In this document: piece after piece, positions 1-27,804 of the stretch
Layout: each line of letters starts with the position of its first letter
How positions within the stretch are numbered: position 1 is the stretch's first letter
Assembly (NCBI GenBank): GCA_964525635.1
Contig: CAZGJX010000051.1
Coordinates: forward strand, 1 to 27,804
Reading direction: 5' to 3'
Length of the DNA: 27,804 nt
DNA from: an uncultured archaeon
GTDB taxonomy: Archaea > Asgardarchaeota > Lokiarchaeia > Sigyniarchaeales > SOKP01
Program-made: the position numbers and the translations under genes
The notes under the pieces: model-generated
Told to the model about the DNA's origin: nothing
Database searches by the model: none
What the model saw: only the letters and a program-made list of their open reading frames with translations

Positions 1-302
1 CGAAATATAAACCAAGACTAATGAATCAATCGGAAAAAATCCAATTTCTAATAGGTTTTATTATATTAATAGGATATCCAATTCCTTTCCTTATCATTAA
101 ACAACAATATATTTATCTAATTTTTTCGATAATTGGAATAATATTTTGGCTAACCCTAATGCAGACTAAAATATGTACGATTTGTATTAATTTTTCTTGT
201 CCTCTTAATCGAGTTGAGAAAAAATACAGAGATCTTTTTTTGAAAAAAAATCCAGAAATGAAAAAAGCTTGGGAAGATTGTGGTTATGAAATTGGGTTAT
301 GA
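1..302 (+). CDS. Hypothetical membrane protein with Cys motif, probably 5'-truncated by the window edge
   Basis: ORF 21..302. The frame stays open upstream to the window start (KYKPRL-M). Two hydrophobic stretches are followed by CxxCxNFSCPLN. Confidence 0.6.
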   Translation, partial: KYKPRLMNQSEKIQFLIGFIILIGYPIPFLIIKQQYIYLIFSIIGIIFWLTLMQTKICTICINFSCPLNRVEKKYRDLFLKKNPEMKKAWEDCGYEIGL

Positions 303-330
303 GTAATAATTAATATATTTCTTTCTATTT

Positions 331-2436
331 TTAATTTTCCCAATTAGATTTTACATATCTTAATATTGTATTGTAATCATTCGTAGGAGGTTTACATATT
401 TTATTAAAACAAATATAAGCGGTAGCCTTATCATTAATTTTATCAAAATATTTGATAAATTGTACATATTTATCAATCATTGGAGAATTTTCATTAGTGG
501 GTCTATATATAATTGTTTTATTTGGAAGGAAATTATTTGATATAAATCTAAGCATTAATTCTGTATCTTTTGAATCTGAATCTCCTGCTATTACTATAGA
601 ATAGGTTGGACCTAATAAAAAATCAATTGCAATTAAAAATTGCATATAAGCAAGTGGATTGTTCTTTATTTTATCTACAAATAAATTTCCCATTAATTCC
701 GCTTTATCCTGCAAAACTTGATTTCCTGTTAAATAACTTAATCTTAATAAATTTATCATTGCAATAGAATTTCCAGAAGGAATTGCGCCGTCATAAATCT
801 CTTTTTGCTTTAAGATTAATATTTCTCCATCATTGGCTGTAAAATAGAATCCTCCATTAATTTCATCCCAAAAATAATCTAACAACTCATTGTTTAATTC
901 AATAGCAATATCAAGATAATAAACATCAAAAGTTACTTCATAAAGTTCAATCAGTCCCCATATAAAAAAGGCATAGTCATCAATATATGCATTAATCTCT
1001 GCGTTATCATCTCGATATCTATGTAATAGGCGGTTATTTGGTTTATATAAATAATTCATTATAAAACCTGCAGCTTTTCTTGCAGCTTTAATATATCTTG
1101 GATCATTTAATATTATACCTCCTTTTGCTAATGCTGCTATTATTAGTCCATTCCAATCTGTTAGGATTTTATCATCTTTAAAAGGTTTTATCCTTGTATT
1201 TCGAATTGAAAATAACTTTTTTCTGATATTCTCAATCTTGATCTTAAATTCTTTTGTATTTATATTTAATTTTTTACTAATAGCTTTCAAAGATTTCTCT
1301 AGATGTAAGATATTCTTTCCATTTTTTTTCCTGTTTGATTCTTCAAAATAATTCCCTATATCACCAATATTATATACTTCAGTTAAAATCTTTATATCTT
1401 CTTTTTCTAAAATTTGATCAAGTTCTTCTTTTGACCAAACATAATATTTACCTTCAACACCTTCACTATCAGCATCTTCTGCAGAATAAAAACCTCCTTC
1501 TGGTGATATCAAATCTCTTAAAACATAAGTGAATATCTGTCTTGCTATTTTTGCATATTCCTTATTTTTTGTTAATTGATAGGTTTCTAAATAAGCTAAT
1601 GATATCATAGCTTGATCATAAAGCATTTTCTCAAAATGGGGCACTAACCAATTTTGATCTGTTGAATATCTATGGAAACCAAATCCAATATGATCATAAA
1701 TACCTCCCATACTCATTTCTTTTAATGTTTTTTCAACCATTTTTAATGCTGTTTTTTCCCTTGTACGTTTCCAATATCTTAGAAGAAATAATAGGTTTTG
1801 TGAAGTAGGAAATTTAGGAGCTAAACCAAAACCTCCCTTTTTTATATCAAATCTATCTTTAAGTTGATTATAAGCATTAATTAATATTTTTCTACTTATT
1901 TTATCCTCTGAACCTTTATCAAGAAAATTCTGAAGAGCATCAGAAATTTTGTCACTTGACATGTAAATGTCATCTCGTTGAGAATTCCAAATGATCTTTA
2001 TTCTCTTTATTAAATCAATCAATCCTATTCTCCCATATTTAGTTTCTTTAGGAAAATAAGTTCCTGCGAAAAAAGGTTTTTTCTCAGGAGTCATTAATAT
2101 TGTTAGTGGCCAACCTCCTGAACCAGTTAACATCTGACATACTAACATGTAGATTTTATCTATATCTGGTCGTTCTTCTCTATCCACCTTAATTGATATA
2201 AAAAATTTATTCATTAGTTCAGCTATATCAGGATCTTCAAAAGATTCGTGGGCCATAACATGGCACCAATGGCAAGTGGAATAGCCTATAGATAAAAAAA
2301 TAGGTTTATCTTCTTTAATTGCTTTATCAAAAGCTTCATCACACCATGGGTACCAATTAACAGGATTTTTGGCATGTTGGAGTAAATAAGGACTTTTTTC
2401 TTTGATAAGATTATTCGATTTTAACATTAATTTCAA
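331..2436 (-). CDS. yyaL: Thioredoxin-domain protein, YyaL/SSP411 (SPATA20, DUF255) family
   Basis: Family motifs [17 protein letters not shown], [58 protein letters not shown] and [10 protein letters not shown]. Confidence 0.93.
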
Positions 2437-2488
2437 TCCAATTTAGTTATTAAATTTAGACTTCACTATTTTCTATTATTAAACATCT

Positions 2489-3046
2489 TTAATGTTTATA
2501 TTCATCAATAAATATGAATTCTTCAATAGGTTTTCTTGGAGGACGTTGTTTTTCTCCTAATTTCATAAGTTCAGAAAGAACAGGATTAATCTGATCTGAT
2601 TTTTTCCCTACAATCACTAGAGTAATTAATCTCATGTCCATAGGTATTTTTAGAATATTTTTTGCTTTCAATTCATCAAATCCCGCTATAGGATGGGCAA
2701 TTAAACTTAATTCAGTTGCTTATAGAATAATGAATGCAGTCGCCATTCCTGTATCAAATAAATAATATAATCGTTCACCAATGATACAGTCATCCTTAGG
2801 TGTACTTACAACTCCAATTATTAAGGACGATTTATGGGCCCATTTATTTGCTGGTGTTAAAGCTGTATATAAATTTTCTAACTTATCTTTATTTTTAACA
2901 AAAATAAATTTCCATGGTTGTTTATTCATACAAGATGGGGCAACTTGAGCGGCTCTTACAAAAGTATTTATAACATTATCAGTTATTTTAATTTCTTCAA
3001 AAGAACGATATGCTCTTCTCTTTTCTATTGCTTCTTTTACATCCAT
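2489..3046 (-). pseudogene. Nitroreductase family protein (185 codons) interrupted by one in-frame TAA
   Basis: ORFs 2720..3046 and 2489..2671 share a frame. Read-through gives ...DTGMATAFIIL*ATELSLIAHPIAGFDELKAKNILKIP... with TAA at 2720-2722. RRAYRSF and APSCMNKQPW are nitroreductase FMN-binding motifs. Confidence 0.85.
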
Positions 3047-3308
3047 TTTTTTTTATCTCTATTATTTTGATTTATATATAATCTATATTGATTGATTCTA
3101 AAAAGCTAAATCAAAAATATCAATATTAGGATTATTAATTATTAAAAAAATCGAAAGTTAGCTTAATTAATTAAAAACAATGAATTCATTGAATATTAAA
3201 TTATAAATCTAATTTCTTTATCTTAAAAAAAAAGAAGAGTAAAATATAATATAATTCGATAAGGGAAAATGTCAAAAAATTTTATTTTAAGAATATATTT
3301 TAATTTTT

Positions 3309-4652
3309 ATGATTAAACCAAAGATATCAATAGTTGGATGTGGATTTGTTGGACTTGTAAGTGCTACCACATTTGCTAGTAAAGACTTTGAAGTTATAGC
3401 GACAACAATAAATAAAGAAGAGGCTAATCTAATTAATTCAGGGAAAACACCGTTCTATGAAAAAGATTTAGATGAAATCTTAGAGAAAGCAATAGAATTA
3501 GGAAACCTAAAAGTTATAACAGAAAATTATGAAGCAATTTTAAACTCAGATATTACCTTTATTTCTGTTGGGACACCAATGAAAGAAGATAAAACCATTG
3601 ATCTAAATTATATTTATGAAGTCTCTAACCAGATAGGAGTCGCCTTAGCTGATAAAACCTCATATCATCTAATTGTAGATAGAAGTACTATAGTACCTGG
3701 AACAACAAGAAATATAATTGGTAAAAATCTAGAAGAAAAAAGTGGGAAAGTTTTAGGAAAAGATTTTGGATTATGTATGCAACCTGAATTCTTAGCAGAA
3801 GGTAGTTCTGTAGAAAATACATTTTATCCCGATAGAATAATAATTGGTGAATATGATAAGAAAAGTGGTGACATTTTACAGAATTTATATGATATATTTT
3901 ATAAAGATCATCTTGAGAATTGTCCTATTAATAGAATGTCATTAGAAAGTGCTGAATTAGTCAAATATGCTAACAATTGTTTTCTTTCAACAAAAATAAG
4001 TTATGCAAATGAATTTGCAAATCTCGCGGAATTGGTCCCTAATGTTGATATAAAGCAAGTAATGGATAGCATAGGATTAGATTATAGAATAAATCCTCGT
4101 TTCTTTGGTTCTGGTGCTGGATTTGGAGGTAGTTGCTTTACTAAAGATTTAAATGCAATAAAAAATTGGGCACATTCTTTGGGTTATAATTCAAGATTAT
4201 TAAAAGCAGTTTTAGATATTAATGATGATCAGGCCATCCATATTGTTGATATTGCTGAAAATATGGTGAATAATTTATCTGAAAAAAAAATTACAATACT
4301 TGGACTTTCCTTTAAAGCGGGAACAAATGATATGAGAGAAGCACCCAGTATAAAAGTAATTAATGAATTATTAAGAAGAGGTATCAAAAATATTTACGCT
4401 TATGACCCAAAAGCTAATAAAGAAGCTCAAAAGATATTAAATGATGTAATAATATATGTGGATTCTATTGGAGAAGCTTTAAAAGATTCTGAGTGTGCAT
4501 TTATTTTAACTGAATGGGAAATATTTAAAAATTTAACTCCAGAAGATTTTAAAAAATTTATGAAAACTCCAAATGTAGTAGATGGAAGAAAAATATATCC
4601 TTTTGACATATTTAAGGAACATTTAAATTTTAGAACAATCGGTCATAAATAA
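3309..4652 (+). CDS. ugd: UDP-glucose/GDP-mannose 6-dehydrogenase family protein
   Basis: Rossmann GCGFVG, ISVGTP, STIVPGTT, PEFLAEG, AELVKYANN, catalytic GFGGSCFTKD, and GLSFKAGTNDMREAPS. Confidence 0.93.
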   Translation: MIKPKISIVGCGFVGLVSATTFASKDFEVIATTINKEEANLINSGKTPFYEKDLDEILEKAIELGNLKVITENYEAILNSDITFISVGTPMKEDKTIDLNYIYEVSNQIGVALADKTSYHLIVDRSTIVPGTTRNIIGKNLEEKSGKVLGKDFGLCMQPEFLAEGSSVENTFYPDRIIIGEYDKKSGDILQNLYDIFYKDHLENCPINRMSLESAELVKYANNCFLSTKISYANEFANLAELVPNVDIKQVMDSIGLDYRINPRFFGSGAGFGGSCFTKDLNAIKNWAHSLGYNSRLLKAVLDINDDQAIHIVDIAENMVNNLSEKKITILGLSFKAGTNDMREAPSIKVINELLRRGIKNIYAYDPKANKEAQKILNDVIIYVDSIGEALKDSECAFILTEWEIFKNLTPEDFKKFMKTPNVVDGRKIYPFDIFKEHLNFRTIGHK

Positions 4653-4857
4653 GTGACTTCAATTTTTTAAATAATTTGATAAAATTTTTTAAGGATAGAT
4701 ATAAATAGCTAAAAACATATATTATCATAAAACTAACTTCTCATGCTAGTGGGAATTTAATGGGAAAAATATAAAAAATTTTTTAATTTCCTAATTTTTG
4801 TTGTTTTTCAAACAACACATTAATATTAAGCAAAAGAAAGTATTATTCGTGAAGATT

Positions 4858-5784
4858 ATGAGTTATGATTATAGAAAAAAACTCCGTTCAAAAAGAATTG
4901 AAGAAGAGGAGGAGACCACAACAAAAAAATGCTGTAAAAATCCTTCCATTGAAGTAACTGATGGTGATTCAGTATGTATAAATTGTGGAATGGTTATAGG
5001 AAGAGATCTTGTAGGAAATGAGAGAAGAGCATATACTATAGAAGAAATTGAAAAAAGGAGACGAACTGAACCACGTTGGAGAGAATTTGGACCAAGAACA
5101 ACTATAGCAAATACAAAAACAGATTCAAAAGGAAAAGCTTTGGGAGCAAAAGGAAAAACCTTATTCTTACGCTTATCTAAAATTCAACAATCATTGATTT
5201 CAAGTATTGAAAGAAATTTTTGGGAAGCAAAACCAAAATTGAAAATGCTTTGTTCCAAAATGAATATCCCAGAATATATTAGGGATACCGCATGGAAAAT
5301 TTACTCAGAAGTAGCTAAAAGAAAACTTACTATGGGTCGATCTATCGATGGTTTTATAGCAGCATCTCTATATGCTGCAATCAGAGTACATGAATTTCCA
5401 AGATTGCTTGAAGAAGTAAGCGATGCATCCATGACTTCAAGAAGAACTGTTATACGTTCTCTTGGTATGATTGTAAAGGAAATCTTACCTTTATTGAATT
5501 TAAAATATCAACCAATAACAGCAGAACAACTTGTATATCGATTTGGAAATGATCTCGGTTTACCAATGCAAACTCAAAAAAGAGCAATTGACATGTTAAT
5601 AGCTGCTACTAAAAATGGGCTTATCAGAACTGGTAAAGATCCAAAAGGAATGGCGGCCTCTGTAATATATATGGCAGCTAAAGACACAAATGAACGTAAA
5701 ACCCAAGCAGAAATTGCAGAAATTGCTAAGTGTACAGAAGTAACTCTTAGGAGTAGAGCAAAAGATATAAAAAGAAGAATTTAA
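4858..5784 (+). CDS. tfb: Transcription initiation factor IIB (TFB) homolog
   Basis: Zn ribbon (CCKNP...CINCG), two cyclin-like repeats (GRSIDGFIAASLYAA; GKDPKGMAASVIY) and a C-terminal HTH (TQAEIAEIAKCTEVTLR). ATG at 4858 is preferred over TTG at 4798. Confidence 0.9.
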   Translation: MSYDYRKKLRSKRIEEEEETTTKKCCKNPSIEVTDGDSVCINCGMVIGRDLVGNERRAYTIEEIEKRRRTEPRWREFGPRTTIANTKTDSKGKALGAKGKTLFLRLSKIQQSLISSIERNFWEAKPKLKMLCSKMNIPEYIRDTAWKIYSEVAKRKLTMGRSIDGFIAASLYAAIRVHEFPRLLEEVSDASMTSRRTVIRSLGMIVKEILPLLNLKYQPITAEQLVYRFGNDLGLPMQTQKRAIDMLIAATKNGLIRTGKDPKGMAASVIYMAAKDTNERKTQAEIAEIAKCTEVTLRSRAKDIKRRI

Positions 5785-5832
5785 TTTTGAAATTTAATTT
5801 GTTTTTATCTACATTTAATATCTAAATCTAAA

Positions 5833-5859
5833 TAGTTCAATTTAAGAAATATTGAACTA
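5833..5859. repeat. Perfect 9-bp inverted repeat between convergent genes (possible terminator or protein-binding site)
   Basis: TAGTTCAAT (5833-5841), a 9-nt spacer, then ATTGAACTA (5851-5859). Confidence 0.5.
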
Positions 5860-5961
5860 ATGAATATTATTTCTATAAAATATAGAGTATTTTTTGTAGA
5901 TTAAAGAAATATCATTCTAAAATATTCCTAAGAGATTTGTTTATTTTAACAATAATTACAA

Positions 5962-6201
5962 TTATTTCTCTTTTTCTTCATCAATATCCTTTAATAATTC
6001 TCCAATAAACAATCTTTGTTTCTCTTCTGGTAGAAAAGCAATCCTTTTTAAAATACTTTTTAAATCTTCCTTGGAAACCTTTAATTTTAATAATTTATCT
6101 CTTATATCTTCAGAAAGAACACTAAAAATCTTTGAAAAATAGTTTTTTATAATATCTAATTTCTCAAAATCAAATCCATCATTATCCTCTATTGAATTCA
6201 T
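5962..6201 (-). CDS. Small hypothetical protein
   Basis: 79-aa ATG ORF with charged, helical-looking composition. No recognisable motif. Confidence 0.6.
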   Translation of the reverse strand: MNSIEDNDGFDFEKLDIIKNYFSKIFSVLSEDIRDKLLKLKVSKEDLKSILKRIAFLPEEKQRLFIGELLKDIDEEKEK

Positions 6202-6322
6202 AATAATCTTTTTATTTTATTTTATAACAAATAATATCTAGAATCTATCTATCTTTATTAGAATAAAGTAATATCAATTAAAAAATAAATAGTAGTCCAA
6301 TAATGATTAGTTTTAATAAATC

Positions 6323-6586
6323 TTAATCATATATATTGACTTCTTTAAATAATTTCGGATATTTAATTTCAATTTTACCTAGTATATCTGTAAATAGACA
6401 AATAGAATCCTCAAAAGCATATTTATTTAGTGTCTGAGACATTATATCTAGAATCTTGTTAGCACAATCAATATTTTTTTTATTGTAATTATGTTTTTCT
6501 TTAAATATAATAATTAATTCATCATAAAACCATTCTAATTCTTTTGAAAATTCCCTCTTTAATTGATTCTTATCATCATAATTCAA
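6323..6586 (-). CDS. Small hypothetical protein
   Basis: 87-aa ORF with TTG start and an SD-like AGGTGG upstream (~6599-6604, minus strand). Confidence 0.55.
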   Translation of the reverse strand: MNYDDKNQLKREFSKELEWFYDELIIIFKEKHNYNKKNIDCANKILDIMSQTLNKYAFEDSICLFTDILGKIEIKYPKLFKEVNIYD

Positions 6587-6730
6587 ATAAATCCTTAACC
6601 ACCTATAAAAAAGATTATACTATAACTTCAATAGTGAAGTTGTTTAAAAATTTAGGGATTTTCAGGTTTTTTAATTGAAATTAAAATCTTCTATTATGAA
6701 GTAAGAATTACTCTTCAATTCAGATTAAAG

Positions 6731-7081
6731 TTAGATTGATATAATACTAAAATAAAATTTTATCAGGTTTTTAGAGTAAAATTGGATTTTTTTATTTAAG
6801 GGATTTAAATGTTCGGCTTCCTCTAATATTTTTTTTGCTTTTTTGATATTATTAAGATTTAAATAAGTAAGTGTTAATAATCCCCATGCTTCTTCTAATG
6901 ATTTTTTAAGAGTAATCACCTTATTAAAACATATTATTGCTTGTTTATATTTGTTTAGACGACATTTAACTATTCCATTCAATAACCATAGTTTATAATA
7001 TTTGGGATATTTTTTAATTAAATTTTCTAAAATCTTTCCAGCTTTCGTATCATCTCTATTTAAAAGATATTTTTCAACCAA
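6731..7081 (-). CDS. Tetratricopeptide repeat (TPR) protein, start uncertain
   Basis: TPR-like repeats LWLLNGIVKCRLNKYKQAIICFNKVITL and AWGLLTLTYLNLNNIKKAKKILEEAEHLNP. TTG start with an in-frame TGA a few codons upstream. Confidence 0.7.
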   Translation of the reverse strand: MVEKYLLNRDDTKAGKILENLIKKYPKYYKLWLLNGIVKCRLNKYKQAIICFNKVITLKKSLEEAWGLLTLTYLNLNNIKKAKKILEEAEHLNPLNKKIQFYSKNLIKFYFSIISI

Positions 7082-7318
7082 TTGAATTCTTTTTTTTATT
7101 ATAATTCATCAAAATCATATTCAATAATTTGATTTATATTTATTAATCATATCCATAAAATATAAATAGTTGAATACCCCATCGTATCAATAGGTTATTA
7201 ATGATAATTAATTAACATTTCTATACATATAATTCAATAGTATATTTTTTTTAAAAATTTAAAATTCCTATAAGGCTTTATCAATTGATTAATATATGCT
7301 AAAACAGAGTAATATAAT

Positions 7319-8569
7319 ATGTTATCTGATAAGTTAACAAAAAAGCATTTTTTTACTATAGAGGATTTTTTACAAAAATATGATATATTATTCTCATTAG
7401 ATATAAAAAAGGGGATATTACTTAATTTTGATATTGGATTAAAAAATCGTTCTCATAATATATTATCTATTTTACAATTAGCAAAAATAAAGCATGCTAA
7501 TAATATTTGCAATAACTTTATGAATGCATATAATGGCGCTCATCCATTCAAAATAATTGAAAATATAGATGAGATACAACATATGATTAGAAATCGAGAA
7601 TATATATATCTTATATTTAAAACTCAAGAAGAAAAAATATTTGGATGTGTCGGTGCAAAATTGGATTTTAAAAATAAAAGAGGGTATATATTTGGATTTG
7701 CTATCAAAAAACGTTATCAAGGAAAATGTGATAACAAAAAAATATACTTAAGTAGTTTAGTTTATTTTTTAAAACAATTTAAAAGTCAGATTCTAGTCTG
7801 GACAAGTGAATTGCGTCCAAATTCTAAAATATATGAGAAAGAAAAAAGATTTTTTGGATTAAAGCCAATAGCATTTATGCAAAATAAAGATATTTTTAAT
7901 AATCAAATAGAATCAGAATTTTTTACTATAATTCATGATAAATCTGTATTTCTAAAATACAAAACTCGAAAAAGAATTAAGATAATAAAACCAGTCTTAG
8001 ATTGTTATAATTATACCAATAAAAGATATAATTTAGGAAGACCTGTTATCAAAAATCCTATTTTAAAATTAAATAAAGAAAAAATACTTAGAATAAAGGA
8101 AGAAATTATTGTTAAAACTTTACTCGATAAATATAATGATAGTATTACAACGATACGTATTAAAAATACTGATTCTTATTTTCAATATCAATATAATTCA
8201 TATAGCAACAACATAGAGAATATAAATTATCATGTTGATGATTTAGAAGAGTTGGTAGTTTTTCTAAGGAGATTAAGAATGACTATGGAAGATAAAAGTA
8301 TACGATATGTTGAATGTTATGTATCTGCTTATTCTCCAAAACATCAGAAAATATTCTATAAAGCAGAATTTATACCAAGAGGTTATCTCCCATGGCTTCA
8401 ATTTAATAAAAAATCAAATTCATTCTATGATGTTATTTTATTCAATTATTCTAAAGAACCAATTGATCTTGAAATAGAGACTAATCTTATTTCAGACACA
8501 AAAGAATTATTTAAAATATCTTCTTACCAAAATAAAATAATGGAAATCCAAATAAATAATCTTAAATAG
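7319..8569 (+). CDS. Putative GNAT-family N-acetyltransferase (probably tandem GNAT folds)
   Basis: GYIFGFAIKKRYQGK resembles GNAT motif A. The C-terminal YVECYVSAYSPKHQKIFYKAEFIPRGYLP resembles GNAT motif B. Confidence 0.6.
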   Translation: MLSDKLTKKHFFTIEDFLQKYDILFSLDIKKGILLNFDIGLKNRSHNILSILQLAKIKHANNICNNFMNAYNGAHPFKIIENIDEIQHMIRNREYIYLIFKTQEEKIFGCVGAKLDFKNKRGYIFGFAIKKRYQGKCDNKKIYLSSLVYFLKQFKSQILVWTSELRPNSKIYEKEKRFFGLKPIAFMQNKDIFNNQIESEFFTIIHDKSVFLKYKTRKRIKIIKPVLDCYNYTNKRYNLGRPVIKNPILKLNKEKILRIKEEIIVKTLLDKYNDSITTIRIKNTDSYFQYQYNSYSNNIENINYHVDDLEELVVFLRRLRMTMEDKSIRYVECYVSAYSPKHQKIFYKAEFIPRGYLPWLQFNKKSNSFYDVILFNYSKEPIDLEIETNLISDTKELFKISSYQNKIMEIQINNLK

Positions 8570-8570
8570 T

Positions 8571-8599
8571 AAAAAAAAACCTCACTTTATTTTTTTTTT
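8571..8599. terminator. Possible bidirectional oligo-T/oligo-A terminator
   Basis: A-run 8571-8579 and T-run 8590-8599 between two convergent genes, consistent with archaeal U-tract termination. Confidence 0.35.
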
Positions 8600-8662
8600 A
8601 AATGACTATATTCTTGGAATTAGATTCATCCTTCTTATTTTGAAAGATATAAAAAGGGATAT

Positions 8663-9679
8663 TTATAATTTATACTCAAATATAAAATGTGTTCTTTCTC
8701 CTACTGCATTGAAATATTTTTTACTAATATTGATAATCTTCTCATTATTTGTGTCAAAAGACATAATCCCTTTTACATCTGCTTCTTTTTCTTGATCTAA
8801 TATCTTTTTCATAGTTTTGGTTCCCATAAACAATGCTAAACCTCTACCTTGATATTTTTTATCTACAATGAATTGTTCAAAACTTTTAATTTTCTTTGAG
8901 AATGGATAATTAATAATATAACCACATCCTATAATTTTATTGGAAGGTCTATGTTTTACTTTCCATCCAAAAAAATTATTATAATTATCAAGAATATATC
9001 TATAGACTTGTCTAGCAACTTTTTCAAGATTAGGAGTAATTTGATCATATTCAAGTATATTATATGAAGTTTAATAACATCTTTGACATATTTAGTTAAT
9101 TCACATTTTTCTGGATTTATATATTCATATAGGGTGAAATTAAATTTATAATTATCAAGATCTATATATCTAAATTGAACAGAATAATGATCTATAATAT
9201 GTTTTATATAAAATCCATTTTCAATAAATATCTCTGAATATATTGGAGGATTTACAAGATTTCTTAAATGTAATTGTTTATTTCCTCCCTTTTCCATAAA
9301 TCAATATCCAAATATAAGTGATGGAATGTTAATAGGGCCTTTAACATATTTAAAACTAATTTCCCGAGCATAATGAATTAATACTCTTATTAATTCAGTT
9401 ATAATATCAGTATTATGATTAAAAATTCTAAAAAATCCAAAAAAAAGAGTATTATTATCTTCATTAAATATTATTGTTATCCCTTTAACATTTTCAGTCT
9501 TTTGATCAATTAACTCCGTATCTTCCTGTTATTTTAGAAATATAGCTTTAACTTTATAATCCTTAAATGTATTGTAAATATATTTTTTAAATTTTTTGAT
9601 TGGAATATTAATTCCATTCTGTATATATTTGAATTTCTTCAAAAGATTCTATTTTTGATATTTTTTTATGGACTATCAT
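8663..9679 (-). pseudogene. Degraded GNAT-family (YghO-like) acetyltransferase pseudogene
   Basis: Manual translation: ATG 9679, frameshift ~9625, TAA 9529-9531, TLFFGFF..KYVKGPINIPSLIFGY, TGA 9301-9303, FMEKG..VNPPIYSEIFIENGF, frameshift ~9060, FEQFIVDKKYQGRGLA (motif A), ..HFIFEYKL, stop 8663-8665. ORF 8956..9297 is a fragment of it. Confidence 0.8.
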
Positions 9680-9960
9680 ATTTTTTTGAAAAAAATATTT
9701 TAGATATACAAGTATAGACCTGATTTATTAGCTTTTATTCTTGAATTATTATAAATCTATTAATTTTATCATGTTTAAAATTCCAAATTCTTTCATTTAA
9801 TAACTCAGGGAATTGTCTTAGAGACTTCTATATTTCTTTTGAAATAAATTCATTTAAAAATCCTCAGTCTTTTCATGTTTATCTTTCTAATGTAGAGTTA
9901 AGGTTCTTATTATATTCACCTAGAATTTCCTTTATAATCAATAATAATATGAATAATGAA

Positions 9961-12900
9961 TTAAGAAGAAAATGGTAAAGAAAAACTGAATGTACTTCCT
10001 TTATTTCTACCTTTAGAGGTTGCCCAAATATTTCCTCCATGAAGATCTATAATCTTTTTTGATATATATAATCCTAAGCCTGTACCTTCAATTCCCAAAT
10101 CCCATCCATGGCCATATCGCTCTATTTTACCAAATTGCTTAAATAATTGTTCCATTTCATTTTCAGTTAGTCCAACACCCGTATCTGTTATTGATATAAC
10201 AAAAGAATTATCTCTTATTTCTGAATTAATATCAATTTCACCATTTGGAGGAGTATATTTGATTGCATTTACGAGAAGATTAGAAATCACTTCATACATT
10301 CTTTCTTTATCAAACTTGATTATTAATTTGTCATGTATATTCAAATTTATTTTTTGATTTCTTAAATTGGCTAGACTTTGTAGTTCATTTACACAAAACC
10401 TAATTAAAAAAACTAAGTCATCTAATTTCTTATTTAATATTAAAAGGTTTTGATCCAATTTCGAGCTTTGTAATAACATATTTATTATTTTTTCGAGACG
10501 TTTAGCACCATCCATTATCTCTTCAACAATGGATATCATATCAGAGTCTAGTTTTGATTTATGAAGTTTTAATAGAAGTTCTGTGAATCCTTTTATTGAG
10601 ATAAGAGGCGTTTTTAATTCATGAGAGGTTCGGGAAAATAATTCCACTTTTAATTTATTCATTTCATTGAGCATTTTATTTTGATCCTCCAAGTTTTGTT
10701 TTACCTTCCATCTACTTTGTTCAATTGCTATCGCGTCTGATATTAAAAATAAGATTAACTGATGTTCATGAGAAATCACGGGATTATGATTAAAGAAAAC
10801 ACAAATAGCATCATTAAATTCATTTCGAGATTTTATTAATTTTCCATAACCACCTTTAATATTATAATTTAAAAGAAGAGGATCTGTTTTTGCATATCTA
10901 GTTTGATCAATATCTAAAATTGTTTGAGGAAAATCATGTTCACCTTTAAAAAATTCAAAAACAAAAAGGTCCCTATCATATTTTTCAAAATCATAATAAT
11001 AAAAGGTTCTATTATCATTTGTAAGAATTTTAAATTTCTTTTCCTCTTCGAATTTATGTATATGTACCGCTAAGGTTCCATCTAAGAAATTAACGCAAGT
11101 TGTTAGCAATAATTGAATGTTCCCTTGGATATCAGCAGTAAAATTTAGAAAATTAATATTTAATTCTGTTATTAATCTCTCATATATTTTTTTTTCGGTC
11201 ACATCATCTAACCATAATCTAAAGCTTATTAAATCTCCAATTTCATCAAATTGATTTGTTCTTTTTCCCGCTAACCATTTAGTTTTCCCAGTTTCATCAT
11301 AAATTCTAAATTCTAATTCTTTCTCTTCAGAAGAATTAAATATTTGATTAATATCTTCAGGATGGATTATTTTTAACATGAATTCCTTATTAATTTGCTC
11401 CTTTCGATAACCCAACATATTTAACAAGCTTGGGTTTATATAAGTAATATCATCATCTTTTAGATGTATTTCTAGAATACCAACCGAGGAGGAATTAAGT
11501 AATGAACGATATCGTTTTTCACTTATTTTTAAAGCTTTTTCTGCTCTCTTTCTTTGGAAAATCTTCCAAACTCCATCCATTAATAAGGTTAGTTGATTAA
11601 TATCTAAATCTGAATATTCTAAATCCTTATTAATTACACATGTCGAGGCAACAATTCTATTTCCCTCTTTAATAGGGATAGTTATATATCTATTTATTTT
11701 AAAATTCTTTAAATGATCTTTTTCAAATAAAGAAATACTATCATATATATTGTTTTTAATTGTCAGTTCTTTGATATTTAACAGATTTATTAAAAACTTC
11801 TTTTCACATTTATTAAATTTAAGTTTATTTGAATGGATCATTTGCAAATTATCTGAAAAATAAAACATATTTTTATTCATGCTTGGGATTACCAATATAG
11901 CTCCATAACTATTTGTTAATTCTACAGCTTTATTAATGGCAAATTCTCCTAATTCTCTTTCTGATACATCTCTCATTTGATTTAAAATAGCGAGAGTTTC
12001 TAATCGAAGTTTATTCAATTGTACTATTTTTTCAGATTTTTTAAAATCATCTATATCACGCATTATTACTTGAACTAGATTTTCACCATCTATTTTAGTT
12101 AAATTGGCTTGTATACTAATCCAAATTGTCTTATTCTTCTTAATAATCACTTTGATATCTGTTGGTTCAAAAAAATCATATTTTAAAACATTTTCAAATT
12201 CTTTAGTTAACTCATTAAAATTATAAGGGATTAGATTTTCAAAGGATTTAAAATTCTTCCCAATTAAGAATTCTTCCTCGATTTTAAAGAAACTTAGGAG
12301 TTTATTATTGGCGGTTAAAAATAAACCATTTGAATCTAATAAAGCAATCATGTTCGGAGAATTTTCAAATAAGTTCCTATATTTTTCACCTGATTCTTTA
12401 AGTTTTATTTCTGCTATTTTTTTTCTAGTTATATCAATAATTGTCGATAAATTAGCTTTTTCTCCCTTATAATTTATTGTAGTAGAAAAGTTATCAAGCC
12501 AAATGATCTTTCCGGATTCTTTAATTATCCTAAATTGGAAATGATTATCTATTTGTTCTCCTAATTGGGATTTATTCATTTTTTCTGTTACAAAATCTTT
12601 GTCATCTGGGTGGATAAGCTTAAGATATTCATATTCATCCCAATCTTTCAGTTCCTCAGGTTCAAAACCAAAAATATTTGCTAATTGACTGTTTATATAT
12701 TTAATTTTTCCATTTTGGATGATACAAATACCTACTAGTGAATGTTCAGAAATTGTTCTAAATTTTTGCTCTGATTCCATTAGTTCTTGTTTTGCTTTCT
12801 GTTTATCTGTAACATTTTCAACTGTTGCTATAATTCCATTAAATTCTCCTGTATCATTAAATAAAGGAGCAGAATTGATAGATAACATAAGTTTTTCTCC

Positions 12901-14064
12901 CCTTAAAGATTCAATCATATAATGGATGTCAAAGATTGGTGTTTTTATTTTATCTATCTTATAGAATAATAATTCTTCCTCAGTAATAATATTTCCATTA
13001 AAATCAGTAATTTTCCATGCAGGATCATTAACCTTCTTTTGAAGTATATCCCTTTTGTTTACATTAAATATCTTTTCTGCCCGACTGTTTATGAATGTAA
13101 TGATACCTTTTTTATTTAATATAATTATTCCAACTGGGCTAGTTTCCATAATACGTTCTAATATATCACGTTCTCTACGCAATTCATATTCTTTTTCCTT
13201 AATTTCAGTTATATCATCATATGAAACTAAAAGACCTACTGGATTCTTTTCTGAATCATATAATGGTATTCTATTTATTTTTAAGAGAGAATCTTTTCCA
13301 TTTATTTTCCATGTCGTAAATTCATTGGATTGTATATTACCTGATTGAATAACTAATCTTTCATGTTCATTAAGTTTTAATAATTTATTTTTATTTGATA
13401 TTAAATCTTTATCCTGTTTGCCTATTATATTCTCTGGAAATTCAACGCCAATTAATTTTGCATAGTGATCATTACACCCAAGGTAATTTAGATTTCTATC
13501 CTTCCAAAAAATATATTCAGGAATGTTTTCAATAACGATTTGAAGCATTTCATAAGAATTATATAATGCTTCTTCAAATCTTTCTGGACTAAATAATTTC
13601 CAAAATTTAATTTCTGGAATCTTTTTAGTGATAACTTTAAGTGAATCTTTACTTTCATCTAATATCTTTTCTAAATTTTTTTGTTTTGATATAGATTTAA
13701 GATTAATCAAAATCTTCTTCTCATTAGATGAGTTTAAATATGGATTTATATTGATTTCAAACCATTTTTCCTTATTTGTTTTATCAATAATTATAATTTC
13801 AGTTGGGAAATTAGAAATTGATTTTTTCTGTTTCAGAATCTTAATTATATCATTTCTATATTCTCGATGAACTATTTTTAGAAATGATTTACCAATTAAA
13901 TCTTCATTAGTAAATTGAAGTATTTTTTTATAGACATTTTCATTAATAAATATAAATTTAAAATCATGATCTGGTTCAAGAATCCCTATTAATTCATTGA
14001 TATTATTTAGAATTAATTGATATATTTCCTCTGAATCATAATCTTTAAAATGATCTGGTTTCAT
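9961..14064 (-). CDS. Cytoplasmic multi-PAS/GAF sensor histidine kinase
   Basis: About six PAS/PAC repeats (e.g. IFWKDRNLNYLGCN, PVGIIILNKKG, IHPDDKD, IHPEDIN), GAF-like regions, H-box SHELKTPL, N-box NLLVNAIKYT, G1 DTGVG and G2 GTGLGL. No transmembrane segment evident. Confidence 0.93.
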   Translation of the reverse strand: MKPDHFKDYDSEEIYQLILNNINELIGILEPDHDFKFIFINENVYKKILQFTNEDLIGKSFLKIVHREYRNDIIKILKQKKSISNFPTEIIIIDKTNKEKWFEININPYLNSSNEKKILINLKSISKQKNLEKILDESKDSLKVITKKIPEIKFWKLFSPERFEEALYNSYEMLQIVIENIPEYIFWKDRNLNYLGCNDHYAKLIGVEFPENIIGKQDKDLISNKNKLLKLNEHERLVIQSGNIQSNEFTTWKINGKDSLLKINRIPLYDSEKNPVGLLVSYDDITEIKEKEYELRRERDILERIMETSPVGIIILNKKGIITFINSRAEKIFNVNKRDILQKKVNDPAWKITDFNGNIITEEELLFYKIDKIKTPIFDIHYMIESLRGEKLMLSINSAPLFNDTGEFNGIIATVENVTDKQKAKQELMESEQKFRTISEHSLVGICIIQNGKIKYINSQLANIFGFEPEELKDWDEYEYLKLIHPDDKDFVTEKMNKSQLGEQIDNHFQFRIIKESGKIIWLDNFSTTINYKGEKANLSTIIDITRKKIAEIKLKESGEKYRNLFENSPNMIALLDSNGLFLTANNKLLSFFKIEEEFLIGKNFKSFENLIPYNFNELTKEFENVLKYDFFEPTDIKVIIKKNKTIWISIQANLTKIDGENLVQVIMRDIDDFKKSEKIVQLNKLRLETLAILNQMRDVSERELGEFAINKAVELTNSYGAILVIPSMNKNMFYFSDNLQMIHSNKLKFNKCEKKFLINLLNIKELTIKNNIYDSISLFEKDHLKNFKINRYITIPIKEGNRIVASTCVINKDLEYSDLDINQLTLLMDGVWKIFQRKRAEKALKISEKRYRSLLNSSSVGILEIHLKDDDITYINPSLLNMLGYRKEQINKEFMLKIIHPEDINQIFNSSEEKELEFRIYDETGKTKWLAGKRTNQFDEIGDLISFRLWLDDVTEKKIYERLITELNINFLNFTADIQGNIQLLLTTCVNFLDGTLAVHIHKFEEEKKFKILTNDNRTFYYYDFEKYDRDLFVFEFFKGEHDFPQTILDIDQTRYAKTDPLLLNYNIKGGYGKLIKSRNEFNDAICVFFNHNPVISHEHQLILFLISDAIAIEQSRWKVKQNLEDQNKMLNEMNKLKVELFSRTSHELKTPLISIKGFTELLLKLHKSKLDSDMISIVEEIMDGAKRLEKIINMLLQSSKLDQNLLILNKKLDDLVFLIRFCVNELQSLANLRNQKINLNIHDKLIIKFDKERMYEVISNLLVNAIKYTPPNGEIDINSEIRDNSFVISITDTGVGLTENEMEQLFKQFGKIERYGHGWDLGIEGTGLGLYISKKIIDLHGGNIWATSKGRNKGSTFSFSLPFSS

Positions 14065-14283
14065 TTATTCTTCAAATGGTAGTCTATTCATTTAAAAATT
14101 TTTGTACTTTATCAAGAAATTATTATTTTATTTAAAATATATTTTTTTTTTTTTTAAAGTATCAATTTATAATTATAATTAAAAAAAACTCCCAATATTT
14201 AAAAATAAATTTAGAATAAATTCTTTTTAATTGTAAAATATCAATCTTTTTTTTTCTTGAAAATTAGTTAAGTTATTAGAGAA

Positions 14284-16005
14284 TTATACTCCATTGATAA
14301 TTTTACACTTTGGTGTATAATATTCTCCTATTTCATAATTATTAAAATTAATACTGTAATGATCTCTCCAATGTTTTTTAATTTCTTCTATAGTTATTTG
14401 ATAAAGATCGTCCTTTATCTGTCCTTCTGATACTAAAGTGGCACCTATTGGACTTGTTACAATATTGCCATTATGAACAACAATTTGACCGTCTTTAACT
14501 GTATATACTGAATTTGAAAATGCCTTTTCTATAATATGACCATTTAAATGTTTAGGATCAAGTTTGTAAATAGATACATCTCCTATAGCACCTATTCCAA
14601 AATGTCCTCGATCTGTCATTCCTAGAGATTTAGAAGTACCGGCTCTTGTCATTATGCAGATTTCACTTAGAGTCAATTCACGATCAAGATTTGCTAAAGT
14701 TGTTTGAGAAGTAGCTTTCTTAGAAACTTGATTTTCAAGCATATCATTTCTTGATTTTTTATCCATTAACCATCTAATTATTTTTGGATAATAAATAAAA
14801 GGACCTCCATTAGGATGGTCAGTTGTCATAAAAATTTGCCATGGATTTTTAATCAATAGGGCTAATTCAAGACCTATTGCCCATTGAATTGCATTAACAC
14901 CAACTTTAGGATCAAAAAAGTATGGAACAATTCCTGAACCTGATTCACTTTCTACCTGACCATTAATCCATTTAACGCCTGGTTTTGAACCCCAGCTACT
15001 CATACCTCCTATATGATGGAGTGCAAATTCCCAAGGACCGTCAGCAGTCATGGTTGTGGTTGCTGCTTTAGAGAAAACAACTTGACCCATGTCCATGGTG
15101 ATATGATCGTGAGAATTTATATATTTTGCAATTTCAGGTGCTTCAGAACAGAAATTACTCCAATTAGATCCTCCATATGCATTAAATTGACAATGGGTAA
15201 AATGTAATACACTATCTCTTCCATTTTTGGCAGTTAATTTTTCTGCTATTTTGAAAGTTTCAAGAGAATATTCATAATTTCCTGGATGTCCCAGATTATT
15301 TCCATGGACATGAATAGTATGAGGTAATTTTAATATTTCATTTACTTTTCCTAATCCTTCTAGAATTTCTCTTGGACTTACTTCAAAATGAAAAACATGA
15401 TCATCAAGACTATCAACATTTTTTCCCCATGCCCAATTTTCAACTCCCCCAGGATTTACAATCTTCACAGCATATCCTTTTGTAACCTTTAAAATCCATG
15501 CTATATATCCTGCTAATTTTTTCCAGTCTCTCTGCTTGATGAATTCCATTACATACCAATTGTTTCCAAACAATGGAAAAGCTGCTTTATCAATTATTGG
15601 TATTGCTAAAAATTCTTCATGTGTATGTCGAGCCTCCAATAACGGCATAGCCGGTTCAACCACAGTTGTATAACCTAATTTGGCATAACGATATCCAGTC
15701 ACCCATGTTGAAGGTACAGAATATCCTACTCCTGATCTTGAGGTCTTAGTTCGTAGAACAGGATCTATAAAATGGTCTTCAGGTCGAAATGCTCTTCCTT
15801 TATTTACTTTCGGTCCTGCGATGTGAGAATGAATATCTACTCCACCAGGGAATATTATCATACCTGACACATCAATAACTTTTGCATTAATATCTGGATT
15901 CTCTGATATCAATCCCTCTTTTATATATATATCTTTTTTTTCACCATTTATTCCGTTAAGAGGGTCGTAGACCAGACCGTTTTTAATTGTTAGAGAATTC
16001 TTCAT
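14284..16005 (-). CDS. fwdA: Formylmethanofuran dehydrogenase subunit A (amidohydrolase)
   Basis: PGGVDIHSHIAGPKVN, GYRYAKLGYTT, AVKIVNPGG, IHVHGNNLG, HFTHCQF, TMTADGP, WAIGLE and TTDHPNGGPF. Confidence 0.94.
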   Translation of the reverse strand: MKNSLTIKNGLVYDPLNGINGEKKDIYIKEGLISENPDINAKVIDVSGMIIFPGGVDIHSHIAGPKVNKGRAFRPEDHFIDPVLRTKTSRSGVGYSVPSTWVTGYRYAKLGYTTVVEPAMPLLEARHTHEEFLAIPIIDKAAFPLFGNNWYVMEFIKQRDWKKLAGYIAWILKVTKGYAVKIVNPGGVENWAWGKNVDSLDDHVFHFEVSPREILEGLGKVNEILKLPHTIHVHGNNLGHPGNYEYSLETFKIAEKLTAKNGRDSVLHFTHCQFNAYGGSNWSNFCSEAPEIAKYINSHDHITMDMGQVVFSKAATTTMTADGPWEFALHHIGGMSSWGSKPGVKWINGQVESESGSGIVPYFFDPKVGVNAIQWAIGLELALLIKNPWQIFMTTDHPNGGPFIYYPKIIRWLMDKKSRNDMLENQVSKKATSQTTLANLDRELTLSEICIMTRAGTSKSLGMTDRGHFGIGAIGDVSIYKLDPKHLNGHIIEKAFSNSVYTVKDGQIVVHNGNIVTSPIGATLVSEGQIKDDLYQITIEEIKKHWRDHYSINFNNYEIGEYYTPKCKIINGV

Positions 16006-16207
16006 CTTTAAATACTAAAATTATAGCTATATAATTGATGAGATTTTGTACTATTATATCTTCTTCTAATTAAAAAAAGTAACATAACATAAAAATAGAT
16101 TTTTTATTTTAGAAAACTTAATTCCGATATCATCAGATTTCTTTAATTATATGATAATCAAGAAATTGATATTAAGGTTTTTTTGCCTAATTTTAGAACT
16201 TTCTAAA

Positions 16208-16350
16208 TTATTCAAATAGGTAAATTACAGTTACTAAAAATCTGGACATTTATGGACATCCTCTTTATTGACCTGTAACTGAAGGTCCTGACAACCCATA
16301 TAGGGAATATCAATATGTGGTGGAATTTTATGATAGTTCTTCTGTCTCTT
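16208..16350 (-). ncRNA. Predicted omegaRNA (reRNA): scaffold overlapping the tnpB 3' end plus a flanking guide; 5' boundary unknown
   Basis: On the minus strand, hairpin GACCT-TCAGTTAC-AGGTC (16287-16270) has a loop CAGTTAC complementary to the terminal GTAACTG (16234-16228). The putative guide is 16227-16208. Confidence 0.65.
16228..16260 (+). repeat. IS607 right end with two 10-bp-period subterminal repeats
   Basis: CAGTTACTAAAAA-TCTGGACATT-TATGGACATC (plus strand). Confidence 0.75.
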
Positions 16351-18630
16351 CACGATATTTCTTGAAGCATTAAGGTCAGAATCCAATCGAAATCCACAAT
16401 GGGAGCATTTAAAATGGTTTCCCTCCCGTATACCAATGGTTCCACAACAAGAGCATATTTTTGATGTGTTGCGAGCAGACACCTTCTGAAACTGTATGGA
16501 ATGTAATTGACATTGAAGCTGTAGTGCTGTTTGAATTTGTGAATAAAACCAATGAGTCTGCCAGAAGGATAAATACTTCCCAGCATCTTTTTTCCGTGAA
16601 TGAGACGCCCATCTTAAATCTTCGACCTTAATTGTTGAGATATTATAGTAGGTTGCAATTGAAAGTATCGCATGACTTAGGAGGTGAACTACGTGGTAAT
16701 GGAGGCGATGGAGGCGTTCCCAACAGAGGGAAAGGGTTCTTCTGATTTTATTCCAATTTAGTTTCTTACGATAATTAGAAATATTATTTTGTAATAGGCG
16801 CTGTTCATAGTTATTTTTCTTCTTTTGGAGCGCTTTTATTTGCTCACGAAGGCGTATAAGCTTTATTTTAATATTAGAGGGGGTTCTCCCTGAAGGAGGT
16901 ATGGTAAGAGAATTAAACGTACCCTCTGTATGATTGAATTTCATATCAAAGAGCTGTTTTGTACCAAGAAAATATCGTGCGATCTCTTTATTCTGCTCTT
17001 TATTCCATATACTTAAAACCGCTAAATGCTTTAATCCTAAATCTATTCCCATCTCAAGTGCGCAATTTTGAGCAATCAGAGATGGTTTCGAACAATCTTT
17101 TTTGTGTGTTTGAAAAGGAAGGTGTAAAAGCAATTTACGGTTTTTTAACGATATTCTTGGAAGAGCAGGGATAAAGTGATTATGGAGAAGTTGCTTAATT
17201 CTCCCTTTCTCATCTTTTATTTTAAATGTCTTAAATTGATGAGCTAATAGACCTAATTTAATTAAAAAATCCTTCTTTTGTTCTTTATTTCCAAAATATT
17301 CCTTATATACATCTCGATTGATAACTGAAAGTGATAGCATTTTATGATGGGGTATTGCTATAATAGATAGTATATTTTCTTTCAACGTTTGGAGGCGGCT
17401 ATTCATTAAAGAAATAATCTGCTCAGAAATTACCTCCTCTTTTAAGAGTTCTCGAATCTTGTATTGAAGCTTAGTGGTAAAATAGGTGATAAAAGCATCA
17501 TAATGCATCCCATCTATTGGAATTTTAGGAAAATGAGGCTTAAATAACCTTCTAAGCACATATTGGTTGTGATGTTGTTTTATATCCAACAGCTCACTTT
17601 CAAAACTCTTTTGTATAAGGAGATCTATTTCAAATGATTTAACTCTCTTCTTAAGTTCTTTTTGAAATGGCTTTAAAATCAGAGCTTGCTTCTTTTTAAA
17701 TTCATGTTGTGAAGAGAATGTAGTCTCTCCAATTAAGAGTGAGAGAGAAGTACTTATTTTGTCTAAACTTAGGTGAAAAGAGGAAAGTTTAGTTTTCTTC
17801 TTTTTCTCTTGTTCCTGTTTTATTTTCTTTTTCAATGAAAGTATTTGCTGAGCTTTTCTGGTGGTTATCCATTGAAGTTGTCGTATATAGCAATCTACCA
17901 TGTAGTCCGTAAGATCAGAAGGAAGAACTGAAATTCTATTGCCTTTCTTTGTTCTATGAAAGCCAGTTGAAATTTGCCCAATCAGATCATCCGTAAGATG
18001 TAGATTTTGAACGCTTTCTCTCATTTTTGCTTGTAGGGCGTTTGAGCCGCTATACTCTGAATAGAGAGATTCCATCCCAAAATCATTGCACGAGAGAAAG
18101 AGATTCCTCACTTGTAGTATGTAATTATTGAGAAAATCATTACTTAAATCCTGTCTTTTTCCAAAACAATCATTTCTCAGTAATTTTTTTATTTCTTTTA
18201 ATGTTTCTGAGCGAAATCGCTTACCTCTAAGAAAAGAAAGAGTAAATGCTCTATCCTTCCTAATTATGTCTGTTAAATAACCAATAATTCGCTTAAGATT
18301 TTCAACTCGCTTTATCCATTCCCTTACAGATAAATAAGCATCATAAAAAGCACATTGTTTTGCTCGTTCTTTTAGCTTTAATTTCTGAAATTGAGAAGAG
18401 AGAACTTGACTAAAATTAAGACGATCATACACCGCTTGGCGAAATCTGCTTATTGATGATGATTTGTAAGAATGATATGAATTTTCTTTTATATCAGCAA
18501 TCATTAACGCTGTATACCTATTTTTCAATGCTCGTTCTTTTACAAGAAGATTGGTCATTTCTTTATAGGATTGATAAGGGCGTTTTTGAGGAAGGAGTGC
18601 AAATGTCCGAGTAATGGTTATTGCTGACAT
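16234..18630 (-). CDS. tnpB: RNA-guided endonuclease TnpB (Cas12/Fanzor-related), unusually large (798 aa)
   Basis: RuvC-I MGIDLGLKHLA (D530), RuvC-II IKVEDL (E670), Zn finger TSKICSCCG...FKCSHCG, RuvC-III DSDLNASRNI (D752). Lies downstream of IS607 tnpA. Confidence 0.9.
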   Translation of the reverse strand: MSAITITRTFALLPQKRPYQSYKEMTNLLVKERALKNRYTALMIADIKENSYHSYKSSSISRFRQAVYDRLNFSQVLSSQFQKLKLKERAKQCAFYDAYLSVREWIKRVENLKRIIGYLTDIIRKDRAFTLSFLRGKRFRSETLKEIKKLLRNDCFGKRQDLSNDFLNNYILQVRNLFLSCNDFGMESLYSEYSGSNALQAKMRESVQNLHLTDDLIGQISTGFHRTKKGNRISVLPSDLTDYMVDCYIRQLQWITTRKAQQILSLKKKIKQEQEKKKKTKLSSFHLSLDKISTSLSLLIGETTFSSQHEFKKKQALILKPFQKELKKRVKSFEIDLLIQKSFESELLDIKQHHNQYVLRRLFKPHFPKIPIDGMHYDAFITYFTTKLQYKIRELLKEEVISEQIISLMNSRLQTLKENILSIIAIPHHKMLSLSVINRDVYKEYFGNKEQKKDFLIKLGLLAHQFKTFKIKDEKGRIKQLLHNHFIPALPRISLKNRKLLLHLPFQTHKKDCSKPSLIAQNCALEMGIDLGLKHLAVLSIWNKEQNKEIARYFLGTKQLFDMKFNHTEGTFNSLTIPPSGRTPSNIKIKLIRLREQIKALQKKKNNYEQRLLQNNISNYRKKLNWNKIRRTLSLCWERLHRLHYHVVHLLSHAILSIATYYNISTIKVEDLRWASHSRKKDAGKYLSFWQTHWFYSQIQTALQLQCQLHSIQFQKVSARNTSKICSCCGTIGIREGNHFKCSHCGFRLDSDLNASRNIVKRQKNYHKIPPHIDIPYMGCQDLQLQVNKEDVHKCPDF

Positions 18631-18703
18631 AATGTATTATACATAAGGAGATAAAACCAGAAATGAGACAAATATATTTAATGATGCAGAGAGAATTGAT
18701 TTT

Positions 18704-19312
18704 CTAATTTTTTCCTTGTTCAGTACGTCTCATCCGGTAGAGCTTTCCGCTAAAAGAGTGAATGATTGCTACAAGATCCTCAATTAATTCGCTCTCGGGA
18801 CTTTTATCGTCTAACTTATTAATACAGAGAAGGGAGATATTAAATTCTAATAAATAACTTTTTAAATACATATATCCAAATCGAGTAAGTCTATCTTTAA
18901 AATTCAGTAATACAATTGAAAAATCATGCTTTTTACCGTCTCTGATGAGTTTCCATAATCCTTTTCTTGTTGTATTTAATCCTGAACCAATATCCTTGTA
19001 GACCTTAATGATACAAAGATGATTCACCAGAGCATAGCGCTTTAAAGCTTCAATTTGCCGATCTAAGCCCCCTCTTTTTGATTGTTTATGGCTTGAAACC
19101 CTAGCATAGATTGCACATTTTAAGTTTGGAGACTCTAATTCAATAGAAGGGGTTTTTCTATGTCTCAGTAAGAGCCTTCTTATTTCATCCATAGAAATCC
19201 TTCGATGACCTCCAAGCGTTCTCACACAGCATATCTTCTTTTTTAATTCCCATCTTCTTATTGTTTTTATACATACACCTAAAATTGAAGCAGCAATTCC
19301 AATAGAATACAT
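18704..19312 (-). CDS. tnpA: IS607-family transposase TnpA (MerR-like HTH plus serine recombinase)
   Basis: N-terminal HTH (AASILGVCIKTIRRWE..RTLGGHRR), catalytic AIYARVSS, DIGSGLN, DRLTRFG and ELIEDLVAIIHSFSGKLY. Confidence 0.94.
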   Translation of the reverse strand: MYSIGIAASILGVCIKTIRRWELKKKICCVRTLGGHRRISMDEIRRLLLRHRKTPSIELESPNLKCAIYARVSSHKQSKRGGLDRQIEALKRYALVNHLCIIKVYKDIGSGLNTTRKGLWKLIRDGKKHDFSIVLLNFKDRLTRFGYMYLKSYLLEFNISLLCINKLDDKSPESELIEDLVAIIHSFSGKLYRMRRTEQGKN

Positions 19313-19377
19313 AATTCATTAAGAAAACAAGTTGATAATAAAAGAATATATGATAATTATAACAGAACCATTTATTA

Positions 19378-19410
19378 AGTGTCCAGATTTGTATAGAAAA
19401 ATGACAACTA
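19378..19410 (-). repeat. IS607 left end with two 10-bp-period subterminal repeats
   Basis: Minus strand TAGTTGTCATTTT-TCTATACAAA-TCTGGACACT aligns without gaps, in inverted orientation, to the right end. Confidence 0.75.
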
Positions 19411-19545
19411 TGAATTTACACTAAAAATCAAATTTTATAAAAAAAAGACAAGTTAATTGTTATTCTTTTTTCTGAATATAAAATAAAATATTCATTCATG
19501 GAAATTAACCATATTTTAATATTCATCAATGAATTAATATTTATC

Positions 19546-20070
19546 TTATTTTATATAATAAATCTCGGATAAATTCCTGTATTTCTCTTGATAATCTAAT
19601 CCATACCCGACAATAAATCTATTTGTAATCTCAAATCCAAGATAATCTATTTTTATTTCTTTTATACGTCTCGATTGTTTACTAGTCAATGAGCAAATCT
19701 TTATAGATGATGGATTTTCTTTTTTTAAAGATTTTATTAAATAATGAATAGTAATCCCTGTGTCAATAATATCTTCTATGATTATTATATCCTTATCTTT
19801 AATATTCAAACTTAACCATTTTAGAATTTTTATCTTTCCAGAACTTTTTGTAATGTTCCCATAACTTGAAAGTTCAATAAAATCAACTTCAATATCAATA
19901 GTTAGATGGTGAATTAAATTAGACATAAAGATGAAAGCCCCTTTTAAAACACAGATTAAAATTGGTATTTTTCCTTGATAGTCATAATTGATTTCATTTG
20001 CAATTAATTTGATTTTTTCTTCAATATCTTCTTTTTTTAGAAGAATTTTAAAATTTGGAGGTAAATTCAT
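19546..20070 (-). CDS. hpt: Hypoxanthine phosphoribosyltransferase
   Basis: CVLKGAFIF, LSSYG, PRPP-binding IIIIEDIIDTGIT and FIVGYGLDY..YRNL. Confidence 0.92.
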   Translation of the reverse strand: MNLPPNFKILLKKEDIEEKIKLIANEINYDYQGKIPILICVLKGAFIFMSNLIHHLTIDIEVDFIELSSYGNITKSSGKIKILKWLSLNIKDKDIIIIEDIIDTGITIHYLIKSLKKENPSSIKICSLTSKQSRRIKEIKIDYLGFEITNRFIVGYGLDYQEKYRNLSEIYYIK

Positions 20071-20216
20071 TATTTATTTTCTTTTTCCAAGAGAATGATT
20101 TTTAGATATGTATAAATTATAATAAACATATAAACTTAAATTTCAATTTAGAAATTAATTAATATTAAGAAATTTGAATTATAAATTGCATTAAAAACTT
20201 TTCTAAATGAAATTAA

Positions 20217-21050
20217 ATGAAATCAATTCAATTGAAGGAAGATGAGATTAAACTTCTAAAAAAAAAGATATTTGAAAGAGGATTTAATCAAATTCAACCT
20301 AAATCCAAATATGAATTACTGAGAATTGATGATAAAAGTATAAAGTTAATTCTTTATAATTCATTTAAACTAGTTTATAACGATTCAGAAGAGACTAACA
20401 CACTATTACAACAGATTCTTATTCAAAATGAAAATTTTGATTATTTAATTGGATCTGACGAAACGGGAAAAGGAGAATGGTATGGTCCACTCGTTATTGT
20501 AGCTGTTGCAATGAAATCAATTCAAGTGAATGATTTCAAATTGATTGGAGTACAAGATAGTAAAAATATGAAATTATCTACAATAAATATAGTTGCGGAG
20601 AAATTATTAGATAGAAATGATCTTATTTTTCATAAACTTATCCTAATGCCAGAAAAATATAATAAATTATATTCACAATTTAAAAATGAATATAAAAATT
20701 TAAATGACTTACTTGCTTGGGGGCATTCAGTAGTAATTAAAGATATTTTAAAAAAAATTGATAAGGACAATTCAACTGTCAAAATTATTATAGATAAATT
20801 TGATCAAAAAAAAACAAATTACCGTCTAAGAGATATTAAAAATTTTAACATTAAAATTATTCAAAAAACAAAGGGAGAATCAGAAATACCTGTTGCTACA
20901 GCAAGTATCCTTGCTAAATATTATTTTGAAAAAAAAATAGCTTATTTAAATAATACACTCAATTTAAATTTAAAGAAAGCAAATCCTAAAGAAATTCCTA
21001 AAGAAACATTAGCAAAAATAGCTAAACTACATTTTTCAAATATTTTATAA
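20217..21050 (+). CDS. rnhC: Ribonuclease HIII
   Basis: GSDETGKGEWYGP, GVQDSK, YN..Y..F..NLN.LLAWGH, IDKF, KGES..VA.ASILA and AKLHFSN are HIII-type signatures. It also has an N-terminal extension of TBP-like size. Confidence 0.85.
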   Translation: MKSIQLKEDEIKLLKKKIFERGFNQIQPKSKYELLRIDDKSIKLILYNSFKLVYNDSEETNTLLQQILIQNENFDYLIGSDETGKGEWYGPLVIVAVAMKSIQVNDFKLIGVQDSKNMKLSTINIVAEKLLDRNDLIFHKLILMPEKYNKLYSQFKNEYKNLNDLLAWGHSVVIKDILKKIDKDNSTVKIIIDKFDQKKTNYRLRDIKNFNIKIIQKTKGESEIPVATASILAKYYFEKKIAYLNNTLNLNLKKANPKEIPKETLAKIAKLHFSNIL

Positions 21051-21218
21051 TATATTAATAAACTTTTTATTTATATAATTTCAATAGTTTTAAATTTAAT
21101 TTTTTTTTAATAATTACATATCAGTTTATTTTAAAGATAAATTGGAAAATTAAGAAATTCTTTAATAGAAAGAAAGAAAAATATAAATTAAAAAAAAAAT
21201 TAATTCAGTGTATTAAAT

Positions 21219-21731
21219 ATGCAAGCTGGAAAATTTTTAGCAGTTATCGCAGCAATATTAACTATTCTTGGGATTTTTATATTTGCATTGGTAGATGTAT
21301 TACTCCCTGGTAGTACTCCTTCTTCTGGTCTTGGTTTTTTAATGAATGTTCCGGACCTTTTTGGAGATTTTGAAAATCTTGGTACTATTTTTGGGCTTGA
21401 AGACTGGTTTGCTATTGGATTATTTGTTGTTATGTTAATTTTTGTATTTTCATTTATACTAATTTTATTAGGATACAAAAGTAGAATAGCAGTCTTTTTT
21501 GGAGCTCTTTTTCCTCTAGCTATCGGTCTAGTGCTTTTAATTAATGGTTTATCCGGTAATTTTCCGGGTGCAGCAAGATTTATTGCAAATTCGAGTATGA
21601 ATGCTGATTTAGACTCATTTCCAATATTTATTGATTTAGGTGATGGTTCGGGTATTGGAATATATCTATTAATTGCTGGAGGAGCACTAGGTTTAATAAG
21701 TGCTGCATTGCCAAGGGAAAAATATTATTAA
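21219..21731 (+). CDS. Hypothetical membrane protein (~4 TM)
   Basis: 170-aa ORF with four Gly-rich hydrophobic segments. Confidence 0.75.
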   Translation: MQAGKFLAVIAAILTILGIFIFALVDVLLPGSTPSSGLGFLMNVPDLFGDFENLGTIFGLEDWFAIGLFVVMLIFVFSFILILLGYKSRIAVFFGALFPLAIGLVLLINGLSGNFPGAARFIANSSMNADLDSFPIFIDLGDGSGIGIYLLIAGGALGLISAALPREKYY

Positions 21732-21734
21732 AAT

Positions 21735-21751
21735 ATTTTCTTTTTTTTTTT
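21735..21751 (+). terminator. Oligo-T terminator candidate
   Basis: Long T-tract directly after the stop codon at 21731. Confidence 0.4.
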
Positions 21752-21841
21752 ATTAGTAGAAATCCGAATCCTATAATTTTATAACAGATTTCAATTCTTA
21801 TAAATATAAATTATAAAGTTTTTTATTTCAAAAAACTTATT

Positions 21842-24112
21842 TTATGATTTAATAAAAATATAAACCAATACATCATCATTTGAATATATTGATGAATAAT
21901 TGGATGAATTCATTATATTTTCTAATATGGTGTAATAGTTAATTTCACCAGTGAGTTGAAATAGTTCTGATCTATATTTATATGATACAGATAAATAAAT
22001 TAAATGAGTTTCATTAAATTGATGTAAATCATAATCACCTATTAAAATATAGTGGCTATTTGATTCATCCCAAATAACAAATTCCTCTTTTATTTGATTA
22101 TCTGATTTTAACTCATAATATCTAAGACAATTATAACAATATATTTGACATGGTGTCTTAGAATAAGCTAAAATATTATAACCGGGATAATTTTGATTAA
22201 TATATTGAGCAGCTTCCACTTCTCCTGGGTATATTATATTAAATTTTTCATTTCCAAATTTTGCCGGTAAAAATAAAACAGATAAGATTAAAAAACCCAA
22301 AAAATATAAGGCTAATTTATTTTTTTTTTTAATTATTTTCTTTCCTATATCAACAGAAATAATGATACAAAATATTGGTAAAATAAACAAATACATTCTT
22401 TGTAAAAATTCATCACTGTAAAATTGGATGAAAAAAATTGTAAAAAAGGAAATTGTAATTATAAAAAAAAAAGCTAACATAAACCATTTTGTATAAAATA
22501 AGTGTTTTAATTTTGATTTTTTAAGATTTTTAACGAAAAATATAAATAATGGTATTATTGCAAAGAATAATATTAGAGATGTGAGGATTAATCTGAAAGA
22601 GATTGTTATTAATCTCTCAGTAGTACCTCTTATAATACCTAATAACTCTATTAAGGAATTAAAATTCATGTTTGTTATCCTATCTATTATATTAGGGAAA
22701 TTTCTCTGGAACCATTTAGATTGTACAAATATATAAAATAAAATGGAAATAACGATAATTAATATAAAAAAATAAACAATTTTTCTATGATTTGAACTCT
22801 TTTGATTCTTATCAAAATTTTTTTTCTTTCTATAAATTAAGAATTGGTATATTATCCAGAGAAAAGAGATACAAACAGAAAATAAAAATGTTAATAGATG
22901 TATTTGGTATAAAATAATTAATAATATAATTAAAATTAAGAAATCTTTCTTATATTTTTTTTTTTCTATAAAATTGTATTTTAGTAATATTATTAAAATA
23001 ACTAAAAAAAATAAAAAACCAAAACTTTGAGGGGCATAATAATCTTGAGAGATAAAATCTGCAAAATTGAAAAATATTATAAAAAGAAATGTAATTTTGT
23101 ATTTTTTTTCTTTATTTATTTCATTATTTGGATAGAGATTTTCTAATATAACATGAGAAAGCTTAATTAGAATAATACTTAAAATAAATCGATAAATAAT
23201 AGGATAGAATATTAAAAAATTAAGTTTGAATATATTATCTATACTAAATAAAAAGAAGGAAAAAACCAAAAAAAAACCTGGCCAAGTATGATAAAAACAT
23301 ACATTTGAATTTAGTTCTTTGTTTTGAATAACATATTCAACAAATGAAAAGACTTTAGCACCTGACTGAATTCTTGGTTCCCCAATAATAATTGGAGATA
23401 ATATTTGTGTATATAAAATTAATAAAATAATTAGAAAATATTGTTGATACTTGTTTGATGGATATTTAAGTGATATTACAATAGATAAAATTAATAATAT
23501 TAATCCAATATAGTAATAAGGGGGGAGTATATCAAGGAATCCTAAATTACTAGGAGTGATTGGAGTATCATAAGTTATTACTAAAAACCATGAAAATAAA
23601 CTAAATGATGATAAAATCCATAATATAATCGGAGGTGGAATATATCTATATTTAATATAGTATTTTTGTGATTCTTCTTTTCCTTTTTTTAATAAATGTG
23701 AATTACTTTGAAAAATAATATTGGTTAAATCTTCTAAGTAAAAAATTTTAATTTTAATTATTATTATAAAATTTATTATTAAAGCTTCAATACCTATTAA
23801 AAGTTGAATAATTTGAAAATTTAGTTCTTTATAAAAAAAATCAACTATTAATCCAATAAAAATAATACTTCCTAAAGAGAGAAGCAAACTAACTAATAAA
23901 ATATATAATAAATCAGGTTTTAATAAAACGCTATACACCTTGAGAAATAATAAAATGCTAATATATAGAAAAAAGAAAATTATTATAGATATAATAGAAT
24001 TATAGAAAAATATAGATAGAATACTGAGTATTAGAATCGATATAATATGAATTGTATAAAGTATAAAAATTAAAAAATTAGATTTATATGTCTGATTATT
24101 ACCGTTTTTCAT
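21842..24112 (-). CDS. Polytopic membrane protein, possible GT-C-fold glycosyltransferase or polymerase
   Basis: More than 12 hydrophobic segments, loop motifs FYHTWPGFF and QDYYAPQ, a C-terminal soluble domain ending IYSNDDVLVY, and location in a glycan cluster. Confidence 0.6.
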   Translation of the reverse strand: MKNGNNQTYKSNFLIFILYTIHIISILILSILSIFFYNSIISIIIFFFLYISILLFLKVYSVLLKPDLLYILLVSLLLSLGSIIFIGLIVDFFYKELNFQIIQLLIGIEALIINFIIIIKIKIFYLEDLTNIIFQSNSHLLKKGKEESQKYYIKYRYIPPPIILWILSSFSLFSWFLVITYDTPITPSNLGFLDILPPYYYIGLILLILSIVISLKYPSNKYQQYFLIILLILYTQILSPIIIGEPRIQSGAKVFSFVEYVIQNKELNSNVCFYHTWPGFFLVFSFFLFSIDNIFKLNFLIFYPIIYRFILSIILIKLSHVILENLYPNNEINKEKKYKITFLFIIFFNFADFISQDYYAPQSFGFLFFLVILIILLKYNFIEKKKYKKDFLILIILLIILYQIHLLTFLFSVCISFLWIIYQFLIYRKKKNFDKNQKSSNHRKIVYFFILIIVISILFYIFVQSKWFQRNFPNIIDRITNMNFNSLIELLGIIRGTTERLITISFRLILTSLILFFAIIPLFIFFVKNLKKSKLKHLFYTKWFMLAFFFIITISFFTIFFIQFYSDEFLQRMYLFILPIFCIIISVDIGKKIIKKKNKLALYFLGFLILSVLFLPAKFGNEKFNIIYPGEVEAAQYINQNYPGYNILAYSKTPCQIYCYNCLRYYELKSDNQIKEEFVIWDESNSHYILIGDYDLHQFNETHLIYLSVSYKYRSELFQLTGEINYYTILENIMNSSNYSSIYSNDDVLVYIFIKS

Positions 24113-24176
24113 AATATATCTGAGAAAGCTTTAGGATTTTATTTATTATTAGTAAATCTTAGATAATTTAAAACTT

Positions 24177-25031
24177 TTAATATCCAAATTTTCTTAATAT
24201 CTCTGACTTTTTAAAATAATATTTTTTAAGTTGAATATTATTTTTATAGATAAATTTTCTTGATGGATTTATTATCTTAATGATTTGAATTATTTTATTT
24301 TGATCAACTTTTAGATTACAAAATTCAGCTAATTTTTTAATATATATTGATGGATTTTGTAAAAGATCTTCATATTTAATTTCAAGTGTGTTTTTTTTAT
24401 ATTTTTCTATCATCTCTTTAGCTTGATTGATATATTGAACCCATATTTTAAAAGCGTCATCTAAGTTCCGAGGGCGATAGCGTTTACTAAATTGAATAAG
24501 AACGCCTCTCAAGGAAAATAAAAATGGTTTTCTTATTATATTTAGTAGAGTATTATTTTTCCAATAATTAGATTTATTTAATAGACTATTTGCCACATCA
24601 ATTCCATTTCTATATATATGGATTATTTTTGCTTTTGGGAAAATTTCTAACCATATTGATATGGAGTAGGTATTTCTAGGATCCTTCCAACCCCATGGTA
24701 TTTCTAAATTAAAAATACTTTTATATTGATTAAATAAATCTTTACCAAGATAGATATATGATTTACTTGAGGATAACCTTTTTTTTACCATCTTTAAGGA
24801 AAGATTGAAATTATTTCTATCATCTAAATGAATTTTTAGATTATTAGGATTTTTAGATGTTGCCCCTGATTTATATAATAATTTATTATTCGTTTTTATA
24901 AAAAATTTTGATTCATGATTCTCTTCCAAATCATGCCCCATAAAAACATTCATTTTTTCTAGGATACGTGATAATAGACTTGTTCCTGAACGATGCATTC
25001 CTATTATAATAATTGGTTCTTTCATAATCAT
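24177..25031 (-). CDS. Sulfotransferase (PAPS-dependent)
   Basis: 5'-PSB loop IIIIGMHRSGTS, WGWKDPR, 3'-PB IHIYRNGIDVANS and IKYEDLLQNP. Confidence 0.9.
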   Translation of the reverse strand: MIMKEPIIIIGMHRSGTSLLSRILEKMNVFMGHDLEENHESKFFIKTNNKLLYKSGATSKNPNNLKIHLDDRNNFNLSLKMVKKRLSSSKSYIYLGKDLFNQYKSIFNLEIPWGWKDPRNTYSISIWLEIFPKAKIIHIYRNGIDVANSLLNKSNYWKNNTLLNIIRKPFLFSLRGVLIQFSKRYRPRNLDDAFKIWVQYINQAKEMIEKYKKNTLEIKYEDLLQNPSIYIKKLAEFCNLKVDQNKIIQIIKIINPSRKFIYKNNIQLKKYYFKKSEILRKFGY

Positions 25032-25139
25032 GAATTATTTTAAAATGAATATTTAAATTAATTATAAATAATGAAGCATTTAATATAGAATTTAAATAAA
25101 ACCAATTAATTATATTAATTTTCTTATATCTTGAAATTA

Positions 25140-26570
25140 TTATTTTTTGCTGAATTTATTTTTTAATCTTCGAATTTCTTTTTTCAGATAATTAAAATTA
25201 TATGCTGTAAAAAAAATGGAATAAATGAAAAATATTAAAAAAACGTCGGTTCCATAAAGACTTATAAAATTAAATCTAATAAATATAATAATTATGGATA
25301 TAATTAATGTTGGAAAAATCTTTTTGTATACATTCAGCATAAATCTATTTCTAATTAAGCATATTATACTTAAGATAATAATACTTATCAATAATGAAAA
25401 AATAAGAATTAATGCTATACCTTCTATTAGATCTATTGGATAATATATAAATAATAAGCTAAAAAAGAGAAATAGGGTAAAAAGATATATTAAAGTAGCA
25501 TAATAACTTTTATTAGATGTTATAATTAAAGTATTCAATAATTCTAAAATCATAAATAAACATCCAGATAAAATAAGTAATATAATTATCAGACTAGCTT
25601 TAAGATAATCCTCTGGAAATAATATTAATATAAATAAATCTGAAAAAATTACCCCAAATATGGCAATAAAGAATAAGAATTGAAATAATATTGAATAGAT
25701 ATTAATTATATTTATAGAATCACTTTTTTCTTTTAAATATTCTATTCTTGAAATTGGAATTAAATATTCATTCAATGATTTTAAGAAAAATCGTGGAAAA
25801 TTTCCTAAAAATATTCCCAAAGCATAAAAGCCAACAACAGTATTATCAATGTAAACAAATTTTACAGCATATATATATAAATTAGATAAAGAAAAAGAGA
25901 TAATTGCAGAGATTGAAATTGGTAAGCTTTTAAAATAATATTTAAATTCTATTATTAAAGGTGTCTTTTTGATTCTATATCTTAATTTATATATTATATA
26001 GAAAATACTTATTAAATGGAATAAAATAAAAGGTATTAGAAAATTGGAAATAGAAATTGAAATTGAAATAAAATAAAATATGAACACAATTTTAAATATA
26101 CCCGCTAAAATCCTTGATATTGCTAATATTTTAAAATTAAAAGATCCATTAGCAATTGCAGAAAACATTATATGAACAGAAATAATACAAATTACTAATA
26201 TAAATAAAAGAATTTCATAAATAGAACTTATTGTTCCTATATTAAAAAACATAAAATATATGATACTTATACAACTAGAAATAATAAGAGAAATAATAAA
26301 TAATAAAATAATTGGAGATAATGCTATTTTAACATCTTCATTATCAATTGATTCTTTAATTTTTTGTTTTTGTTGAGCAATTCTCATAGAAATGTTACAT
26401 GAATATCCATAAGCTAAAAATGTTGATAAAGCACTAAATCCTGTTGTTAATAAATTAAATATTCCATATAAAGCAACATCAATATAATTTGTAAGAAATA
26501 AATGGGTTAATAAACTCAAAATCGTAAAAATAACATCAGCAAATATTAATTGATATATTATTTTACTCAT
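25140..26570 (-). CDS. Oligosaccharide flippase (Wzx/RfbX, MOP/MATE superfamily)
   Basis: 476 aa with about 12-14 TM segments, YGIFNL and VGFYALG motifs, and glycan cluster context. Confidence 0.8.
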   Translation of the reverse strand: MSKIIYQLIFADVIFTILSLLTHLFLTNYIDVALYGIFNLLTTGFSALSTFLAYGYSCNISMRIAQQKQKIKESIDNEDVKIALSPIILLFIISLIISSCISIIYFMFFNIGTISSIYEILLFILVICIISVHIMFSAIANGSFNFKILAISRILAGIFKIVFIFYFISISISISNFLIPFILFHLISIFYIIYKLRYRIKKTPLIIEFKYYFKSLPISISAIISFSLSNLYIYAVKFVYIDNTVVGFYALGIFLGNFPRFFLKSLNEYLIPISRIEYLKEKSDSINIINIYSILFQFLFFIAIFGVIFSDLFILILFPEDYLKASLIIILLILSGCLFMILELLNTLIITSNKSYYATLIYLFTLFLFFSLLFIYYPIDLIEGIALILIFSLLISIIILSIICLIRNRFMLNVYKKIFPTLIISIIIIFIRFNFISLYGTDVFLIFFIYSIFFTAYNFNYLKKEIRRLKNKFSKK

Positions 26571-26623
26571 ATTAATTTCTCTTGAAAAATCAGATTTAAT
26601 TAAATAATTATAGGTATAAAGTG

Positions 26624-27655
26624 TTAATTTTTAATATTTGTAATTGTTTTAATGATAAATTCTGTTAAATCAATTTTTTCATTTAATATTCTATGTTTTC
26701 TAGCATTATAGATTTCTCTTCTATTAGGTATACTAAATATTTTTTTTACTTTTTCAAGTAAATTTTCAATATTAGTGGAAAAATATACCATTCTATATTT
26801 TTTATGTAATTCTATCAAATATGATGTTAATAATGTAGAAATATAAATAACAGGAGTTCCTAATAACACAGCTTCTTCAGCAGAGGTACCTCCCTCCCCA
26901 ATAAACAAATCTGCTATATTTAAAAAATGATGAAAATCACTGGAAGAAATATTAATTTTACCTTTACTTGTAATTAGACACGGCTTAAATCCTTCTCTGG
27001 AAAATAAGATATCCCCATATTTTCTCAATTGGTTAATAAAATCTTTTAAATCGTTGTTTCTCTGAAAAATACTTTTATGAAAAAAATCATGAGTAGCTGA
27101 CCATGAGATAAGACGAAGTATTATCAGATTATTCTTATCGTTTAGATTATATTTTTTTGTAATATTATTATTAATTTTAAAATATTTAGGATGTAAATAT
27201 GCTATTGGTTCATATGAATCATATCTATAATGTTTTCTTCCAAAATTATGAGAATATGTATGATTTGTAAATATTTTTGTTGCAAATGGAATCCTAAGAA
27301 TTAATTGATTCCATGGTTTTTCATTATCTTCAAATAAAATAAAAGGTTTTTTTAAAATTCTTGACACAAATGCAGAATATATTGAATTCCATCCTATAAA
27401 AATGTCTGGTTTAAATTTTAATGCTAATTTTAGAACTTTCTTAGTAGAATAAAATAAACTAAATAATTTTTCAATAGTTCTTTCTGTTTTATCCAAATAA
27501 AATATATTTTTGAAATGTGATTCAACTACTAGCTCTTTAATTATATCTTTATCTTTCACAATAACTAATACTTCATTTTCCTTTTTTAATTCTAAAATAG
27601 CGTTTTTAAAGAAATGAAAATGAGCAGGATGGCTTAATTCTATTAAAATTCGCAT
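26624..27655 (-). CDS. DUF354 family GT-B-like glycosyltransferase
   Basis: N-terminal HPAHFHFFK, FEDNE, AYLHP, LRLISWSATHD and DLFIGEGGTSAEEAVLLGTP. Confidence 0.85.
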   Translation of the reverse strand: MRILIELSHPAHFHFFKNAILELKKENEVLVIVKDKDIIKELVVESHFKNIFYLDKTERTIEKLFSLFYSTKKVLKLALKFKPDIFIGWNSIYSAFVSRILKKPFILFEDNEKPWNQLILRIPFATKIFTNHTYSHNFGRKHYRYDSYEPIAYLHPKYFKINNNITKKYNLNDKNNLIILRLISWSATHDFFHKSIFQRNNDLKDFINQLRKYGDILFSREGFKPCLITSKGKINISSSDFHHFLNIADLFIGEGGTSAEEAVLLGTPVIYISTLLTSYLIELHKKYRMVYFSTNIENLLEKVKKIFSIPNRREIYNARKHRILNEKIDLTEFIIKTITNIKN

Positions 27656-27804
27656 TTTTTACTATTTTTTTTTTAAAAACTAATTAATAAATATAAATAA
27701 AAATATGTAAAAAATTTTAATTATTAATATTATTTAAAAGAATTATTATTTAATTGAGGGTATTTTAGAATTTAGGTAGTGAATCTAAAATTAAAAATCA
27801 TTCA

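Follow-up and report, generated by a model that had tools for sequence, protein, structure and literature searches.

The window, which is the whole 27,804-nucleotide stretch of archaeal DNA analysed here, contains one complete IS607-type element on the minus strand (AAATTCATAG...AGTAACTGT; positions 19417–16227, 3191 bp), as defined by comparison of copies and by an empty site. The element carries two genes, both full length and both on the minus strand. The first one, tnpA (18704–19312), encodes an IS607 serine recombinase of 202 residues, with a MerR-type HTH and a resolvase domain; tnpB (16234–18630) lies directly downstream and encodes a TnpB of 798 residues. TnpA scores 168.7 bits against the IS607 transposase model NF033518 (cut-off 110 bits) and also matches Pfam Resolvase and MerR, which bears out the IS607 context given in the original prediction. 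An Asgard host had been raised there as a possibility; it is supported by the neighbouring chromosomal genes, which are archaeal housekeeping genes (FwdA, TFIIB and RNase HII), and by the genome contigs that match the whole protein, all of which come from Promethearchaeota (Loki) MAGs.

The ends of the element were mapped from its copies. The identity of 98.8% to three other loci (L013, L014 and L015) is confined to positions 19436–16227, and the flanks are unrelated, indicating a copy at a different site; a copy of about 98% identity was found in three separate assemblies. The empty site for the L013 copy is present within the genome of the window itself (contig G000:C191, around position 222) and fixes the junctions to the base. 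The empty sequence is ..TTTTGTGT/TGATAAA, whereas the occupied one is ..TTTGTGT[AAATTC..AACTGT]TGATAAA; the common core is TGT/GT, and no target duplication is present. Insertion at a short common core without target-site duplication is what is expected of an IS607 element. Both ends carry subterminal repeats on the minus strand: the right-end repeat TGTCCAGATTT (16238–16248), which has a second ATGTCCA 10 bp upstream, is retained even in family members with only 28% protein identity, and AAATCTGGACA (19380–19390) at the left end is its inverted partner. The genome contains 12 occurrences of the right-end motif, compared to 0 for the control.

In addition to the element in the window, the same genome holds a second autonomous paralog and two mini-elements, which contain no ORF but keep both ends and the RNA. 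The mini-element on contig G000:C128 is 390 bp long. The two genes flanking the element adjoin each other without the IS in three genomes of the same genus, a comparison that demonstrates the absence of the IS and not the exact target site, as the intergenic DNA is too diverged for base-by-base alignment. Contigs from four metagenome runs contained no empty site at the window locus; in these runs the element was present where its flanks were absent, and one joint between left and right ends, produced by internal deletion, was recovered. Taken together, the element is an autonomous IS607-family insertion sequence on a Promethearchaeota (Lokiarchaeon) chromosome, and it has been mobile recently. 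The original prediction placed the enlarged protein in a transposon, and the mapped ends and mobility agree with that.

The catalytic residues of the 798-residue TnpB are those predicted. The RuvC-I motif GIDLG starts at residue 528 and provides Asp530, KVEDL (from residue 668) provides Glu670 and DSDLNAS (from residue 750) provides Asp752; the zinc finger is formed by C726-x-x-C729 and C742-x-x-C745. Asp530, Glu670, Asp752, Cys726 and Cys742 are invariant in 39 aligned homologs. RuvC-I, -II and -III and the TNB zinc finger occupy residues 525–765 (16336–17058, minus strand), and all Pfam matches are limited to the C-terminal part of the protein. Cas12f1-like_TNB (PF07282) matches residues 696–759 with 62.5 bits (cut-off 26.3), identifying the TNB domain, and the match to OrfB_IS605 is weak. 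The guided_TnpB model (NF040570) gives 75.1 bits, below its cut-off of 100, with the match restricted to residues 587–762, the C-terminal ∼170 residues; the protein is also below the cut-off of the NCBIfam IS607_TnpB model.

Cas12f2 of NCBIfam gives a partial match of 62 bits. Together with the Cas12-like size, and with Cas12f proteins being the nearest solved sequences and folds, this would suit a Cas12 variant, namely a type V CRISPR effector served by an array in another part of the genome. However, the score is far under the Cas12f2 cut-off of 450, the gene is located inside a transposon with tnpA and a 3′ guide RNA module of its own, and the array search detected neither CRISPR nor tandem arrays in the window, in line with the original prediction, nor called any CRISPR array beside the homolog loci examined. 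We consider such an effector very improbable and treat the protein as a transposon TnpB.

The AlphaFold2 model of the 798-residue protein has a pLDDT of 82.8 and is of TnpB/Cas12f topology: WED strand, REC, WED, RuvC and TNB. The N-terminal WED strand (residues 3–14) is followed by an all-helical REC lobe (residues 20–423; 17362–18573, minus strand), by the WED β-strands that it completes (residues 432–509; 17104–17337, minus strand) and, from residue 525, by RuvC/TNB; the tail (residues 766–798) is unstructured, with a pLDDT of ∼30. The best structural match is AsCas12f (Z 17.0, 362 residues aligned); ISFba1 TnpB gives Z 15.0 and ISDra2 TnpB Z 14.1 (340 of 362 residues aligned). All three alignments begin at model residues 2–5, and the Cas12f and TnpB structures span residues 2–767 of the model, yet only ∼340–380 residues align. 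The model thus has the WED-REC-WED-RuvC fold of TnpB. Compared to typical TnpBs, in which ∼100 residues precede the WED/RuvC core, 431 residues precede it here, and a further ∼90 residues are inserted within the core.

The original prediction of an expanded, helical REC-like lobe agrees with this model, whereas its description as an N-terminal extension does not: on the predicted fold, the additional residues lie internally, separating WED strand 1 from the remaining WED domain. The insertion proposed after RuvC-I needs similar correction. EIARYFLG (from residue 549; residues 548–555 in the model) forms the third RuvC β-strand, and it is the loop behind it (residues ∼556–586, with PSNIK from 584) that is lineage-specific and variable in length. 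Modelled alone, the REC lobe has a pLDDT of 91.4. A Foldseek search of the PDB with this model gave a best E-value of 0.13, a wide structural search gave a Z of at most 7.5, with coiled-coil fragments, and an Atlas search gave TM scores of at most 0.30 by shape and only hypothetical proteins by features. As modelled, the REC lobe, ∼400 residues of helices compared to ∼100, is without a convincing match to any solved fold; a new fold is unproven.

The Lys- and Arg-rich REC is conserved across 39 sequences, down to 21% identity; Arg89 and Arg103 are invariant, and Lys87, Glu88, Trp105, Arg108, Gln173, Arg175 and Asn176 are nearly so. One may ask whether the nuclease core is ordinary and the large lobe does another job, docking TnpA or DNA-repair or chromatin factors of the host, or serving as an RNA-guided regulator or targeting module. 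The lack of a match to any solved Cas12, TnpB or Fanzor REC would fit this, as would the extra N-terminal mass of some relatives, up to 1890 residues and in one case with a retropepsin-like domain, and the mere ∼50 residues of REC recognisably common with Heimdall long forms. However, the lobe occupies the canonical place between WED strand 1 and the remaining WED, its Lys/Arg-rich composition with invariant Arg is like that of nucleic-acid-binding lobes, and the catalytic triad is retained family-wide. A separate role for the lobe is therefore unlikely in our view, and we favour a REC lobe that works in guide-target binding.

At least 65 homologs of the protein were identified, mostly full length (about 720–860 residues), and 146 clusters match at E < 1e-30. 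The objection that the N-terminal half was joined to the gene by misassembly or by a one-off fusion is ruled out by these full-length relatives and by the near-identical copy in three assemblies. In a tree of the core, all long forms (600 residues or more), from Loki and Heimdall, group together, set apart by a branch whose SH-aLRT is 98, within a sample that was collected by similarity to the query and is without Cas12, Fanzor or ISDra2-type references. The REC stretch recognisably common to Loki and Heimdall long forms is only ∼50 residues. Some relatives bear still more N-terminal mass, the largest being of 1890 residues, and one has a retropepsin-like domain. No true short relative of the core was found among the matches of at most 437 residues with more than 35% identity; these are contig fragments or, in the single case checked, P0218, one of the halves into which a gene is split, its 414 residues following an ORF of 426 residues. 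The tnpA genes of three loci (L007, L009 and L016) are broken. In the literature examined on TnpB in Asgard archaea, Lokiarchaeota and IS607 elements, including work on the Asgard mobilome, no description of the family was found, nor any described large-TnpB clade to which the protein could be assigned; the family may already be an unnamed branch in a published TnpB classification tree.

The last ∼110 nucleotides of the element (16227–16335, minus strand) are, judged by covariation, folding of each homolog and synonymous constraint, an ωRNA scaffold, whose expression is predicted. It contains three hairpins, H1 (16311–16290), H2 (16287–16270) and H3 (16261–16244), and a pseudoknot, in which 16281–16275 pairs with 16234–16228, so joining the hairpin 2 loop and the 3′ tail. 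Separate folding of the 3′ RNA of each homolog yields the same structure. With helices partly derived from the same sequences as the count, 89.2% of the cells are paired, compared to 30–42% in slid controls, and 61 double changes are observed, compared to 12–24; none of 500 shuffles scored as high. Part of the conservation of H3, which overlaps the recombinase-binding repeats, may be at DNA level. The scaffold overlaps the coding region for the unstructured TnpB tail (residues 766–798), where synonymous-codon identity is 0.73 against a baseline of ∼0.48, with the constraint limited to the last ∼33 codons. An Rfam search returned two sub-threshold chance matches and no family. Like an ωRNA, the structured RNA lies at the 3′ end of tnpB and stops at the right end of the transposon.

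These RNA data also bear on whether the element is a decaying relic, with an ORF that is open by chance or cryptically dead and a 3′ end conserved as recombinase-binding DNA only. The genome of the window has only one copy of the 798-residue subtype, and several homologs are split or truncated, with P0218 and the broken tnpA genes as examples. Against decay, tnpA and tnpB are both full length, a 98.8% identical copy resides at a different site and REC is conserved over 39 sequences. The compensatory changes in the hairpins and the pseudoknot point to RNA pairing, and they count against DNA-only conservation because a serine recombinase acting on double-stranded DNA is not expected to need them. 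We judge decay improbable; the system is a real TnpB/ωRNA pair, and probably active.

Homology among all family loci ceases exactly past ..AGTAACTGT. By analogy to the known TnpB mechanism, the predicted guide starts at position 16226, and the first 20 nucleotides beyond the right end are AATTTACCTATTTGAATAAT (16207–16226, minus strand). On the other side, the left flank ends with GTGT (19418–19421, minus strand), the candidate TAM, whose final GT or TGT coincides with the shared core of the crossover. The left flank and the right end covary: GTGT occurs with ..CTGT in 7 independent insertions and GGGT with ..CGGT in 4. The predicted TAM is G(T/G)GT, based on these 11 junctions, in which the last 2–3 bases are inseparable from the crossover core.

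We propose that TnpA, a serine recombinase, inserts the element in double-stranded form at G(T/G)GT sites, with crossover in the shared GT/TGT core that leaves no target duplication. The 798-residue TnpB would act as an ωRNA-guided RuvC nuclease. Transcription would continue into the flank, and the guide would come from this read-through. Element-free copies of the site (TAM GTGT followed by a guide match) would then be cleaved by the complex, and repair would restore the transposon; the donor joint would escape cutting because its position −4 is C and not G. The large REC lobe may grip the guide-target duplex. We assign a probability of about 0.8 to this explanation as a whole, a mobile IS607 element with an ωRNA-guided TnpB of 798 residues, a 3′ scaffold, a read-through guide and REC as a duplex grip.

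TnpB is regarded as the miniature (∼400 residues) ancestor of Cas12, and REC growth is usually linked to a CRISPR-effector lifestyle or, for Fanzor1, to eukaryotic genomes. In one survey, which was filtered to 350–550 residues, REC expansion was unseen in prokaryotic TnpB lineages. Here, in the prokaryotes most closely related to eukaryotes, a TnpB of 800 residues is still an ordinary IS607 passenger that was mobile recently, and an intact, mobile TnpB of double size shows that Cas12-like enlargement is possible inside a transposon. More tentatively, and at somewhat below even odds, an Asgard clade of transposon-resident TnpBs (620–870 residues, with relatives of up to ∼1900) may have reached the size of Cas12 and Fanzor1 independently, through a REC unlike solved folds, before CRISPR capture or eukaryotic transfer. 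If so, the lobe might, for example, lengthen the guide-target duplex, make it more specific or allow action as a monomer, and the clade would represent a natural intermediate for how miniature TnpBs become large effectors, as well as a new genome-editing scaffold. Since the ends, the guide RNA module, the predicted guide and the candidate TAM have been mapped, the system is directly bench-testable; it allows a test of what benefit REC enlargement brings to an RNA-guided nuclease and adds a protein/RNA pair from which editing tools could be built.

Comparison with known structures, as the original prediction had suggested, placed the protein with TnpB and Cas12f. The Cas12f proteins (AsCas12f, OsCas12f and Un1Cas12f1) are its best PDB sequence-profile matches (E 3e-16) and best folds (Z 15.6–17.0). 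They act as dimers. Different from the Loki protein, which is transposon-borne, array-free and has a large REC, they are of 400–530 residues and CRISPR-associated. Large Cas12 proteins (Cas12a, Cas12b, Cas12i and others) are similar in overall size and align over the core with Z of 13–15, and accretion of REC on a TnpB core is their principle too (PMC10691335); however, the REC-only model matches no Cas12 REC, and no CRISPR or adaptation module is present here. With Fanzors, the TnpB descendants of eukaryotes and viruses, the protein shares the IS607 link and the RuvC/zinc-finger core (Fanzor2 9b0l, Z 14.6), and with Fanzor1, which reaches 600 residues or more, the REC expansion. The closer link to Fanzor hinted at earlier is not supported. 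Fanzors are marked by DPG in RuvC-I, a C-terminally shifted Glu in RuvC-II and RDxxxxxN in RuvC-III (Yoon et al.), all of which are absent from the Loki protein; it has GIDLG, a canonical Glu670 located 56 residues before the zinc finger and DSDLNASRN. No Fanzor is among its PDB sequence-profile matches, and its host is archaeal, whereas Fanzor hosts are eukaryotes and giant viruses.

Compared to the TnpB/OMEGA systems of IS200/IS605 and IS607 elements (ISDra2 and ISFba1 with reRNA), typically of 300–450 residues (PMC10691335), the Loki protein is of double length, with a REC of ∼400 residues and ∼90 residues more in the WED/RuvC core; it scores under the guided_TnpB and IS607_TnpB cut-offs, and its RNA has no Rfam family. 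Like them, it has the WED-REC-RuvC-TNB topology, the DED triad and the zinc finger, and its gene lies downstream of tnpA; common to both are also a pseudoknotted RNA, which overlaps the ORF at its 3′ end and stops at the right end of the element, the guide lying beyond it, and a TAM corresponding to the left-flank target motif, a candidate here. The 798-residue protein is thus a larger version of a known type of TnpB, and the kind of mechanism known stays unchanged.

The 798-aa TnpB is encoded by one ORF (16234-18630, minus strand). As the original prediction had claimed, its translation carries the RuvC acidic residues D530 (in GIDLG), E670 (in KVEDL) and D752 (in DSDLNAS), together with one zinc finger, C726xxC729 and C742xxC745. 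Pfam matches were limited to the TNB domain at the C-terminal end (62.5 bits) and a weak hit to OrfB_IS605. The NCBIfam matches, guided_TnpB (75 bits, below the cut-off of 100), Cas12f2 (62 bits) and IS607_TnpB (39 bits), are all confined to the last ∼270 residues. The IS607 serine recombinase gene tnpA (18704-19312, minus strand; 168.7 bits versus a cut-off of 110) is located 73 nt upstream of tnpB, and the downstream gene is fwdA, encoding formylmethanofuran dehydrogenase subunit A. No CRISPR-like array was found within the window, in agreement with the first reading. The G+C content is 0.32–0.35 over the IS and fwdA (region 15001-19000), compared to 0.20–0.27 in most of the window; two ORFs, 21842-24112 (minus strand, 756 aa) and 7319-8569 (plus strand, 416 aa), have no Pfam match at E ≤ 1e-4.

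The possibility that the long N-terminal half is an artefact of gene fusion or misassembly was ruled out by the homologs. A word-indexed search identified at least 65, mostly 720–860 aa in size and with 95–100% query coverage; the closest (98%) carries the name Lokiarchaeota. In an alignment of 39 family members, no variation occurs at the DED triad, at two of the zinc-finger cysteines or, within the N-terminal half, at R89 and R103; K87, E88, W105, R108, Q173, R175 and N176 are almost invariant. This conservation marks the N-terminal half as an integral part of a single protein. The close 'short' relatives were rejected as contig fragments; P0218, the only one checked, is the 3′ half of a gene that has been split in two. 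Among species-representative genomes, the Asgard search for ∼800-aa homologs returned near-whole-protein matches in Promethearchaeota (Loki) MAGs, which, with the name of the 98% homolog, bears out the suspected Asgard host; in Heimdallarchaeota and others, the match starts around residue 360. The REC profile is present in 11 of the 301 sampled Asgard species genomes, a patchy distribution that fits a mobile element. When 1.84 billion representatives were searched by profile, 146 clusters scored E < 1e-30, with lengths of 1000–1900 aa in some. Four relatives of 1250–1890 aa, P0069 (L010:5001-9341), P0086 (L011:393-6065), P0088 (L012:2096-5848) and one at L056:424-4497, have 450–1100 additional N-terminal residues without Pfam match; residues 100–192 of P0088 form a retropepsin-like aspartyl protease domain.

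An AlphaFold2 model was built with the family alignment (mean pLDDT 82.8). It contains one WED β-strand (residues 3–14), a REC lobe that is all-helical apart from one small hairpin (residues 20–423), further WED β-strands (residues 432–509), the RuvC sheet (from residue 525), a zinc ribbon (residues 713–750) and a disordered tail (residues 766–798). In the structural comparison that had been proposed (Foldseek, VIA), Cas12f came first (AsCas12f, Z 17.0, 362 residues aligned, rmsd 4.2), followed by ISFba1 TnpB (Z 15.0), Fanzor2 (Z 14.6) and ISDra2 TnpB (Z 14.1; 340/362 aligned). Since the Cas12f, TnpB and Fanzor2 alignments all cover model residues 2–5 to ∼766, the N-terminal strand 3–14 of the model is the canonical first WED strand, and the extra mass is a REC expansion within the normal topology, with no N-terminal fusion. 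Thus, the predicted enlargement of a REC-like lobe is present in the model, but as an internal expansion, not an N-terminal addition. In a joint alignment, 431 residues precede the WED/RuvC core, compared to 65–125 in typical TnpBs of 344–437 aa, and the core itself is ∼90 aa longer. As for the supposed insertion after RuvC-I, EIARYFLG belongs to RuvC strand 3; only the loop ∼556–586 is lineage-specific. The REC lobe, modelled confidently on its own (pLDDT 91.4), had no convincing match in the PDB or ESM Atlas, which is not proof of a new fold.

In the profile comparison with sequences of solved structures, Cas12f proteins came closest; ISDra2 TnpB and Fanzors did not reach E ≤ 1. The Fanzor signature is absent from the protein, and the hinted Fanzor link was not borne out. 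In a maximum-likelihood tree (337 core columns), all 27 forms of ≥600 aa fall on one side of a branch with SH-aLRT 98 and the 16 short forms outside; the sample, gathered by similarity without Cas12 or Fanzor references, shows a coherent long clade, not a placement in the whole TnpB tree. The long forms make up three groups: a Loki clade with the window TnpB (support 99), a Heimdall clade (97) that includes a 1357-aa archaeal protein and a single contig from a Campylobacterales MAG, and a third clade of other Promethearchaeota MAGs, including Promethearchaeum sp. (94). The REC common to Loki and Heimdall forms is recognisable over only ∼50 aa (KER..CA..Y helix). The long-clade member binned as Campylobacterales (L045, CAZNQJ010000193.1) is an 867-aa protein on a short contig of 4154 bp, either mis-binned archaeal DNA or a transfer to bacteria.

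The window and three short contigs bearing P0004, the 98% homolog, share 98.8% identity limited to 19436-16227; the flanks beyond are unrelated. The window's own genome (contig C191) has the P0004 target site without the insertion, reading ..TTTTGTGT|TGATAAAAAC, whereas the occupied site reads ..TTTGTGT[AAATTCATA...AGTAACTGT]TGATAAAAAC. This comparison sets the limits of the IS607-type element at 19417-16227 (minus strand, 3191 bp). No target duplication is present at the P0004 insertion; both junctions have a common TGT/GT core, as a serine recombinase would require. An 11-bp subterminal inverted repeat is located at 19390-19380 (AAATCTGGACA, left) and 16248-16238 (TGTCCAGATTT, right), both on the minus strand. 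Every family locus ends ..TGTCCAGATTTTTAGTAACTGT, after which sequences diverge from the next base; in the window this right end lies 7 nt past the tnpB stop.

The genes on either side of the element encode a phosphoribosyltransferase and FwdA; in three same-genus genomes they adjoin, 130–350 bp apart, without the IS. Two ORF-less mini-elements of 573 bp (G000:C93:1725-2297; L108:950-1522) and 390 bp (G000:C128:4577-4966; L111:1133-1522) in the window's genome retain both element ends along with the hairpins and pseudoknot of the omegaRNA; AGTGT lies to the left of each. The right-end motif occurs 12 times in this genome (6 at contig ends), compared to 0 for the reversed control. The near-identical copy, IS-free relatives, mini-elements and right-end copies show that the family is mobile, and recently so. 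The same genome has a second autonomous IS607 (G000:C22:18006-21050, L113) with a 215-aa tnpA and a 733-aa tnpB, the latter 30–36% identical to the 798-aa TnpB. Six contig ends carry its right-end variant (..GCAACGGT) as well, which implies that this subtype probably exists in several copies and interrupts the assembly. At L102:963-5631, a split long tnpB (426 + 414 aa) is flanked by two ORFs both matching PF27218 (MJ0043_C), as if inserted into a PF27218 gene or beside its duplicate.

The predicted omegaRNA scaffold occupies 16227-16335 (minus strand). Homologs folded one by one gave the same set of three hairpins within the last ∼90 nt, and the H2 loop (CAGTTAC) pairs with the 3′ tail (GTAACTG, 16234-16228) as a pseudoknot. 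In a 19-sequence alignment, 89.2% of the cells in H1–H3 and the pseudoknot are paired, compared to 30–42% in slid controls, with 61 double-change cells versus 12–24; pairs changed on both sides number 6/9 in H1, 4/5 in H2 and 4/7 in the pseudoknot. The score of the real alignment was not equalled in any of 500 shuffles. No Rfam family matched the 3′ RNA. Synonymous-codon identity rises from ∼0.48 to 0.73 at residues 766–795, and in several homologs the ORF ends ahead of the hairpins; the disordered tail thus arises incidentally, from a reading frame that continues through the RNA gene. A second peak (0.67–0.74 versus ∼0.48; residues 496–555, 16966-17145, minus strand), around the WED end and RuvC-I and far from the omegaRNA, may reflect either an overlapping signal or simply the codon bias of a strongly conserved segment.

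The predicted guide would be the flank from 16226 onward on the minus strand, AATTTACCTATTTGAATAAT. Right end ..CTGT goes with left flank GTGT in 7 independent insertions, and ..CGGT with GGGT in 4; within the pseudoknot, this variable base takes part in a pair (column pair 124-197: 12 A-U, 6 C-G). From these junctions we propose G(T/G)GT as a candidate TAM. At position −4, all targets have G and all donor joints have C, which would allow TnpB to cut empty sites and spare its own right end.

In the TnpB/Cas12 classification paper (PMC10691335), typical TnpBs are 300–450 aa and Asgard is named only for Cas1-linked TnpBs; TnpB does not appear in the papers on the Asgard mobilome. No description of this long-TnpB family was found in the TnpB/Asgard/IS607 literature searched, where it may be an unnamed branch in large trees. 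The 3′ hairpins and pseudoknot ending at the element's right end have the same arrangement as in known omegaRNAs. The mechanism is presumably that already known for TnpB; what is new is the protein size, the REC lobe and the family's restriction to Asgard archaea.

Follow-up and report, generated by a model that had tools for sequence, protein, structure and literature searches.

The window, a 27,804-nt stretch of contig from a Lokiarchaeia genome, carries on its minus strand an insertion element in which tnpA sits upstream of tnpB in the same orientation (Table 1). TnpA matches the Pfam families Resolvase (1e-19), MerR (1.5e-7) and HTH_17 (1e-6). Because this protein is a serine recombinase with a MerR-type helix-turn-helix and a resolvase domain, the element is classed as IS607-type and not as IS200/IS605. 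The recombinase is the sole transposase of the element, in place of the Y1 HUH TnpA and the subterminal DNA hairpin ends that mark IS200/IS605. TnpB matches Cas12f1-like_TNB (4e-17), and its RuvC residues (D530/E670/D752) and zinc finger (C726/C729/C742/C745, CxxC..CxxC) are nearly invariant in the protein alignment (A1). No CRISPR-like array was found. The window holds no Rfam family at gathering score, and a search of 16100-16800 at E values up to 10 returned no relevant family and left the RAGATH-18 covariance model unmatched.

The nearest proteins and loci belong to metagenome-assembled genomes of Lokiarchaeota/Promethearchaeota, and the DNA also turns up in salt-marsh and marine-sediment metagenomes. 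Copies that are 98% and 79% identical occur in other assemblies, while the genome itself has one full copy and look-alikes of the right and left ends on many contigs. That the element is a mobile insertion is seen from its right ends, for which no fewer than 20 distinct flanks were counted. Three genomes from the same genus lack it and have the phosphoribosyltransferase and amidohydrolase genes side by side; its absence between the same two genes indicates that it was recently mobile.

Table 1. Features of the element and of its predicted guide RNA. Positions are counted from the first base of the window.
Feature	Position	Strand	Description
Left junction A-G-T-G-T	19418..19422	minus	similarity among copies starts here; TGT common to the right end; predicted TAM/empty-site core
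Left-end inverted-repeat copy AAATCTGGACA	19380..19390	minus	candidate TnpA site; inverted repeat I21; motif conserved in left ends of relatives
tnpA	18704..19312	minus	IS607-type serine recombinase, 202 aa; N-terminal MerR-like HTH and resolvase catalytic domain
tnpB	16234..18630	minus	TnpB/Cas12f-like nuclease, 798 aa; stop TAG at 16236-16234
Scaffold of predicted omegaRNA (reRNA)	16313-16227	minus	~87 nt constrained
Stem-loop A	16288..16313	minus	conserved loop CTATAT; contains CCC-TATAT-GGG (16305-16295) as its tip
Stem-loop B	16270..16287	minus	stem GACCT (16287-16283)/AGGTC (16274-16270), 5 bp; loop TCAGTTAC (16282-16275)
Pseudoknot 5' strand	16281-16275	minus	CAGTTAC, within the loop of stem-loop B
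Stem-loop C	16244..16261	minus	GGAUGU/AUGUCC, from two direct ATGTCCA repeats
Right-end inverted-repeat copy TGTCCAGATTT	16238..16248	minus	candidate TnpA site; conserved in most right ends
Pseudoknot 3' strand	16228..16234	minus	GTAACTG, exact reverse complement of 16281-16275; begins with the final G of the tnpB stop
Terminal T (U)	16227	minus	invariant; ends both the scaffold and the K-G-T core
Predicted guide	16207..16226	minus	5'-AAUUUACCUAUUUGAAUAAU; length of ~20 nt assumed

The limits of the element emerge from comparison of its copies. On the left, contigs carrying other copies cease to match at 19421-19424. In independent insertions, the left junction has the form N-A-G-K-G-T, after which comes AAATTCATAG-like sequence, and the A is present in about 19 of 22 true ends; the regular expression for left ends was loose and caught unrelated sites, and only ends with CATAG and TCTGGACA context are counted in this figure. 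On the right, the copies of the genome agree up to ...GTAACTGT or ...GCAACGGT and diverge immediately afterwards, as do those of other genomes and metagenomes. Left ends have G-K-G-T and right ends C-K-G-T, where K is G or T and covaries: it is T where the right end reads CTGT and G where it reads CGGT, giving T/T or G/G across families. No target-site duplication flanks the element. In place of the canonical GG core, this sub-family has TG or GT. The K base is under three constraints at once, as it belongs to the core at either end and also to the RNA pseudoknot.

This boundary bears directly on the guide. The original prediction had a guide copied from the flank and starting at 16227, and the flanks do diverge at the end of the element, but T16227 is invariant. 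It is present in all 26 right ends of a MAFFT alignment (A2) and in all 33 right ends read separately, with L052/L064 taken in alignment register. In A2, information falls from 2.0 bits at this T to 0.04-0.5 bits at positions +1 to +10, so that conservation among copies drops at the predicted place. As similarity among independent insertions stops after T16227, the guide most likely starts one base later, at 16226. The same register follows the bacterial element ISXfa1, whose fixed right-flanking nucleotide has been demonstrated to belong to the scaffold and not to the guide (PMC10711439). The 16-mer of the predicted guide is unique in the genome.

With a covarying K-G-T common to both junctions, an empty site is expected to consist of A-G-K-G-T and then the right flank, no matter which two of the three shared bases the recombinase exchanges. 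For this element, the predicted empty site and target-adjacent motif (TAM) would be 5'-AGTGT followed by AATTTACC..., a prediction drawn only from the logic of the junctions. Published IS607 TnpBs use 5-nt TAMs (PMC10711439; PMC11061315). The right junction of the occupied site is ACTGT, one base off the predicted TAM. In the same-genus genomes, divergence of the intergenic DNA prevents alignment of the exact empty site, and no contig of four DNA runs joins both flanks across the element; the joints found belong to gene-less copies.

Inside this boundary lies a compact, structured region. A 5-bp stem with its loop, a 7-nt complement of that loop, a small CCC-TATAT-GGG hairpin and the tnpB stop had all been placed correctly on the minus strand by the original prediction. 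Stem-loop A has 79.3% of cells paired, compared with 42-52% in slid registers, and shows two-sided changes in 8 of its 9 pairs; on the sense strand, G-U exceeds A-C by 45 to 11. In most relatives its 5' strand holds the tnpB stop TGA. The stem of stem-loop B was recovered unprompted by RNAalifold. Further downstream, where the second direct ATGTCCA (16259-16253) contributes to stem-loop C, the linker that connects stem-loop B to the pseudoknot 3' strand forms a hairpin in 30 right ends (mean z = -2.8 relative to shuffles). In distant relatives the linker sequence is unrelated, yet a perfect hairpin is retained.

On this sequence alone, the pairing and the fold are not beyond chance; their significance comes from comparison. 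An unrestricted search for a hairpin plus partner in this sequence had no discriminating power in the AT-rich DNA, with shuffled sequence scoring as high. When the search was restricted by position, the score was matched in about 8% of shuffles, and the RNAfold energy of 16400-16227 (z = 0.2) is no more stable than that of shuffles. Among the right ends of A2, by comparison, the 7-bp pseudoknot CAGTTAC/GTAACTG is kept at 93.9%, with two-sided changes in 6 of 7 pairs, and the stem of hairpin B at 91.5%, with two-sided changes in 3 of 5. Both values were matched by none of 500 shuffles, a control that overstates independence because homologous right ends are related by descent. Sliding the pseudoknot partner by 1-3 columns leaves pairing at 18-38% across alignments (20-36% in A2). 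An independent covariance-model alignment of 35 distinct right ends (A4) gives 95.8% for the pseudoknot and 93.8% for the stem of hairpin B. Covariation of the pairing in homologs and the drop in conservation at the element end are the outcomes that had been named beforehand as tests of the prediction.

At least ten distinct, fully complementary versions of loop and partner exist among the relatives: CAGTTAC/GTAACTG, TAGTTAC/GTAACTA, CCGTTGC/GCAACGG, CAGTCAG/CTGACTG, CAGTACC/GGTACTG, GCGATAC/GTATCGC, CCGTTTT/AAAACGG, CCGTAT/ATACGG, CCATGT/ACATGG and CCGTAA/TTACGG. The covariance model (R1) misses the most distant relatives (L046-L050, L053, L056, L063), whose pairings were read by eye and by script. 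Two of these, L046 and L050, keep only 3-5 pseudoknot pairs. The layout with a pseudoknot next to the guide holds across TnpBs that are only about 30% identical. In L046, L047, L049 and L050 (genus g40, family f7), no tnpA was detected in the locus and the TGTCCAGA repeat is missing, while the three-hairpin and pseudoknot layout and the ...GGT end are retained.

Some details of the region stand apart from this core structure. In the sub-clade formed by L014, L015, L022, L023 and L051, one more hairpin, rich in GC (ACGCG-loop-CGCGT), is found between the coding end of TnpB and stem-loop A, ~25 nt upstream of the latter. As this hairpin is limited to one sub-clade and absent from the element described here, the 5' part of the scaffold varies between lineages. 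A nearly invariant run of T4-5 at 16240-16236 (A2 columns 122-125) is located 8 nt before the guide, with its first three T forming part of the inverted repeat that the left end shares. In archaea, oligo-T can act as a transcription terminator; in that role the run could cut off the guide, which would count against the omegaRNA reading. Another idea considered was that the TATAT loop of hairpin A is an archaeal TATA box from which a shorter RNA would be transcribed. This was rejected, as a start ~25 nt downstream would lose the pseudoknot loop, and the covarying stem around the loop likewise speaks against it.

Related sequences elsewhere in the genome include gene-less mini-elements of ~390-590 bp (C93:1721-2311, C128:4576-4967, C118:3568-3994 and C75:8685-9129; loci L037, L038, L033). 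All of them retain both ends and the scaffold, and since the flank differs from one to the next, so does the potential guide. In the mini-element on C128, the pseudoknot partner has decayed and the core has ceased to match the left end. A second IS607 family is represented by a full copy at C22:17987-21170 (L031), with a TnpB 30% identical and a TnpA paralogue 59% identical to those of this element. Its core contains GG (left AGGGT, right CGGT) and its pseudoknot reads CCGTTGY/GCAACGG. This family is multi-copy and breaks the assembly, and it is also found at many contig ends, namely of C75, C88, C126, C19, C169, C31, C122, C244, C233, C160, C114 and C98. A lone 31-nt left-end fragment (AGTGTAAATTCATAG...) at C52:1632-1800 lies between two copies of a ~55-nt direct repeat, beside a run of N, and is either an assembly artefact or the footprint of an aborted insertion.

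The anatomy, covariation, boundary and shared core of this right end make it highly probable that 16313-16227 of the minus strand is the omegaRNA (reRNA) scaffold of an IS607-type TnpB, with three hairpins, a pseudoknot, an invariant U and a guide drawn from the flank from 16226 onwards, serving to cut the empty site. The RNA would be read in the direction of tnpB and fold into hairpins A, B and C, whereupon the CAGUUAC loop of hairpin B would pair with the last seven scaffold bases, GUAACUG, and close the pseudoknot. One invariant U would follow, and then a guide copied from the DNA just outside the element. In ISDra2, the RNA is reportedly cut from the tnpB transcript, and the same is probable here; the public runs listed as containing the stretch include no RNA run. 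TnpA would excise the element and leave an empty site, at which RNA-loaded TnpB is expected to recognize AGTGT plus the flank sequence and to cut. Repair of the cut site from a sister copy would then restore the element. The occupied site would presumably be spared because its ACTGT is one base off the predicted TAM. The same DNA would also carry the TGTCCAGATTT repeats as probable TnpA sites.

An alternative accepts the omegaRNA scaffold as genuine and regards it as a relic, the giant TnpB being no longer a homing nuclease and perhaps a guide-dependent regulator or inactive. TnpB-derived repressors are known, at least as outlined in PMC13622181. The sub-family has a single full copy in the genome, some of the gene-less copies have decayed, and on C128 the partner has become GTAACTA, the loop being unchanged and the core mismatched. 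A relic would nevertheless fit poorly with a RuvC D-E-D triad and zinc finger that are intact and nearly invariant across the family, with a guide region that varies with the insertion site, with the recent mobility evident from three same-genus genomes, and with the near-identical and more divergent copies in other assemblies. Loss of the homing function is accordingly judged improbable.

The right end also carries signals at the DNA level, which raises the question of whether its symmetry belongs to DNA. The TGTCCAGATTT repeats, found inverted at 19390-19380, probably bind TnpA. They overlap hairpin C and the U-tract, and part of the layered coding originally proposed, in which scaffold and TnpA-binding sites share the same nucleotides, therefore survives for duplex IS607 sites. 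Because the transposase is a serine recombinase, any such sites would be double-stranded IS607-type repeats, not the hairpins of IS200/IS605. By extension, the covarying 7-mers could be half-sites of a DNA inverted repeat, bound on the duplex by TnpA or a host factor and changing together with the specificity of that protein. In addition to the inverted repeats, a weak match of the right-end covariance model to left ends in reverse orientation would agree with this, as would the one pseudoknot position (K) that also lies in the recombination core common to the left end. The 7-mer, however, is absent from the left end, and one half-site falls exactly in the loop of an independently covarying hairpin, an arrangement that is meaningless for a serine recombinase on duplex DNA. 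The spacing of the 7-mers varies with a linker of 20-71 nt, which nonetheless keeps its hairpin. For the three helices combined, one-sided changes are mostly G-U on the tnpB (sense) strand (58, compared with 15 A-C), an excess that argues for an RNA read in the tnpB direction instead of a duplex-DNA site. Half-sites on DNA are thus a very unlikely source of the covariation, more so than a relic, and an RNA pseudoknot accounts for it better.

The remaining question concerns the protein encoded by the same nucleotides. The TnpB family spans 694-800 aa in near-full-length matches, and open frames of 730-873 aa occur in other Asgard genomes. In the AF2 model of TnpB (pLDDT 72.6), an all-helical domain of ~400 aa (residues 18-423 of P0001) is confidently modelled and inserted between the first WED strand and the remaining WED/RuvC. 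The best Foldseek matches of the model are Cas12f, the ISFba1 TnpB (8iaz) and Fanzor2 (9b0l), and a profile search of the PDB found solved relatives only for the C-terminal RuvC/TNB part. The helical domain is present throughout the Asgard family (730-870 aa) and is without a solved relative by sequence.

The scaffold was originally predicted to overlap the coding tail of tnpB. This is so for the present element and its sub-clade (P0001-P0005 and P0019), where the frame runs through the scaffold and the tail peptide is conserved, but all other relatives stop ~85 nt before the element end, at a TGA within a conserved ATTGA, and have a tail of 10-12 aa after the RuvC-III motif. The most plausible reading of the 26 extra residues is that the frame of this element remains open through the scaffold by chance. 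Third-codon identity is 0.4-0.55 in the coding region and reaches 0.82-0.86 only from about 16306 to 16227; this jump and the upstream stops of most relatives define a constrained element of ~87 nt that is normally non-coding. As the region follows the stop codon in most relatives, protein coding cannot explain its conservation. That a functional C-terminal tail peptide (IDIPYMGCQDLQLQVNKEDVHKCPDF) is conserved and the RNA structure is its by-product is scarcely credible despite the open frame of the sub-clade, given that the same nucleotide motifs occur in over 25 relatives whose frame ends upstream, that all three codon positions are equally conserved within the scaffold (0.78-0.86) and that residues 749-798 are modelled as disordered, with pLDDT below 50.

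The predicted RNA resembles several characterized systems. The reRNA of ISXfa1 from Xylella fastidiosa is ~150 nt long and folds into three stem-loops, and its activity needs a pseudoknot that pairs an apical loop with guide-adjacent bases (Yoon et al., NAR 2023, PMC10711439). Both elements combine a serine-recombinase TnpA with TnpB, three stem-loops, a pseudoknot next to the guide and a fixed flanking base within the scaffold. ISXfa1, however, is bacterial and has a GG dinucleotide core, whereas the present element, known from its sequence alone, comes from an Asgard archaeon and has a constrained scaffold of ~87 nt, a shared TGT core and a TnpB of 798 aa. In ISFba1, the reRNA derives from RAGATH-18 and has a 187-nt scaffold with two pseudoknots, of which PK1 is essential (Ren et al., Cell Res 2024, PMC11061315; PDB 8IAZ), and a strict 5-nt TAM, AGGAG or GAGGG, is used (PMC11061315). 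Its TnpB is likewise of the IS607 type and a structural match, and its reRNA is not part of the coding sequence, a situation also seen in most relatives of this element. It differs in the size of TnpB (387 aa) and in the RAGATH-18 motif; Rfam gives neither this nor any other family here.

ISDra2 provides a comparison from the IS200/IS605 group. With the present element it shares a guide copied from the flank, an omegaRNA from the right end and a pseudoknot next to the guide, which joins guide-adjacent bases to an apical loop (as summarised in PMC10711439). It differs in its Y1 HUH transposase, its single-stranded hairpin ends and a scaffold that ends exactly at the transposon boundary. Overlap of the scaffold with the 3' end of tnpB is the rule in ISDra2, while in the family of this element it is the exception. 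Gene-less copies that keep the scaffold are already known (Altae-Tran et al. 2023, PMC10691335). The gene-less copies of this genome are comparable to the stand-alone omegaRNA mini-elements of Asgard IS607 transposons, but the scaffold described here lies in an autonomous copy with tnpA and tnpB.

The element is consequently a well-supported new example of a known system, whose biological principle has already been described. What sets it apart is a very large partner protein together with a short constrained scaffold, a TG/GT core and a coding overlap confined to its lineage. That protein has replaced RNA domains is speculation. A broader and rather doubtful proposal is that the 730-870-aa IS607 TnpBs of Asgard archaea form a separate lineage of RNA-guided nucleases, combining a REC-like helical expansion of ~400 aa with a minimal guide RNA of ~87 nt (three hairpins and one pseudoknot), a non-GG core and the TAM AGTGT.

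The analysis yields a testable design, consisting of the scaffold 16313-16227, a guide start at 16226, the candidate TAM AGTGT and the exact pairs to mutate. It also extends the layout of bacterial IS607 reRNAs, with a pseudoknot next to the guide, to Asgard archaea. If the scaffold is only ~87 nt long, the RNA and its TnpB would be a useful pair for studying how roles are traded between protein and RNA on the way from TnpB to Cas12 or Fanzor. Should the Asgard proteins indeed constitute a separate lineage, they would represent a natural takeover of RNA scaffold functions by protein outside CRISPR, in the archaeal group closest to eukaryotes.
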